A stretch of 64,000 nucleotides of DNA from Fusobacteriota bacterium (GCA_051746725.1 JBNJFI010000002.1:2460-66459); one strand, 5' to 3'. Shown: positions 1 to 64,000, counted from the first letter of the stretch. The notes: generated by a model not told the origin, from the sequence alone. A program made the numbers and translations.

Positions 1-606
1 ATCTTGAAAATTGGAAAGTTAAATGGGAAAATGGGAAAAGGTAAGATCACTAGTTTTTCAAAAAAAGAAATTATTTTAGACATAGAATTAAATGAATCTC
101 CTCCTAAACCTGTACCTATAAATCTTATTATGGCTATGCCTAGACCAAAGGTATTTCAGAGAGTTTTAAGAACAGTTACAACTATAGGAATAAAAAACAT
201 TTTTTTTATAAGAACTTGGAAAGTAGAAAAAAGTTTTTTTGAGTCAAGCAAATTAGATAAAGAAAATATAAAACGAAATATAATTTTAGGATTAGAACAG
301 GCTAAAGATACAATAGAACCAGATGTATCCATGAAAAAACTTTTCAAACCATTTATTGAAGATGAATTACCTGAAATAATCAATGGAACAATACCTTTAG
401 TAGCACATCCATATACAAGATATGATAAAAAAATTAAATGTGATAAAAATCAACCTAAAACAATTTGTATTGGACCAGAAGGCGGCTTTACTGAGTATGA
501 GATAAAAAAATTGAAAGAAATTGGATTTAATGTTTTTGACATAGGTAACCGTATATTGACAGTTGAAAGTGCAATTCCTTATATAATTGGAAAAATTCAA
601 GGATAA
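1..606 (+). CDS. rsmE: 16S rRNA (uracil1498-N3)-methyltransferase RsmE; 5' end probably cut by the window edge
   Basis: The ORF 4..606 is open back to base 1. The C-terminal SPOUT-type motif ICIGPEGGFTEYEI...GNRILTVESA is typical of RsmE. Only 200 aa are present, so the N-terminus likely lies upstream. Confidence 0.8.
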   Translation: MLKIGKLNGKMGKGKITSFSKKEIILDIELNESPPKPVPINLIMAMPRPKVFQRVLRTVTTIGIKNIFFIRTWKVEKSFFESSKLDKENIKRNIILGLEQAKDTIEPDVSMKKLFKPFIEDELPEIINGTIPLVAHPYTRYDKKIKCDKNQPKTICIGPEGGFTEYEIKKLKEIGFNVFDIGNRILTVESAIPYIIGKIQG

Positions 607-622
607 AATTGGAGGTGATGAA

Positions 623-2623
623 GTGAAAAAAAATGTATTAATATTAGGGGGAACTAATTCAGGAAAAACGACCTTACTACAAAAAAAATATAAAACTCTA
701 ATTGAGAAAAATAAAGTTGATAGTGAAAAAATATTAGTTTTAGTTCAAAATAGACAGAAAGCCATGCAATGGAAAGAACGAATGAACTTTAAAACAAGTA
801 GTAAAATTGCAATTGGATCTTTTTTTGGATTTATGCAACGAGAACTAAAAACATATTGGGCTGTAGTTTTGAAAAGATGTAATATAATCGAAAATAAAAA
901 TATCTTTCCTGTATTTATGACTTTTGAAGCTTCACAATCTTTAATGAATAAAACAATTGAATATTATAGAAAAAGAGGTTATTTAAAGGGGTTAATCTCA
1001 ACGAAAGACCGAATAGCACGAAAATTTCTTTCAAATATAAGTAACGCATCTCTAGCAGGAATTCCTATTCATGAAATTGGTGAAAGATTATATCAATCTA
1101 TTCATGATTATAATAATAATTCAAAGTACATTTATGATGATTTAAATAAAATTATAGAACAATATATGAAAAGATCTTTAAAAACAGGGACGCTAGACTA
1201 TTCATTAGTTGTATATGTTTATTCTAAATATCTTTTATCAGATAAAAGATATTTAGATAATTTGAAAAATCGTCTAGAATATCTTTTAGTTGATGATATT
1301 GAAAATAATTTTCCAGTTCAAATTAATTTTATTAATAAATTAAAAGGGAATATAAAAAAAACAATATTAGCATACAATAGTGATGGTAGCTTCGGGATTC
1401 CAAGTAGTGAAAAACAATATTTAAAAAAAGAAATATTGGATAATACTGAATATACAAAGATAAAATTAGATAACGATGATTTATCAAAAGATATAAGAGA
1501 TCTCAGTAATAAAATTTATAAAAGTATCGTTTATAACGAAAAAATAAATAATAATAAAATAAAAGCATTACCTATACAAATGGATACTGAAAATGAACTA
1601 AAAAACATTATGAATAAAAAAGTGATTAATCAAGTTTTAGAACTTTTAGAAGAAGGAGTTAATCCTGAAGATATAGCCATTATAATCCCTTCTAATGATC
1701 TAAGTCTTGAATATGAATTAAAAAACACATTAGATCAAAAAAAAATAAAATTATTAAATTTAAATCGAAAAGACAAGATCACAGATTACCCATTTAATTA
1801 TGCATTGGTAATATTCGCTTATTTAATTTATGATTTTAATAATAATCTCTTAAATCAGGATGATATTAAAACTTTTTTGAATACGATATTGGACACTGAT
1901 TATATTAGAGCTTCTTTGTTAGTTAGAAATGGTATGAGTAAAATTGAAGGAAAAATTAGACTTGTAAAAATAGATAGTGAAGCTATTCAAAAAAGGGTTG
2001 GGGAAGATGTTATTAAGAGATATGATTATATTAGAAAATGGATCCAAAAGCATAAACAGTTAAAACTTGATATCCCGGAATTATTTAAAAAAATATATCT
2101 GGAATTTTTTATGAAGAAAGATCAAAAAAGAGAAGATATTATTAATTGTAGAAGCTTAATAGACTCAGCTGATAATTTTATTAAAGTTATAAGAGAATTT
2201 GATATGATAGAAAATCCAAATATAGAATTTCTTAAATTTATAAAAGAAGAATCAATATCATCTGAAACTATTTTTGAATTCCAAGATAGATTAAATGGAA
2301 ATTATATCACCCTAACTACTCCAGCGGGATTCTTTTTGGCTGATAAAACTTGTAATTATCAAATTTGGAACGATATAAATAATAGTCAATGGATGATAAA
2401 ATACAATAGTGAGTTGAATAATCCTTTTGTTCTGGGAAAAAGTTGGAACAAAGATGAAAAATATACTAAAGATATTGAACAATTAAATGATCGTATAAGC
2501 CTAGCTACTATGATGAAAAGATTAACCAAAAAATCCAAACAAATTTATTGTTTCGGCTGTAATTACTCTTTGAATGGAAGAGAACATGAATGGCAACTTA
2601 TAAACACAGATGATAATTATTAG
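623..2623 (+). CDS. AddB-like SF1 helicase-fold protein with a Walker A motif and a degenerate motif II; no nuclease domain
   Basis: The track ORF is 587..2623. An in-frame GTG at 623 is preceded by GGAGG at 611-615. The P-loop is GGTNSGKT. LLVDDIENNFPVQ stands in place of the UvrD DExQD motif II. The protein ends without any PD-(D/E)XK or Cys cluster. Confidence 0.6.
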   Translation: MKKNVLILGGTNSGKTTLLQKKYKTLIEKNKVDSEKILVLVQNRQKAMQWKERMNFKTSSKIAIGSFFGFMQRELKTYWAVVLKRCNIIENKNIFPVFMTFEASQSLMNKTIEYYRKRGYLKGLISTKDRIARKFLSNISNASLAGIPIHEIGERLYQSIHDYNNNSKYIYDDLNKIIEQYMKRSLKTGTLDYSLVVYVYSKYLLSDKRYLDNLKNRLEYLLVDDIENNFPVQINFINKLKGNIKKTILAYNSDGSFGIPSSEKQYLKKEILDNTEYTKIKLDNDDLSKDIRDLSNKIYKSIVYNEKINNNKIKALPIQMDTENELKNIMNKKVINQVLELLEEGVNPEDIAIIIPSNDLSLEYELKNTLDQKKIKLLNLNRKDKITDYPFNYALVIFAYLIYDFNNNLLNQDDIKTFLNTILDTDYIRASLLVRNGMSKIEGKIRLVKIDSEAIQKRVGEDVIKRYDYIRKWIQKHKQLKLDIPELFKKIYLEFFMKKDQKREDIINCRSLIDSADNFIKVIREFDMIENPNIEFLKFIKEESISSETIFEFQDRLNGNYITLTTPAGFFLADKTCNYQIWNDINNSQWMIKYNSELNNPFVLGKSWNKDEKYTKDIEQLNDRISLATMMKRLTKKSKQIYCFGCNYSLNGREHEWQLINTDDNY

Positions 2624-2635
2624 ACAAAAAGGCTG

Positions 2636-4789
2636 GTGCATATGGATATAAATTTTAGAAAAGATCAAAAAAAAATTATGGAATATGAAAAAGGAAGAAT
2701 GGCTGTCCCATCTGTTCCTGGAGCAGGGAAAACTTTTATTTTAACTAATTTAACTGTAAAATTAATAAAAGAAAATTTAGAAGAAAATCGAAAAATATTA
2801 ATTTTGACGTATATGAATTCAGGAGTCGTTAATTTTAAACACCGTATTAACTCTCTTTTAAAAAAACAGGGGATTTCTGATCAAAAAAGATATCAAGTAA
2901 TGACTATACATAGCTTTGCTTCTAAAGTTATAAAAGATTATATACATAGATTAAATCTTTCTTCTAATTATAATGTAATTAATGACAATTTAAAATCTCA
3001 ATATATTTCTGATTCAATAAAAGAAGTCAGAAGAGAAAAAGAAGCTCTATTTTTAAGCTATCTTGAGAAAAAAGGAGCTCATAGAAATTGGCAAAACAAT
3101 TTGAGTTACATTTTCAAATCCATATTAAGTCATTTTAAGTCAAATTCCATATCAGTTGAAGATGCAAAAAAGATGCAAAAAAAAATTTCTAAAAATGGGA
3201 TATTAACTTTGTGTATTGATATATTTGAAAAATATCAAGCGAAATTAGAAAGATTAGCATTAATTGATTTCGATGATATATTATTTTATGCTTATAAAAT
3301 CTTAAAAGAAAATAGTGATGTCAAAAAAGATTATCAAGAAAAATATAAATATATATTAGAAGACGAAGCCCAAGATAGTACCCAAATTCAAAATAAAATT
3401 TTAAATTTGATTGGAAAAAATTGGGTCAAAGTTGGAGATTTTAACCAAAGCATAATGAGTACTTTTACCGCATCTGATCCAATAATTTTTGAAAATTTTA
3501 TTAAAAAAGCAGAAACCAAAAAAGAGATGTTTACCGCTGGTCGAAGTAGCAAAGACATAATTAATTTAGCAAACTCTTATGTTAAATGGGTTACTAATTC
3601 TTTTCCGCAATCTGAATGTCAAGATGCCTTGCTACCACAATATATAAAGGAAGTTCCTCCAGGAGAAGAACCTCAAAATCCAAAGGTTAGTGGATATGGA
3701 ATTAGATATTACAAAAAAGATAATAAAGAAGATATGACGGAATGGATATCCAAATTAGTTAAAAGCTATTCAAAAAAGTATGATCAAAAATCAATTGGAG
3801 TGTTATTTCCAGCTAGATATTTGATTGATGATTGTATAGAGGAATTTGAAAAGCAAGATATCGATTATCAGATTTTAACTGGGATATCTTCTGAAAATGC
3901 TGAGTTTTTCAATAAATTATCTGATATCATTAAATTTTTGGATAAACCTTATTCGCCTTTCTTTTTTAAAAATACTATTGAAAATGAATTTGAAGATAAT
4001 GACGCTAAACAAGAGTTAGTAAAAATAGATGAGTTTTGGAAGAAAATGGGCTTAACATATAAAATAGAAGATATTATTTTTAATTTAAATGATATTAAAA
4101 TTCCTAGAGAAATAATGAATCTTGATATTTGGCCAAAATATATGGATTTCTTAAATAAATTAAAAAAACTCCTTGAATTCCCTAAAATGTCCCTGGAGAA
4201 GTTAGTTATGTATATTGGAGAAATTTTTGATGTATCTAACGATCAAAAAATTATATTAGATGGAATAGCAGATGAATTAAACTCTTATTATAGAATAAAT
4301 CCAAAATGGGGGTTAAAGGACTTGGCAAATGAATTGGATAATGCTCAAAATAATAAATTTAGTTTAGTTGCTAAATTTTTATATAATATGAAAGAAGATG
4401 TTGATCAAAAAAAGGTGATTATAACAACTTATCATGGAAGTAAAGGATTAGAATGGGATTTTGTAATATTAGGAGGTCTAGATAAATATAATTTTCCTGG
4501 TAATGTTAAAGATAATTTTAGAGGTGAAGCGCATTATCTAAAAGAAAAATATGCTAATCCTGCTATATTAGCAAAATATGAATTAGAAAAATATATAAAG
4601 GGAGAATCTCGAAAGGATCCCTTTTTTGAAGCTAAAATTAATGAAATATCTGAGCGTATTCGTTTAGTATATGTAGGAATTACAAGAGCTAGGGAAAATT
4701 TAGCTTTAATTATGGAAGATAGCCGAAATTTTCCATCTATTTATTTCAGTAAGTTAAGCTCGATAATAGATGATAATTTAAATAACTAA
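2636..4789 (+). CDS. UvrD/Rep/AddA-type SF1 DNA helicase (active motifs, no C-terminal nuclease domain)
   Basis: Motifs seen are Walker A VPGAGKTF, motif II LEDEAQDS, motif V TYHGSKGLEWDFVIL and motif VI VYVGITRARENL. The protein stops about 30 aa after motif VI. An alternative ATG start lies at 2642. Confidence 0.8.
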   Translation: MHMDINFRKDQKKIMEYEKGRMAVPSVPGAGKTFILTNLTVKLIKENLEENRKILILTYMNSGVVNFKHRINSLLKKQGISDQKRYQVMTIHSFASKVIKDYIHRLNLSSNYNVINDNLKSQYISDSIKEVRREKEALFLSYLEKKGAHRNWQNNLSYIFKSILSHFKSNSISVEDAKKMQKKISKNGILTLCIDIFEKYQAKLERLALIDFDDILFYAYKILKENSDVKKDYQEKYKYILEDEAQDSTQIQNKILNLIGKNWVKVGDFNQSIMSTFTASDPIIFENFIKKAETKKEMFTAGRSSKDIINLANSYVKWVTNSFPQSECQDALLPQYIKEVPPGEEPQNPKVSGYGIRYYKKDNKEDMTEWISKLVKSYSKKYDQKSIGVLFPARYLIDDCIEEFEKQDIDYQILTGISSENAEFFNKLSDIIKFLDKPYSPFFFKNTIENEFEDNDAKQELVKIDEFWKKMGLTYKIEDIIFNLNDIKIPREIMNLDIWPKYMDFLNKLKKLLEFPKMSLEKLVMYIGEIFDVSNDQKIILDGIADELNSYYRINPKWGLKDLANELDNAQNNKFSLVAKFLYNMKEDVDQKKVIITTYHGSKGLEWDFVILGGLDKYNFPGNVKDNFRGEAHYLKEKYANPAILAKYELEKYIKGESRKDPFFEAKINEISERIRLVYVGITRARENLALIMEDSRNFPSIYFSKLSSIIDDNLNN

Positions 4790-5490
4790 TGGAGGACACA
4801 ATGGAAAATATCAAAGATAATAAATCTTTTTTGTTTAGTCAAAATTCTCTCTCAACTTTTTTGCTCTGCCCATACAAATTTAAATATAAATATATAGATG
4901 GAATTATCTGGAGCGATGACGATGAATCCGATGATCCTTATAAAATCGGAAATGAATTTCACATTATGGCTGAACGATATTTTTTAAATATTCCTACTGG
5001 TGAAGAATATTTAGAAGATGAAACCGTAAAAAACTATTTAAAATTATTAAAAGAAAAATTTCCATATAAGCAAAAATTTCAACATAATGTTGAATATGAG
5101 ATTAGATACAAAAAAGATGAAATTAGACTTTTAGCTAGATATGATCTCATACGAAAAAAAGGAGATAATTATGAAATTTGGGATTGGAAAACAGGAGAAA
5201 AAAAATTAACTTATGAGAAGCAAAAAAATAAATTACAAAGCAAAATATACATGTTCTTATTAAAAGAAAAAGAAGATATTGAGGCTTCAAAAATAACAAT
5301 GAATTATTGGCAACCTTCATTTCCAAATGATAAAATACAAATAGCTTACAACGAAAGTGATCATAAAAAAAACAAAAGTGAAATTGAAGATATAATTCAT
5401 GAAATTTATAATACCAAAACTTTCAAAAAAACAGAATATGTTAAAATGTGTACATATTGTGAATTTGAAAAGATATGCAAAAATAATTAA
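4789..5490 (+). CDS. PD-(D/E)XK nuclease of the Cas4/AddB-nuclease type with a 4-Cys (Fe-S) signature
   Basis: There is an N-terminal Cys in LLCPYKF and a C-terminal CTYCEFEKIC (Cx2Cx5C). A D...EIWDWK (D/E)xK core and a QSKIY (QxxxY) motif are present. The ATG at 4789 overlaps the upstream stop; an alternative ATG at 4801 follows GGAGGA. Confidence 0.75.
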   Translation: MEDTMENIKDNKSFLFSQNSLSTFLLCPYKFKYKYIDGIIWSDDDESDDPYKIGNEFHIMAERYFLNIPTGEEYLEDETVKNYLKLLKEKFPYKQKFQHNVEYEIRYKKDEIRLLARYDLIRKKGDNYEIWDWKTGEKKLTYEKQKNKLQSKIYMFLLKEKEDIEASKITMNYWQPSFPNDKIQIAYNESDHKKNKSEIEDIIHEIYNTKTFKKTEYVKMCTYCEFEKICKNN

Positions 5491-5506
5491 ATCTTTAAAA
5501 ATAATT

Positions 5507-5534
5507 TTGAATACAAAGTAAAATATGTTAAAAT
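5507..5534 (+). promoter_or_regulatory. putative sigma70-type promoter (TTGAAT-16-TAAAAT)
   Basis: TTGAAT lies at 5507-5512 and TAAAAT at 5529-5534, about 35 nt upstream of the AGGAGG RBS of the 5568 ORF. The AT-rich background makes chance matches common. Confidence 0.4.
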
Positions 5535-5567
5535 AAATTAACAATTTTACATAAAGGAGGAATAGAA

Positions 5568-6212
5568 ATGAATTTAGCACAAAAATACGCAAAGCTTAAA
5601 CTTGTCGGTAAAGAACTGGCCTTATATATGTTAGGAATTTTAAATGGAGAGAAAACAAAATTTCAAAATGATGAGAAAGCAAAAGAAATTGAGGAAAAAT
5701 TTATCCCCATATATGAAAACTTATATTTAGAGTTTCAAGATGAAATTGAAAAAGATGCCATGATTACAGAACAAGAGTACGAAAAAATGTCTAAAGTTGT
5801 TCAAGATCTTCTTGAAAAGAATAATATAACTGAAGAAATGTTGTTAAATCGAGCTTTAGCAAGAAGTGAACTAAGAGGAAATAGCGGAGCAGATTTGGTT
5901 AAGGATCTATTAGAAAAACATCTTAAAGAAAGTCAGAAAAAAATTGAACATGTATTAAAAGATGGAAGCGCTCTCCTTAGAAAAGAAGAGTCTTTGGAAA
6001 AAGAATTGCAGGAAGTTACATCTAAAGAGGAAGAAACTAGAATAAAAAAAGATTTAGAAACTGTAAGAGAAGGTACTGATTCAATAACTACTAGATTGGC
6101 AGAGTTAAAAACGGCAAAACAGCAATTAGAAGAAGATTTAAAGAAAAAATGGAAATTTGAAATCTATGGAACAATCAAAAAAGAGGATCTAATAAAACAA
6201 ACCGATATATAA
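5568..6212 (+). CDS. hypothetical coiled-coil protein (Glu/Lys-rich)
   Basis: The ORF has a strong RBS (AAAGGAGG). The sequence is heptad-like and E/K/L-rich with no recognisable catalytic motif. Confidence 0.5.
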   Translation: MNLAQKYAKLKLVGKELALYMLGILNGEKTKFQNDEKAKEIEEKFIPIYENLYLEFQDEIEKDAMITEQEYEKMSKVVQDLLEKNNITEEMLLNRALARSELRGNSGADLVKDLLEKHLKESQKKIEHVLKDGSALLRKEESLEKELQEVTSKEEETRIKKDLETVREGTDSITTRLAELKTAKQQLEEDLKKKWKFEIYGTIKKEDLIKQTDI

Positions 6213-6252
6213 ATATCATACTAAAATAGAATACATAAAATAAGGAGAAAAA

Positions 6253-7428
6253 ATGATATCAAAAAAGAAAAATCATATATTATTAATAATAATGGCCTTT
6301 ACAACTATGGGTATCTTTGGAATGTTTATGGGAGGATTACGTTCTCTTGTAAATCCTCTAATACAAAATGATTATAATTTGACTTATTCAGAATTAGGTG
6401 TATTACTGGGGATATTTTCTGCCGGTAGCATCTTTTTAACCTTTTTTGCTGGAGAGTTAATAGCAAGATTTAAATTAAAAAAAGTTTTTTGGTTAAGCAT
6501 GTTAGTTGGAGGATTTAGTTTTTTATTTCTAGAATTTATTTCAACTACATTAATGTTAAAAATAGTTATGTTTGGAATTGGGATATCATTTGGAGGATTA
6601 AATGTATCGGCTAACTCTCTAGCATCTAGGGTTTTTACTAAAAATCGAGGTAAGATGATGAATAGATTCCATTTAGCCTTTGGTATTGGGGGGACTTTAG
6701 CTCCAATTTATGCAAATTATATCTTTAGATTGGGTTTTGAATGGGAAAAAACTTATTCTTTTGGAATAATTATATTTTTCATACTTTTTATCTATAGTAT
6801 GTTTTGTAATTTTCCCCGCGCCGAAAAAGAAAAAAAAGCCAGTGATAAAAATACATTTGAAGTATTAAAAGATAAGAGAGTTTTGATTTTTTTAATGCTT
6901 TTCCTCTTTTTAGTTGGGGCAGAGCTAGGTATGATTAGTTGGATAGGAGTTTATCTAAAAGATGTGCAATCTAGAAGTAAAGAAGAGATTGGATTTTATA
7001 CTTCAATGTTCTTTTTCTTTTTTAGTGGCGGAAGATTATTAGCCAGTATATTTGTTGAAAAAATAGGATATTTTAAAATTTTAAAGATAACTTTAAGTTC
7101 TGCAATAATAAGTTTTTTATTAGGCTTATTTGGTCCTAATTATTTTGCATTCTTTTTATCTTTAACAGGGTTATTTTTATCTCTAAATTTTCCAACAATA
7201 CAGGCAATTACATATGAGACTTTTGATAGCAATATCCCTAAAATTATTGGTTTATCATTGACAGCTGGTAGTATGGGAAATATTTTTTTAGCTAATTGGT
7301 TAATCGGAGTTATTAATGATGGATTTGGACTTAAAATAGGATTTGGATTAATTTTAATATATATGATCTCATTTTTAATGGGGTTATTTTATTTAGAAAA
7401 AAACTGTAAAAAGGAGTGTGCGGAATGA
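6253..7428 (+). CDS. MFS-family transporter
   Basis: The protein is 391 aa with about 12 hydrophobic segments and a central loop (PRAEKEKKASDK), a typical MFS topology. The RBS is AAGGAG. Confidence 0.7.
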   Translation: MISKKKNHILLIIMAFTTMGIFGMFMGGLRSLVNPLIQNDYNLTYSELGVLLGIFSAGSIFLTFFAGELIARFKLKKVFWLSMLVGGFSFLFLEFISTTLMLKIVMFGIGISFGGLNVSANSLASRVFTKNRGKMMNRFHLAFGIGGTLAPIYANYIFRLGFEWEKTYSFGIIIFFILFIYSMFCNFPRAEKEKKASDKNTFEVLKDKRVLIFLMLFLFLVGAELGMISWIGVYLKDVQSRSKEEIGFYTSMFFFFFSGGRLLASIFVEKIGYFKILKITLSSAIISFLLGLFGPNYFAFFLSLTGLFLSLNFPTIQAITYETFDSNIPKIIGLSLTAGSMGNIFLANWLIGVINDGFGLKIGFGLILIYMISFLMGLFYLEKNCKKECAE

Positions 7429-8000
7429 AAAAATTGATAAAAGATAGGTTTCAAGAAAGTATTGATACTAAACTAAAGATTTTAAATGATGAAGTTATTT
7501 TAGATCAAATTGAAAACTTGGCAAAAAAGGTTATTGATATTTATAACAAAGGGGGTACAGTCTTTTTTGCTGGAAATGGCGGAAGCGCAGCAGATGCTCA
7601 ACATCTTGCAGCTGAATTAGTTTCTAGATTTTATTTAGAACGAGATGGCTTGGCAGCACATGCATTAACTGTGGATACTTCTATATTAACTGCAATTGCA
7701 AATGATTATTCTTTTAAAAAGGTGTTTTCTAGACAAATAGAAGCTAATGCAAAAAAGGGAGATATATTTATTGGAATATCAACAAGTGGAAATTCTGAAA
7801 ATATAATTACGGCAATAGAAACTGCAAAGAAAAATGGGATCTATACTGCTGGGTTAACAGGAAAAGATGGAGGAAAGATGAATGATTTGCTTGATTTAAA
7901 TATCGTTGTTCCATCGGAAGATACTCCTAGGATTCAAGAATCTCATATATTAATTGGTCATATCTTATGTGAAATAGTAGAAGCTCAAATGGCAAAATAA
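7425..8000 (+). CDS. gmhA: D-sedoheptulose-7-phosphate isomerase (SIS domain, GmhA)
   Basis: GNGGSAADAQHLAAELVSRF and ISTSGNSENI are SIS/GmhA motifs. The ATG at 7425 follows AAGGAG and forms an ATGA overlap with the MFS stop. Confidence 0.8.
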   Translation: MKKLIKDRFQESIDTKLKILNDEVILDQIENLAKKVIDIYNKGGTVFFAGNGGSAADAQHLAAELVSRFYLERDGLAAHALTVDTSILTAIANDYSFKKVFSRQIEANAKKGDIFIGISTSGNSENIITAIETAKKNGIYTAGLTGKDGGKMNDLLDLNIVVPSEDTPRIQESHILIGHILCEIVEAQMAK

Positions 8001-8035
8001 CCCCAAAATAAACTTTTAAATAAATTTATAAAAAG

Positions 8036-8065
8036 CTTAGGGATAAAATAAATTTTATCCCTAAG
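8036..8065. terminator. bidirectional intrinsic terminator between convergent gmhA and the rseC-like gene
   Basis: There is a perfect 14-bp inverted repeat, CTTAGGGATAAAAT/ATTTTATCCCTAAG, flanked by A-runs and T-runs on both sides. Confidence 0.7.
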
Positions 8066-8078
8066 TTTTAATGAGTTT

Positions 8079-8477
8079 TTAACATTCTTTTATTTTTATA
8101 TGATTTAAAAAGTTTTTTCCAATTTTTTTATCAATAAAGTAAATCAGAAAAAAAGAAATCACTAAACTTAATATACTTATTAAGACCTGAATAGGCTCTT
8201 TATTTGTAAAATAAGTTGATATATAATACCCTAGTATCATAGATAAAATAGGAAAAAAGTATATTAAAACTCCTAGAGAAAATATATATCTATTTTTTAT
8301 CTCAAAATGAATTATATCTCCTTCTTTAACATCCCTATCTGTAATAAACTCTTTTTCTCCAACAATCTTGTTTTCGGAAGAACATTTATCACAAGAACCG
8401 CAGTTTTCATCTTGTAATAAAGTCACAGTTATATGATTTCCGTTTTTTTCTTTAACAATTCCTGTAGATTCCATCAT
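8079..8477 (-). CDS. RseC/MucC-family protein (SoxR-reducing/positive sigma-E regulator family)
   Basis: The N-terminal soluble part carries CGSCDKCS, followed by two C-terminal TM helices. This is the typical RseC layout. Confidence 0.6.
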   Translation of the reverse strand: MMESTGIVKEKNGNHITVTLLQDENCGSCDKCSSENKIVGEKEFITDRDVKEGDIIHFEIKNRYIFSLGVLIYFFPILSMILGYYISTYFTNKEPIQVLISILSLVISFFLIYFIDKKIGKNFLNHIKIKEC

Positions 8478-8884
8478 TCACCTCGCGTTACCTCGAATTC
8501 TTTTTTGATTAAAATATTATTATTTGAATCCACTATTTTAACTTCCCATACACCTGTTTTAGATAAATACTTATTCGACCATGTTCTCCATCTTGGACCA
8601 GAAACTTTTAATTTAACTCTACTGATTTCTGTGGTTTTATCACCATTTTTTGTACTCCAAACATGATAGATATAATCTTCAGTATCTGAGTTTAAAATTT
8701 CGGAAAATAGAGTAGCTCTTTCTCCTAATTTAAATTTTTCTTTTTTGGCTAAAGGTTCACGTTCTTTAATATCTTCACACAATATAGCCCGTGAAACTCT
8801 TTCTTTTCTTTCTGAAGAATGATTGTTACTCAGGACCACAATTGAAGATGTAACTAAAAGTAATAGTATTAGTATTTTTTTCAT
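8474..8884 (-). CDS. small exported protein, possibly DUF2914-like
   Basis: A signal peptide MKKILILLLLVTSSIVVLS is present. The C-terminal RWRTWSN...GVWEVKIVD pattern fits, but the family assignment is only a recollection. A 4-nt overlap links it to the rseC-like gene. Confidence 0.45.
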   Translation of the reverse strand: MKKILILLLLVTSSIVVLSNNHSSERKERVSRAILCEDIKEREPLAKKEKFKLGERATLFSEILNSDTEDYIYHVWSTKNGDKTTEISRVKLKVSGPRWRTWSNKYLSKTGVWEVKIVDSNNNILIKKEFEVTRGE

Positions 8885-8969
8885 AAAAAAACCTCCTTAT
8901 ATTGTATTATAATAATTTTACCACATAGGTGCTTAAATTACAAATATTAGTTGAAAAAAAGGGGGAATT

Positions 8970-11144
8970 ATGTTAAAATTTAATAGAAAATATATGAAAA
9001 ATAAGGAGTTAATAATGAAAAATATAGAAGGAATAAAAAATGAATTATTAGGAATTTTATTCACAGGAATAGGAGGATATATTTCTTATATTTTAATAAA
9101 AGACCTAGGACAAACTAAAGTTGGTATATTGGGACAACAGTTACATAAGGGTCTATTTTTTTTAATTGGAGATTTATCTTATTTGTTACCGGTTATCTTA
9201 ATATTATATGGATTTGTTTTCTTAGTTAATAAAAAAGTTAAAATAAATAAATTAAAATTAGTAGCATTTATTATCTTTTTTCTTCTCTTACTTTCGTTAA
9301 TGGTCATGTCACAAATGGACATAAACAACACCCAGGAAGTTGGAAAGGGAGTTAAAGAGATATTACGTATAGGTGGAAATAGGAGTTCAGGGGGAATGAT
9401 TGGAGCTATTATTTCAATTGCTCTGTTTACTCTCTTTGGTAATCCAGGAGCCATTATTATTTTGTTAACTCTGATGTCTTTATCTTTGTTTATTTTTGCC
9501 AATCAACTAATAAAAAGTTTAGTAAAAGGAATTTTTGTTAATTTAAAAAATATAAAAATGCCTAAATTAAAAAAGAAAGTTTCAACTAAAATCAAAAAAG
9601 TTAATAAAAATAATAAGCCTGAAAAAATAAAAAAAAGAATAAAATTAAAAAAGCAAGATAAACGTCTAAAACAAAAAAAGAAATCTATTAATTCTAAAGA
9701 ATCTAAAAACAAAGAGATAAAAAAGACTACAAAAACCAGAGAACCTTCTAAAAATAAAGTAGCTATTCAAAATAAAAAGACCGATTCTGGTAGTGAAGTA
9801 AAAGTCGAAGGTTTATTTGATGAAAAAAATAATAGTGATCAAGATGTCAAAGAAATAAAAAAACAAATTGAACATAAAATTGAAAATTTAGAGCGAGTTT
9901 TATTAGAACATAAAATCGAGGCAAAAGTTATAAACTATGAACGAGGACCTGTAATTACAAGATTTGAATTGAGTATTCCCAGAGGAGTACGTGTTAAAAA
10001 AATTGTTGCTAGAACAGATGATATTGCAATGAATTTAGCAGCTAAAAGTATTAGAATAGAAGCTCCTATACCAGGAAAGAATGCAGTGGGAATTGAAATA
10101 CCAAATGATGTAAAAGAGGCTGTTTATTTTTCAAGTTTAATAAAAACTAAACAATATAAAAATTCTGATGCAAAATTAAAATTAATCCTTGGAAATAATA
10201 TTGTTGGAGATCATATAATAGTAGACCTAACTGAGATGCCTCACCTTTTAATAGCAGGAAGAACAGGATCTGGAAAAAGTGTTTGCATTAATACACTTAT
10301 TTCTGGTATGATATCTAAAATGTCACCTGAAGAAGTCAAATTTATTTTAGTTGATCCAAAAATGGTGGAATTAATGCCATATAACGATATTCCACACTTG
10401 TTAGTCCCTGTTATAACTAACCCAAAACTTGCGGCTACAGCTCTAAAATGGACTGTAAATGAAATGGAAGATAGGTACAAAAAATTATCAAAGTTACAAG
10501 TCCGTAATTTAGAATCATATAATAAAAAATCATCTGAAGAAAATTTACCATATATAGTTGTTGTTATTGATGAATTAGCGGATCTCATGATGGTAGCTTC
10601 TTCTTCTGTTGAAACATCTATATCTAGGATTGCTCAAAAAGCACGGGCTGTTGGAATTCACCTTATAATTGCAACTCAAAGACCTTCAACTGATGTAGTA
10701 ACAGGAACAATAAAAGCAAATTTACCATCTAGAATATCTTTTTCTGTTGCATCTCAGATAGATTCTAGAACTATATTAGATACTTCTGGAGCAGAAAAAT
10801 TACTTGGGAAAGGAGATATGCTGTTTTTAGAATCAGGAAGCCCAAATCTTTCAAGGATTCAAGGAGCTTTTATAACAGATGAAGAGGTTGTAAAATTAAC
10901 AGAATATTTAAAAAAACAACGGTCACCTGAATATAATGAAAAAGTTACGAGCCAAGAATTTAATAAAGAGACCGATGAACTTTTTGATAAAGCAATTGAA
11001 GTTATTAAGGAAGCTGAAAAAGTTTCTATATCACTTTTACAAAGGAAACTTAGAGTTGGCTATGCTAGAGCAGGAAGAATTGTAGATGATTTAGAGGAAA
11101 ATGGTATAATATCAAGTGACAGGGAGATTTTAATAGATGTATAA
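8970..11144 (+). CDS. ftsK: DNA translocase FtsK/SpoIIIE
   Basis: The protein has N-terminal TM helices, a Lys-rich linker and a motor domain with Walker A GRTGSGKS and Walker B VVVIDELADLM. A C-terminal gamma winged helix (LLQRKLRVGYARAGRIVDDLE) is present. An alternative start at 9015 follows AAGGAG. Confidence 0.9.
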   Translation: MLKFNRKYMKNKELIMKNIEGIKNELLGILFTGIGGYISYILIKDLGQTKVGILGQQLHKGLFFLIGDLSYLLPVILILYGFVFLVNKKVKINKLKLVAFIIFFLLLLSLMVMSQMDINNTQEVGKGVKEILRIGGNRSSGGMIGAIISIALFTLFGNPGAIIILLTLMSLSLFIFANQLIKSLVKGIFVNLKNIKMPKLKKKVSTKIKKVNKNNKPEKIKKRIKLKKQDKRLKQKKKSINSKESKNKEIKKTTKTREPSKNKVAIQNKKTDSGSEVKVEGLFDEKNNSDQDVKEIKKQIEHKIENLERVLLEHKIEAKVINYERGPVITRFELSIPRGVRVKKIVARTDDIAMNLAAKSIRIEAPIPGKNAVGIEIPNDVKEAVYFSSLIKTKQYKNSDAKLKLILGNNIVGDHIIVDLTEMPHLLIAGRTGSGKSVCINTLISGMISKMSPEEVKFILVDPKMVELMPYNDIPHLLVPVITNPKLAATALKWTVNEMEDRYKKLSKLQVRNLESYNKKSSEENLPYIVVVIDELADLMMVASSSVETSISRIAQKARAVGIHLIIATQRPSTDVVTGTIKANLPSRISFSVASQIDSRTILDTSGAEKLLGKGDMLFLESGSPNLSRIQGAFITDEEVVKLTEYLKKQRSPEYNEKVTSQEFNKETDELFDKAIEVIKEAEKVSISLLQRKLRVGYARAGRIVDDLEENGIISSDREILIDV

Positions 11145-11505
11145 AATAATATTTCTTTTTCTAATAATTTTAATTGTGTTATATTTAATGTTTAGAAAAA
11201 ATGAAGATTCATATTCCAATAATACTGGGGCTATTTCCGGAATGGTTTTATTCAAAGTTGGAAAAAAGCCTATGGAAAAAGCTATGGTATCACTTGGAAA
11301 AATAGAGTCTTCTGGATCTCAGCAAAGATTTATAGTTGAAGATAATTTAGAGACAATAACCAACTCAGATGGAGAATTCTCATTTGAAAATTTGAAATTA
11401 AAAAAATATTGGGTTAAAGCAGAAAAAAATGGGAAAAAAGCTTTAAGATTGGTAAAATTAACAGAAGACACAAAATTTATAGAAGAATTAGTTTTATACT
11501 TATAA
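11137..11505 (+). CDS. small membrane-anchored protein with a carboxypeptidase-regulatory-like beta-sandwich
   Basis: There is an N-terminal TM helix. ISGMVL...TNSDGEFSFENLKLKKYWVKAEKNG resembles the CarboxypepD_reg fold. The gene overlaps the ftsK end by 8 nt. Confidence 0.45.
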   Translation: MYKIIFLFLIILIVLYLMFRKNEDSYSNNTGAISGMVLFKVGKKPMEKAMVSLGKIESSGSQQRFIVEDNLETITNSDGEFSFENLKLKKYWVKAEKNGKKALRLVKLTEDTKFIEELVLYL

Positions 11506-11518
11506 AAGGAGAATATTT

Positions 11519-12106
11519 ATGATACTAGCTTCAAGTTCGCCTAGAAGAAAAGAAATTTTAAGCAAAATATTTAATAATTTATCAATAAAAACCAAAGATA
11601 TAAAAGAAATCAGTGATAAAAAAACTATAATAGATCAAATTGAAGATATAGCTTTTAAAAAGTGTATAGCAGTGGCTACTGAAAATCCAAATGAATATGT
11701 TTTGGCTGCAGATACAGTTGTGGTATTGGAAGATGAAATTATAACTAAACCTAATTCAAAAAAAGAGGCCAAGGATATATTAAAAAGATTAAGTAATCAT
11801 GAACATATAGTTATAACTGCATATTCTTTTTTGAATAAAAACAAAAATATTAAAATAATTAATCATGATATTACAAAAGTCTATATGCGAGAGATAAGTG
11901 AACTAGATATTGATTGGTATATCAATTCTAAAGAGCCTTTAGATAAAGCTGGAGCTTATGGAATTCAAGAAAAAGGAAGTATTTTTGTAAAAAAAATAGA
12001 AGGGGATTTTTTTAATGTAATGGGATTTCCATTATCAAAGTTTATTTATGATTTACGAGAAAATAATATTAAAATTACAGATTTGGAAAATAATCTAGCT
12101 AAATAA
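11519..12106 (+). CDS. maf: Maf-like nucleoside-triphosphate pyrophosphatase / septum formation protein
   Basis: ILASSSPRRKEIL at the N-terminus and DKAGAYGIQE are canonical Maf motifs. Confidence 0.85.
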   Translation: MILASSSPRRKEILSKIFNNLSIKTKDIKEISDKKTIIDQIEDIAFKKCIAVATENPNEYVLAADTVVVLEDEIITKPNSKKEAKDILKRLSNHEHIVITAYSFLNKNKNIKIINHDITKVYMREISELDIDWYINSKEPLDKAGAYGIQEKGSIFVKKIEGDFFNVMGFPLSKFIYDLRENNIKITDLENNLAK

Positions 12107-12127
12107 ATATAAGAAAGGAATCTTAAG

Positions 12128-13192
12128 ATGGATTTTAAGAAAAAATTTAAAGAAGAAATCAAAAAAGTTACTAATATTTTTTCAGAAGATGTTGGTGTAG
12201 ATTTAGGAACAGCAAATACTCTGGTTTATGTTAAAAATAAGGGGGTAGTTTTGCAAGAGCCTTCTGTCATAGCTTTGGATTCTAAAACTAAGGAAATATA
12301 TGCAGTCGGACAAGAAGCTAAAGATATGATCGGGAAAACTCCAAGAAATTTAAAGGCAATTAAACCTCTACAAGACGGAGTAATAGCTGATTATGAAGTA
12401 ACAGAGAAAATGTTACAGTTCTTTTTGAATAAAACAAAAAAGAGAAAATTTTTTAGTAATCCACGTGTAATAATATGTGTCCCAGCAGGGGTTACTCAAG
12501 TTGAAAAAAGAGCTGTTATGGACGTAGCCAGAGAAGCCGGTGCCAGAGAAGCCTACTTGATAGAAGAACCTATGGCAGCAGCAATAGGAACTGGGCTAGA
12601 TATTTTTAAACCAGAAGGGAATATGATTGTCGATATCGGTGGGGGAACTACAGAAATTGCAATTATATCTTTAGGAGGTATAGTAGAAAAAACATCTTTA
12701 AGAGTTGCTGGTGATACTTTAAATAATGATATTATTTCATATATACGTCAAGAGTATGACATTGTCGTAGGAGAAAAAACTGCTGAAGAATTAAAAATTG
12801 AAATTGCAACAGCAATGAAATTAGAAAAGGAATCCACATTTGATATTAGGGGAAGAAATATACTTAATGGATTACCTATAAATATAACTTTAACTTCAAA
12901 TGGTATAAAATCAGCAATAGATGAATCAGTTCGTGAAATCATAGAAGAAATTAAAGTTATTTTAGAAAAAGCTCCAACAGAATTATTGGCTGATATATAT
13001 CAAAAAGGTATTGTTCTAACTGGTGGAGGAGCTCTTATTACTGGTTTAAAAGAAAAAATTTCTGAAGAATTGCGAATCCCTATATATGTTGCAGATGATC
13101 CAATTCACTCTGTTATCAATGGAATAGGAAAATTATTAGAAGAATTTCCTAAATATGAAAGGGTGATTATATCTCCAGAAACTGATTATTAA
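12128..13192 (+). CDS. mreB: rod-shape determining protein MreB
   Basis: DLGTANTLVY, PLQDGVIADY, VDIGGGTTEIA and VLTGGGALI are actin-fold MreB motifs. Confidence 0.95.
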   Translation: MDFKKKFKEEIKKVTNIFSEDVGVDLGTANTLVYVKNKGVVLQEPSVIALDSKTKEIYAVGQEAKDMIGKTPRNLKAIKPLQDGVIADYEVTEKMLQFFLNKTKKRKFFSNPRVIICVPAGVTQVEKRAVMDVAREAGAREAYLIEEPMAAAIGTGLDIFKPEGNMIVDIGGGTTEIAIISLGGIVEKTSLRVAGDTLNNDIISYIRQEYDIVVGEKTAEELKIEIATAMKLEKESTFDIRGRNILNGLPINITLTSNGIKSAIDESVREIIEEIKVILEKAPTELLADIYQKGIVLTGGGALITGLKEKISEELRIPIYVADDPIHSVINGIGKLLEEFPKYERVIISPETDY

Positions 13193-13206
13193 AATTAGGA
13201 GGGAAT

Positions 13207-15462
13207 ATGAGAAAACCGATTATAAAATATATAATTTTTGCTTCGATATTAAGCATTACTTTAATTTTTGGATTTTCACCCAAAATAAAAAAGTCAATAT
13301 ATGAAACAAATATTAATCAGAAAAAAGAGAAAATATCTTCTAAAATTAATATAATAAGAAATAATTTAACCAATGATAATATGATCCAGTTTAAAAACCT
13401 ATATAATCTAGAAGACTTAAGTTTAATCAACAATGGAAAAATCATTAAGAGTGGAGATCTCGGTAATTTAAATGAAGATAAAGAATTAAAACCTATATCA
13501 AATATTACTAAAGAATCTTTTTTGGAAAAAGGATATTGGATTGATTCTGAGACAGAGTTAACTTATTATATACCAGCAAATAATGAAGATGGTATCATCG
13601 CAGTAAAGACAAATACCAAAGAAGAATTGGATCATGCAAAAAAAGTTTTACGTAAAATACAAAAGATTCTAATGGGGATTCTTTTGATAGTGATTTTAGG
13701 AATATTCATTTTTTATGTATATAATTTTTATTATCCTTTTTATGAAACAGATAAACATATTAAAAAAATAAACGATCCCTTAAATATTTCTCAATATACT
13801 AACAAATTAAGTCCTGATAATAAGGGGGATTTTAAATCTTTAATCATTCATATCAATGAGCTTTGGGAAAAATTGTATAAAAGACTTGATGTTATAGATA
13901 AAGATCGAAATGCAACAAAAAAGCTGTATAATATTATGAAATTGAATAATTCTAAGATATTATCCCTATATGAATTTGCAAAGACTCTGGCATTTGATAT
14001 AAAATTAGATAAGATATATGAAAAAACAGAAAAAATTCTGTTTGAAATAATGGATGCCAATGCATTTGTATTGTTATTAGAAAAAAATAATTCTTTTGAA
14101 GTCGAAGCGATAAAAGGTATTTCTAATTATGAAAATTTAAAACAAAAGGATCTCGTAGATTATCTTAAAAAAATTTCAAAATCAGTAAAAATAAGGAATA
14201 CTGTTGAAGATAGTAAGTTTGAATTTATTAATATGAAAAATGATGACTTAAAAAAATTAAATTCACTAATAGCAATTCCAATTAAAAACTCTAATGAATT
14301 TATTGGATATATGATTGTTGATGGAGTATTTAATAACAAATTAAAACACACTGATGAAATAAAAACATTAACAAGTATAGGGGAAATCGTTGGGAAATCT
14401 TTAAGTCAAGCTTTAAAATATAGAGAGATGAATATTGGACTAAATCTAGCTAGAATTTTATATCGGATTACAACTTTAGTTGAAAAAGAAAAAGATCTCT
14501 ATGAGATTTTTAGAGAAATAGTACACTCAATTAAAGGGATTATAGATTATACATCGGCTTCTATTTATATGTTAAATGACAATAATGAATTAGAGCCTAC
14601 TCCAGAATACAGAGAAGGAGAAGAAGATGATATTCTGGAAAGTGTTGAATTTAAATTAGGTAGAGGTATAAAGGCTTTGGTTGCAAATAAAAAAGAAGCA
14701 ATTATCATAAAAGATGTTCGTAAGAATCAAAAAAGTCTAAAAAGCGTTTTTAATGAAACCGAAAATTCAATAGCATCTTTTATATCTGTTCCAATGCTTA
14801 TAAATAACAAATTAATTGGAGTGATGAATTTAAGTCATAAGGAACCTAATAAATTCAAAATAGAAGATAAAAAAATATTAAGAGTATTTGCCAATCAGGC
14901 GGCTTCAACTATTAGAAAAGTCAAAAAAGATAAAAAAATTGAAGATCTTTTAGCCAAAGTAAAAAGAGAATCTATAACTGATCCATTAACTCAGCTCTAT
15001 AATAGACGATATATGATGACAAGTTTAGAAAGAGAACTAGACAGAGCTCGTAGAGAAGGATCTCAAGTTGGTCTATTGGCCACAGACATAGATCACTTTA
15101 AAAAATTTAATGATACCTATGGACATCAAGCAGGAGATTTTGTATTACAGGAAGTTGCCGTTGAATTAAAAAATGATATAAGAATGATGGACCTTGCTTG
15201 TAGATATGGAGGAGAAGAATTCTTTATTATTCTCCCAAATATTGATCAAAACACGTTAAAAAAAGTTGCTTTTAGAATTTTAAATGGTATCAGAAATAAA
15301 ACTATGGTATATGAAAATCAAAATTTAAGTGTAACTATTAGTATTGGGACAGCAATTTCTTCAAATAATATACAATCTTCAAAGGAACTAATAGAAAGAG
15401 CAGATAATGCACTTTATAAAGCAAAAAATACAGGTCGTAATAAAGTAATTGTCTATAATTAA
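13207..15462 (+). CDS. membrane-anchored GAF-GAF-GGDEF diguanylate cyclase
   Basis: Two TM segments bracket a periplasmic region. The C-terminal domain has DPLTQLYNRRY, DIDHFKKFNDTYGH and an intact RYGGEEFFIILP active site. Confidence 0.8.
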   Translation: MRKPIIKYIIFASILSITLIFGFSPKIKKSIYETNINQKKEKISSKINIIRNNLTNDNMIQFKNLYNLEDLSLINNGKIIKSGDLGNLNEDKELKPISNITKESFLEKGYWIDSETELTYYIPANNEDGIIAVKTNTKEELDHAKKVLRKIQKILMGILLIVILGIFIFYVYNFYYPFYETDKHIKKINDPLNISQYTNKLSPDNKGDFKSLIIHINELWEKLYKRLDVIDKDRNATKKLYNIMKLNNSKILSLYEFAKTLAFDIKLDKIYEKTEKILFEIMDANAFVLLLEKNNSFEVEAIKGISNYENLKQKDLVDYLKKISKSVKIRNTVEDSKFEFINMKNDDLKKLNSLIAIPIKNSNEFIGYMIVDGVFNNKLKHTDEIKTLTSIGEIVGKSLSQALKYREMNIGLNLARILYRITTLVEKEKDLYEIFREIVHSIKGIIDYTSASIYMLNDNNELEPTPEYREGEEDDILESVEFKLGRGIKALVANKKEAIIIKDVRKNQKSLKSVFNETENSIASFISVPMLINNKLIGVMNLSHKEPNKFKIEDKKILRVFANQAASTIRKVKKDKKIEDLLAKVKRESITDPLTQLYNRRYMMTSLERELDRARREGSQVGLLATDIDHFKKFNDTYGHQAGDFVLQEVAVELKNDIRMMDLACRYGGEEFFIILPNIDQNTLKKVAFRILNGIRNKTMVYENQNLSVTISIGTAISSNNIQSSKELIERADNALYKAKNTGRNKVIVYN

Positions 15463-15479
15463 TTTAAAAAGGAGGTATC

Positions 15480-17165
15480 ATGAAAAAAACGATATTTTTT
15501 ATGATATTATTAATCAGTATTTCGGGATATGGTGAGACTGTCATTCCTAGTGGAAATGACGATATATATTTTGAATTTGATACAAAGAATTTTCTAGTTT
15601 CAAACATTAAATCAAAAAAGCATGAGATACCATTGGAAAAATTAAAATTTGGAATTTTCATTGATGATAAATTTATAAATTTTAAAGATATTAATCAAAA
15701 AATTGAATATATCATTAATACCAATATTATACAGATAACTTCAATAATAGATAATATTGAAATAACAACTTATTTATATGCATCTTACAAAAATACTCCA
15801 CGAATCTATGTACATTCAAAAATTAATGCTATGAATTTTTCCGGTTCAAAAGCAATAAAGATGTTTTATAATTTAAATCCTATTTCTAAAAATGAAGTAT
15901 TTAATGTTGATGACGATTTTCTTCAAGAAGAGAATATGAGAATCAAATCTTTAAATAATATGAATACTTTTTATTTGGCAAATAGTCGGAAAATAGATAA
16001 CATAAGCTTAAAAAGTAAAAAATTAACTAAAATACATGAAAATAAAAATAGATCTGAAAATGAAAATATCCTTGTGATTAGTGATTTAGGAAATATATCA
16101 AAATATGAAAAAAAAGAAGACTTCTCAGTTATAGCTTTTGACGAAAGAACACCAGATTTTTTAGATATTAAGTACACTCATCCTATTGGAGAACAAATTC
16201 CTCTTTGGAAGCATTGGTTAAGCAATATACCTTTTGATAATTTAACTGATACAGAACAAAAGATAATGCACCAAAATTTTTCGTTATTAAAAACTTTTAA
16301 TGCTGAGAATAATTCTTTATCTTTTGATTATAATGATCAAAATGATATTGATACTAAATTAAAAATAACTCTAGCTTTTTTAGAGGGGGGACACTTAGAT
16401 AAGGGATTTGAAAATTTAAATTGTTTATTGGATAATTATATAAAACAAACAGACCTTGAAAGCTTAACTGATTTTGAAAATTTTGCTAAATTTTTAAATT
16501 TATTTGCCAAATATATTAACAAAAGTTCAAACACTTTATTTTTACAAAAAAATTATGTATATATTGTCAATTACATAACAGAACCTATATATAATAAATT
16601 AAAAAACACTAAAAATATTTCAACTTTAGAATCAGCTAGTAGTTTATATAATTTATCTATTATCTTAAAAGATTTTTCTGATGAACTTGAATGGTTTATT
16701 CCAGATGGACTCCTAACTAAGTATCGATATCAAGCCAATGACATGATAAGCAAATTTAAAAATAAAAAATTAGAAAAAATAAAAATTTCTGAAATAAAAG
16801 TTGAAGATTTGTATTTTTTAGTTAGATCTGGCTTAATTTCTAATAACAAGCTGACTCAATTTTTACTGAGTTTTAAAACAGAAAATACCGAATTGAATAA
16901 TTATAAAACATATAGGATGATAGACAAAATTATAGTAATTAAATCCTTATATGAGATAGGTGATTTTGATGAAGCAATGGAAATCAAGAAAGAGCTGGAT
17001 CAAATAATTATGGATAACAACTATATAATTCCTGAGTATGTTAAACAAAATAATAATATATATAAATATGGTGAAGAAGGAATTGACCTTAATTTAGCTG
17101 CTGAATACATTTTAATGATATATGATAGAGAAAAATTAAGGAGTAAATATGGATATCAAAAATAA
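15480..17165 (+). CDS. hypothetical secreted protein (561 aa)
   Basis: A signal peptide MKKTIFFMILLISISGYG is present and no firm motif is seen. The C-terminal helical-repeat-like region is only vaguely reminiscent of (alpha/alpha)6 glycosidases. The gene overlaps scpB by 17 nt. Confidence 0.4.
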   Translation: MKKTIFFMILLISISGYGETVIPSGNDDIYFEFDTKNFLVSNIKSKKHEIPLEKLKFGIFIDDKFINFKDINQKIEYIINTNIIQITSIIDNIEITTYLYASYKNTPRIYVHSKINAMNFSGSKAIKMFYNLNPISKNEVFNVDDDFLQEENMRIKSLNNMNTFYLANSRKIDNISLKSKKLTKIHENKNRSENENILVISDLGNISKYEKKEDFSVIAFDERTPDFLDIKYTHPIGEQIPLWKHWLSNIPFDNLTDTEQKIMHQNFSLLKTFNAENNSLSFDYNDQNDIDTKLKITLAFLEGGHLDKGFENLNCLLDNYIKQTDLESLTDFENFAKFLNLFAKYINKSSNTLFLQKNYVYIVNYITEPIYNKLKNTKNISTLESASSLYNLSIILKDFSDELEWFIPDGLLTKYRYQANDMISKFKNKKLEKIKISEIKVEDLYFLVRSGLISNNKLTQFLLSFKTENTELNNYKTYRMIDKIIVIKSLYEIGDFDEAMEIKKELDQIIMDNNYIIPEYVKQNNNIYKYGEEGIDLNLAAEYILMIYDREKLRSKYGYQK

Positions 17166-17685
17166 AATCGAAGCGATTTTGTTTTTAGCGGGAGATATTA
17201 TTGATATTACAGAATTTCAAAGAGTTTTAGATGTTTCTAAAAAGGATATAAATAGAATTTTAAAAGAAATGGAAAGCGAAAAAAAACATACTGGATTGAA
17301 TATAAAAATTAAAGACAATAAGGTGCAATTAATAACTAACCCAAATTATGGTAAAGTAATTTCCCAATTTTTTAATAAAAAAGATAAGCCAAAAAAGTTG
17401 ACAAAAGCTGCTTTGGAAACTCTTTCCATAATTGCATATAATCAACCTGTAACAAAAATTGAAGTTGACGATATAAGAGGGGTTAATTCTGATAAAACTA
17501 TTTCAACTCTTCAAGATAAAAATTTAGTTTTTATTTCTGGACAAAAGGACACTATTGGAACTCCTAATATATACAAAGTTACTGATGATTTTTTCAAATA
17601 TATGAATATAGAAAATTTAAGTGATTTACCAAAATATGACGAGGTGATGAATGAGCAAACAAAAAAAACAAGAAAGGATAAATAA
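17149..17685 (+). CDS. scpB: segregation and condensation protein B
   Basis: IEAILFLAGD..., LETLSIIAYNQPVTKIEVDDIRGV and the tandem winged-helix layout are typical of ScpB. Confidence 0.85.
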   Translation: MDIKNKIEAILFLAGDIIDITEFQRVLDVSKKDINRILKEMESEKKHTGLNIKIKDNKVQLITNPNYGKVISQFFNKKDKPKKLTKAALETLSIIAYNQPVTKIEVDDIRGVNSDKTISTLQDKNLVFISGQKDTIGTPNIYKVTDDFFKYMNIENLSDLPKYDEVMNEQTKKTRKDK

Positions 17686-18391
17686 ATTTTTAGCAAATTT
17701 AGGAATCGCTGCTAGAAGAAAAATCGATGATATGATTGAAGATGGCAGGGTAAAAGTTAATGGCAAAAAAGCTCAATTAGGTCAAAAAGTTACTCCAGAT
17801 GATTCCATAGAAATAGATGGAGATAATATAAATACTGAAAAAGAGATTAAAAATGTATATTATCTTTTAAATAAACCACAAAAAGTTTTGAGTGCTACTA
17901 GTGATTATACAAATAGAAAACTGGTAGTTGATTTTATAAAAGATGATAAAAGAGTCTATCCAGTGGGAAGACTAGATTATGACACAGAGGGAATTATTAT
18001 TTTAACCAATGATGGAGATATAGTTAATAGAATTTTAAGGCCTTCTGCTAAAGTTTATAAAACTTATCTTGCTAAAGTTGAAGGAAAATTATCTTATAAT
18101 GATTTAAAACTTCTAGAAGAAGGGATATATTTGCAAGATGGTCTAACTCTTCCAGCTAAAGCCAAAGTCGAAAGACGTATTAAAGGAAATACATGGGTCG
18201 AAATTAAAATTAGAGAAGGTCGAAATAGACAAGTTCGAAGGATGTTTGATCAGATTAATCATCCTGTTATGTTTTTACGTAGAACTCAGATTGGCAAAAT
18301 TAAAATTGGAAACTTATTACCTGGAGAATATAGAGATCTTACAAAAAAAGAACTAGATTATATTTATAACTTAGATGAAAAAAGAGATTAA
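17651..18391 (+). CDS. rluB: rRNA pseudouridine synthase, RsuA/RluB family (S4 domain + catalytic domain)
   Basis: The S4 motif is RINKFLANLGIAARRKIDDMIEDGRVKVNG and the catalytic motif is GRLDYDTEGIIILTNDG. Confidence 0.85.
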   Translation: MSKQKKQERINKFLANLGIAARRKIDDMIEDGRVKVNGKKAQLGQKVTPDDSIEIDGDNINTEKEIKNVYYLLNKPQKVLSATSDYTNRKLVVDFIKDDKRVYPVGRLDYDTEGIIILTNDGDIVNRILRPSAKVYKTYLAKVEGKLSYNDLKLLEEGIYLQDGLTLPAKAKVERRIKGNTWVEIKIREGRNRQVRRMFDQINHPVMFLRRTQIGKIKIGNLLPGEYRDLTKKELDYIYNLDEKRD

Positions 18392-18406
18392 ATATTGGAG
18401 GATGTT

Positions 18407-19723
18407 ATGATTAAAACAAAAAAGTATAATGGAGATATGAATTCAATCATGAATATAATTGATGGTCGATTCGTAATTGATGAAAAATATGAAAATCAGG
18501 TAAAGACTATTTTAAAAGATGTACGGACTAATAAAGAACAAGCTATAATAAAATATACCCAGAGATTTGATTCTGATACTTTTAAAAAAACTGATTTGAA
18601 AGTCACTAAAGAAGAAATAAAAAAAGCTTATGATTTAGTTGATAATGAATTTTTAGTAGCTATCAAAAAAGCTAAGGCTAATATTGAAAAATTTCATAAT
18701 AAACAGAAAAAAAATTCTTGGATGTCTTATGAAGAAAATGGTGCAACTTTAGGAATGAAAATTTCTCCAATTAATAGAGTTGGTTTATATGTTCCTGGTG
18801 GACAAGGAGGAAAAACTCCTCTTGTTTCGTCTGTGTTAATGAATGGAATACCAGCTAAGGTTGCTGGAGTAAAAGAGCTGGTTATTGCAACTCCACCTAA
18901 TTCAGATAACAAAGTCAACCCTTATCTTTTAGTTACTGCTGATCTTATTGGAATTTCGGATATATATAAAATGGGAAGTGCATGGGGAATAGGAGGATTA
19001 GCTTATGGACTATCAGAAGTTGAATTAAAACCTGTGGATAAAATAGTAGGTCCTGGAAATATTTATGTTACAGTTGCTAAAAAGCAATTATATGGAAAAG
19101 TTGATATTGATATGATTGCTGGACCAAGTGAAATATTAGTGATTGCAGATAAAAATTCAAACTCTAGATTTTTAGCAGCTGATCTTTTATCTCAGGCTGA
19201 ACATGATAAAATGGCAGCGTCAATATTAATTACTGATTCTCAAGAAATTGCAAAAAAGGTTCAAAAAGAAATCGAAATTCAATTAGAAAATTTAAATCGT
19301 AAAGAAATTGCAAAAGAAAGTATTGAAAATAATGGCTTAATTATTTTAGTAGATAATTTAGAAGATGGATTTAAAATTTCAAATGAAATTGCTCCAGAAC
19401 ATTTGGAATTAGAAATTGAAAATCCATTTGAATATATAAATAAAGTTAAAAATGCCGGAGCAATATTTTTAGGAAGTTATACTCCTGAACCAGTTGGAGA
19501 TTATTTTGCTGGTCCGAATCATGTATTACCTACTAATAAAACGGCAAAATTTTATTCACCACTTAATGTAGATGATTTTACTAAGAAAACTTCGATATTA
19601 AATTATCCTAAAGAGTTATTATTAAAAGAAGCAGATAATATAATAAAGATAGCTAATGTCGAAGGATTAGATGGACATGCTAACTCTATAAAAGTACGAA
19701 AAGAAGAAAATAATAAAAAATAG
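18407..19723 (+). CDS. hisD: histidinol dehydrogenase
   Basis: IAGPSEILVIAD, SQAEHD and GDYFAGPNHVLPT are HisD signatures. The ATG at 18407 follows GGAGGA; the track ORF begins at 18395. Confidence 0.85.
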   Translation: MIKTKKYNGDMNSIMNIIDGRFVIDEKYENQVKTILKDVRTNKEQAIIKYTQRFDSDTFKKTDLKVTKEEIKKAYDLVDNEFLVAIKKAKANIEKFHNKQKKNSWMSYEENGATLGMKISPINRVGLYVPGGQGGKTPLVSSVLMNGIPAKVAGVKELVIATPPNSDNKVNPYLLVTADLIGISDIYKMGSAWGIGGLAYGLSEVELKPVDKIVGPGNIYVTVAKKQLYGKVDIDMIAGPSEILVIADKNSNSRFLAADLLSQAEHDKMAASILITDSQEIAKKVQKEIEIQLENLNRKEIAKESIENNGLIILVDNLEDGFKISNEIAPEHLELEIENPFEYINKVKNAGAIFLGSYTPEPVGDYFAGPNHVLPTNKTAKFYSPLNVDDFTKKTSILNYPKELLLKEADNIIKIANVEGLDGHANSIKVRKEENNKK

Positions 19724-19732
19724 GAGGAAAAG

Positions 19733-20020
19733 ATGGCTTTAACAAAAGAAGAAGTATTAAAAATTGCTGAATTATCTCGACTTGAAATAAGTGATGATGA
19801 AGTTGAAAAATATCAAACCCAATTAAATGACATTTTAAGCTATGTGGAACAACTAAATGAGGTAGATACCGATGATGTTAAACCTTTATCACATGCAATT
19901 AATTTAAAAAATGTTTTAAGAAAAGATGTTGTGAAGGAATCAATAAATATCAATGATGCGATGAAAAATGCTCCTGAGCATGAAGGTGGAGCATTTATAG
20001 TACCAAAAGTTGTAAACTAA
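19733..20020 (+). CDS. gatC: Asp/Glu-tRNA(Asn/Gln) amidotransferase subunit C
   Basis: The protein is 95 aa and begins with IAELSRLEISDDEVEKY. It lies directly upstream of gatA. Confidence 0.9.
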   Translation: MALTKEEVLKIAELSRLEISDDEVEKYQTQLNDILSYVEQLNEVDTDDVKPLSHAINLKNVLRKDVVKESININDAMKNAPEHEGGAFIVPKVVN

Positions 20021-20035
20021 AATTAGGAGGTTAAG

Positions 20036-21493
20036 ATGAATTTAAATGAATTATCAGCTTATGAAATAAGAGAAAAAATAAAAAATAAGGAAATTAAAGT
20101 TTTTGATCTTATTTCTGAAATATTCACCAAAATTGAAAATACAGATGATGAAATAGGAAGTTTTGTTTATTTACGAAAAGAAAAAGCCCTTGAAGAAGCA
20201 AAACAGGTAGATAAGAAAATAGAAAATGGAAAACCTTTAAGAGAATTAGAAGGTATTCCAGTTGCATTGAAAGACAATATGGTTTCAAAAGGAGATCTTT
20301 CAACTTCTGGATCTAAAATTCTATATAATTATGAGGGAATTTATGACGGTACTGTTACTAAACGATTAAAAGATTCAGGTGCGATTATAATTGGAAAAAC
20401 TAATATGGACGAATTTGCCATGGGATCTTCTACAGAAACTTCATATGCAAAACAAACATCAAATCCATGGGATACTAATAGAATACCAGGAGGATCAAGT
20501 GGAGGAGCAGCAGCTTCAGTTGCAGCATCTCAATCTTTAATATCTTTAGGTTCTGATACAGGAGGAAGTATAAGACAACCAGCATCTTTATGTGGAGTTG
20601 TTGGATTAAAGCCGACATATGGACGAGTTTCGAGATATGGTTTAATGGCTTTTGCTTCTTCATTGGATCAAATTGGACCGATAACAAAAAATGTACAAGA
20701 TGCTGCTTTGACTATGAATACTATTGCAGGATATGATCCTAATGATTCTACTTCTGTGGATATTGAAACTCCTGATTATACAAAGGACCTAGATAAAGAT
20801 ATAAAGGGGATGAAAATAGGTGTTCCTAAAGAATATTTTGTAGATGGAATGGATAAAGGAGTCAAAAAAGTTATTCAAGATTCTATAGATAAATATAAAG
20901 AATTAGGGGCAGAAATAATAGACATTTCATTACCTCATACTAAATATGCTACGGAAACATATTATATCATTGCTCCTGCTGAAGCTAGTGCCAATTTATC
21001 ACGTTATGATGGAGTTAGATATGGATATCGATCTGAAAAGTTCAAAGATTTAATTGATATGTATGTTAAATCTAGAAGTGAAGGATTTGGACCAGAAGTT
21101 AAACGAAGAATAATGATAGGTACTTATGTTTTGAGTTCTGGATATTATGATGCATATTACAAAAAAGCTCAAAAAGTTAGATCTTTAATCAAAAAAGATT
21201 TTGATGATGCATTTGAAAAAGTAGATTTAATATTGACCCCTACTTCGCCTTCAGTAGCTTTTAAAAAAGGTGAAAAGACTGATGATCCAATAAAAATGTA
21301 TTTATCTGATATATTTACAATATCGGCAAACTTGGCTGGGATTCCTGGATTATCTATTCCTGCAGGATTATCTGATGGACTTCCTGTTGGAGTTCAACTT
21401 CTAGGAAAACCTTTTGATGAAAAAACTCTTTTAAATGCTGGTTATAAATTTGAGCAAAAAAGAGGAGACTTTAAACTACCGGAGGTTGATTAA
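20036..21493 (+). CDS. gatA: Asp/Glu-tRNA(Asn/Gln) amidotransferase subunit A
   Basis: The amidase signature GGSSGGAAASVAA...GSDTGGSIRQPA is present. Confidence 0.95.
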   Translation: MNLNELSAYEIREKIKNKEIKVFDLISEIFTKIENTDDEIGSFVYLRKEKALEEAKQVDKKIENGKPLRELEGIPVALKDNMVSKGDLSTSGSKILYNYEGIYDGTVTKRLKDSGAIIIGKTNMDEFAMGSSTETSYAKQTSNPWDTNRIPGGSSGGAAASVAASQSLISLGSDTGGSIRQPASLCGVVGLKPTYGRVSRYGLMAFASSLDQIGPITKNVQDAALTMNTIAGYDPNDSTSVDIETPDYTKDLDKDIKGMKIGVPKEYFVDGMDKGVKKVIQDSIDKYKELGAEIIDISLPHTKYATETYYIIAPAEASANLSRYDGVRYGYRSEKFKDLIDMYVKSRSEGFGPEVKRRIMIGTYVLSSGYYDAYYKKAQKVRSLIKKDFDDAFEKVDLILTPTSPSVAFKKGEKTDDPIKMYLSDIFTISANLAGIPGLSIPAGLSDGLPVGVQLLGKPFDEKTLLNAGYKFEQKRGDFKLPEVD

Positions 21494-21494
21494 A

Positions 21495-22052
21495 ATGGAA
21501 AATTTAATAACAGAAAAAATTGCTAGTAAAAAAAATATAAAATCATTTTCAATAGCTTTTGGAATAACTTTAATAATTCCTTGGGTTGTTCATGTTATGG
21601 GACTTTTTATGAATTTAAGTGACCCCACTTTTTTGGGAAAGACTTTTTTGCCAATGCACATAGGTGTTTTTATAGGTGCTATGATGTTTGGCCCTGTCAT
21701 AGGAGGATTAGTCGGACTATTAGCTCCTATTACAAGTATGGCCGTTACAGGAATGCCAATTGCTTCTCCTTTTCCTATGGTTCAGATAATGACCATTGAA
21801 TTAATGGTTTATGGTTTAGTAAGTGGATTTGTTTATCAAAAAAGCAAAAAAGAATATCTATCATTAGTTTTAGGTATGATTTCAGGTAGAGCTATTCTAT
21901 TTTTAATCTTATCAATGGGGTTAATTGGAATTAATAATCCAAATTTCTCATCATTTTCTTTTATCAAAGGTGGTATAGCAACAGGTGGAATAGGATTATT
22001 AATTCAATTAATTATGATACCTATAATTATAAAAAAAATAAATAAAAAATAA
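21495..22052 (+). CDS. integral membrane protein, ECF-transporter S-component-like
   Basis: The track ORF is 21435..22052. The in-frame ATG at 21495 lies just after the gatA stop. There are about 5-6 TM helices, with a Gly/Pro-rich LPMHIGVFIGAMMFGPVIGGLVG typical of ECF S components. The family call is tentative. Confidence 0.5.
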   Translation: MENLITEKIASKKNIKSFSIAFGITLIIPWVVHVMGLFMNLSDPTFLGKTFLPMHIGVFIGAMMFGPVIGGLVGLLAPITSMAVTGMPIASPFPMVQIMTIELMVYGLVSGFVYQKSKKEYLSLVLGMISGRAILFLILSMGLIGINNPNFSSFSFIKGGIATGGIGLLIQLIMIPIIIKKINKK

Positions 22053-22066
22053 CAGGAGGTTTATAT

Positions 22067-23509
22067 ATGGCTGTTGAATATGAAGCAGTAATAGGTTTAG
22101 AAGTGCATGTTCAATTACAAACTAAAACTAAAATATTTTGTGGATGTAGTACCGATTATGATGGTGCAGAACCTAACACTCATACATGTCCAATTTGTTT
22201 AGGACACCCAGGAGTTTTACCAAAATTAAATGAAAATGCATTCGAATTTGCAGTAAAAGGTGGATTGGCATTAAATTGTGATATAAATAGAAACAGTAAA
22301 TTTGATAGAAAAAATTATTTTTATCCTGATAATCCTAAAGCTTATCAGATAACACAATTTGATAAACCATATGCTGAAAATGGACACATAGACATAAAAT
22401 TAAATAGTGGCAGAGAAGCAAGAATTGGAGTTACTCGGATTCACATGGAAGAAGATGCTGGAAAATTAATTCATAGTTCCTTTGCAGATGAAAGTTACGT
22501 TAATCTAAATAGAGCTGGAGTACCTCTTATAGAAATAGTATCAGAGCCAGACATGAGAACGTCAGAGGAAGCTTATGCATATTTAAATAAATTAAAAACT
22601 GCTATAAAATATACTGGAATAAGTGATGTCAGTATGGAGAATGGTTCTCTAAGATGTGATGCTAATGTTTCAATTAGACCAAAAGGACAAAAAGAGTTTG
22701 GAACCAGAACTGAAACTAAAAACCTAAACTCTTTTAAAGCTGTAGCACGAGCTATTGATTATGAGATCGATAGACAAGCTGAAATTTTGGACTCTGGTGG
22801 TACTATAGACCAAGAAACTAGACTTTGGGATGATGATAAGGGAATTACACGAACTATGAGAAGCAAAGAAGAAGCTCATGATTATAGATATTTTCCTGAG
22901 CCTGATCTAGTTGAAATTGAATTATCAGAAGAAAAATTTGAAAAACTAAAATCTGAAATGCCTGAATTTCCAAAGGAAAAAGTTACAAGATTTATTAAAG
23001 AATATGAAATACCTGAATATGATGCCAATGTTTTGGCAGCAGAAAGAGAACTTGCAGATTATTATGAAGAAGTAGTTAAATCTTCTGAAGATGCTAAAAT
23101 TTCAAGTAACTGGGTTATGACTGAAGTTTTAAGAGTATTGAAAGATGAGCAGATAGATATTGATCAGTTTGCAATTTCTGGAAAAAGATTAGGAAAGATT
23201 ATTTCTCTAATAAATAAGGGAACAATAAGTAGTAAGATAGCTAAAAAGCTTTTTGATAAGATGTTATCTGATGATAGAGATCCAGAAATAATAGTAAAAG
23301 AAGAGGGAATGATACAGATTTCTGATACTGGAAAATTAGAAAGCATTGTAGATAAAGTATTAGAAGAAAATCCTCAGTCCGTATCTGATTATAAAGGTGG
23401 TAAGAAAAAAGCTAAGGGATTTTTAGTTGGACAAGTAATGAAAGAAACACGGGGTAAAGCTAATCCTCAAATGGTTAATAAGATGTTAGCTAAAAAATTA
23501 GAAAACTAA
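22067..23509 (+). CDS. gatB: Asp/Glu-tRNA(Asn/Gln) amidotransferase subunit B
   Basis: YEAVIGLEVHVQL, CPICLGHPGVLP and the C-terminal YqeY-like tail are typical of GatB. Confidence 0.95.
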   Translation: MAVEYEAVIGLEVHVQLQTKTKIFCGCSTDYDGAEPNTHTCPICLGHPGVLPKLNENAFEFAVKGGLALNCDINRNSKFDRKNYFYPDNPKAYQITQFDKPYAENGHIDIKLNSGREARIGVTRIHMEEDAGKLIHSSFADESYVNLNRAGVPLIEIVSEPDMRTSEEAYAYLNKLKTAIKYTGISDVSMENGSLRCDANVSIRPKGQKEFGTRTETKNLNSFKAVARAIDYEIDRQAEILDSGGTIDQETRLWDDDKGITRTMRSKEEAHDYRYFPEPDLVEIELSEEKFEKLKSEMPEFPKEKVTRFIKEYEIPEYDANVLAAERELADYYEEVVKSSEDAKISSNWVMTEVLRVLKDEQIDIDQFAISGKRLGKIISLINKGTISSKIAKKLFDKMLSDDRDPEIIVKEEGMIQISDTGKLESIVDKVLEENPQSVSDYKGGKKKAKGFLVGQVMKETRGKANPQMVNKMLAKKLEN

Positions 23510-23513
23510 TCAA

Positions 23514-23545
23514 AAAAGCACAGGATATTTCCTGTGCTTTTAAAT
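23514..23545 (+). terminator. intrinsic terminator after gatB
   Basis: The hairpin AAAGCACAGGA-tattt-CCTGTGCTTT is followed by a T-rich run. Confidence 0.7.
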
Positions 23546-23577
23546 AATCGTTTAAAAAATAAAGATAAGGAGAATTT

Positions 23578-24498
23578 ATGAAAAAAATATTTATTTTGTT
23601 TACTTTTTTAAATTTATTTAATTTTTCAAGTGCTTTGACTATATTGGCGCCAAAAGCTCCTCCAACACTTGCTTTATTGAAAGTTGCTAATGAAAATGAA
23701 GATATCAAAGTGCAGTTTTATACTAATGCTGCAACTGAAGTAATTCCTAAAATAATAAAAGACGAAGAATTTCTGTATATTCTTCCAACCAATGTTGCAT
23801 CTAAGCTTTATAATAAAGGAAAAAAACTTAAGTTATTAGGTATCACAAGTTTTGGAATAGTACATTTATTGTCAAATGATGAAAGTGTAGAAAGTATTTT
23901 TGATATCAATGAAAAATCTATTTATATTGGTGCACAGGGGTCCTCTCCAGATGTTATTTCCAGATATATTTTGGATAAAAATAATATAAAACCCAATATA
24001 AAATATAGAACATCTCAAGAAATAGCTAAGCTTTTAATTACTGGAAAAATAGAAAATGCTATACTTCCGGAACCACTGGCTAGTCTAGCAAACTTCAAGG
24101 GTAAAGACACTAAGAGAGTTAGCGATTTAACCCAAGAATGGATTAAAATTAATTCTAAATCAAGAGGAATTCCTCAAGTAGCTTTAGTAGGTAATCAAAA
24201 CTTCATAAATAATAATAATGATATAATTAAAAGATTGGAATCTCAATACAAAAAAGCTGTTGATTATATAAAGATCAATAATAACAAAGATTTAGAGGTT
24301 GCCAAAAAAGGTAAGAAAGATTTAGATTTAAATATACCTGATTCAGTTATGCAAAATTCTATAAAAAAAATGAATTTAGTTTATATTAAAGGGAATCAAT
24401 CCAAAAAAGAAATTTTAAATTATCTAGAAGAGCTTAAAGATATGGAACCAAATAGCATTGGAGGAAATTTACCTAATGAAGACTTCTTCATGGAATAA
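23578..24498 (+). CDS. ABC transporter substrate-binding protein (NMT1/THI5 or sulfonate/nitrate/taurine-like)
   Basis: It has a signal peptide and periplasmic-binding-like composition. It lies directly upstream of a NitT/TauT-type permease and ATPase. Confidence 0.6.
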   Translation: MKKIFILFTFLNLFNFSSALTILAPKAPPTLALLKVANENEDIKVQFYTNAATEVIPKIIKDEEFLYILPTNVASKLYNKGKKLKLLGITSFGIVHLLSNDESVESIFDINEKSIYIGAQGSSPDVISRYILDKNNIKPNIKYRTSQEIAKLLITGKIENAILPEPLASLANFKGKDTKRVSDLTQEWIKINSKSRGIPQVALVGNQNFINNNNDIIKRLESQYKKAVDYIKINNNKDLEVAKKGKKDLDLNIPDSVMQNSIKKMNLVYIKGNQSKKEILNYLEELKDMEPNSIGGNLPNEDFFME

Positions 24499-25213
24499 AA
24501 TCATATTATATTTAGTTATCTTGATGTTATGGGAGGGACTATCTTCTTTTACAGATCCTATAGTTCTGCCTTCTCCCATAATCGTAGCTAAAAAGCTAAT
24601 TTTTATTCTCATTGAATTTAACTCTTGGAAATTAATTGGAATTACATTACTTAGAACCTTTTTTGGAATTACAATTTCACTTACTCTAGGGATATTTTTA
24701 GGAATAGTTTCTGGAATATATAGAAAATTATCTGGATTAACATCAGTCTTAACATATATTCAATCTATACCTATCATATCGTGGTTATTATTAGCTTTAA
24801 TTTGGTTTGAAAATAGATATATTCCCACTATTATTATTATATTTTCAACTATGCCAATAATTGCTATTAATATTCATGAAGGAATATTAAATATAGATAA
24901 AAAAATACTTGAGATGGCTAGTATTTATAAAGTTAATAACAAAAAAGTTATTAAAGATATTTACGTACCATCAATTATTCCATATTTTTTTTCAAGTCTA
25001 AAGATAATTCTGGGACTCGCTTTAAAAGTTTCAGTTATGGCGGAGGTTATTGCAAAGGTTTCAAATGGAATTGGAGAAAGATTAAATTGGGCATGGTTAA
25101 ATATAAATATCGATAATATAATAGCTTGGACAATAATTATTGTAAGCGTAACTTTTTTGAATAAATATATAATTTTAAATATTTTTAATAAAAAATTGGA
25201 GAAATTTATATGA
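24476..25213 (+). CDS. ABC transporter permease (NitT/TauT family)
   Basis: It has six TM segments with an EAA-like loop (ILEMASIYKVNNKKVIKDIYVPSIIPY). The ATG at 24476 follows GGAGGA; the track ORF starts at 24458. Confidence 0.75.
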   Translation: MKTSSWNKIILYLVILMLWEGLSSFTDPIVLPSPIIVAKKLIFILIEFNSWKLIGITLLRTFFGITISLTLGIFLGIVSGIYRKLSGLTSVLTYIQSIPIISWLLLALIWFENRYIPTIIIIFSTMPIIAINIHEGILNIDKKILEMASIYKVNNKKVIKDIYVPSIIPYFFSSLKIILGLALKVSVMAEVIAKVSNGIGERLNWAWLNINIDNIIAWTIIIVSVTFLNKYIILNIFNKKLEKFI

Positions 25214-25911
25214 TAGACATAAAAAATCTTTATAAAAACTATGGAAATTTAACTGTCTTTAATAATTTTAATTTGAAAATCAAAAAAAATCAATTATCAG
25301 TTATATTAGGTCCTTCAGGAAGTGGAAAAACAACTTTATTAAATATTTTAGCAGGATTAGATAAAAACTTTGAAGGTAAAATTATATCAGATTATAAAAA
25401 TATTAGCTATGTATTTCAAGAAGACAGATTGCTCAATTGGAAAACTATTAGAGAAAACATAAATTTTGTTTTTAATGATAAAGCTTTAATTGAAAAATAT
25501 AAGCATATAGATAAAATTTTAAAAATACTAGAACTAGATAAAATTCAAAATAAGCTTGTAAAAAATTTAAGCGGTGGTGAAAGACAAAGGGTTTCTATTG
25601 CACGAGCCTTTGCGTATCCTTCTGATTTAATATTAATGGATGAACCATTTAAATCATTAGACATGTTTTTAAAAATAAAAATTTTTAAAAATTTTATCCA
25701 TCTTTTGGAAAATCAAAATAAGACTATATTATTGGTAACTCATGATATAAAAGAAGCTTTAATTTTAGGAGATGTTATTCACGTTTTCTCGTCTATAAAG
25801 AATAATGATTTTAAGAGTTTTGAGGTAAATATAGACAAAAAAGATAGAAAATTAGAAAACCAAAGTATTTTAAATTTAGAAAAGGAAATTTATAAATATT
25901 TAAAGATATAA
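25210..25911 (+). CDS. ABC transporter ATP-binding protein
   Basis: Motifs seen are Walker A GPSGSGKTT, the signature LSGGERQR and Walker B LILMDEP. A 4-nt overlap links it to the permease gene. Confidence 0.9.
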   Translation: MIDIKNLYKNYGNLTVFNNFNLKIKKNQLSVILGPSGSGKTTLLNILAGLDKNFEGKIISDYKNISYVFQEDRLLNWKTIRENINFVFNDKALIEKYKHIDKILKILELDKIQNKLVKNLSGGERQRVSIARAFAYPSDLILMDEPFKSLDMFLKIKIFKNFIHLLENQNKTILLVTHDIKEALILGDVIHVFSSIKNNDFKSFEVNIDKKDRKLENQSILNLEKEIYKYLKI

Positions 25912-25991
25912 TGATATATCTCGACAGTGAACTTTAATATTTTAAGTTTTTACTTAAAATTTATACTTATTTAAATCAAAAGGAGTAAAGA

Positions 25992-26840
25992 ATGATTAAG
26001 TTAGGAAAAAAACAAAAATTAGAAGTATCTCATCTAGTAGATTTTGGAGCATATTTAACTTCAAAGGAAGATGAGGAAGAAGAAGAAATATTATTACCTA
26101 AAAATCAAATGCCAGAAGATCTTAAAGAAGGAGATTTAATCGATGTTTTTATATATAAAGACTCAGAAGATCGATTAATAGCAACATGTAAAGAACCAGA
26201 AGCAGAAGTTGGAGATCTTGCTTGGCTTGAGGTAAAGGATAATACAGATATTGGGACTTTTTTATATTGGGGATTGGAAAAAGATCTTTTTGTACCATTT
26301 GAAGAACAAAATTTTGATATGAAAGAAGGTAATTATTACTTGGTATATGTTTATGTAGATGAATATACAGAGAGATTATGTGCAACCACTAGAATATATG
26401 ATTATCTTTCAAGTAATTCAGATTATAAAAAAAATGATATGGTAGACGGAACAGTTTATAAAGTCGTTCCAGAAATTGGTGCTTTTGTAGCAATCGACGA
26501 TAAATATTTTGGGTTAATTCCTAAGAATGAATATTTTAAAAATTTAAAAGGGGGACAAAAACTAAAAGATCTAAGGGTTATACGAGTAAGAGAAGATGGA
26601 AAATTAGATGTAACTTTAAGAAAGTTAAAACAAAACCAAATTGACATTGATGCTGACATGCTATATGAATATATGCAATCTAATGATGGTATATTAGAAC
26701 TACATGATAAAAGCTCACCTCATGATATAAGAAAAAAATTCAAAATAAGCAAAAATGCTTTTAAAAGAGCTGTAGGAAGATTATTAAAAGAAAGAAAAAT
26801 TACAAAGCTCGAAAAAGGATTTAAAATAACAGATAATTAA
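25992..26840 (+). CDS. S1-domain RNA-binding protein, CvfB/YitL family
   Basis: The protein is about 280 aa with repeated S1-like segments (VDFGAYL, DIGTFL, EIGAFVAI) and a C-terminal winged-helix-like tail. Confidence 0.6.
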   Translation: MIKLGKKQKLEVSHLVDFGAYLTSKEDEEEEEILLPKNQMPEDLKEGDLIDVFIYKDSEDRLIATCKEPEAEVGDLAWLEVKDNTDIGTFLYWGLEKDLFVPFEEQNFDMKEGNYYLVYVYVDEYTERLCATTRIYDYLSSNSDYKKNDMVDGTVYKVVPEIGAFVAIDDKYFGLIPKNEYFKNLKGGQKLKDLRVIRVREDGKLDVTLRKLKQNQIDIDADMLYEYMQSNDGILELHDKSSPHDIRKKFKISKNAFKRAVGRLLKERKITKLEKGFKITDN

Positions 26841-26860
26841 AATTAAAGGTAGGTGTAAGT

Positions 26861-28339
26861 ATGAAATACATTAGTACTCGTGGAAATATTGATCCTATAG
26901 AAGGATCTGAGGCAATAGTCTTAGGAATGGTTCCAGATGGAGGTCTTTTTATTCCTGAATCAATTCCAAAAGTATCTAGAAAAGAACTAAATCAAATGAA
27001 AAATTTTAGTTACCAAGATCTTACAAAAAAAATATTTGCTAAATTTCTTACAAATTTTAGTTCTGGTGAAATAGAAAAAGCTGTTCATGGAGCTTATAAT
27101 ACACAAAATTTCGATGATAAGGATTTAACTCCATTGAAAAAAATTAATGATGATTTATATATTATGGAGTTATGGCACGGACCAACTGCTGCCTTTAAAG
27201 ATATGGCCTTACAAATAATGCCTTATCTATTAAATATTTCAAAACAGAAAAATAGCAACTCAACTAAAACATTAATTTTAGTAGCAACCTCTGGAGATAC
27301 AGGGAAAGCAGCGTTAGAAGGATTTAAAAATTTAGAGGGTATAGAAATAATAGTTTTTTATCCCGAAGGAGGAGTAAGTAAGGTTCAAAATCTTCAAATG
27401 AATACTACAACAGGAGATAATACTTCAGTTATGTCTGTAGTGGGGAATTTTGATGATTGTCAAACCAGTGTCAAAAATATTTTTCAAGATAAGGAATTTA
27501 ATAAAAAAATCTCTAAATATGGATATAATTTATCGTCGGCAAATTCTATAAACTGGGGAAGATTATTACCACAAATTATCTATTATTTTAAAGGATACTA
27601 CGATCTTGTTCAGAAAAATGCTATTGAATATGGAGATAAGATAAACTTTTCTGTTCCAACTGGAAATTTTGGGGATATACTTGGGGGATATTATGCAAAA
27701 AAGATGGGCTTGCCGATAAATAAATTAGTTTGTGCATCAAACAAAAATAAAATTTTAACTGACTTTTTAAAAACTGGAATATATGACACTCAAAGAACCT
27801 TCCATAAAACAATGTCACCATCAATGGATATACTAGTATCATCAAATTTGGAAAGATTCTTATTTGAAATATCAGAACATAATTCTGATATGATAAAAAG
27901 ATTATATTCTGATTTAAAAAATACAGGAAAATTTGAAGTGAGCCAGGATATCTTAGAAAGAATACATAAAGTAATGGTTGGAGGCTTTACTGACGAAAAA
28001 GCAACTTTAGATACTATTAAATCTGAATATAATAAGTCTGCGTATTTATTAGATACTCATACTGCAGTAGCTGTAAATGTTGCTAAAAAATTAAAATCAT
28101 ATTTGGGAAATATCACGATTGTTAATTCAACTGCTAATCCTTATAAATTCAGTAAAAATGTCTTAAAAGCATTAGGCAAAAAAGAAGAAGATGGAATTGT
28201 AGCTGTCAAAAAATTAAATGAAATTACTAAAATGGACATTCATAGAGCAGTTAAAGGAATTGAAACAAAAAAGATTTTACATGAAAAAACAATTAAGCCT
28301 ACAGAAATAAAGAAAAGTATTATAGATATTCTAGAGTAA
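26861..28339 (+). CDS. thrC: threonine synthase (long form)
   Basis: MKYISTRG is at the N-terminus and the PLP lysine motif HGPTAAFKDMALQ is present. The length is 492 aa. Confidence 0.9.
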   Translation: MKYISTRGNIDPIEGSEAIVLGMVPDGGLFIPESIPKVSRKELNQMKNFSYQDLTKKIFAKFLTNFSSGEIEKAVHGAYNTQNFDDKDLTPLKKINDDLYIMELWHGPTAAFKDMALQIMPYLLNISKQKNSNSTKTLILVATSGDTGKAALEGFKNLEGIEIIVFYPEGGVSKVQNLQMNTTTGDNTSVMSVVGNFDDCQTSVKNIFQDKEFNKKISKYGYNLSSANSINWGRLLPQIIYYFKGYYDLVQKNAIEYGDKINFSVPTGNFGDILGGYYAKKMGLPINKLVCASNKNKILTDFLKTGIYDTQRTFHKTMSPSMDILVSSNLERFLFEISEHNSDMIKRLYSDLKNTGKFEVSQDILERIHKVMVGGFTDEKATLDTIKSEYNKSAYLLDTHTAVAVNVAKKLKSYLGNITIVNSTANPYKFSKNVLKALGKKEEDGIVAVKKLNEITKMDIHRAVKGIETKKILHEKTIKPTEIKKSIIDILE

Positions 28340-28350
28340 ACTTAGTAAAA

Positions 28351-28385
28351 ACACCGGAACTTGAGTATACTCAAGTTCCGGTGTT
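28351..28385. terminator. bidirectional intrinsic terminator at the convergence point
   Basis: The near-perfect 17-bp-arm palindrome ACACCGGAACTTGAGTA/TACTCAAGTTCCGGTGT has an A-run upstream and a T-run downstream. Confidence 0.8.
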
Positions 28386-28429
28386 TTATTATAAAATATA
28401 GGTAGATCGAAGTAAATAGAATTTTCTAA

Positions 28430-28457
28430 ATATTACATAACATACATTATCGGACGT
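28430..28457. other. dif: candidate dif site (Xer recombinase chromosome-dimer resolution site)
   Basis: The minus strand reads ACGTCCGATAA-TGTATG-TTATGTAATAT, an 11-6-11 layout. By hand count it matches 21/28 of the remembered B. subtilis dif and 19/28 of the remembered E. coli dif. It sits in the gap where the coding strand switches. Confidence 0.55.
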
Positions 28458-28518
28458 AAAAACTTCTTTTAATATTGTTTTTCCCCTTTTTTGAATCACT
28501 CACTCTCTCCTACCTAAT

Positions 28519-29139
28519 TTAATACAAGTTTTTATGAATACTTGATAAAAATAAAGTTACATAAAATGGATTTTCCTGTTTAGAAAAATTAGTCATAGAA
28601 AACAATACTAATTCAATTATTGGTAAGTCTTCCTCATCCACTTTATCACACATATCATAAATTTTCTTTTCAATTTCTACTATTTTGGATTTAACAAATA
28701 CTTCTGGTATAGCAATTTTTATCATATCATTAAAACTGGTATTTTCAGAGGCTCCATACTTTAATTGCTCTTTTGCCAATTGAACATATTTTTCTATATC
28801 CTTTTTTGGCAATAAGAACTCATCATATTTATTTAAGAAGTAATCAAACTTTTTTAAAATATGATCTATTTCATGATTAGAAAAAAAGTCAGTAAATTTA
28901 TTCTTTGTATTTGAAATATCTAAAATTAACTTCTCTTCTTCTTGTGAAACAATTCTAAGTATTTCTATATCTTCTAATTTTTTTAAATTATTAATTATTA
29001 CCTTTTTTGAAAATCCAGTCTCCTCTGTTAGTTTATTCAAAGATATTTTAAACTTTGATTTTTCTTCTAAAATATCAAAATTCAAACTAGTTCTTAAAAT
29101 ATTATAAAAAGCTATTTCCTTTGAAGTATATCTGTCCAT
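28519..29139 (-). CDS. hypothetical protein with an N-terminal winged-helix-like DNA-binding segment
   Basis: LNKLTEETGFSKKVIINNLKKLEDIEILRIV looks like an HTH/wHTH and the rest is unrecognised. The gene starts 17 nt downstream of dapF, so co-transcription is likely. Confidence 0.4.
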   Translation of the reverse strand: MDRYTSKEIAFYNILRTSLNFDILEEKSKFKISLNKLTEETGFSKKVIINNLKKLEDIEILRIVSQEEEKLILDISNTKNKFTDFFSNHEIDHILKKFDYFLNKYDEFLLPKKDIEKYVQLAKEQLKYGASENTSFNDMIKIAIPEVFVKSKIVEIEKKIYDMCDKVDEEDLPIIELVLFSMTNFSKQENPFYVTLFLSSIHKNLY

Positions 29140-29156
29140 TTAACTCATCTCCTCTA

Positions 29157-30014
29157 CTAAACTTTGATGGTCCCCTCGAAAACCAGAGTAGCAGGACCAG
29201 TTTTAAATATTTTATTAGTCTCTTTGTCCCATTCAATTGTCAAATCTCCACCTAGAAGGTGTATTTTAGCTTTTCGATCTGCTTTATCGTTTAAGACTGC
29301 AGCGACTAACGACGCCGATGCTCCTGTTCCACAGGCCAAAGTTTCGCCAGCTCCTCTTTCCCAAACTCTCATATTCATCTCATTCCTTGAAAGTACTTCT
29401 ATAAATTCGATATTTGCTTTTTCTGGAAATCGTTGATGTTTTTCTAAAATAGGACCATATTCAAAAATATGCTCATCTGTTATTTTATCTACAAAAATAA
29501 CTCCATGTGGATTTCCCATAGACACAACTGTTATTTCAAATTCTTTATCGCCAGCAGATATTTTTTCTGAAACACCATTTTTATCAGAATCTTTGGAAAT
29601 AAAAGGAACTTTTTTTGGATCTAAAATAGGTTGCCCCATATCTACCCGAACTGTATTAACTATACCATTTTCATCAGGATTTACTTTAGGAATAATAGTT
29701 CCTGCTAAAGTTTCCACCTCAAATTGTTCTTTAGTTATAATATCATTGTCATATACAAATTTAGCATAACATCTAATTCCATTCCCACACATTTCAGGTT
29801 CGCTACCATCAGGATTGAAAATTCTAAATCTTATATCATGGGTATCTGAATTATTCACAACCATTAAGCCGTCTCCACCAATTCCAAAATGTCTATCACA
29901 TACTTTCTCTGCCAAAGAACTATAATCTATATGACTTTTTATTTTTTCATCTCTATCATCTATAATTACAAAATCGTTCCCAGCACCTTCTACTTTCGAA
30001 AAAATTATTTTCAT
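29157..30014 (-). CDS. dapF: diaminopimelate epimerase
   Basis: FSKVEGAGNDFVIID is present, with catalytic Cys motifs MCGNGIRC and ACGTGASA. Confidence 0.9.
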   Translation of the reverse strand: MKIIFSKVEGAGNDFVIIDDRDEKIKSHIDYSSLAEKVCDRHFGIGGDGLMVVNNSDTHDIRFRIFNPDGSEPEMCGNGIRCYAKFVYDNDIITKEQFEVETLAGTIIPKVNPDENGIVNTVRVDMGQPILDPKKVPFISKDSDKNGVSEKISAGDKEFEITVVSMGNPHGVIFVDKITDEHIFEYGPILEKHQRFPEKANIEFIEVLSRNEMNMRVWERGAGETLACGTGASASLVAAVLNDKADRKAKIHLLGGDLTIEWDKETNKIFKTGPATLVFEGTIKV

Positions 30015-30046
30015 TATAAACCTCCTAATTTTTTATCTTATATTTA

Positions 30047-30075
30047 AGTGTAGCATATAAATTTTGATATTTCAA
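30047..30075 (-). promoter_or_regulatory. putative promoter of dapF (TTGAAA-17-TACACT)
   Basis: On the minus strand the -35 TTGAAA lies at 30075-30070 and the -10 TACACT at 30052-30047, about 30 nt upstream of the dapF RBS. Confidence 0.4.
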
Positions 30076-30100
30076 TATTTATTATAATTTATTTAATAAA

Positions 30101-30823
30101 TTATAATATTTTGCTAAAAAACTCCTGAGTTCTTTCTTCTTTTGGATTAGCGAAAATTTCTTTAGGATCTCCTTTTTCTACTATTATTCCTTCATCCATA
30201 AAGAAAAGCCTTGTAGAAACCTCTCTAGCAAACCCCATTTCATGAGTTACTACAACCATTGTCATCCCTTCTTTTGCCAAATCCACCATAACATCCAATA
30301 CTTCTTTAATCATTTCTGGATCCAAAGCTGATGTAGGTTCATCAAATAATAGAACTTCAGGTTCCATTGCCATTGCACGTGCTATAGCAATCCTTTGTTT
30401 TTGCCCTCCTGATAATTTATTTGGATAAACATCTCTTTTTTCTTCTAACCCTACTTTTTTGAGTAATTCCATAGCTAATTTTTCAGCTTCTTTTCGTTTC
30501 ATTTTTTTTACTTTTATAGGAGCTAAAATTATATTTTCTAAAACTGTTTTGTGAGGAAATAAATTAAAATGTTGAAATACAATTCCAACTTTAGTTCTAA
30601 TTTTATTTATATTTATTTTATCTTGTGTAATATTAGTTCCATCTATTATAATATCACCTTCAGTTGGTTCTTCTAAAAGATTTAAACATCTCAAAAAAGT
30701 TGATTTCCCAGATCCAGAAGGTCCTATTATAGAGATAACTTCTCCCTGCTCAATTGTTTCATCTATACCCTTTAATACTTTTAAACTACCAAAACTTTTT
30801 TTTAATCCAACTGTTTTAATCAC
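30101..30823 (-). CDS. polar amino-acid ABC transporter ATP-binding protein (GlnQ-like)
   Basis: Motifs seen are [23 protein letters not shown] and [11 protein letters not shown]. Confidence 0.9.
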
Positions 30824-31523
30824 TTTCCTTTAATCTCCTTTCAATTATACGCATGAAATATGTAAAGGTTCCTGTTAAAATTAAATATATAATTCCAACA
30901 GCAAGAAGTGGTTCTACTCCTCTATAGGTCTGACTAGTTATAACATTTGCTGATCTTAATAAATCCATTCCGCCTATAAATCCTACAATAGAAGTTTCCT
31001 TTAATAATATGATAAACTCACTTACTAGAGTAGGCAATATTTTTTTTATAGCTTGGGGTATAATAACCTCTTTCATAGATTGAGGAAAAGTTAATCCTAA
31101 GGACCTAGCCGCTTCCATTTGGCCTTTATCAAGTCCTTCTATTCCAGCTCTTATTATCTCTGCAACATATGCTCCACTATTCATTCCAAATGCTAAACCA
31201 GCTACTAATAATATTGGAGCACCTCTTAATCCCCCAACAAAGATTATATTTGCCATTATCATTAACTGAACAACAACAGGAGTTCCTCTAATTAAATCAA
31301 TATATCCCAAAGCTAATACTGAGAGAGGATTTACATCTGAAAATTTTTTGAACTTTTTAAAAGGGTAAAAATGTGATAGTCTCAACATTGCAATAAAAAT
31401 ACCTATGATTACTCCAATAATCGCAGAAAGCAAAGTAACCTTTAAAGAAAATGCTAATCCTCTTAATATATACAAATATCTTTGGTCGCCTAAAAAAATT
31501 TCTAATAATCCCATTTCTTTCAT
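30816..31523 (-). CDS. polar amino-acid ABC transporter permease (HisMQ/GlnP family)
   Basis: The EAA loop [18 protein letters not shown] is present. The probable start at 31523 follows GAGGTG; the track ORF extends to 31535. Confidence 0.85.
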
Positions 31524-31574
31524 AAAGCACCTCATCCTATAATTTGATCCTTATTATTTATTTTCAAAATAATA

Positions 31575-31600
31575 AAATGGTTAGCAATGCTAACCATTTT
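31575..31600 (-). terminator. intra-operon hairpin/attenuator after the substrate-binding protein gene
   Basis: AAAATGGTTAGC-aa-GCTAACCATTTT is a perfect 12-bp stem with flanking A/T runs. It lies between the binding-protein and permease genes. Confidence 0.55.
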
Positions 31601-31663
31601 ACTATAATCAAGTTCAATAATTAAATTTAATATATTAATGTTTAAAATCTTATAATTTTAAAA

Positions 31664-32392
31664 TCATTCTTGAAAATATTTTTTTATTAATATATCATAT
31701 TCGCCATTATCTTTTAATTTATTTAATGACTTATTTATATCATTAGTCAATTTATTATTATCTTTATTTATAGCAATAGCATATTCTTCTTTTGTTAATT
31801 CTTGTGGTAAAACTTTCAAGCCTTTATTCTGTTTAACAAAGTTTTTAGCTGGTTCAGAATCTAAAATAATGGCATCTAATTTTTCATTTTTTAATTCCAT
31901 TATTGCTGCAAAAGCTGCATTATATTTTTTTAATTCTACATTATCTATCTTTTGAGCTTCAACATCTCCAGTTGTTCCTAATTGAACTCCAATCTTTTTC
32001 CCTTTAAGATCTTCTGAATTTTTAATATTATTATTGTTATCTCTAACTATTATAACTTGACTAGCTTCATAATATGCATCGCTAAAATTAACATTCTCTG
32101 CTCTTTCTTTTGTCGCTGTCATTCCAGCAATTACAAAATCAACTTTATCACTTTGTAAAGCAGGAATTAACCCATCAAATCTCATGTCTACTATTTTCAA
32201 TTCTTTTCCTAAATCTTCAGATATCTTTTTTGCTAAATCAATATCAAATCCCGTAATCTTACCTCCTTCTCGATATTCAAAAGGTGGAAATTCTGCATTA
32301 GTTCCCATAACTATTTCATTATTACTTTCTCCACAACCAACAAAACCAAAGGTTGTAATCACAACTAAAATTGCTATTAATATCTTTTTCAT
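31664..32392 (-). CDS. polar amino-acid ABC transporter substrate-binding lipoprotein
   Basis: The lipobox is TFGFVGC. GFDIDLAKKI and DFVIAGMTAT are family-3 SBP motifs. Confidence 0.85.
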   Translation of the reverse strand: MKKILIAILVVITTFGFVGCGESNNEIVMGTNAEFPPFEYREGGKITGFDIDLAKKISEDLGKELKIVDMRFDGLIPALQSDKVDFVIAGMTATKERAENVNFSDAYYEASQVIIVRDNNNNIKNSEDLKGKKIGVQLGTTGDVEAQKIDNVELKKYNAAFAAIMELKNEKLDAIILDSEPAKNFVKQNKGLKVLPQELTKEEYAIAINKDNNKLTNDINKSLNKLKDNGEYDILIKKYFQE

Positions 32393-32421
32393 TTTATCTC
32401 TCCTTATAATTTGATAATTTT

Positions 32422-32450
32422 ATTATACCAAAATAAAGCTGTTGTGTCAA
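32422..32450 (-). promoter_or_regulatory. consensus sigma70-type promoter of the amino-acid ABC operon (TTGACA-17-TATAAT)
   Basis: On the minus strand TTGACA lies at 32450-32445 and TATAAT at 32427-32422 with a 17-nt spacer, about 25 nt upstream of the AAGGAGAG RBS. Confidence 0.75.
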
Positions 32451-32499
32451 TCTTGGTATACAAATTAACTAGTAAATTTTTTTAATTCCTTATTGCTTT

Positions 32500-33153
32500 T
32501 CATATTAGAAAAATACTTTTCATTATATCTTTAAAATTTGAATATGGTATATAATCCATATTGTTTTCCTTAGAAAATTTTTCAAGTTTACAACCCTTTT
32601 TTGCAAAAATTATATCTGCATATTTACTAGCACATAAATCAGAGCTACCATCTCCGACAAATATAACATTATCATACTCTTTTTTATATTTTAAAAGTAT
32701 CTCTTTTTTGCATATACCACAAAATCCACAATTTTTATTATAAGGATACCTAACTTTAATATTTTTTTCTTTAAATATTAACTCATTGGAATACATCTTT
32801 TCTTTATCAATCTCTAAACCACTTTTTTCTAAAGTATAAATTATATTATTATATGTTCCAGCACTAACAATTCGAAATTCATATTCTAACTTCAAAAATT
32901 CTTTGAAATATTCGTCAATTTTTACATTAATTCCAATTTGGTTATTATAATCTAATTCACTAATAAAAAGACTTGAAAGTAATCCAGATAAATATTCCCT
33001 TATATTTATATCTTGATTTTTAAAATTAGTATGAAACTTATCTAAAAGATTTTCATCATGACTTCTAATCAATTCATCAGTTGTATCTTTATCTGTTATT
33101 GTCTTATCAAAATCTATTAAAAAGATAGAGTTTTTCTTTTTTAATTTTATCAT
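32500..33153 (-). CDS. HAD-superfamily (subfamily IB) phosphatase, MtnX/PSPase-like
   Basis: Motif I is FLIDFDKTITDKDT and motif IV is VGDGSSD. The internal Cys cluster CGFCGICK is as in MtnX-type enzymes. Confidence 0.65.
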   Translation of the reverse strand: MIKLKKKNSIFLIDFDKTITDKDTTDELIRSHDENLLDKFHTNFKNQDINIREYLSGLLSSLFISELDYNNQIGINVKIDEYFKEFLKLEYEFRIVSAGTYNNIIYTLEKSGLEIDKEKMYSNELIFKEKNIKVRYPYNKNCGFCGICKKEILLKYKKEYDNVIFVGDGSSDLCASKYADIIFAKKGCKLEKFSKENNMDYIPYSNFKDIMKSIFLI

Positions 33154-33195
33154 GATTTATCCCTTCTTTTTATATTAGTAAATTATATTATAAAC

Positions 33196-33225
33196 AAAAA
33201 ATAAAAAAAAGCACATTTGTGCTTT
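33196..33225 (-). terminator. intrinsic terminator after tRNA-Thr
   Basis: The minus strand reads AAAGCAC-aaat-GTGCTTTTTTTTATTTTTT. Confidence 0.7.
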
Positions 33226-33228
33226 AAA

Positions 33229-33305
33229 TGGAGCCGCCTGCCCGAGTCGAACGGGCGACCTACTGATTACAAGTCAGTTGCTCTGGCCATCTGAGCTAAG
33301 GCGGC
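33229..33305 (-). tRNA. tRNA-Thr (anticodon UGU), CCA encoded
   Basis: The hand-folded cloverleaf has acceptor GCCGCCT/AGGCGGC, anticodon stem ACTGA/TCAGT, loop CTTGTAA, T-arm GCCCG-TTCGACT-CGGGC and a terminal CCA. Confidence 0.9.
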
Positions 33306-33320
33306 AATATTATATGGTTT

Positions 33321-33397
33321 TGGCGGGAGTGACGAGATTCGAACTCGCGACCTCCTGCGTGACAGGCAGGCGCTCTAACCAGCTGAGCTACACCCCC
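33321..33397 (-). tRNA. tRNA-Asp (anticodon GUC), CCA encoded
   Basis: The cloverleaf has acceptor GGGGGTG/CACTCCC, anticodon stem CCTGC/GCAGG, loop CTGTCAC, T-arm GCGAG-TTCGAAT-CTCGT and a terminal CCA. Confidence 0.9.
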
Positions 33398-33412
33398 TCA
33401 ACCACGAAGATA

Positions 33413-33441
33413 AGTATATCATGTTTTATATTGTTTGTCAA
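33413..33441 (-). promoter_or_regulatory. near-consensus promoter for the tRNA-Asp/tRNA-Thr pair (TTGACA-17-TATACT)
   Basis: On the minus strand TTGACA lies at 33441-33436, inside the 3' end of the PHP CDS. TATACT lies at 33418-33413, about 15 nt upstream of the mature tRNA-Asp 5' end. Confidence 0.65.
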
Positions 33442-34114
33442 TATTTTTATTAATTTTTTTTAGAAGTGATCTAGAGTTTTCTTTAACTACCTTATATGCC
33501 CTTTCTTTGGATAATCCAGATGAAATTGCAACTTTATAAGCAAACTCTTGCGTAATAAAATCTCCCGGAGTATGTCCATCTGAGTTTACTATTAAATTAG
33601 CATTATATTGATTAGCCTTTTTTGCTACATGTCCATTTGAAAGTGAATGGCCTCTTCTAGCTGAAAGTTCTAAGAAAACATTATTTTCTGCAGCTTTTTT
33701 GACAACATCATCTTTAATTAATCCTGGATGAGCTAAAACATCTACATATTTAGAGGAAACTGCAGCCAAATTTGTACCTTTTGTTACTGGTTCAACTATA
33801 GTTTCTCCGTGAACTATTACAATTTTTGCTCCTTTTTCTTTAGCTTGTTTTGCTAAATCATCAATTAATTCAGGTGGTACATGAGTTAATTCTACGCCAG
33901 GAAGTATTTCTATATCATAATACTTTCCTTCCTTTTTTATAACACTATTTATTTTAGTTAATATTTCATCTATATTACTTATATCAGCATGATCAGTTAT
34001 ACCTATGCATGCATATCCGAGCTTCTCAGCTCTTCTTATGTGTTCACTTAGTAGTAGGACTCCGTCACTCAAAAAAGTGTGTGTATGGAACTCGTATCTC
34101 TTTCCTAAATTCAT
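33419..34114 (-). CDS. PHP-domain metal-dependent phosphoesterase
   Basis: YEFHTHTFLSDG, GITDHAD, VHGE and NSDGH are PHP His/Asp metal motifs. The ATG at 34114 is preceded by GAGGAGG; the track ORF extends to 34186 without an RBS. Confidence 0.75.
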   Translation of the reverse strand: MNLGKRYEFHTHTFLSDGVLLLSEHIRRAEKLGYACIGITDHADISNIDEILTKINSVIKKEGKYYDIEILPGVELTHVPPELIDDLAKQAKEKGAKIVIVHGETIVEPVTKGTNLAAVSSKYVDVLAHPGLIKDDVVKKAAENNVFLELSARRGHSLSNGHVAKKANQYNANLIVNSDGHTPGDFITQEFAYKVAISSGLSKERAYKVVKENSRSLLKKINKNIDKQYKT

Positions 34115-34239
34115 TGTTTCCTCCTCATATTTCTTTGATTCGTATATATAAGCTTTTGATTTTTTATTAATTTTATACGTTATCAATTAAAATTATTTAG
34201 ATTAGTACTTAAAATAAAAAACATTGCAACCTGGAATTT

Positions 34240-34722
34240 TGTTATTTTTAAGAAAAAAAATATAAAAGTATTTTATGTTTTTTTGGCTTACGATATAGAT
34301 ATTTTGTTCATTAATTCTTATTTTTTTTAGATAAAGCAGATAAATTTGATATGACTTTACCGCACATAATGAAGAGAATGGTGTAAGTAAGTCTTATTAT
34401 TTCCAGAAAAAAACATATTTTTATATATTTTTTTCTTATGATATAGATATTTTGTTCATTAATTTTTATTTTCTTTAGGTAAAACAGATAAGTTTGTATA
34501 TGACTTTACCGCACACAATGAAGAGAATGGTGTAAGGTAAGTCTTATTATTTCCAGAAAAAAACATATTTTTATATATTTTTTTCTTATGATATAGATAT
34601 TTTGTTCATTAATTTTTATTTTCTTTAGGTAAAACAGATAAGTTTGTATATGACTTTACCGCACACAATAAAGACCATTGTGTTCGGTAAGTCTCATTAC
34701 CTTCAGAAAAAAACTCTGAAGG
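34240..34722. repeat. tandem direct repeats, three copies of a ~150-bp unit, each containing a long imperfect hairpin
   Basis: Unit starts lie near 34287, 34435 and 34585, giving periods of 148 and 150 bp. About 86 bp of copies 2 and 3 are identical, and the 41-bp linker is identical between the 1/2 and 2/3 junctions. The hairpins lie at 34353-34393, 34502-34543 and 34652-34693 (GACTTTACCGCACA...GTGT..GGTAAGTC). Confidence 0.9.
34700..34722 (-). terminator. hairpin just downstream of the CBS-HATPase gene stop
   Basis: CCTTCAGA-7 nt-TCTGAAGG is a perfect 8-bp stem lying 11 nt after the stop. The T-run is in the loop rather than downstream, so terminator activity is uncertain. Confidence 0.35.
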
Positions 34723-34732
34723 CAATTCGGCT

Positions 34733-35665
34733 TTACATCCAAAAAAGCATTTCCAACTTAGTACCATTTCCTTTTTCTGAGGTAATGAGCAATTTATCTG
34801 CAAATCTATTTATATTAGCAAGACCCATACCAGCACCAAAGCCAAGTGATCTAATGTATTCAGGGGCAGTAGAAAAGCCAGTCTCCATTGCCTTATCAAT
34901 GTTTTCTATTCCTGGTCCAATATCTTCAATAATAACCATTATCGAATCTCTATCAATTTTGACCAATATCTTTCCAATTCCTCCACCATGAATAACAACA
35001 TTCACTTCTGCCTCATAGGTAGCAATACTTATTTTTCTTATTAATTTATCATCAAATTCCTTCTTTTTCAAGTATTCTTTTAGTAGAGCAGATCCTTCTC
35101 CTGCATCATTAACATCATTATTATTTATATCATATTTAAATTCTGTATTTTTATTTTGGATCTTATCCTTTATTAAAATAGATAATGGAGAATTTAATAT
35201 CTCACGTCTTCTTTCATCATGAAGATATAATGCAGATAATTTTCTAACTACAGTAAAAAGTATATCTTTTTTGGTAATTAAACCTACTAAATTGTTTTCA
35301 GAATCTACAACAGGATATCTTCCATAATCATAAGTCGATATATATTCTATGATTTTTTCGAAACTATCTTTTTCATTTAAAGTTAAAACCTCTTTATCAG
35401 GAGAATTCAATATTTTAGTTTCAATTTCTTGTTTTTCTAAAACTTTTATGATATCTTCCATTGTTATTATATTTACTAATTTATTTTCGGGAGTAACAAT
35501 TGGGATCCCTGATATTTTTTCATCTTTCATTATCTGTTGAGCACGTTTGTATGTATCTTCTTTAGTTAATGATATTACACTTGTATTCATAACTTTTTTG
35601 ACATTGAGATCTGTAAAAAAATCTATATATCTTTTTAATAGCATTAACTCTTTATCTTTTTGCAT
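34733..35665 (-). CDS. CBS-pair domain protein fused to an HATPase_c (anti-sigma-factor/Ser kinase-like) ATP-binding domain
   Basis: The N-terminal half has two CBS repeats (ISGIPIV..., YGRYPVVDSENNLVGLITKKDI). The C-terminal half has an N-box EAEVNVVIHG, a G1 box EDIGPGI and a G2 box GFGAGMGL. Confidence 0.7.
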   Translation of the reverse strand: MQKDKELMLLKRYIDFFTDLNVKKVMNTSVISLTKEDTYKRAQQIMKDEKISGIPIVTPENKLVNIITMEDIIKVLEKQEIETKILNSPDKEVLTLNEKDSFEKIIEYISTYDYGRYPVVDSENNLVGLITKKDILFTVVRKLSALYLHDERRREILNSPLSILIKDKIQNKNTEFKYDINNNDVNDAGEGSALLKEYLKKKEFDDKLIRKISIATYEAEVNVVIHGGGIGKILVKIDRDSIMVIIEDIGPGIENIDKAMETGFSTAPEYIRSLGFGAGMGLANINRFADKLLITSEKGNGTKLEMLFWM

Positions 35666-35687
35666 CGATTACCTCCTAAAAGTTGAC

Positions 35688-36032
35688 TTAACATGATGGG
35701 ATATCTTGCTCATACAGCTTTCCACAAGCAGGATATAACAATTTATCTGTTACTAACATTGGAATTCCTACTTTATTTGATAGGTCAATAGTATCCTGCT
35801 TTGGCATTTTACCTCTAACAAACATAATTGCTTCTAAATCCATCATCTGAGCAGTTCTTATGACTTGAGGAGTTATTAACCCTGTTAATAGTAATGCTCC
35901 CTCTTTTGAAAAAGCCAAAACCTCACTCATCATATCTGCAGCACCAACAGCTTTTATCTCAATATTATCAATTTTATCTTCACAAGTAATAACTTTTGCA
36001 TCAAGTATTTTAGAAATTTCAGATAGTCTCAT
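35688..36032 (-). CDS. DRTGG-domain protein
   Basis: The protein is 114 aa. ALLLTGLITPQVIRTAQMMDLEAIMFVRG matches the DRTGG-type fold pattern. It lies directly upstream of the CBS-HATPase gene. Confidence 0.6.
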   Translation of the reverse strand: MRLSEISKILDAKVITCEDKIDNIEIKAVGAADMMSEVLAFSKEGALLLTGLITPQVIRTAQMMDLEAIMFVRGKMPKQDTIDLSNKVGIPMLVTDKLLYPACGKLYEQDIPSC

Positions 36033-36125
36033 TTTTAACTCCTTTTTTAATTTTTAATATTATTTTCACATACACACTATTAAAAACATGTTTATTTAAC
36101 CATGTTCTTAATCAACCAACCTTCT

Positions 36126-36377
36126 TTAAAATATTCTATGTATAAAATTAGATATAAAATTTAAGAGTAACAATACAATAAGCGGAGAAATATCTATTCG
36201 TCCCATTCTTCCAATTGGTATTAATACTCTAAAAGGAGCTAAAATCGGCTCCGTTATTCCATTTATAAAATCTACAAACTCATTTCTACTATGTGTTGGA
36301 ACAATCCATGATAAGATTATCCGAATAAAAATTAAAGCTTCAATAACATTTATAAGTAAAATTAAAATTCCTGCCAT
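36126..36377 (-). CDS. YggT-family membrane protein
   Basis: The protein is 83 aa with two TM helices. ILSWI...EPILAPFR is the YggT signature. Confidence 0.75.
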   Translation of the reverse strand: MAGILILLINVIEALIFIRIILSWIVPTHSRNEFVDFINGITEPILAPFRVLIPIGRMGRIDISPLIVLLLLNFISNFIHRIF

Positions 36378-36386
36378 AACTACCTC

Positions 36387-37175
36387 CTATAGTTCCTGCA
36401 CTTTTTTGTATGTCGCTTCTACTGTTTCAATTAGTGCTTTTCTAACTTTATTATTTTCTAAGGTAAACAATCCCGCCGCAGTTGAACCGCCAGGAGATGT
36501 CACCATATCCTTTAACTCTTCTGGATGTTTTCCTGTTTGTTTTATAAGTTCAGCAGATCCAATAAAAGTTTCAACGGCTAATTCCAAAGCTTTCTCTTTT
36601 TTCATTCCTAGTTTAACTCCACCTTCTGCAAGACTGTTTATTAACAGAAATACATATGCAGGTCCACTTCCAGAAATCCCTGTTAGAATATCTATTTGAT
36701 CTTCATTTTCCATAATCATTACTTTACCCGTTGCAGAAAGTATATTTTTAATTTTCTCTTTATCAGAACTTTTCTTTATCATATCATCAAAAACTACTCC
36801 AGATACCCCTTTTTTTATTAAAGCCGGAGTATTAGGCATAATTCTGACCACTCTACTTTCAGGTAAAATACTTTTAATTTCTTCTATTTTAATTCCTGCA
36901 GCAATTGAAAGTAAATATTTGGATTTTAAATCACAATTAATTTTATGTATATCTTTTAAAACATCTTTCATGATATTTGGCTTTATTGATAGTATAATAT
37001 ATTCAGAATTATTTATCAAGTTATTTATTGTTTTTTTTCTATCTATATTATACTCTTGAATCATATATTTTGATCTTTTTTCACTGATATCATAAAAACA
37101 AATATCATTCTCATCTTTTAGGGCACTTATATAGGCTTCTGCCATTTTCCCGGCCCCAATAAATCCTAATTTCAT
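36387..37175 (-). CDS. proC: pyrroline-5-carboxylate reductase
   Basis: The Rossmann motif is KLGFIGAGKMA. SGSGPAYVFLLINSL and VTSPGGSTAAG are ProC motifs. Confidence 0.9.
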   Translation of the reverse strand: MKLGFIGAGKMAEAYISALKDENDICFYDISEKRSKYMIQEYNIDRKKTINNLINNSEYIILSIKPNIMKDVLKDIHKINCDLKSKYLLSIAAGIKIEEIKSILPESRVVRIMPNTPALIKKGVSGVVFDDMIKKSSDKEKIKNILSATGKVMIMENEDQIDILTGISGSGPAYVFLLINSLAEGGVKLGMKKEKALELAVETFIGSAELIKQTGKHPEELKDMVTSPGGSTAAGLFTLENNKVRKALIETVEATYKKVQEL

Positions 37176-37183
37176 AATTCCTC

Positions 37184-37690
37184 CTATTTAAAATATTTCC
37201 GTGAATTAATAACATATTCATATCCAGACCAAATCGTAAAAAATAAAGGGATCATCATTAAAAACATACTATACATGGTTGTCTTAGTAAATAATATGGC
37301 CAATATGACTAACATTTGAGAAGTCGTCTTATATTTTCCAGCTTTTGATGCAGCTATTACATCTCCTTTTGATGCAGCTATTATTCTTATTCCAGTAACT
37401 AAAAATTCTCGAGTAATTATAATTATCAATATCCACGAAGGAATATATTGTAACTCGACAAAAATAATTAATGCAGATATCACCAAAACCTTATCTGCCA
37501 AAGGATCCATTAATTTCCCAAAATCAGTAATTAAGTTATCCCTTCTAGCAATATACCCATCAATAAAATCGGTCAAAGATGCTATTACAAAAATTATAAA
37601 TGCAATAAGAGTTAATTCTAATTTTAAAGATATTGCAAATGGGATTATTAAAAAAAATCTTGTTAAAGTAAGTTTATTTGGTAAATTCAT
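37184..37690 (-). CDS. pgsA: CDP-diacylglycerol--glycerol-3-phosphate 3-phosphatidyltransferase
   Basis: The CDP-alcohol phosphatidyltransferase motif DFIDGYIARR...GKLMDPLADK is present. Confidence 0.85.
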   Translation of the reverse strand: MNLPNKLTLTRFFLIIPFAISLKLELTLIAFIIFVIASLTDFIDGYIARRDNLITDFGKLMDPLADKVLVISALIIFVELQYIPSWILIIIITREFLVTGIRIIAASKGDVIAASKAGKYKTTSQMLVILAILFTKTTMYSMFLMMIPLFFTIWSGYEYVINSRKYFK

Positions 37691-37691
37691 A

Positions 37692-39017
37692 CTAAACTAT
37701 CCTCCCAACATAATCATAACCAAAATTTTCAGTTATTTCAACTTTTTTTATATCACCTATAACAGCCTGACCCGATTCAATAAATACTTTACCATCGATA
37801 TCATAAGCTTGTCTTTTAGCTCGCCCTTCATATAAAAAACTATCATCTTCTGAATCTTTATCTATTATAACATCAACTGTTTTTCCTACTAAATTTTGAT
37901 TTTTAATATTTGAGATAGTTTCTTGAATATCAGATAATTCTTGCCATCTTTTTTGCTTAATATCTTCTGGTATTTGTCCATCCATATTATAAGCAGGAGT
38001 TCCTTCTTCTTTTGAATATGAAAAAATCCCAACATAATCAAATTTTTCTTTTTTCAAAAAATCTTTTAATTGTTTGAAATCTTCTTCAGTTTCTCCAGGA
38101 AATCCGACTATTAAGGAAGTCCTTAATACTGCATTGGGAACTTTATTTTTCAGATCATGAATTAAGTCTTTAATAGTTTTAGAACTACTTACTCTGTTCA
38201 TTCTTTTTAATATTTCATCCGAAATATGTTGTATAGGTACATCAAAATAATTTATTATTTTATTATTGTTTTTTATTGTAGAGATTAGATCTTCACTAAA
38301 ATTGTCTGGATAAGTATAAAAAACACGTATCCATTCTATTCCAGATACCATACTTAATTCTTTTAATAATTCCGATAATCTTCGTTTTCCATAAATATCT
38401 TTTCCATAATCAGTCGTATCTTGTGCTATTATGCTTATTTCCTTAGTACCATTATTTGCTAATTTAGTTACTTCATTTTTAATATCTTCCATTGATCGAC
38501 TCCGGAAATTCCCTCTTAAATCTGGAATTATACAATAAGTACACCTATTATCACAACCTTCTGCAATTTTCACATAAGCTGTATGATCATTGGTAAGCAA
38601 TTTTCTTGGGGTATCACTTGTAGCGATATAATCTAAATTTTTAGTCTTTATATTTTTATCGTTTTTAAAAAGATTTTCTAAAATCTCTTCGATCTTCGAA
38701 ATTTCCCCTGTTCCAATAATTGCATCAATTTCAGGCATTTCTTCCATTAATTTTTCTGGATAACGTTGTCCTAAGCAGCCAGCTACGATAATTTTGCTTA
38801 CAATTCCTTTTTTCTTATATTCTCCTGCAGAAATTATTGTATTTATAGCTTCTTCTTTTGCATCCTGGATAAATCCGCAGGTATTAATAATCAAAACATC
38901 AGAGCTTTCAACTGAATCAGAGATTTCAATATTATGATCTGTATCTAATATTCCTAAAATATTTTCACTATCAACTTGATTTTTATGACATCCTAAACTT
39001 ATCAAACTTATTTTCAT
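37692..39017 (-). CDS. rimO: ribosomal protein S12 methylthiotransferase
   Basis: The UPF0004 domain has LGCHKNQ, the radical-SAM motif is CDNRCTYC and a C-terminal TRAM domain is present. The ATG at 39017 follows GGAGG; the track ORF extends to 39029. Confidence 0.85.
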   Translation of the reverse strand: MKISLISLGCHKNQVDSENILGILDTDHNIEISDSVESSDVLIINTCGFIQDAKEEAINTIISAGEYKKKGIVSKIIVAGCLGQRYPEKLMEEMPEIDAIIGTGEISKIEEILENLFKNDKNIKTKNLDYIATSDTPRKLLTNDHTAYVKIAEGCDNRCTYCIIPDLRGNFRSRSMEDIKNEVTKLANNGTKEISIIAQDTTDYGKDIYGKRRLSELLKELSMVSGIEWIRVFYTYPDNFSEDLISTIKNNNKIINYFDVPIQHISDEILKRMNRVSSSKTIKDLIHDLKNKVPNAVLRTSLIVGFPGETEEDFKQLKDFLKKEKFDYVGIFSYSKEEGTPAYNMDGQIPEDIKQKRWQELSDIQETISNIKNQNLVGKTVDVIIDKDSEDDSFLYEGRAKRQAYDIDGKVFIESGQAVIGDIKKVEITENFGYDYVGRIV

Positions 39018-39041
39018 TTTTTCCTCCACGATTCTAAAACC

Positions 39042-39078
39042 CTAAAAATTATGAGCCAAATTAACTCATAATTTTTAG
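39042..39078 (-). terminator. intrinsic terminator after pnp
   Basis: The perfect 14-bp stem CTAAAAATTATGAG/CTCATAATTTTTAG has a 9-nt loop and lies 24 nt downstream of the pnp stop. Confidence 0.6.
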
Positions 39079-39101
39079 TCTTTATTCTATAATAGTTCTT
39101 A

Positions 39102-41219
39102 TTATTTTTTCTTATCATCTTTTAATAATGCTTTTCGACTTAAAGAGAATTTTCCGTTTTTCTTATCTACTTCAATTACTTTAACTTCTATTTCTTCCCC
39201 TTCAGATAAAACATCTTCAACATTTTTGATTCTTTTATTTGCAACTTTTGATATATGTAATAACCCTTCTTTTCCAGGTAATATTTCAACAAAGGCTCCA
39301 AAATTAGTTATTTTTTTTATTTCTCCTTTATAAACTTTTCCTTTTTCAACATCTTTTGTTTGCAATTCTATTTCTCTTATAGTTTCTTCCAATTGTTCTT
39401 TGGTATCAGAATAAACTTTAACCGTTCCATCATCTTCAATATTAATTTGAGATCCAGTTTTTTCAATTATTGCTTTAATGTTTTTACCTGCTGGCCCAAT
39501 TAATCCTCCAATTTTTTCTTTATCGATTTTAAGAGTTTCAACTCTAGGTACATTTTCCGCAAAATCTTCCTTAGGTTTTTCAATTGCTGCATTCATTGTA
39601 TCAAGAATTGTTAATCTTGCGTCTAAAGCTTGCTTTAAAGCTTGCTTCATTATTTCTTTACTGATTCCAGTAATCTTAATATCCATTTGAATAGCAGTTA
39701 TTCCATCCTTTGTTCCTGCAACTTTAAAGTCCATATCTCCAAGATGATCTTCTAATCCCATTATATCTGTTAATACAACATGATCTTCTCCCTCTTTAAT
39801 AAGTCCCATTGCAATTCCAGCTACAGCAGATTTAATTGGAACCCCTGCTTCCATAAGTGCCAATGAACCTCCACATATACTTGCCTGTGATGATGATCCA
39901 TTTGATTCAGTTATTTCAGAAACAACTCTTAATGTATATGGAAATTCTTCTTCATCTGGTAGAACATAGCTTAAAGCTCTTTCTGCTAAATTACCATGAC
40001 CTAACTCTCTTCTTCCAGGACCCCTCATATACCCAGCTTCTCCTACACAATATGGTGGAAAATTATAATGCATATAGAATTTCTTTTTGACTTCCTCATC
40101 TAAACCATCTATAATCTGCTCATCTGCTGCAGTTCCCAATGTAGCTGATACCAAGGCTTGAGTTTCTCCTCTTGTAAATAAAGCAGAACCATGTGGGTTA
40201 GGTAAAATATCAATTTGAGCGTCTAAATTTCTAATTTCATCTGTTTTTCTTCCATCAACTCTATGTTTTTTATATAAAATAGCTTTTCTTACCATATCTT
40301 TCATTAAATCATGATAATATGTCTTAAAATCAGATATGATATTGTCTAATTCTTCACTATCTTCATATTTTTCTTCTAATTTTTCAATACATTCCTTTTC
40401 TAAAGAATCTACAGCTTCTTCTCTTGCTTCTTTTCCTTTGGAAGCTACTGCATCAGCTAAAGCTTTTTCAACTTCCTCTGTTACTATTTCTTTAGATTCA
40501 GTCATTAATTCTGGTTTTTCAAATTCCCATTTTTCTTTCCCAGCCATTTTTCTGAACTCTTCTTGAAAAGTAACTATTTTTTTTATTTCATCATGACCCT
40601 TCATAATAGCTTCTAGCATAAGATCTTCTGATATCTCATTAGCTCCTGCTTCTACCATAGTAACAGCATCTTTTGTACCTGCTACTGATAATTCTAAATC
40701 ACTCATTTCTAATTGCTCTGGAGTAGGATTAATTACAATTTCATTATCAATATATCCAACATTAATTCCTCCAACAGGTTCCGTAAAAGGTATATCTGAA
40801 ATAATTAAAGCTGTAGAAGCTCCTATCATTCCAAGTATGTCTGGAGTATTTACCCCATCATAAGACAATACAGTTAATACTATATGTACTGCATTTTTAT
40901 AACCATCTGGAAATAGCGGTCTTATTGGTCTATCTATTAATCTTGCAGTCAAAGTAGCTTTTGTAGAAGGTCTTGCTTCTCTTTTAAAAAAACCTCCTGG
41001 AATCTTACCTGCTGCATACATTTTTTCTATAAAATCTACAGTTAATGGAAAAAAATTAGTCCCTTTTTTAGGTTCTTTTTCTCCTACTACTGTTGCTAAA
41101 ACGGTTGTTCCTCCATAAGTAACTAAAACTGCACCATCGGCTTGCCGAGCTACTTGTCCTGATTCTACTTTTAAAGTCCTCCCTGCTAGCTCCATTTCTA
41201 AAACTTTCTTGTCAAACAT
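39102..41219 (-). CDS. pnp: polyribonucleotide nucleotidyltransferase (PNPase)
   Basis: There are two RNase PH domains, then KH and S1 domains. [20 protein letters not shown] is the S1 motif. Confidence 0.95.
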
Positions 41220-41237
41220 TATTTCCTCCCTTTAAGA

Positions 41238-41263
41238 AAAAAACGGGATTTCTCCCGTTTTTT
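41238..41263 (-). terminator. rpsO terminator / pnp leader hairpin
   Basis: The minus strand reads AAAAAACGGGA-gaaa-TCCCGTTTTTTT immediately after the rpsO stop and about 20 nt before the pnp RBS. Confidence 0.7.
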
Positions 41264-41523
41264 TATTTTCTTATTCCTAATTTTTTAATTAATTTTCTAT
41301 ATTTTTCAATATCTTTTTTCTTATAATACTTTAATAATCTTTTTCTTTTACCTACCATTTTTAATAAACCTAATCTTGAATGCTTGTCTTGCTTATGTTT
41401 CTTTAAATGTTCAGTAAGATTATTAATTCTATCTGTAAGTAATGCTATTTGCACTTCAGAAGAACCAGTATCTTTCTCGTGTCTTTGAAACTCATTAAGA
41501 ATTTTTTCCGTGTTTTGTGCCAT
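41263..41523 (-). CDS. rpsO: 30S ribosomal protein S15
   Basis: The protein is 86 aa. [13 protein letters not shown] and [18 protein letters not shown] are S15 motifs. Confidence 0.95.
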
Positions 41524-41603
41524 TATTATCTCCTCCTATTTTGAATTATCTATTCCAAGTAAATGGACGGCTTACCACAAACCTAGAACAAATTTATAAA
41601 GTA

Positions 41604-41632
41604 ATTATATCATATCTAATTACTTTTGTAAA
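41604..41632 (-). promoter_or_regulatory. rpsO promoter (TTTACA-17-TATAAT with an extended TG)
   Basis: On the minus strand TTTACA lies at 41632-41627 and TGATATAAT ends at 41604. This leaves a leader of about 75 nt before the rpsO RBS. Confidence 0.7.
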
Positions 41633-41669
41633 TAGATTTTTGGGTTCTTTTATCTTATGTATATATTTT

Positions 41670-42521
41670 TTATATATTATTTTGATCTTTGTAAGCTTTT
41701 ACTGTATTTTTTAGTAACATTGCAATAGTCATTGGACCAACTCCTCCAGGAACTGGAGTAATTTTAGAAGCTTTTTTGCTAACATTTTCATAATCAACAT
41801 CCCCGGTTAGCTTTCCATTAACTTTATTAATTCCTATATCAATAACTATAGCATCTTTTTTAACCATATCCTCAGTTATTAAATCTGGTTTTCCTACACC
41901 TACTATTAAGATATCTGCATTTAGTGTGTGTTTTTTTAAATTATCTGTATGTATATGACATATTTCTACTGTAGCAAAAGAATTTAAAAGTAATGATGCC
42001 ATGGGTTTACCAACAATATTACTAGCTCCAACTACAACAGCATTTTTACCTTTAACATCTATATCATATTCTTTAAACATCTCCATAACCCCTAGAGGAG
42101 TACAAGGAGCAAATGAATCCAAACCAATCAATAATCGACCAGAGTTATAAGGGTGAAAACCGTCTACATCTTTTTTGATTGAAACAGCTTCCACTATTCT
42201 TTCCGTGTCTATGTGATCAGGCAAAGGTAATTGAACTAAAATTCCATTTATTTTATCATCTTTATTTAAATTTTCTACTTGCTTTAATAATTCCTCTTCT
42301 GAAATATCATCGTCAAATCTTTTAATTTCAGAATAAATCCCTGCTTCCTTACAAGATCGCCCCTTCATTTTTACATAAGTTTCACTTGCAGGATCTTCCC
42401 CTACTAAAATAACTGCTAATCCAGGAACTTCACCTATTTTTGCCTTTAATTCTGAAACTTCCTTTTTAAGATTTTTTTTTACCTTTTTTGCCATTTTTCT
42501 TCCATCAATAATCTTTGTCAC
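41670..42521 (-). CDS. folD: bifunctional methylenetetrahydrofolate dehydrogenase/methenyl-THF cyclohydrolase
   Basis: ILVQLPLP, VVGASNIVGKPM and TPVPGGVGPMTIAMLL are FolD motifs. Confidence 0.95.
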   Translation of the reverse strand: MTKIIDGRKMAKKVKKNLKKEVSELKAKIGEVPGLAVILVGEDPASETYVKMKGRSCKEAGIYSEIKRFDDDISEEELLKQVENLNKDDKINGILVQLPLPDHIDTERIVEAVSIKKDVDGFHPYNSGRLLIGLDSFAPCTPLGVMEMFKEYDIDVKGKNAVVVGASNIVGKPMASLLLNSFATVEICHIHTDNLKKHTLNADILIVGVGKPDLITEDMVKKDAIVIDIGINKVNGKLTGDVDYENVSKKASKITPVPGGVGPMTIAMLLKNTVKAYKDQNNI

Positions 42522-42573
42522 TTAACAAGCCTCCTTATTTTTTATAGTTCTGTGAGGATATCATTATTTAAAA

Positions 42574-43209
42574 TTATTTATTTTTAGCATTTTTCCAATA
42601 GTTTAGTTCTTGTAATTTTGCATATAAATCAACATTTTTTATTGTAACGTCTCTTAAAGGTTTTAATTTTACCGGTGCAAAATTTAAAATAGCTTCTATT
42701 CCTGCTCTTGCCAATCGGTTAGATATTTCTTGAGCTGCCATTTTCGGAACAGCAATTATTGCAGTTTCAACATCAGGGTTTTCTTCTAAATATGATTCTA
42801 ATTCAGAAACATCAGCAACTTCAACTCCTTGAATAGTCGACCCAACTTTTTCCGGTGATTTATCAAAAGTTTTCATTAATTTAAATTTTTCTTTTGTAAA
42901 TTCAGGTTCTGCTAATAGAGCATTTCCTAATCTACCTACTCCAACTAGTATAATTTGGTGTACTGTATCAACCCCTAATATTTTTTCTATATCATCATAT
43001 AGCGCCTTTATATGATACCCTTTTCCTCTAACTCCAAATTCTCCAAAATTAGATAAATCTTTCCTTACTTGTGCTGCTGTATACCCCATTTTAGTTGCTA
43101 AAGTTTCAGATGAAATATAATCCGAACCATCTAAATTTTCTAAACATCTTAAATATTTAGTTAATCTTTCAATCACTCTTGGTGAAATTTTTTTCTTTTT
43201 CTTTTTCAT
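42574..43209 (-). CDS. rex: redox-sensing transcriptional repressor Rex
   Basis: The wHTH is ISSETLATKMGYTAAQVRKDLSNFGEFGVRGKGY, followed by the Rossmann motif GVGRLGNAL. The ATG at 43209 follows GGAGGAGA; the track ORF extends to 43248. Confidence 0.85.
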   Translation of the reverse strand: MKKKKKKISPRVIERLTKYLRCLENLDGSDYISSETLATKMGYTAAQVRKDLSNFGEFGVRGKGYHIKALYDDIEKILGVDTVHQIILVGVGRLGNALLAEPEFTKEKFKLMKTFDKSPEKVGSTIQGVEVADVSELESYLEENPDVETAIIAVPKMAAQEISNRLARAGIEAILNFAPVKLKPLRDVTIKNVDLYAKLQELNYWKNAKNK

Positions 43210-43225
43210 TTCTCCTCCTAGTCTT

Positions 43226-44170
43226 TTATTTGTTTTTAAATTTATCACTTTTTTTTATATATTTACCATTAATTGCATCTATCCCTGACATTTTTTGTTT
43301 GTTAGCTGGTTGAACTTTCTTTAAAATAACTCCTCCATTTTTAACTTTAACCAAAGGACCTTTATCCTTTATAAGCCGTATTACTTGACCATTTTGTAAT
43401 TTTTGTTCTCCAGGAGTTATCTCCACCTTTTTAACTTCATATATTTTAAATCTTTTTTTATTTAAAAAAGAATATGCCGTTGGAAAAGGATTTAATCCTC
43501 TAACAAAATTAAATAAGTCTTCTTTTGTCATATCCCAATTGATCATAGCATCTTTTTTGGAAATAGGTTTTGCATAAGTAGCTTTTGAATCATCTTGAGA
43601 AATAGCCTTGACTTTTCCATCTTTTATTAAATCCAAAGCTTCTTTTAAAGCCTTTCTTCCCAAAATAGATAACCTATCATGAATTGTTTCTAAGTTATCA
43701 TCTTCTTTTATCTTTGTTTCTTTTTTCAAAATCATATCTCCAGCATCCAATTTAGGCTCAATATACATTACTGTTACTCCTGTTTTTTTCTCTCCATTGA
43801 TAATCGAATATTGTAAAGGAGCCGCACCTCTATATTTAGGTAATAAAGAAGCATGAATGTTTATAGTTTTAAACTTAGGTATATCAATTAATTGTTTTGG
43901 TAAAATTTTTCCATAGGCTACCACAACAATTATGTCCGGATCTAGACCTTCCACTAAAGCTATAGTATCTTCAGACTTAACAGATTTAGGTTGATAAACA
44001 TCCAAATTATTATCAATAGCATATTTTTTTACAGGAGAATACCTAATCTTATTACCACGCTTATTTACCTTATCAGGTTTAGTAAATACTCCTACCACTT
44101 CATGTTCCTTATTTAAAAGATCCAATGACTCAACTGAAAATTCTGGAGTTCCCATAAAAATAACTCTCAT
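43226..44170 (-). CDS. fmt: methionyl-tRNA formyltransferase
   Basis: MRVIFMGTPEF and NIHASLLPKYRGAAPLQ are Fmt motifs. Confidence 0.95.
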   Translation of the reverse strand: MRVIFMGTPEFSVESLDLLNKEHEVVGVFTKPDKVNKRGNKIRYSPVKKYAIDNNLDVYQPKSVKSEDTIALVEGLDPDIIVVVAYGKILPKQLIDIPKFKTINIHASLLPKYRGAAPLQYSIINGEKKTGVTVMYIEPKLDAGDMILKKETKIKEDDNLETIHDRLSILGRKALKEALDLIKDGKVKAISQDDSKATYAKPISKKDAMINWDMTKEDLFNFVRGLNPFPTAYSFLNKKRFKIYEVKKVEITPGEQKLQNGQVIRLIKDKGPLVKVKNGGVILKKVQPANKQKMSGIDAINGKYIKKSDKFKNK

Positions 44171-44178
44171 AAATTATA

Positions 44179-44685
44179 TCACAACCTTTTTAATTCGTTT
44201 TTAGTATTTCTTGCTAATTTTTTCAACTTTTTTGATATTAATTTTTTTCTAAGTCTTGAAACTTTATCTACAAATAAAACTCCTTCTAGATGATCAAACT
44301 CATGCAAAAAAGCTCTTGCATCCATTCCATTTAAAATTTCTTCAATTTCTTTTCCAGTTTCATCTAAATATTTCACCTTGATTTCTAAAGGCCTTTTTAC
44401 TTTAGAGTATATTCCTGGAATACTCAAACAACCTTCTTCCTTAGTATCATCCTCATCGGATTTCTTTAAAATAATAGGATTGATAACTTTTTTAGTTTCT
44501 CCAGCAATTTCAGTTAAAAAAACTCTTTTTAATATTCCGACTTGGGGAGCTGCTAATCCCGCCCCAGAAGCTTCATGCATGGTGTCTTCCATTTTAATTA
44601 TCAAACCTTTAATATCATCAGTAAGTTCATCTACTTTTTTGGATTTTTTCCGCAAAAGCGGATTCCCATATTTGATTATTTTCAC
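44179..44685 (-). CDS. def: peptide deformylase
   Basis: The three PDF motifs GAGLAAPQVG, EGCLSIPG and HEFDHLEG are present. Confidence 0.95.
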   Translation of the reverse strand: MKIIKYGNPLLRKKSKKVDELTDDIKGLIIKMEDTMHEASGAGLAAPQVGILKRVFLTEIAGETKKVINPIILKKSDEDDTKEEGCLSIPGIYSKVKRPLEIKVKYLDETGKEIEEILNGMDARAFLHEFDHLEGVLFVDKVSRLRKKLISKKLKKLARNTKNELKRL

Positions 44686-44708
44686 TTTAATTCCTCCCTA
44701 TTTGATTA

Positions 44709-46856
44709 TTACAAAAGATTAATTGGATCTACATCAATTGTAACTCTTATATCTTGTTTTTTAAACTTTGAAAATTTATCATACAATTCAAATTTATAAT
44801 TATTAATCTCTTTTCGCTTCCCTTTAATAAAAATTTGGAACCTATATCTTTTTTGAATTCGATATAAGGGAGCTTCAAAGGGACCATATATAGTTAATTT
44901 ATCAGTTTTTATTTTATTATAAAAATTCTGAGCTTCAATTTTCAATTTTTTTTCATTTTCAGAAGAGACTATAATATTAATTAGCTTTCCAAAAGGTGGA
45001 TAGTTTAATTCACGGCGCATTTTAATCTCTTTTTTATATAGATTATCATAATCATAATTTAATGCATTCTGAATCACATAATGATCTGGAGAATAAGTTT
45101 GAATCAAAACTTCTCCTTTTTCAGCTCCTCTACCTGCTCGTCCAGATGCCTGTACTATAAGATTAAAAGTCTTTTCTCCTGCTCTAAAATCAGGAAAATT
45201 TAAAGTAGCATCAGCTGAAATAATTCCAACTAAAGTTATATTTGGAAAATGAAATCCTTTGGAAATAATCTGTGTTCCCACTAATATATCGTATTTTTCA
45301 GCTAAAAAGTCATTATAAATTTTTTCATAACTTCCTTTTGTTTTTACCGTATCTGAATCAACTCTTAATATTTTTGCTTCTCGAAAATACTCTTGTAATT
45401 TTAATTCTAATTTTTCTGTTCCTTTACCATAAAATTTTAAATCCTTACTTCCGCATGATTTACAAATATTTTCAAACTTTTTTGTATAATCACAATATGA
45501 GCACCTTAATTCATTATCATATTTATAATAACTTAAAGTTACAGAGCAGTTTGGACAACTTTCGGTTTCTCCACAACTTTTACATTGAACAAAACTTGAA
45601 TATCCTTTTCTATTTAAAAAAATCAAAACCTGTTCTCTCTTTTGTAGTCTTTTGGAAATCTCTTCAAGTAGTTTTTCACTTAAATTTGAATCTTTTTCTT
45701 TTTTCATATCTACGATTTCTACTTCAGGCAACTTTTTAGAATTATATCTTTTCTTTAATTCTAAAAGTTCAAAAATCCCTTTTTTTGCATAATCATATAT
45801 ATCTATCGATGGAGTCGCAGATCCTAAAATTATCTTAGCATCTTCTAACTCTGCTCTTTTTATTCCAACATATTTAGCATTATATCTTGGATTTGAATCT
45901 TGTTTATAGGTGGTTTCATGTTCCTCATCAATAATTATATATTCTAAATTTTTTACTGGAGCATATATTGCGGACCTAACTCCTAAAACAAATTTTTTCT
46001 GTCCTCTATTTAGACTATACCATTCATCGGCTCTCTGTTTATTTGTTAATCTACTATGTAATACAGCTATATCTTTGGCAAATTCTTTTTTAAATCTTTG
46101 AACCATCTGAGGAGTTAAAGATATTTCGGGAACTAAAAACATTCCCCCTTTGCCATTTTTTATAGCTTCTTTTATAAGTTCAATATATACTTCAGTTTTT
46201 CCAGACCCAGTAATACCCTTTATTAAAAATCTATTTTTATCACTTTTTATAATAGTATCTCTAACTTTTTTTTGATCTTCTGTTAATTTAATATTTAAAC
46301 TTGCAATCTCATCATATACATTTTTTTGTAAAAATCTTTCATTTGATCTGATCTCTTTATTTAATTTTATTACTCCCATTTTATCAAATTTTTCAACAAG
46401 CTCTTTTCCAAAATGTTTATATAGAGTTTGAGGAGTTATTTCTTGCTTTTTTTGCATATATTCTAGAAATTTAGTTTCATTTTGGTTAGTTGGAATAATT
46501 GGTTTAACATAGGAATATCTTTCATATATATTTGCCTTTAAGTCTTTTGGATAAGCAGCAGCTATCACATCTTTAATATCTGCCAAATAATATTCTGAAA
46601 TCCATAGTAATAATTTAATCATGTGTTTTGGTATACTAGGCTGATTTTTTATTAGAGAATCTATTTTTTTCACTTTATATTTATATTCTTTTTTTTCTTC
46701 CTTTTTTAAAATTAAAGCAATTTTTTCCTTTTTCCCAAATTTTACTAAAACCCAATTTCCAATTTTGTATTTATACTTGTCACCTTTATAAGTGAAAAGT
46801 TTACCTTTTATCCCATCAACATAAAGAGAGTAAAAAATTATATTATCTTTGCTCAT
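44709..46856 (-). CDS. priA: primosomal protein N' (replication restart helicase PriA)
   Basis: Motifs seen are Walker A GITGSGKTEVY and DEEH. Double zinc-finger Cys clusters CKSCGETESCPNC...CSYCDY...CKSCGS are present. Confidence 0.9.
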   Translation of the reverse strand: MSKDNIIFYSLYVDGIKGKLFTYKGDKYKYKIGNWVLVKFGKKEKIALILKKEEKKEYKYKVKKIDSLIKNQPSIPKHMIKLLLWISEYYLADIKDVIAAAYPKDLKANIYERYSYVKPIIPTNQNETKFLEYMQKKQEITPQTLYKHFGKELVEKFDKMGVIKLNKEIRSNERFLQKNVYDEIASLNIKLTEDQKKVRDTIIKSDKNRFLIKGITGSGKTEVYIELIKEAIKNGKGGMFLVPEISLTPQMVQRFKKEFAKDIAVLHSRLTNKQRADEWYSLNRGQKKFVLGVRSAIYAPVKNLEYIIIDEEHETTYKQDSNPRYNAKYVGIKRAELEDAKIILGSATPSIDIYDYAKKGIFELLELKKRYNSKKLPEVEIVDMKKEKDSNLSEKLLEEISKRLQKREQVLIFLNRKGYSSFVQCKSCGETESCPNCSVTLSYYKYDNELRCSYCDYTKKFENICKSCGSKDLKFYGKGTEKLELKLQEYFREAKILRVDSDTVKTKGSYEKIYNDFLAEKYDILVGTQIISKGFHFPNITLVGIISADATLNFPDFRAGEKTFNLIVQASGRAGRGAEKGEVLIQTYSPDHYVIQNALNYDYDNLYKKEIKMRRELNYPPFGKLINIIVSSENEKKLKIEAQNFYNKIKTDKLTIYGPFEAPLYRIQKRYRFQIFIKGKRKEINNYKFELYDKFSKFKKQDIRVTIDVDPINLL

Positions 46857-47427
46857 TTTCTCTTATTTCATTTAGAAAGTTTTCCAACATTTTTAACCCA
46901 CTTTTAGTTAATATGGATTCAGGATGAAATTGTACCCCCTCAATAAAGTACTTTTTATGTCTTATTCCCATTATTTCATTTTCTTTTGTCCAAGCAGTTA
47001 TTTGAAGGTCTTTTCCCAATGTATTTTTATCTATAATTAAAGAATGATATCTAGTAGCTTCTAATGGATTTTCTAAATTTTTAAAAACTCCCATATTTTC
47101 GTGATAAATCTTAGAAGTTTTTCCATGCATTATATTTTCAGCATGCACTATTTTCGATCCAAAAACCTGGCCAATTGCTTGATGCCCTAAACACACACCT
47201 AGTATTGGATAATCGCCTTTTAAATTTTCTATTATTTCCAAAGAAATTCCAGCATCATCAGGGGTACCAGGTCCAGGTGAAATAACAATTGCTTCTGGAT
47301 CTATTTTTCGTATATCTTCCAAAGACAATTTATCATTTCTGATTACTTCTATTTCTTCTCCTAAAATTCCAAAATATTGCACTAAATTATATGTAAATGA
47401 ATCATAATTATCAATCATCAAAATCAT
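46843..47427 (-). CDS. pabA: aminodeoxychorismate/anthranilate synthase component II (class-I glutamine amidotransferase)
   Basis: The catalytic Cys motif is PILGVCLGHQ, with a C-terminal HPES. It lies next to a pabB-like gene. Confidence 0.85.
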   Translation of the reverse strand: MILMIDNYDSFTYNLVQYFGILGEEIEVIRNDKLSLEDIRKIDPEAIVISPGPGTPDDAGISLEIIENLKGDYPILGVCLGHQAIGQVFGSKIVHAENIMHGKTSKIYHENMGVFKNLENPLEATRYHSLIIDKNTLGKDLQITAWTKENEIMGIRHKKYFIEGVQFHPESILTKSGLKMLENFLNEIRENEQR

Positions 47428-47807
47428 TTTAGCTTCTCCTTTATTCCTTTATTTATTTTTGATACTAATTTTTTGACTGAAATAGGTTTTTCTAAATAAT
47501 TATCTGCTCCTATCTCAAATGTTTTTCTCTTGTCTTTACTAAATTTTTTTCCTGAAAAAAGGAAAACTGGAATATCTTTTAAATTATCTTCTTTTTTTAT
47601 TAATTTGCATATCTCAAAACCATCAAGATAACCAGGTTCAGGGATAATATCTAATAATACTAGATCCACATCTTGTATTATATCTAATAATTTATCTTCC
47701 CAATATGGAGCTGTGATAACCTCATAATCATATTGTTCCAATGCAAACTTAATAAAATCGATTAAACTAGGATCGTCATCTAAATAGAAAATCTTTTTTT
47801 TTAACAT
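47424..47807 (-). CDS. stand-alone response-regulator receiver domain protein (CheY-like)
   Basis: The protein is 127 aa. It has an acidic pocket YLDDD, a phospho-acceptor-like LVLLDI, a FLFSG Ser/Thr position and a conserved K in YLEKP. There is no output domain. Confidence 0.75.
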   Translation of the reverse strand: MLKKKIFYLDDDPSLIDFIKFALEQYDYEVITAPYWEDKLLDIIQDVDLVLLDIIPEPGYLDGFEICKLIKKEDNLKDIPVFLFSGKKFSKDKRKTFEIGADNYLEKPISVKKLVSKINKGIKEKLK

Positions 47808-47808
47808 T

Positions 47809-49197
47809 TTAATCTCCCTTTATCAATGTCTTATAAGCTAATATCATTGCTCGTCCTTTGTTTATAATCTCCTTATATTCTTGACTAGATACGGAGTCAT
47901 ATACAATCCCTGCACCTACTTGAAAATAGATTTTATTTTTTTTTTGTATAAAACTTCTAATTATTATATTTAAATCCATATTTCCATCAAACCCAATATA
48001 ACCAACACTTCCAGTATAAAAACCACGTTTAGTTGGTTCTAGTTCTTCAATTATTTCCATACTTCTAACTTTTGGAGCTCCTGTTATCGTTCCTCCTGGA
48101 AATGTGGCTTTTATTAAATCTACGGCATCTTTTTTGCAATCTAATTCTCCTTTAACATTAGAAACTATATGCATAACATGTGAGTATTTTTCAATTGTCA
48201 TCAGTTCATTTACATGCACAGTGCCATATTTACATACCCTACCTATATCATTTCTAACTAAATCAACAAGCATTATATGTTCTGCTCTTTCTTTTTCGTT
48301 TAATATTAATTCTCTTTCCATTTCAGATTCTGTTTCTTTTTTATTGCGTCTCGTCCCAGCAATAGGTCTTTCCTCTACAATTTGATCTTTTATTCGGACT
48401 AATCTTTCTGGAGACTGACTTATCAAAGTAAAATCATCCCAAATAAGATAAGATGCAAATGGTGAAGGATTTATCTGTCTCAAAACTTTATATAGTTCAA
48501 ATGATTTTTCTTTTCTTAAAGGCGCCTCAAATCTCTGACTTAAATTCACTTGAAATATGTCCCCATTTTTAACATATTCTTTAGCTTTATCTACCATTGC
48601 TTCGAATTCTTTTTTTGACATATTAGAATCAAATAAGTTTAAATCACTAGGGTTAATATCACCTTTTATATTTTTCTTTTGTTTTTTATTTTTTAAATTA
48701 AGATCCCAATTATAATTTTTATTATTATAATTAATTTCAAAAAAATTATCAGTTTTCTTATCTTTTATAATTATTAATTGTGGAATTCCAAAAACTCCCT
48801 GTGGTAGATTTAAATCATCAGTTGCATTATTGGGAATATTTTCTATCGTAGTGTTAAGGTCATATGAAAATATTCCAGCAAATCCTCCTGTAAAATAATC
48901 TTTATCTTTTTTTATCATATATTCTTCTTTTTTGGTTTTAATTACATCTTTAAATAATGAAAAAATATCTCCTTCAAGGAATTCATTGTTTAAATAAAAT
49001 TTATTATCCTTAATTTTTATAGTATCTGAAAAATCAGCCATTATATAAGAATATCTTCCATAATTATCATTAGCAGAATCAAGAATTATTATATTCCCAT
49101 TAAGTATTTCTTTGTTAATTTCATAAAAATCTATTATGCTGTTTCGACTTTTTTTTAAAACTCGTTCCAATTTATTCCTCCAAAATAAGAGATACAC
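47809..49197 (-). CDS. pabB: aminodeoxychorismate synthase component I (chorismate-binding enzyme)
   Basis: SPERLV, AEHIMLVDLVRND and PGGTITGAPKVRSMEIIEELE are motifs of chorismate-utilising enzymes. The PabB versus TrpE call rests on the pabC neighbour and the absence of other trp genes. Confidence 0.8.
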   Translation of the reverse strand: MYLLFWRNKLERVLKKSRNSIIDFYEINKEILNGNIIILDSANDNYGRYSYIMADFSDTIKIKDNKFYLNNEFLEGDIFSLFKDVIKTKKEEYMIKKDKDYFTGGFAGIFSYDLNTTIENIPNNATDDLNLPQGVFGIPQLIIIKDKKTDNFFEINYNNKNYNWDLNLKNKKQKKNIKGDINPSDLNLFDSNMSKKEFEAMVDKAKEYVKNGDIFQVNLSQRFEAPLRKEKSFELYKVLRQINPSPFASYLIWDDFTLISQSPERLVRIKDQIVEERPIAGTRRNKKETESEMERELILNEKERAEHIMLVDLVRNDIGRVCKYGTVHVNELMTIEKYSHVMHIVSNVKGELDCKKDAVDLIKATFPGGTITGAPKVRSMEIIEELEPTKRGFYTGSVGYIGFDGNMDLNIIIRSFIQKKNKIYFQVGAGIVYDSVSSQEYKEIINKGRAMILAYKTLIKGD

Positions 49198-51118
49198 TTT
49201 CTAAATTTTTCATTCTAGTACCAGGTTGTGGAAATTGCCTAGAAATATATCCCTCTCCTTTTATTTTTACTTCTATATTATGGTTATTCAAAAAAGATAT
49301 TGCTTCTCTTATAGTTTTACCTTTGAAATCTGGTAAAAATTCAACATCATTTATTTTTTCTTTAGTATCTTTTTTGACAGTTTTTTTCTTTTCATCTAAG
49401 ATTATGATATCTTGCATTTTTTTCTCAGGCATAATATCTTTGTATTTTAAAATTCTTTTTAACGTATTTTTAAAAGCCGGCGAAGCCAATTGACTTCCAT
49501 AAAATTTATCTCCTTTTGGATCATCAAACACTGTTAAAATAAGGTATTTATCATCTTCTCCATAATAAAATCCCACAAATGAAGAAGTATGTTTTCCAGA
49601 ACTATAACCTCTCACACCATCACTTTTTTGAGAAGTCCCTGTTTTTCCTCCAATTTTATATCCAGATATCTGAGCACTTTTTCCAGTTCCCTCATCTACT
49701 ACTGAATATAAATAGTCCCTCATTTTTTCTGATATCTCCGGACTTGCCACCCTTCTTATTTCTTCAGAAGGATAAGTTTTTAATATTTCTTTTCCATCAT
49801 TTTCTATTCGATCTACTATTTGAGGTTTATATAAAATTCCGCCATTTATAATAGCAGAAAAAGCCGTTGCCATTTGTATAGGTGTAACAGCTATACCTTG
49901 TCCAAATGACATTGTAGGAATTTTTAAACCACTCCATCTTTTATAATCTTGCAAATTAATTTTTCTCTCTCCAGATAGGTCAATCCCTGTTCTTTCTCCA
50001 AATCCATATCTCTTTAATTGATTATAAAATTCTAGATTTGAAAATCTTTGACCAATTTTCACCATCCCAACATTGCTTGATTTTGTTAGTATTTCCTCTA
50101 CAGACAAGTTTCCCTTTATATCTCTATCGTGTTCTCGTATAGTCTTATTATAAACTTCGATGCTTCCATCACACTGAAATCTTTCATTATAATCTAATAA
50201 TCCTCGTTCTAATGCCATAGCTATAACCAAAGGTTTAAATACTGATCCAGGTTCATATTGATTATAAATTGCATTATTTCTAATATATTTTCTCTCTTCT
50301 ATAATTGGAAGGGAGCTTATAGCTCTTATTTTTCCAGTATCTGGTTCCATTACAATCCCTGCTGCCCAATCAGATTGAGATTCTTCAAAAATTTTTACTA
50401 ATTCTTCTTCTAAAATATGTTGCATTACATAATCGATTGTCAAAAAAATATCTTTACCATTTTTAGGTGGTACATAATCTTGCTTTTTTCCCACCGGTAA
50501 ATCAAAGTTATTTTTAGTAGCAACATACCTTTTTTGGTAACCAACTTCCTCTTTTAAATATTTTTCAAAGGTTTTTTCTATTCCATAAACTCCGACTCTA
50601 TCTATATTTAAAAAACCTAATATATGGTTGAATTTTGCACCTTTAGAATAAACACGATCTTTTTGAGAATTAAAATATAATCCAACTTTTTCTTTTCGAG
50701 ATAGTCGCTTTATTATTCTGTCTTTTTCATCTTTTGTTATTTTATTTTTGACATTTAAATATTTTCGTCCTCTTTTTTTTTTAGATAAGATCTCATCTTT
50801 TAAACTTTTTTGATTTATGCCTAATTCATCAGATATAACATAAGTTAATTTTTCTAGATGATCATTTATTTGTGTAGGATCTAAATTTAATTTAAACTTA
50901 GTGGAATCATAGGCAACTTTAACATTATTAACAGTATTAATAGTACCTCTTTCTCCTCTAATGTCTCCTTCTAAATCATACTGATTATAAGCTATTTTAT
51001 GCCATTTTTCATGTCCAAAAATTTGAATTCTGACTAAATTAATTATTATTAACCCAAAAATAGCCAAAAATAAACTTGTAATTATGATAAGTCTTTTACG
51101 AAAATTAATTTTTCCCAT
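49172..51118 (-). CDS. class B penicillin-binding protein (transpeptidase, FtsI/PBP2-like) with a C-terminal PASTA domain
   Basis: There is an N-terminal anchor. The transpeptidase motifs are SxxK (SVFK), SxN (SSN) and KTG (KTGT). The C-terminal PASTA-like segment is FKGKTIREAISFLNNHNIEVKIKGEG. Confidence 0.85.
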   Translation of the reverse strand: MGKINFRKRLIIITSLFLAIFGLIIINLVRIQIFGHEKWHKIAYNQYDLEGDIRGERGTINTVNNVKVAYDSTKFKLNLDPTQINDHLEKLTYVISDELGINQKSLKDEILSKKKRGRKYLNVKNKITKDEKDRIIKRLSRKEKVGLYFNSQKDRVYSKGAKFNHILGFLNIDRVGVYGIEKTFEKYLKEEVGYQKRYVATKNNFDLPVGKKQDYVPPKNGKDIFLTIDYVMQHILEEELVKIFEESQSDWAAGIVMEPDTGKIRAISSLPIIEERKYIRNNAIYNQYEPGSVFKPLVIAMALERGLLDYNERFQCDGSIEVYNKTIREHDRDIKGNLSVEEILTKSSNVGMVKIGQRFSNLEFYNQLKRYGFGERTGIDLSGERKINLQDYKRWSGLKIPTMSFGQGIAVTPIQMATAFSAIINGGILYKPQIVDRIENDGKEILKTYPSEEIRRVASPEISEKMRDYLYSVVDEGTGKSAQISGYKIGGKTGTSQKSDGVRGYSSGKHTSSFVGFYYGEDDKYLILTVFDDPKGDKFYGSQLASPAFKNTLKRILKYKDIMPEKKMQDIIILDEKKKTVKKDTKEKINDVEFLPDFKGKTIREAISFLNNHNIEVKIKGEGYISRQFPQPGTRMKNLESVSLILEE

Positions 51119-51187
51119 TTTGTCCCCTTAAAAAAATAATATAGAATTTTTATTTTAAACTTTTTTGTTTTAAACTTTATAATAACA

Positions 51188-51967
51188 TTATAACATATTT
51201 TGAACCTTTTTTGAATATACTTTTTCTATGTTATTTATTAGCTTTAGTTTATTAAACTTTATATCTTCTAATAAATTAATCCATAACAATCCATTTTTCA
51301 TTAAAGAATTTGTAATAAATATACCATCTGCTTCTTTAAGGTCACAGTATTTGAAATGCCCTTCTTTAATTGGAATTTTTTGTTTCTTTGCTATATCCAA
51401 TATTTTTCTTCTTGTTATTCCCGGTAATATATTCAGATCCAAAGATGGAGTTAATAAAACTCCATCTTTTATCCAAAAAACATTACTAATTGTTCCTTCA
51501 GTTATATATCCTAACCTATTAGAAAAAATCCCTTCAAATAGGTTTCTTTTTTTTAATTGTTTTCTAGCTAATATATTGGTCATGTAATTAGTACTTTTGA
51601 TAAAACCTAATTCATTTTGATAAAACTTATGAATTTTCCCTAAAGATACTCCTTCTTTTTTGACTCGCAGACCCATTTTCTTTATTTGAAAGAAAATATC
51701 CCTATCAGTTATTATAATTTTAAGAGAAAATTCATCGTTTTGCGATAAATCAGATTTTTTTATCAATTTTTCAATAATTTGCTTAAAATTTATTTTACGG
51801 TGAATATTTAGATACTTTAAACTTTTTTTTAATCTATTAATATGATCATCTAGAAATACACATTTTTCATTTAATCCCATGATAGTTTCAAAACATCCAT
51901 AACCATATGAAAATCCCATATTTTCTTTTTTACTTTTTTTTATAAAATTTCCATTTAAATATATCAT
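51188..51967 (-). CDS. pabC: class-IV aminotransferase-fold enzyme, probably aminodeoxychorismate lyase
   Basis: The fold-type IV pattern (FSYGYGCFET, ITEGTISNVFWIKDG, LPGITR) is present. The length is about 259 aa and the gene clusters with pabA and pabB. Confidence 0.65.
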   Translation of the reverse strand: MIYLNGNFIKKSKKENMGFSYGYGCFETIMGLNEKCVFLDDHINRLKKSLKYLNIHRKINFKQIIEKLIKKSDLSQNDEFSLKIIITDRDIFFQIKKMGLRVKKEGVSLGKIHKFYQNELGFIKSTNYMTNILARKQLKKRNLFEGIFSNRLGYITEGTISNVFWIKDGVLLTPSLDLNILPGITRRKILDIAKKQKIPIKEGHFKYCDLKEADGIFITNSLMKNGLLWINLLEDIKFNKLKLINNIEKVYSKKVQNML

Positions 51968-51990
51968 TTTATCACCTTTTTCTTTAATAA

Positions 51991-53814
51991 TTAATCTATT
52001 ACTGTCTTAACTATCCTAAATCCAATTTCATCATTTTCAATGGAAGGATAAAAAGAATCTCTTGAAGCATTTCTAATTTCGTATTTTACACTTCTCCAAC
52101 TTCCGCCTCTAATAATTCTGTAATCAGAATTATAGATTCCAACAGGGTTTATTTTTCTTGACGAATCATACTCTTTATATCCATCATAACACCATTCCCA
52201 AACATTTCCACTCATATCATACAAACCCAATTCATTACTCTTTTTGGTTCCAACTTCATATAAAGTTGAAGTTTGTTCTGAAAAAATTGCAACTTGTTTA
52301 GGATCGTTACTTCCGCTATATAAATAATCTTTAGATTTTGTTCCTCCCCGTGCTGCATATTCCCACTCTGCTTCTGTGGGTAATCTATATCCATAAACTT
52401 CTTCTAAGTTATCAGTAACTTCTCCATTTCTATTTATAAGGTTTCCCTTAGAGTTATAAGCTTTAGGGATTTCTTCAGCTTCGCTTAACCAATTACAATA
52501 ATTTATAGCATCATTCCAAGTTATATTAACAATGGGTTTTTGAACTTTTCTATCATTGGTAATTGGATCTCGATTTATATCGTTTTCTTTTAAATAAAAA
52601 TTATATATCTCGTTAGTAACTTCATATCTACCAATATTAAAGTCATAAGTAATTTCTACAGTATGAACTGGACGGTGTTCATCCCAAAGATCGCCTTTTT
52701 CATCTCCCATTTCAAACTTTCCAGATTCAACTGTGGACATAGAAGTTTTTATCAAATTTATAGTGGAAAATATAATTCTTTTCCCTTTTTCCAATTTATT
52801 TTCGCTCATATCGTATATATTATCTGATATATTCAATTCATACTTGGTATTATAAGAAATATTCTTCGGAATAACTTCTAAAGTTGCCCCTTCTTTTTTG
52901 ATTTCTATTTCTAATTTTCTGTCATTGGATTTTAAAGTAATTTTTTCTTGTATTTCTTCTATGTCTATTTCTTCGCTAAAATATAGATTAATAGGTTTTG
53001 TGGGACTTATTTTAGAATTGTTTTTTATTGAGGATTCTAATAATTTAGGTGAAATCTGATCAACTTTTTCTACTTTTACAGTTATCGTATTGCTTTTTAT
53101 ATTATTATATTTAGCATAAACATCATATTCCCCTGTCTCAGTACTTCTAAACTCAAATTCGGTATATATTTCGTCATTTCTATATAATTTGACTTTTTCT
53201 GGGTCTATAGATTCTCCGTCTTGATCGAGATATTCAAATCTTATCTTGTCTTTTCCATCTGCGATAATTATATTATCTTTAGAATTTGATTTTATTTTTA
53301 ATTCCGTTATTTCTTTTGTTTTTTTCTTTACGCTAATTGTAATTTCATTACTTTTTATGTCATTATATTTAGCATAAAAATTGTATTTCCCTGGTTTATC
53401 CGACGAAAATTTATAATTACTATAGATTTGATCATTTTTATATAATCGTATTCCACTTTGTGATAAAGTTTCATGAGAAATTCCCTTTTTTTCTTCATCT
53501 AGAATTTCAAATTCTATTTCATCGCTATTATTTGCGATGATCTCTTTTTTTTCACTTGAAGTTTCTAATATAAGATTTTTAAATTCCATAGATTTTTCTT
53601 TTGGTTCTGATTCAGACTTATCCTCTAACTCATCTTTTTCAATCTGTTTTATTTCTTCTTTATCTTTAACTTCCTCAACTTGTTGGATTTCTTCGTTCTT
53701 TTGTTTAGATTTTTCAGCATCAGAAACTTTCGTTTCTTCTTCATTTAAAAATGAGCAAGATATAAAATTTAAAATTATTAATACTAAAATTAACAGTTTA
53801 AATTTTTTTATCAT
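51991..53814 (-). CDS. lipoprotein with tandem Ig-like repeats and a C-terminal FGE-sulfatase (SUMF1-type) domain
   Basis: The lipobox is LNFISC. Two ~75-aa internal repeats end in YAKYN(D/N)IKSN.ITV. The C-terminus has GLYDMSGNVWEWC and RGGSW motifs. Confidence 0.75.
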   Translation of the reverse strand: MIKKFKLLILVLIILNFISCSFLNEEETKVSDAEKSKQKNEEIQQVEEVKDKEEIKQIEKDELEDKSESEPKEKSMEFKNLILETSSEKKEIIANNSDEIEFEILDEEKKGISHETLSQSGIRLYKNDQIYSNYKFSSDKPGKYNFYAKYNDIKSNEITISVKKKTKEITELKIKSNSKDNIIIADGKDKIRFEYLDQDGESIDPEKVKLYRNDEIYTEFEFRSTETGEYDVYAKYNNIKSNTITVKVEKVDQISPKLLESSIKNNSKISPTKPINLYFSEEIDIEEIQEKITLKSNDRKLEIEIKKEGATLEVIPKNISYNTKYELNISDNIYDMSENKLEKGKRIIFSTINLIKTSMSTVESGKFEMGDEKGDLWDEHRPVHTVEITYDFNIGRYEVTNEIYNFYLKENDINRDPITNDRKVQKPIVNITWNDAINYCNWLSEAEEIPKAYNSKGNLINRNGEVTDNLEEVYGYRLPTEAEWEYAARGGTKSKDYLYSGSNDPKQVAIFSEQTSTLYEVGTKKSNELGLYDMSGNVWEWCYDGYKEYDSSRKINPVGIYNSDYRIIRGGSWRSVKYEIRNASRDSFYPSIENDEIGFRIVKTVID

Positions 53815-53824
53815 AAAATTCCTC

Positions 53825-54661
53825 CTAATCTAATATAATAGTTTTATTTCCACTAATAAAAACTTTTTCTTCAAAAACTAATTTTAACGCTTTAGCCAAA
53901 GCAAGTTTTTCGGCTTCTCTTCCTGCCTGTTTCATATTATCAGTTGTATATTCGTGATTAACCTTTATAACTTCCTGAGTTATTATAGGCCCTTCATCTA
54001 AATTATCATTTACAAAATGTGAAGTCGCTCCAATCATTTTCACCCCTCGATTAAATGCTTGTCTATAGGGATTAGCCCCGATAAATGCCGGCAAAAAAGA
54101 ATGGTGAATATTAATTATTTTATTTCTCCATTTATTTACAAAATGTGGAGTTAAAATACGCATATATTTAGCTAAAACTAAGTAATCAGGATTATATTGA
54201 TCTAAAATTTCTAAAACTTTTTCCTCATGTTCTTCTCTGTCTAGCCCCTTTGTTGGTACATAGTGAAAAGGGTGATTAAACTTATCTACTAAATTTTTTA
54301 AAATTTCATGATTGCTTACAACTGCAATTATTTCAGCATTTATTTCATCGTATTCATCTCTTATTAATAAATCCCCTAAGCAATGATGCTCTTTAGTTGC
54401 TAATATTACAATCTTTTTTTTCTTTGTTTTAGATAACTTTATCTTTGCATCGTTGGGTAATATCTCTTTTAGGTTTTTTATTATATCTGTTTCTTTTATC
54501 TCTCCAGAAAATTTTGTTCTCATGAAAAACTTTTTTGCTTCTTTTTCCACAAATTCATTATTATTTATTATATTTAGACCATATTTTGATATAACTCCTG
54601 TTATTTTATGAACCAAGTTCTGAGCATCATCACATGTTATTGATAATATATGTTTATTCAT
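53825..54661 (-). CDS. purU: formyltetrahydrofolate deformylase
   Basis: An N-terminal ACT-like segment is followed by a formyltransferase core IINIHHSFLPAFIGANPYRQA. Confidence 0.9.
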   Translation of the reverse strand: MNKHILSITCDDAQNLVHKITGVISKYGLNIINNNEFVEKEAKKFFMRTKFSGEIKETDIIKNLKEILPNDAKIKLSKTKKKKIVILATKEHHCLGDLLIRDEYDEINAEIIAVVSNHEILKNLVDKFNHPFHYVPTKGLDREEHEEKVLEILDQYNPDYLVLAKYMRILTPHFVNKWRNKIINIHHSFLPAFIGANPYRQAFNRGVKMIGATSHFVNDNLDEGPIITQEVIKVNHEYTTDNMKQAGREAEKLALAKALKLVFEEKVFISGNKTIILD

Positions 54662-55031
54662 ATTCTTCCTCCATTTTTTTTATTTTACTTTTTAAGATTT
54701 CATTTTCACTTTTTAATTTTTGATTTTTTTCCTTAAGTTCATTATTTTTAAATTTCATTTTTTTTATAAATTCATTTTTATTTTCTAATTCAGAATTCAC
54801 TTTATCTAATTCATCTTCTAGATATTGTTTTTTAATTTTAGCTTTTTTGATTTTTTTATCCTTACGTTTCAAATCTTTAGCTAATTTTTGTCTTTTATTT
54901 CTCTCTTTTTTATACATAATAAAAGTAATTTTTTTTTCAACTTTCACTAAATAATCAAAAAAGTTTCTTAAAGTTTTTATAATAAAATTCCATATTTTTT
55001 TACTTATTTTTTGTAATAATATATTAACCAC
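54654..55031 (-). CDS. hypothetical Lys/Glu-rich coiled-coil protein
   Basis: The protein is 125 aa and almost entirely heptad-like K/E/L/N sequence. It overlaps purU by 8 nt. No motif is recognised. Confidence 0.4.
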   Translation of the reverse strand: MVNILLQKISKKIWNFIIKTLRNFFDYLVKVEKKITFIMYKKERNKRQKLAKDLKRKDKKIKKAKIKKQYLEDELDKVNSELENKNEFIKKMKFKNNELKEKNQKLKSENEILKSKIKKMEEEYE

Positions 55032-55032
55032 C

Positions 55033-57516
55033 TCATTTTATCGTAATATCATTAAATCTTTCTTTTATTATTGCCCTTACCTCGTTTCTTATCTTTTCGT
55101 ACGATTTTTTTTCAGGATAAACAGCAGGCATATATTCAATAACAATTTTTTTCTTAAATTTAGGTATTCTATTTCCTATGGAAAATGCCTCATATGCTCC
55201 TTTAATAACAACTGGTATTATAGGAACTTTTTTTTCCTTACTCAAAATAGAAAAGACTTTTTTAAATTTCATTATTTCTCCTGTTCTACTTCTTGCTCCT
55301 TCTGGAAATAAAACCATATTTTTATTATTATCAAATACTTTTGCAGTTTTTTGTAATCCTTCTTCAAGATTTTTATTAATATCAACTACTAAGATATTAG
55401 TTTTCTTAGCTAAACTTTTTCTTAATTTACTTTCAAAATGTTTAGATTTTGCTAAAAAATATGTGTCTTTTAATATTTTATCATCTAATCCTAGAGATAT
55501 CAAAAAAGCATCTAAAAAACTTTGATGATTTGGAGTTATTAACATAGGTCCAGTTTTAGGTATATTTTCTTTCCCTTTTATTTCTAGATTAAAATATCCC
55601 TTTAATATTGGTTTCAAAAAAGATTTCATTCCCTTTAATAACATTGTAGATTCATCTATTTCAATTGAATCATTATCTTTTTTGAAAATTTCACTCCAAT
55701 TTACATCTTTATTTTCAATTTTAATTTTCTTTTCCTGTATATAAGATGCTAGATCTTCCACCACCATATACTCTAAAAAATCTTCTGAATCCAAATGAAT
55801 TCCGAATGTTTCTTCTATATAATATTGTAATTCAACCTTATCTAGCGAATCCATTCCAATATCTAATTCAAGATGATCATCAGCATATATGTTTTTATGT
55901 TTTTCTTTTTTGATGAATTCTTTTAATAAATTATATTCTTCAAAATTTGGTTCTTCTTTTTTAGATTTTTTTTCTATTCCCTCCTCTAAAACTTCTTTTA
56001 TCTTAAACCTTTTTATTTTTCCTATTCTGGTTTTAGGGAGTTCTTCATTTACAATTCTTATATCACCTATTTTTTTATAATTAGATGCTTCTAGATTATA
56101 TTTGTCTATTATTTTCCATTTTATTGTTTCTCTGATATTTAAAATTTTGTTTTCTTTAGCATAATTAAAGTTTGGATATATAATTGCTAATAATTGGTTA
56201 TTATATTCTACTACAGCTAACTCTTGAATTAGGTCCGACATTTCTTTTATTTTGTTTTCTAGTTCTACTGGGTTAACATTTTTTCCATTTGATAAAATAA
56301 TGGTATCTTTCTTTCTTCCTGTAACATATAGATATCCCTCATTATCAAAATATCCTTTATCTCCAGTATAAAACCATCCATTTTTTAAAACTTTCTCCGT
56401 TGCTTTTTTATTTTTATAATACCCTTTCATAACCACATCACTTTTTACAACTATTTCTTTATCTACTAATTTTATTTCAGTCCCTGGAATTGGTTCTCCA
56501 ACAGATCCAGCTTTTATTTTCCCCCATCTTTCATTTAATGCAATTATTGGAGCCGTTTCTGTTAATCCATATCCTTCTAATATTTTAAATCCCATGGCCC
56601 AAAAATCTTCAACTATTTTTTTATCTAATTTTGCTCCTCCACTTATAAATAATCCTACTTCTCCTCCAAATTTATCATGAACTTTTTTGAAAAGAGTTCT
56701 TCCCACTTTTAAATTATATATTTTTTTAGAAAGATTATGTAATAGTTTTATGGTTTTATTTGAATTAATTTGACTCATTATTTTCGAATGAAATAATTCG
56801 AAAATACGAGGAACAGCAACAACAACATTAACTTTATATTTATTCATTGCGCTTAAAATAGCATCCCCTGTAAGCGTATCTACAAATACAAGAGTCATTC
56901 CTGTTTGAATAGGGATTAACATGGTTGCAGTTAATGGATATACATGATGAAAAGGTAATATCACTAAAACTTTCTCTTCTTTTTTAACCATATTTAACTT
57001 TGAAATGCTTTTTATTTCTGTCATAAAATTTTTCATAGTTAACATTACGCCTTTTGGAGATCCAGTTGTACCAGATGTATATATTAAAGCGCCTACTTCT
57101 TCAGGTTTTTTCTCATATTTTCCTTCTTCATATTTAAAATCTTCATCAGTTATTTGATCAATATTTATAACGTTTATATTCTCTTTTTTGCCAATGGATT
57201 TTATAGCTTTTTGTAAGGTATCCAAACTTTTGTTCGAAGTTATTATAACCTCTGTATCAGAATCATTTACAATATGAGCTACTTCCTCACTTGTTGCCAT
57301 TGCATCAATTAAAACATTTTGACCCCCTTTTTTCCAAGATCCAAAAAAAGTGTATAACCATTCAGGTCTATTTTCAAAGAATAATCCTACTTTCGAATTA
57401 TCTTTTAGATTAAACAATTTTGAATATTTTTTATTATTTAATTTTAATTCTTTATATGATATTTTTTTATCTTTAAATATTAAAGCAGTTTTATTAAAAT
57501 CTGTTATTTTATACAT
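55033..57516 (-). CDS. tri-domain fusion: acyl-AMP ligase (AMP-binding) + carrier (PP-binding) domain + PlsC-type lysophospholipid acyltransferase (Aas-like)
   Basis: The AMP-binding motifs are YTSGTTGSPKGV and YTGDKG. The carrier-like segment is LDIGMDSLDKVEL. The acyltransferase has HX4D (NHQSFLD) and FPEGARS. Confidence 0.8.
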   Translation of the reverse strand: MYKITDFNKTALIFKDKKISYKELKLNNKKYSKLFNLKDNSKVGLFFENRPEWLYTFFGSWKKGGQNVLIDAMATSEEVAHIVNDSDTEVIITSNKSLDTLQKAIKSIGKKENINVINIDQITDEDFKYEEGKYEKKPEEVGALIYTSGTTGSPKGVMLTMKNFMTEIKSISKLNMVKKEEKVLVILPFHHVYPLTATMLIPIQTGMTLVFVDTLTGDAILSAMNKYKVNVVVAVPRIFELFHSKIMSQINSNKTIKLLHNLSKKIYNLKVGRTLFKKVHDKFGGEVGLFISGGAKLDKKIVEDFWAMGFKILEGYGLTETAPIIALNERWGKIKAGSVGEPIPGTEIKLVDKEIVVKSDVVMKGYYKNKKATEKVLKNGWFYTGDKGYFDNEGYLYVTGRKKDTIILSNGKNVNPVELENKIKEMSDLIQELAVVEYNNQLLAIIYPNFNYAKENKILNIRETIKWKIIDKYNLEASNYKKIGDIRIVNEELPKTRIGKIKRFKIKEVLEEGIEKKSKKEEPNFEEYNLLKEFIKKEKHKNIYADDHLELDIGMDSLDKVELQYYIEETFGIHLDSEDFLEYMVVEDLASYIQEKKIKIENKDVNWSEIFKKDNDSIEIDESTMLLKGMKSFLKPILKGYFNLEIKGKENIPKTGPMLITPNHQSFLDAFLISLGLDDKILKDTYFLAKSKHFESKLRKSLAKKTNILVVDINKNLEEGLQKTAKVFDNNKNMVLFPEGARSRTGEIMKFKKVFSILSKEKKVPIIPVVIKGAYEAFSIGNRIPKFKKKIVIEYMPAVYPEKKSYEKIRNEVRAIIKERFNDITIK

Positions 57517-57551
57517 TTTTCCCCCTCAACACTCATTATGTTTTTAACCTT

Positions 57552-59723
57552 TTAGATCTTTTTTGAAATTAAAATTATTGAACTCCGACCTTCTACTTTA
57601 TATTTTTTAGATGTAACTATTTTTCCTTCATCCAAAAAAGCATTTTCTTTATCAGTATCGACTATTCTATACCAATTTTTTCCTTTCAATTTTGGGAGTT
57701 CAAAATCCAAAGCATCTGTATGTGCATTTAAGGCAACATAAATATCATTATCACTTGGAGTTTCTTTATCCATGAAGTCTTCTCCACTTATCATAAAAGC
57801 TAATACTCTTGAAAAGTATCCCCAATCAGGTTTTTCAAGTTTGGTTCCATGCCAAGTAATATCTGGAACACCGTCACCTGAAAGATCTTTGCTTAGAAAG
57901 AAGTGAGCTCGTTTTAATGAGTGATGTTCTTTTCTAAATTTAAACATTTTTTTTACAAATTCATTAATGTCAGCATATTCTTTTTTGTTATCCCAATCTA
58001 GCCAGTTTATATCATTATCATGACAATAAGTATTGTTATTTCCGCCTTTGCTTCTAGCGAACTCATCTCCCATTAACATCATAGGCACTCCTTGAGAAAT
58101 ACCTAATATTACAAAAAAGTTTTTTACTTGTTTTTTTCTAAGGTTTATGATCTCAGGGTCTCCTGTCTTTCCTTCGACACCATGGTTATAACTGTAATTG
58201 TCATTAGCTCCATCTCTATTTCGCTCTCCATTTTCAAAATTATGCTTTTCATTATAAGAAACTAAATCCCACATTGTAAATCCATCATGTGCAGTAATAA
58301 AATTAATGCTATGATATGGTTTTCTTCCATATTTTTTAAATAGATCAGGACTTCCAACTAATCTAGTAGCTAAGTCTCCTACAACCCCATGATCTCCCTT
58401 TATGAATTTTCTTACAGTATCTCTAAATTTTCCATTCCATTCTGCCCATCCAACTGGAAATTCTCCAACGTGATATCCTCCACCGGCATCCCAACCTTCT
58501 GCTATAAGTTTGCTTCCAGATATAATAGGATCATCTGCAATATCTTTTAATAAAGAAAGATCTCCTATCCACTCTCCATTAGAAGATCGACCTAATATTG
58601 CTGCCAAATCAAATCTAAATCCATCTACATGCATTTCTTGAACCCAATATCTTAGACTATCAATAATCATCTCTTTTACAACTGCATGACTACAGTTTAA
58701 TGTATTTCCAGTACCAGAATAATTACAATAATATCTTTTATTTTCATCGGATAACATATAATATATTGAATTGTCAAATCCTTTAAAAGAAATCGAAGGA
58801 CCTTTTTCATTTCCTTCTCCTGTATGGTTATAAACAACGTCTAATATAACTTCCATTCCCTCTTGGTGAAGAGCCTTTACAAAATCTTTAAATTTAAATA
58901 CTTGTTCTCCTAATCTAGGTCCCTTTGTATAGTTACCGGTTACAGCAAAAAAGCATAATGGATTATAGCCCCATATATCTTTTAAAGGTTCTCCTGTTGC
59001 TGGGTTAACACCAGTGGGAGCATTTATATTAAATTCGAATATTGGTAATAGTTCAATAGCAGTAATCCCTAATTCTTTTAAGTGTTGGATCTTTTCTAAA
59101 ATCCCTTCGAAAGTCCCTCTGTCTTTATCATCTAATCCAGAGCTTCTATCTTGTGTAAATAATCTTACATGCATTTCATATATAAATGTATCTTTTAGTG
59201 GAATTCTAGGATGTTTATCCCCATCCCAGTCATATTGACTTTCATCTATAATTATTGATTTTGAATTGAGTTGGGCAGAATCATCTTCAGAAAAAGTAGT
59301 ATCATCTTCTAAAGATTTTTTCTTATCATAACTGTAACTTGCTTCATCTCCAAAATCGTATTGATTAGAAACGGCTTTGGCATATGGATCAATTAATAAC
59401 TTATTTTTATTAAATCTATGACCTTTAGTAGGCTCATATTCACCATCAACTCTCCAACCGTAAAACTGTCTATCCTTTATTCCGCCCACATGTATATGCC
59501 ATATGTCACCTGTTTTATTTCTTATTTCATCTAATTTATGTTTGAATATTGGTTTTCTATCATAGTAATTCTCATATATTTCCAATGTCACGGATTTTGC
59601 ATTTCTTGAAAATACTGCAAAATTTACTCCTATGCTATCAACTGTTGCTCCTAATATTGTAGTTCCATCCTTTATTTTATATTCCACTTTTATCATCCCT
59701 TCATTCCATTTATTTTTAAACAT
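57552..59723 (-). CDS. glgX: glycogen debranching enzyme (GH13, GlgX/isoamylase type)
   Basis: An N-terminal CBM48-like region is present. The GH13 regions are DVVYNHT, GFRFDLA, EGWD and FITAHD. Confidence 0.9.
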   Translation of the reverse strand: MFKNKWNEGMIKVEYKIKDGTTILGATVDSIGVNFAVFSRNAKSVTLEIYENYYDRKPIFKHKLDEIRNKTGDIWHIHVGGIKDRQFYGWRVDGEYEPTKGHRFNKNKLLIDPYAKAVSNQYDFGDEASYSYDKKKSLEDDTTFSEDDSAQLNSKSIIIDESQYDWDGDKHPRIPLKDTFIYEMHVRLFTQDRSSGLDDKDRGTFEGILEKIQHLKELGITAIELLPIFEFNINAPTGVNPATGEPLKDIWGYNPLCFFAVTGNYTKGPRLGEQVFKFKDFVKALHQEGMEVILDVVYNHTGEGNEKGPSISFKGFDNSIYYMLSDENKRYYCNYSGTGNTLNCSHAVVKEMIIDSLRYWVQEMHVDGFRFDLAAILGRSSNGEWIGDLSLLKDIADDPIISGSKLIAEGWDAGGGYHVGEFPVGWAEWNGKFRDTVRKFIKGDHGVVGDLATRLVGSPDLFKKYGRKPYHSINFITAHDGFTMWDLVSYNEKHNFENGERNRDGANDNYSYNHGVEGKTGDPEIINLRKKQVKNFFVILGISQGVPMMLMGDEFARSKGGNNNTYCHDNDINWLDWDNKKEYADINEFVKKMFKFRKEHHSLKRAHFFLSKDLSGDGVPDITWHGTKLEKPDWGYFSRVLAFMISGEDFMDKETPSDNDIYVALNAHTDALDFELPKLKGKNWYRIVDTDKENAFLDEGKIVTSKKYKVEGRSSIILISKKI

Positions 59724-61071
59724 TTTCGACTAAATTATTGAGCCATTTTTTTGAAATTAATCTTTTTAATCCAAAAATCATTTTAAAAATTTCTTCTAAA
59801 TTAGCAAATATATATACATAATATATAGATAAATCAAGAACTAAGCCTGTAATTAAAGCTAATGGTACTCCTATCAACCATATTCCTCCTAATTCGAGAA
59901 AAAGACCATATTTAGTATCTCCACCACTTCTTAATATCCCCACTATATTTGTCATGTTGAACACTTTAAATGGCATATATATGCTAAAAATAATTAATAA
60001 TATCCTTGAATAATTATAAACCTGTTCAGAAACATCATAGATTTTAAGTATATATCCTGAACTAAAAATCAACATTGTACTTATAAATATCGATAAAAAC
60101 GGACCTATAATAATACTCTTTTTTGCATAATCAAAAGCTCTTTCTTTATTCCCTTTTCCTATTTCATTTCCAATCATTATTCCCGCAGCATTCCCTATTC
60201 CAATAAATAATACAAATGCAATCCTTTCTATACTGCCTTCGATATTAATTGCTGCTAAAGATGCTGTTCCTATTCTAGCATATACAATATTATAGGTTGT
60301 TATTCCTAAAGCCCAAAAAAGTTCATGGACCATTATAGGAAAAGATGTTTTGAAAAATCTTTTAAATAATGTGAAATCAAACGTAAATAATTCTTTTAAT
60401 CTCCCTGCTAAAGGAAATTTTCTTGCATAGGTAATTGAAATTATTACAAAACATTCAATTGTTCTTGCTATTAATGTAGCCAAAGCTGCTCCTCTTACTC
60501 CCATGGCAGGAAATCCAAATTTTCCGAAAATAAATATATAATTTAAAGTTGCGTTTATTAAAAGAGAAACTAAACTTGTATACATGGGTATTTTTGTTCT
60601 CTCGATACTTCGTAATGCTATGGAAAATGCAAATGCTATAGAAGTAAAAATATAACTCCATGATACAATTTTCAAATATCCATAACCCTGATTTATAACT
60701 TCTAGATCTTTTGTATATACTCTAAGTAATATTTTTCCATAATATTGAACTCCCAAAAAAGAAAAAGCGGTTACTATAATGCCTAGCGAAATCGCTATCC
60801 CCAGAGTTTCTTTTATCTTAGAGATATTTCTCTTTCCCCAAAACTGAGCTATAAATACTGAGCTTCCACTATTAATCCCAAATAGCATTAAAACTATTAG
60901 GAAAAATATTTGATTTGCTAAACCTAAAGCTGCAATTGAAACCTCTCCTAGTTGTCCAACCATAAATACATCTATTATATTCATTGAAGACATGATAAGA
61001 TTCTGTAATGCTATTGGTAATCCTATTATCAACAATTTTTTTAAAAATTCCTTGTCTTTTAGTATATTCAT
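59716..61071 (-). CDS. MATE-family efflux transporter
   Basis: The protein is 451 aa with 12 TM segments. The N-terminus LIIGLPIALQNLIMSSMNIIDVFMVGQLG is typical of MATE/NorM. Confidence 0.85.
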   Translation of the reverse strand: MNILKDKEFLKKLLIIGLPIALQNLIMSSMNIIDVFMVGQLGEVSIAALGLANQIFFLIVLMLFGINSGSSVFIAQFWGKRNISKIKETLGIAISLGIIVTAFSFLGVQYYGKILLRVYTKDLEVINQGYGYLKIVSWSYIFTSIAFAFSIALRSIERTKIPMYTSLVSLLINATLNYIFIFGKFGFPAMGVRGAALATLIARTIECFVIISITYARKFPLAGRLKELFTFDFTLFKRFFKTSFPIMVHELFWALGITTYNIVYARIGTASLAAINIEGSIERIAFVLFIGIGNAAGIMIGNEIGKGNKERAFDYAKKSIIIGPFLSIFISTMLIFSSGYILKIYDVSEQVYNYSRILLIIFSIYMPFKVFNMTNIVGILRSGGDTKYGLFLELGGIWLIGVPLALITGLVLDLSIYYVYIFANLEEIFKMIFGLKRLISKKWLNNLVENV

Positions 61072-61112
61072 TTCTTGCCTCTTTTCTCAAGTATGTTTCG
61101 AAGGTAGTATTA

Positions 61113-61940
61113 CTAGTCATCATCTTTTTCTATGTTAACTTCAATGAAAACAGGAAGATGATCGCTAACTGTTTTTCTAATTTCTTTATGGTTATTAACT
61201 GTAAAATCATAGACTCCATAATTTCCTGTGAATTCTTTAGTGTGTTTATATGAGTAAAAAATATTATCGTAGCTAGAAGCTAAACCGTGGTGTCCTATGG
61301 TTGTTTTATTGGTCGGGTCAATAGCATAATATATCTCATCTTCTAAACTAAATAACTGAGAAAAGGCTTCATCATATGCTGGAAGATTGAAATCTCCCCC
61401 AATTAAAACATCTTGTTCGGAACCATTAATCTTTTGAAAATACATATATACATCATCTATCAATCTAGCTTCATTTTGTCTTTCTGTTTTTTTATCACCA
61501 AAAATTGAGTGAACTAAAACATAGGTGAAGTCGAATTCTCCTATTCTGAAATCTGCTCCATAAGGTTCACGAGAAAAATCAGATTCATTTTCTTCCTCAA
61601 AAAAGCCTAGTTCTCTTATCATCTCTACTCGATCTTTTTTCCAAATATAAGCATAATATTCTTGATAATATTTACTAGATCCCACTGATTCTGAAGTAAT
61701 ATAATACCCCCATTTTTCTCCCGTTTGATTTTGTAGTTCATCTCTTAATTTAATTAATCCACTTTCTTTCATTACTTCCTGTAACCCTACAAGATCAAAA
61801 AGAGAAATAATAGGAGCTAATTTTTTAATATTTTTACCTTTCCATCCTAAGTGTTTAACATTAAAACTACTTATTATTGCAACATCACTACCAATTCCTA
61901 TTTTAAATACTATAAAAAATATAATTATAATTTTTTTCAT
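61113..61940 (-). CDS. secreted endonuclease/exonuclease/phosphatase (EEP, DNase I-like) family protein
   Basis: The ATG at 61940 follows GGTGGAG; the track ORF extends to 62018, into metH. A signal peptide MKKIIIIFFIVFKIG is present. The EEP motifs are GLQEV, IGGDFN and SDHLPV. Confidence 0.75.
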   Translation of the reverse strand: MKKIIIIFFIVFKIGIGSDVAIISSFNVKHLGWKGKNIKKLAPIISLFDLVGLQEVMKESGLIKLRDELQNQTGEKWGYYITSESVGSSKYYQEYYAYIWKKDRVEMIRELGFFEEENESDFSREPYGADFRIGEFDFTYVLVHSIFGDKKTERQNEARLIDDVYMYFQKINGSEQDVLIGGDFNLPAYDEAFSQLFSLEDEIYYAIDPTNKTTIGHHGLASSYDNIFYSYKHTKEFTGNYGVYDFTVNNHKEIRKTVSDHLPVFIEVNIEKDDD

Positions 61941-61962
61941 ACTCCACCTTTTTTGAATAGCC

Positions 61963-64000
61963 TTATTTATTTTCCTTTTTTCTTTTTTGAACAGCCTTTT
62001 TTGCAACACGAACAGCATCTACAGCATCAGTAGAATAATAAACACCTTCTTCTTTTGCAAATTCAGGTGTAACTACTGCACCACCTACCATTATTTCCAC
62101 ATCTAATTTTTCTTCTTTTATTTTGTGTATTGTTTTTTTCATTTCCACCATTGTAGTTGTCATTAAAGCACTTAACCCAATTATATCTAATTTTTCTTCT
62201 TTAATAGTATTAATTATAGTTTTTGTGTTGACATCTTTACCTAAATCTATAACTTCAAATCCATTATTTTCTAGTAGTACAACAACTATATTTTTACCTA
62301 TATCATGTATATCATTTTTAACCGTTGCAAAAGCAACCTTACCTAAAGAATTAGAATCATCATCTTCCATATTTTCTTTAAGCATATTAACTCCTTTTTC
62401 CATGGTATTTGCTGAAGCGATTAATTGTGGTAAAAAATATATACCTTTATCGTATAAATCCCCAACTTTAGTAATACTTGGAATTAATATTTTATTAATT
62501 ATATCTAACGGTTTCATCTTTTTCATTAAAATATTTAACTCAGGGATTATATCTTCAGAATTCCCTTTTAAGATTATATTTTCTACTTTTTCTTCTATAG
62601 AAAGATTTTTCTCATTTTCAAGTTTTTTATTATCTTGATTTTCATCTCCTTCTTTACTACTAAACAATATATAATTACTAGATTTCTTATCTCTATTTGT
62701 TAAAACACAACCTGCCATTATAGCTTGTTTCATTCTAGTATCCATGGGATTCATTATTGGTAGATCTAATCCTGCTCCAATACACATTGAAATAAATGCA
62801 GAATTTATATGACTTCTACTTGGTAACCCAAAGGATATATTGCTAACTCCCAATACAGTATTTAAACCTAAGTTTTCTTTTATTAATCTTATTGTTTTGA
62901 CTGTTTCCAGAGCTTTATCTTGTTCAGCTGAAGCAGTTAAAACTAATGCATCTATTAAAATATCCTCTTTTTTGATACCATATCCCATTCCTTTTTCCAT
63001 TATCTTTTTTGCAACTTTATATCTATCTTCTGCTTTTCTAGGAATACCGGATTCATCAAGTGTCAGACCTAAGACAGCTGCTCCGTATTTTTTAGCCAAA
63101 GGAAAAACTTTTTTCATGCTTTTTTCTTTCCCCATTACAGAATTAATTAGAGGTTTTCCAGAACATGCTTTCAATCCTTCTTCTAACGCATTTATATCGG
63201 TTGTATCTATAGCAACTGGAACATTTACGACATTTTCCACAGCCATTATTGCTTTCTTCATCATCTTAGCTTCATCAATAGTTCCTAAACCAACATTTAT
63301 ATCTAAAACAGCTGCTCCATTATCTACTTGACTCAAAGCTTTTTTTCTTATCTCTGTAGTTCTATATTTCTTAATATTTTCTTTAACTTTTTTCGAAGCG
63401 TTGGGATTTATTTTTTCCCCTAATATTTTAACCATTTCACTGGAACCAATTTTTTCATAACCACTTCTAGACGCTAAATAAGTAACTCCCGTTTTGTTTT
63501 TTCTCTCTCTTTTAGGACTTGACTTGAGCTTTTCACTAATCATTTTCAAATGTTCAGGACTAGTTCCGCAACATCCACCAATCACATTTATTCCAAGTTC
63601 ATAAAATTTTTCCGAGTAGTCACACATAAATTTAGGAGTTGCATCAAAAACTGTTTTATCATCCACTAACTTTGGTAATCCCGCATTAGGTTGAACAAAT
63701 AAAGGTCTATCTGTAACTTCTATCATTTCTTCTAAAAATTCATAAAGCTTTTTTGGACCTAGACTACAGTTTACTCCTATTACATCTACATCTAAACTAT
63801 CTAATATTATAGCAGCGGTTTTAGGATCAGTACCTGTAACTGTTCTTCCATTTTCTTGAAAAGTCATAGAAGCCATTATTGGTAAATTTGTGTTAGTTTT
63901 TATTGCAATTATAGCAGCTTTCATCTCTTTTATATCAGTCATTGTTTCAACTAATATACCATCAGCTCCTGCTTTTTCTAAAATAATTGCCTGTTCTCTA
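61963..64000 (-). CDS. metH: cobalamin-dependent methionine synthase (partial; N-terminus beyond the window); no C-terminal AdoMet reactivation domain
   Basis: The Hcy-binding domain end is GGCCGT, followed by a pterin-binding domain. The B12-binding domain is DIHDIGKNIV...GLSALMTTT. The protein terminates about 60 aa after the B12 domain. The frame is open to base 64000. Confidence 0.9.
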   Translation of the reverse strand, partial: REQAIILEKAGADGILVETMTDIKEMKAAIIAIKTNTNLPIMASMTFQENGRTVTGTDPKTAAIILDSLDVDVIGVNCSLGPKKLYEFLEEMIEVTDRPLFVQPNAGLPKLVDDKTVFDATPKFMCDYSEKFYELGINVIGGCCGTSPEHLKMISEKLKSSPKRERKNKTGVTYLASRSGYEKIGSSEMVKILGEKINPNASKKVKENIKKYRTTEIRKKALSQVDNGAAVLDINVGLGTIDEAKMMKKAIMAVENVVNVPVAIDTTDINALEEGLKACSGKPLINSVMGKEKSMKKVFPLAKKYGAAVLGLTLDESGIPRKAEDRYKVAKKIMEKGMGYGIKKEDILIDALVLTASAEQDKALETVKTIRLIKENLGLNTVLGVSNISFGLPSRSHINSAFISMCIGAGLDLPIMNPMDTRMKQAIMAGCVLTNRDKKSSNYILFSSKEGDENQDNKKLENEKNLSIEEKVENIILKGNSEDIIPELNILMKKMKPLDIINKILIPSITKVGDLYDKGIYFLPQLIASANTMEKGVNMLKENMEDDDSNSLGKVAFATVKNDIHDIGKNIVVVLLENNGFEVIDLGKDVNTKTIINTIKEEKLDIIGLSALMTTTMVEMKKTIHKIKEEKLDVEIMVGGAVVTPEFAKEEGVYYSTDAVDAVRVAKKAVQKRKKENK

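Follow-up and report, generated by a model that had tools for sequence, protein, structure and literature searches.

A three-copy tandem array at a Fusobacteriota operon junction, probably an orphan minisatellite within a lineage-specific insertion

Why should a genome with tightly packed genes carry a long non-coding gap between two neighbouring genes of an operon, and do the repeats that occupy most of this gap act individually, as RNA genes, leaders or operators? These questions are raised by a locus in the 64-kb window studied here, that is, the whole stretch of Fusobacteriota DNA that was analysed (28% GC). An ORF map confirmed that the interval of 618 bp at 34115–34732, between the stop of the CBS-HATPase gene (34733) and the start of the PHP gene (34114), is the longest non-coding stretch of the window, the runners-up being a 265-bp gap with the genes for tRNA-Asp and tRNA-Thr and another one of 179 bp. 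An earlier note on this DNA described the gap as three tandem repeat units, each with a long imperfect hairpin, and offered several readings of them: small antisense transcription units, reiterated leader elements of PHP, an array of operator sites or only a duplicated spacer. Our results favour a reading close to the last of these, namely that the array is probably an orphan intergenic minisatellite residing inside a lineage-specific non-coding insertion.

The origin of the gap can be approached through related loci, for which we used Haliovirga abyssi and five metagenomic relatives (n = 6). The order DRTGG, CBS-HATPase, PHP is common to the window and the relatives, and in all six of the latter CBS-HATPase and PHP either overlap by 4 bp or are separated by just 1, 10 or 28 bp. 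The gap therefore represents about 612 bp inserted into an ancestrally coupled junction (Table 1), with approximately three quarters of the insertion made up of the repeat array. The alignment of the CBS-HATPase protein with its relatives reaches the end, yet the protein is three residues shorter (terminating in LFWM versus FWKEEE or FWREKL), and its new end is encoded by TGG ATG TAA (34733–34741). At the other side of the gap, the PHP start, MNLGKRY, is aligned with those of the relatives and is directly preceded by GAGGAGGAA (34118–34126). In the closest relatives, GAGGAGGAA is the end of the CBS-HATPase gene, where it encodes the C-terminal EEE and doubles as the ribosome-binding site of PHP. 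Judging from these alignments, the insertion removed three codons from CBS-HATPase, with PHP left with a Shine-Dalgarno sequence of its own; GAGGAGGAA could equally be a survivor of the ancestral junction or a Shine-Dalgarno sequence that evolved independently. No target-site duplication is cleanly callable, the ancestral junction being known only via relatives with ~62–70% protein identity, and the insertion as a whole displays no terminal inverted repeats (TIRs; 15/40 matches between its ends). The PHP protein has a 100% identical counterpart in a metagenome-assembled genome of an uncultured member of the Fusobacteriota; the best non-identical matches share at most 71% identity with it, and the nearest cultured relative is H. 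abyssi (68%). The 156 bp beside PHP show no detectable derivation from the repeat when searched with an nhmmer profile of the units; the promoter-like matches in them, such as TTGATA-16-AAAAAT (34186–34159, − strand), are all weak. Synteny is also broken just downstream of PHP, which in the relatives precedes other genes and not tRNA-Asp/tRNA-Thr.

Table 1. Features of the CBS-HATPase/PHP locus; positions are counted along the 64-kb window.
Feature	Position	Strand	Remarks
PHP / histidinol-phosphatase-like gene	33419–34114	−	Intact; start aligned with relatives
Unrepeated part of the insertion	34115–34270	−	PHP Shine-Dalgarno GAGGAGG (34126–34120); weak promoter-like matches
Lineage-specific AT-rich insertion	34127–34738		~612 bp, 22.5% GC; from the last conserved CBS-HATPase codon (TGG, 34741–34739) to the PHP Shine-Dalgarno sequence
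A/T-only junction palindrome, copy 0/1 boundary	34254–34284		AGAAAAAAACATAT-TTTT-ATATATTTTTTTCT
Tandem array	34271–34714		Tandem Repeats Finder: period 150 bp, 3.0 copies, 92% matches, score 727
Unit 1, older 'a' type	34271–34420		Carries each of the 13 differences from copy 2, two of them 1-bp deletions
Hairpin 1, degenerate	34353–34393		−7.0 (+) / −6.7 (−) kcal/mol; z −0.7 (+) / −1.5 (−), chance level relative to shuffles
A/T-only junction palindrome, copy 1/2 boundary	34405–34436		AGAAAAAAACATAT-TTTT-ATATATTTTTTTCT
Unit 2, recombinant	34421–34570		5' part as unit 3, 3' part as unit 1; no private changes
Hairpin 2, intermediate	34502–34543		−12.7 (+) / −12.6 (−) kcal/mol; z −2.9 / −3.6; 2x2 internal loop
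A/T-only junction palindrome, copy 2/3 boundary	34555–34586		AGAAAAAAACATAT-TTTT-ATATATTTTTTTCT
Unit 3, older 'b' type	34571–34720		Adjoins the CBS-HATPase stop; best hairpin
Hairpin 3, best	34652–34693		16 pairs, one bulge, one mismatch; −17.9 (+) / −19.7 (−) kcal/mol; z ~−5
Stop-proximal hairpin	34696–34726	−	13-bp stem, two G.U pairs, UUUUU loop; 6 nt past the CBS-HATPase stop
CBS-HATPase gene	34733–35665	−	C-terminus LFWM, versus FWKEEE or similar in relatives

Within the insertion, Tandem Repeats Finder delineates the three head-to-tail units of ~150 bp that the earlier note had placed at 34240–34722, and the array together with its boundary palindromes covers ~34248–34726. The aligned units have a mean column identity of 93%. 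Between copies 1 and 2, 13 of the 144 positions aligned are different, which agrees with the dozen or so substitutions noticed before; the identical block shared by copies 2 and 3 is also real, although it measures 133 bp (34387–34519 = 34537–34669) and not 86 bp. No other repeat with a period above 34 bp was found in the window by Tandem Repeats Finder, nor any other long repeat by self-BLAST. As for shorter repeats, overlapping AT-rich tandem repeats with periods of 7, 16–18, 21 and 34 bp and up to 6.6 copies cluster at 54678–54792, inside or beside the − strand ORFs 53825–54661 and 54654–55031, and may correspond to a repetitive peptide or a slippage-prone tract. Self-BLAST additionally returned two short repeat pairs of 43–47 bp with 85–86% identity, one direct and one inverted (53089–53135/53347–53393 and 11815–11857/43442–43481), which probably reflect conserved coding motifs.

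The distribution of the 23 variable sites inside the array points to how it grew. At all 12 sites in alignment columns 3–98, copies 2 and 3 agree and copy 1 stands apart; at all 10 substitutions in columns 102–135, it is copies 1 and 2 that agree and copy 3 that stands apart. Copy 2 has no private site, and the sole exception to this mosaic is a 1-bp deletion in copy 1. When the site labels were permuted 100,000 times, such a partition arose twice. This clean mosaic is the mark of one recent unequal crossover between misaligned units, which turned two copies into three (a, a hybrid of 5' b and 3' a, and b), with the crossover point between 34516 and 34520. Since the ancestral pair is only 84% identical (121/144), the two-copy state is old and the third copy recent. 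The same event accounts for the homogenisation suspected in the earlier note, whose suggestions of a recent duplication or homogenisation and of a merely duplicated spacer both gain support from the mosaic. Head-to-tail copies with a number altered by unequal recombination or slippage are what define a minisatellite or variable-number tandem repeat (VNTR), and both features are present here. Blocks of 25 nt and 18 nt are unchanged in all copies of the unit; together with the 84% identity of the ancestral copies they could be a sign of constraint, although a run of this kind has a chance probability of ~0.26 by a hand estimate, the element is seen in one genome and the three copies amount to two independent lineages.

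We then asked what the palindromic structure of the units can say about function. Each unit contains the inverted repeat GACTTTACCGCACA...GTAAGTC at the position described before, and copy 3 indeed has the best stem. Hairpin 1, however, folds no better than shuffled sequences (Table 1). Hairpin stability declines with distance from the upstream CBS-HATPase gene, from −18/−20 through −13 to −7 kcal/mol, and the stem differences between copies are all one-sided losses. The covariation check proposed in the earlier note gave a negative result: RNAalifold detects no compensatory pairs on either strand among the three paralogous copies. By our own count of the variable sites, the two old copies are unlike each other in 5 of 35 stem columns, compared with ~15% elsewhere in the unit, so that conservation is not higher in the stem than outside it. 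The − strand of the whole gap folds with z = −7.3, a score that is expected of any palindrome array.

Two further kinds of palindrome, absent from the earlier description, complete the picture. Every unit boundary carries an A/T-only junction palindrome, and the unit ends thereby form an A/T-only inverted repeat of 14 nt that is 93% complementary. The other is a hairpin located just past the CBS-HATPase stop, with a stem that is also visible in the RUF4 Rfam alignment. Only 8 bp of it pair on the + strand, where the two G.U pairs would be mismatches, and one of its arms is complementary through four copy-3-specific substitutions. Strand hints drawn from wobble-pair asymmetry conflict between the junction palindromes and the unit hairpin, and they come from effectively two independent sequences.

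The signals for transcription around the array are consistent with read-through. A scan identified no intrinsic terminator inside the array, where no unit pairs a stable stem with a U-tract on either strand, and none after CBS-HATPase. On the + strand a U-rich tail comes after hairpins 1 and 2, the stems of which are weak (−7 and −12.7 kcal/mol). Hairpin 3 has a strong stem, but the sequence next to it, UCAUUACC on the + strand and AUAUACAA on the − strand, is no U-tract. The identity of the hairpins as Rho-independent terminators was accordingly rejected, as a stable GC-containing stem with an immediate U-tract is seen in no unit. With no intrinsic terminator present, read-through into PHP is the default expectation, and the gap is most likely transcribed within a read-through operon mRNA on the − strand, as judged from these sequence signals. 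Canonical signals are used elsewhere in this genome, namely a TTGACA-17-TATACT promoter with an upstream TG before the tRNAs and, in the window, classic terminators at 33225–33208 and 28349–28388, which have perfect GC-containing stems and T-runs directly after them. The near-consensus promoter (33413–33441, − strand) is located within PHP, at its 3' end; tRNA-Asp(GTC) and tRNA-Thr(TGT) follow at 33229–33397, and the canonical terminator at 33208–33225 comes next.

A protein product is equally poorly indicated. The sole ORF per unit (35 aa, − strand) lacks a ribosome-binding site, would not yield a hydrophobic peptide and is interrupted in copy 1 by two 1-bp deletions; every reading frame of the unit is closed or disrupted by indels. 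The indels and the missing ribosome-binding site led us to reject a peptide-coding reading. A type I toxin-antitoxin module of the Ibs/Sib kind was likewise discarded, there being no conserved hydrophobic ORF per unit and no match for the translation. ToxI-like RNAs of type III systems consist of repeats of ~34–45 nt situated directly upstream of a toxin endoribonuclease gene. The unit here is 150 bp long and the downstream gene is a conserved PHP phosphoesterase, repeat-free in all relatives examined, and we rejected this assignment too.

Searches for known families and for further copies were uniformly negative. At gathering score, Rfam recognised two tRNAs only in the window, and at E ≤ 10 the region 34000–34850 yielded two chance matches, which scored 19.6 and 13.9 bits where 42 and 55 are needed for gathering, upholding the earlier statement that the hairpin belongs to no known riboswitch or sRNA class. 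An integron attC array (CALIN) was dismissed on the absence of RYYYAAC / GTTRRRY from both strands of 34115–34740, and a CRISPR array because the whole 150-bp unit is repeated and unique spacers are absent. The exact hairpin pattern had no match in genome contigs in a first scan and one chance match, in GC-rich Verrucomicrobia coding DNA, in a second; metagenome contigs gave three chance matches in GC-rich coding DNA and viral contigs none. Against plasmids and phages, blastn returned short AT-rich chance matches only (E ≥ 0.05). The six-frame translation of the unit matched none of 5.8 billion proteins, and literature searches turned up nothing relevant. Finally, the search for the unit elsewhere, as advised in the earlier note, recovered the array only when an nhmmer profile of the three units was run against the window and the six related loci; dispersed copies, the hallmark of REP, BIME and MITE families, have no second locus within the 64 kb examined. 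The note had regarded absence of transcription from the region, of the unit from related genomes and of covariation in the stem as joint marks of a neutral tandem duplication, and the last two are what we observed, the unit being absent from the six related loci and the stem without covariation.

Can the units nevertheless be RNA genes or leaders? One alternative holds that they are three tandem + strand sRNA genes antisense to the operon, each with a promoter in the A/T junction (TTTCCA-18-TATATT) and an end at the hairpin plus TTATTATTT, producing ~115-nt RNAs that pair with the read-through mRNA. That promoter-like match (9/12) does occur at both internal junctions, and it is the only kind inside the array, with none on the − strand. 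Hairpins 1 and 2 are followed by the U-rich TTATTATTT; five one-sided + strand changes (G-C/G.U/A-U, in a rod-like fold) preserve predicted pairs at a small covariation penalty; and tandem sRNA arrays such as LhrC1–4 and PrrF1/2 are known. However, the promoter-like matches are at the AT-rich background, with 16 sigma-70-like matches in 33200–35700 against 13.9 expected from shuffles, and upstream of copy 1 the −35-like hexamer is absent. The extended −10-like box TGATATAGA that the earlier note ascribed to each unit reads CGATATAGA in copy 1 and is missing the invariant final T of the −10 element, and TGnTAnnnT is found in no unit on either strand. The supposedly shared tail is confined to hairpins 1 and 2, copy 3 having TCATTACCT instead, which leaves the U-tailed units with weak stems and the strong-stem unit without a U-tail, in contrast to the perfect stems and immediate T-runs of the genome's real terminators. 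Moreover, the gain of G.U pairs is compositional, the + strand being the T-rich one on which they arise cheaply, and the collections searched hold no homologues. Thus, small antisense transcription units, as proposed in the earlier note, are quite unlikely. Its other RNA reading, a reiterated cis-regulatory leader of PHP (a riboswitch or an attenuator on the − strand), fits the position upstream of PHP on the coding strand and the good folding of that strand, but the folding score is of the kind noted above for palindrome arrays, PHP is leaderless in six of six relatives, where the genes abut, Rfam offers no match, a terminator/antiterminator arrangement is lacking and, of the three copies, the one closest to PHP has the poorest structure; we consider such a leader very improbable.

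Other readings are at the level of DNA. The array might be a relic or a tandem amplification of a non-autonomous mobile element (MITE-, REP- or BOX-like) dispersed elsewhere in the genome, with A/T-rich TIRs (ATATATTTTTTTCT ... AGAAAAAAACATAT) and a subterminal hairpin. Its unit ends are inverted repeats, the DNA is inserted relative to all six relatives, and the related H. abyssi has an intergenic repeat that is dispersed (3 copies per 20 kb) and built of modules in varying number, which makes a mobile element somewhat more plausible, though that repeat is unrelated in sequence. On the other hand, neither nhmmer nor self-BLAST finds a second copy in the 64-kb window, the public collections searched contain none, the 'TIRs' consist of A/T runs of low complexity, no TIRs bound the complete insertion and the six annotated flanking ORFs include no transposase, so that this origin, too, is unlikely. 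An array bound by a dimeric protein through the 16–17-bp inverted repeat, 6 kb from dif, with the role of an operator, a partition site or a replication-fork barrier, would suit three regularly spaced palindromes at ~5.8 kb from a dif-like site and a GC-skew switch. It is nonetheless highly improbable, considering that the half-sites have lost at least three positions in two of the three copies, that the annotated adjacent genes encode no recognisable DNA-binding domain, that no oppositely oriented copies lie across dif within the window and that operators are not typically palindromes of 41 bp around a 7-nt centre; the operator array envisaged earlier is thus unsupported. That the repeat is an assembly artefact is suggested by its source, a metagenome-assembled genome (MAG), by a period of exactly 150 bp, a common read length, and by the 133-bp exact repeat. 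We regard this as scarcely probable at all: the copies differ by 7–16% with indels, in a pattern fitting a biological crossover, strain bubbles do not yield direct tandem copies, and the largest k-mer of common assemblers exceeds 133 bp, the longest exact repeat. The copy number of the array could still be an underestimate, as any additional copies of identical sequence would be collapsed when short reads are assembled. There is an outside chance that the unit is an undescribed structured element, either a ~115-nt cis-antisense RNA or a hairpin-bearing mobile module, that invaded a coupled operon and sets the CBS-HATPase/PHP expression ratio through a tunable copy number.

The window also appears to span the replication terminus, ~5.8 kb from the array. 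A dif-like site, ACGTCCGATAA-TGTATG-TTATGTAATAT, is located at 28430–28457 (− strand) in the 179-bp gap (28340–28518), and presumably matches the Bacillus subtilis dif at ~22 of 28 positions. The genes converge on this gap, GC skew flips from +0.2 to −0.25 near 28 kb, and a perfect 40-bp bidirectional terminator palindrome (28348–28387) lies beside the site. The true dif-like site has no second copy, and a dif/IMEX-like site within the repeat unit was dropped as a candidate. Left of the terminus, two − strand ORFs (132 and 136 aa) occupy 8079–8884 amid an otherwise + strand gene block.

Among known systems, the array, read as a minisatellite, invites comparison with intergenic VNTRs of bacteria, for example the mycobacterial MIRUs, which are tandem units of tens to ~100+ bp in the intercistronic gap of an operon, have no dedicated product and change in copy number by unequal recombination or slippage. 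Unlike the array, MIRUs are dispersed at many loci and often contain short ORFs that keep translational coupling; here, a single locus is present in 64 kb and the frames are closed or broken. Elements of the REP/BIME, ERIC, BOX and Correia types share with the array an imperfect palindrome just past a stop codon inside an operon transcript, a modular and tandemly variable build and a possible role in stabilising mRNA 3' ends, but they occur in tens to hundreds of dispersed copies, whereas the unit shows no dispersal within the window and no similarity in the collections searched. LhrC1–4 of Listeria and PrrF1/2 of Pseudomonas resemble the array as head-to-tail intergenic units of ~110–150 bp, each ending in a hairpin, yet every one of their units has a strong promoter and a canonical terminator and is conserved across strains or species, in contrast to the background promoters, the missing combination of stem and U-tract and the lack of conservation seen here.

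The dispersed repeat of H. abyssi is closer at hand, as it occurs in the same bacterial family, in AT-rich intergenic DNA upstream of gene starts, with modules present once or twice in tandem; one copy even resides in the same operon, before CBS-HATPase. It differs in having no detectable similarity to the window unit, in its module size (~47–55 bp versus 150 bp) and in its dispersal (3 copies per 20 kb). In the fetched locus of AP027059.1 it is found at 8864–9023, 16438–16652 and 20162–20271, all copies having the same orientation and each ending ~15–45 bp before a + strand gene start. Module A (AAGGAACGGCTTAAAAACAACCTT...AAAATACGCAACGGTT) and the 47-bp module B (AAGCGTTTTTATAACAAAA...TTTTTTAAACGTTCTT) each appear once or twice. 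The repeat has no Rfam match and may represent an element of the genus, REP/BOX-like or promoter-bearing, that is as yet undescribed.

Collectively, hairpin decay, background-level signals and the lack of conservation lead us to infer that selection does not act on the single units as RNA genes, leaders or operators. Only the two hairpins that follow the CBS-HATPase stop (34696–34726 and 34652–34693) look maintained. From their position and stability, these two could act as a barrier at, or a stabiliser of, the mRNA 3' end of the upstream CBS-HATPase cistron, and also as a spacer that uncouples the translation of PHP, for which its own GAGGAGG site now serves.

As a probable minisatellite, the array is ordinary, one more orphan among those found between bacterial genes, with little significance beyond this genome; interest in it would rise only given transcripts or dispersed, covarying copies. 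It nevertheless provides a clean, small example of an operon junction split by non-coding DNA and of minisatellite growth by a single unequal crossover that is still legible in the site patterns. For this uncultured lineage of Fusobacteriota, the array could serve as a VNTR marker for strain typing.
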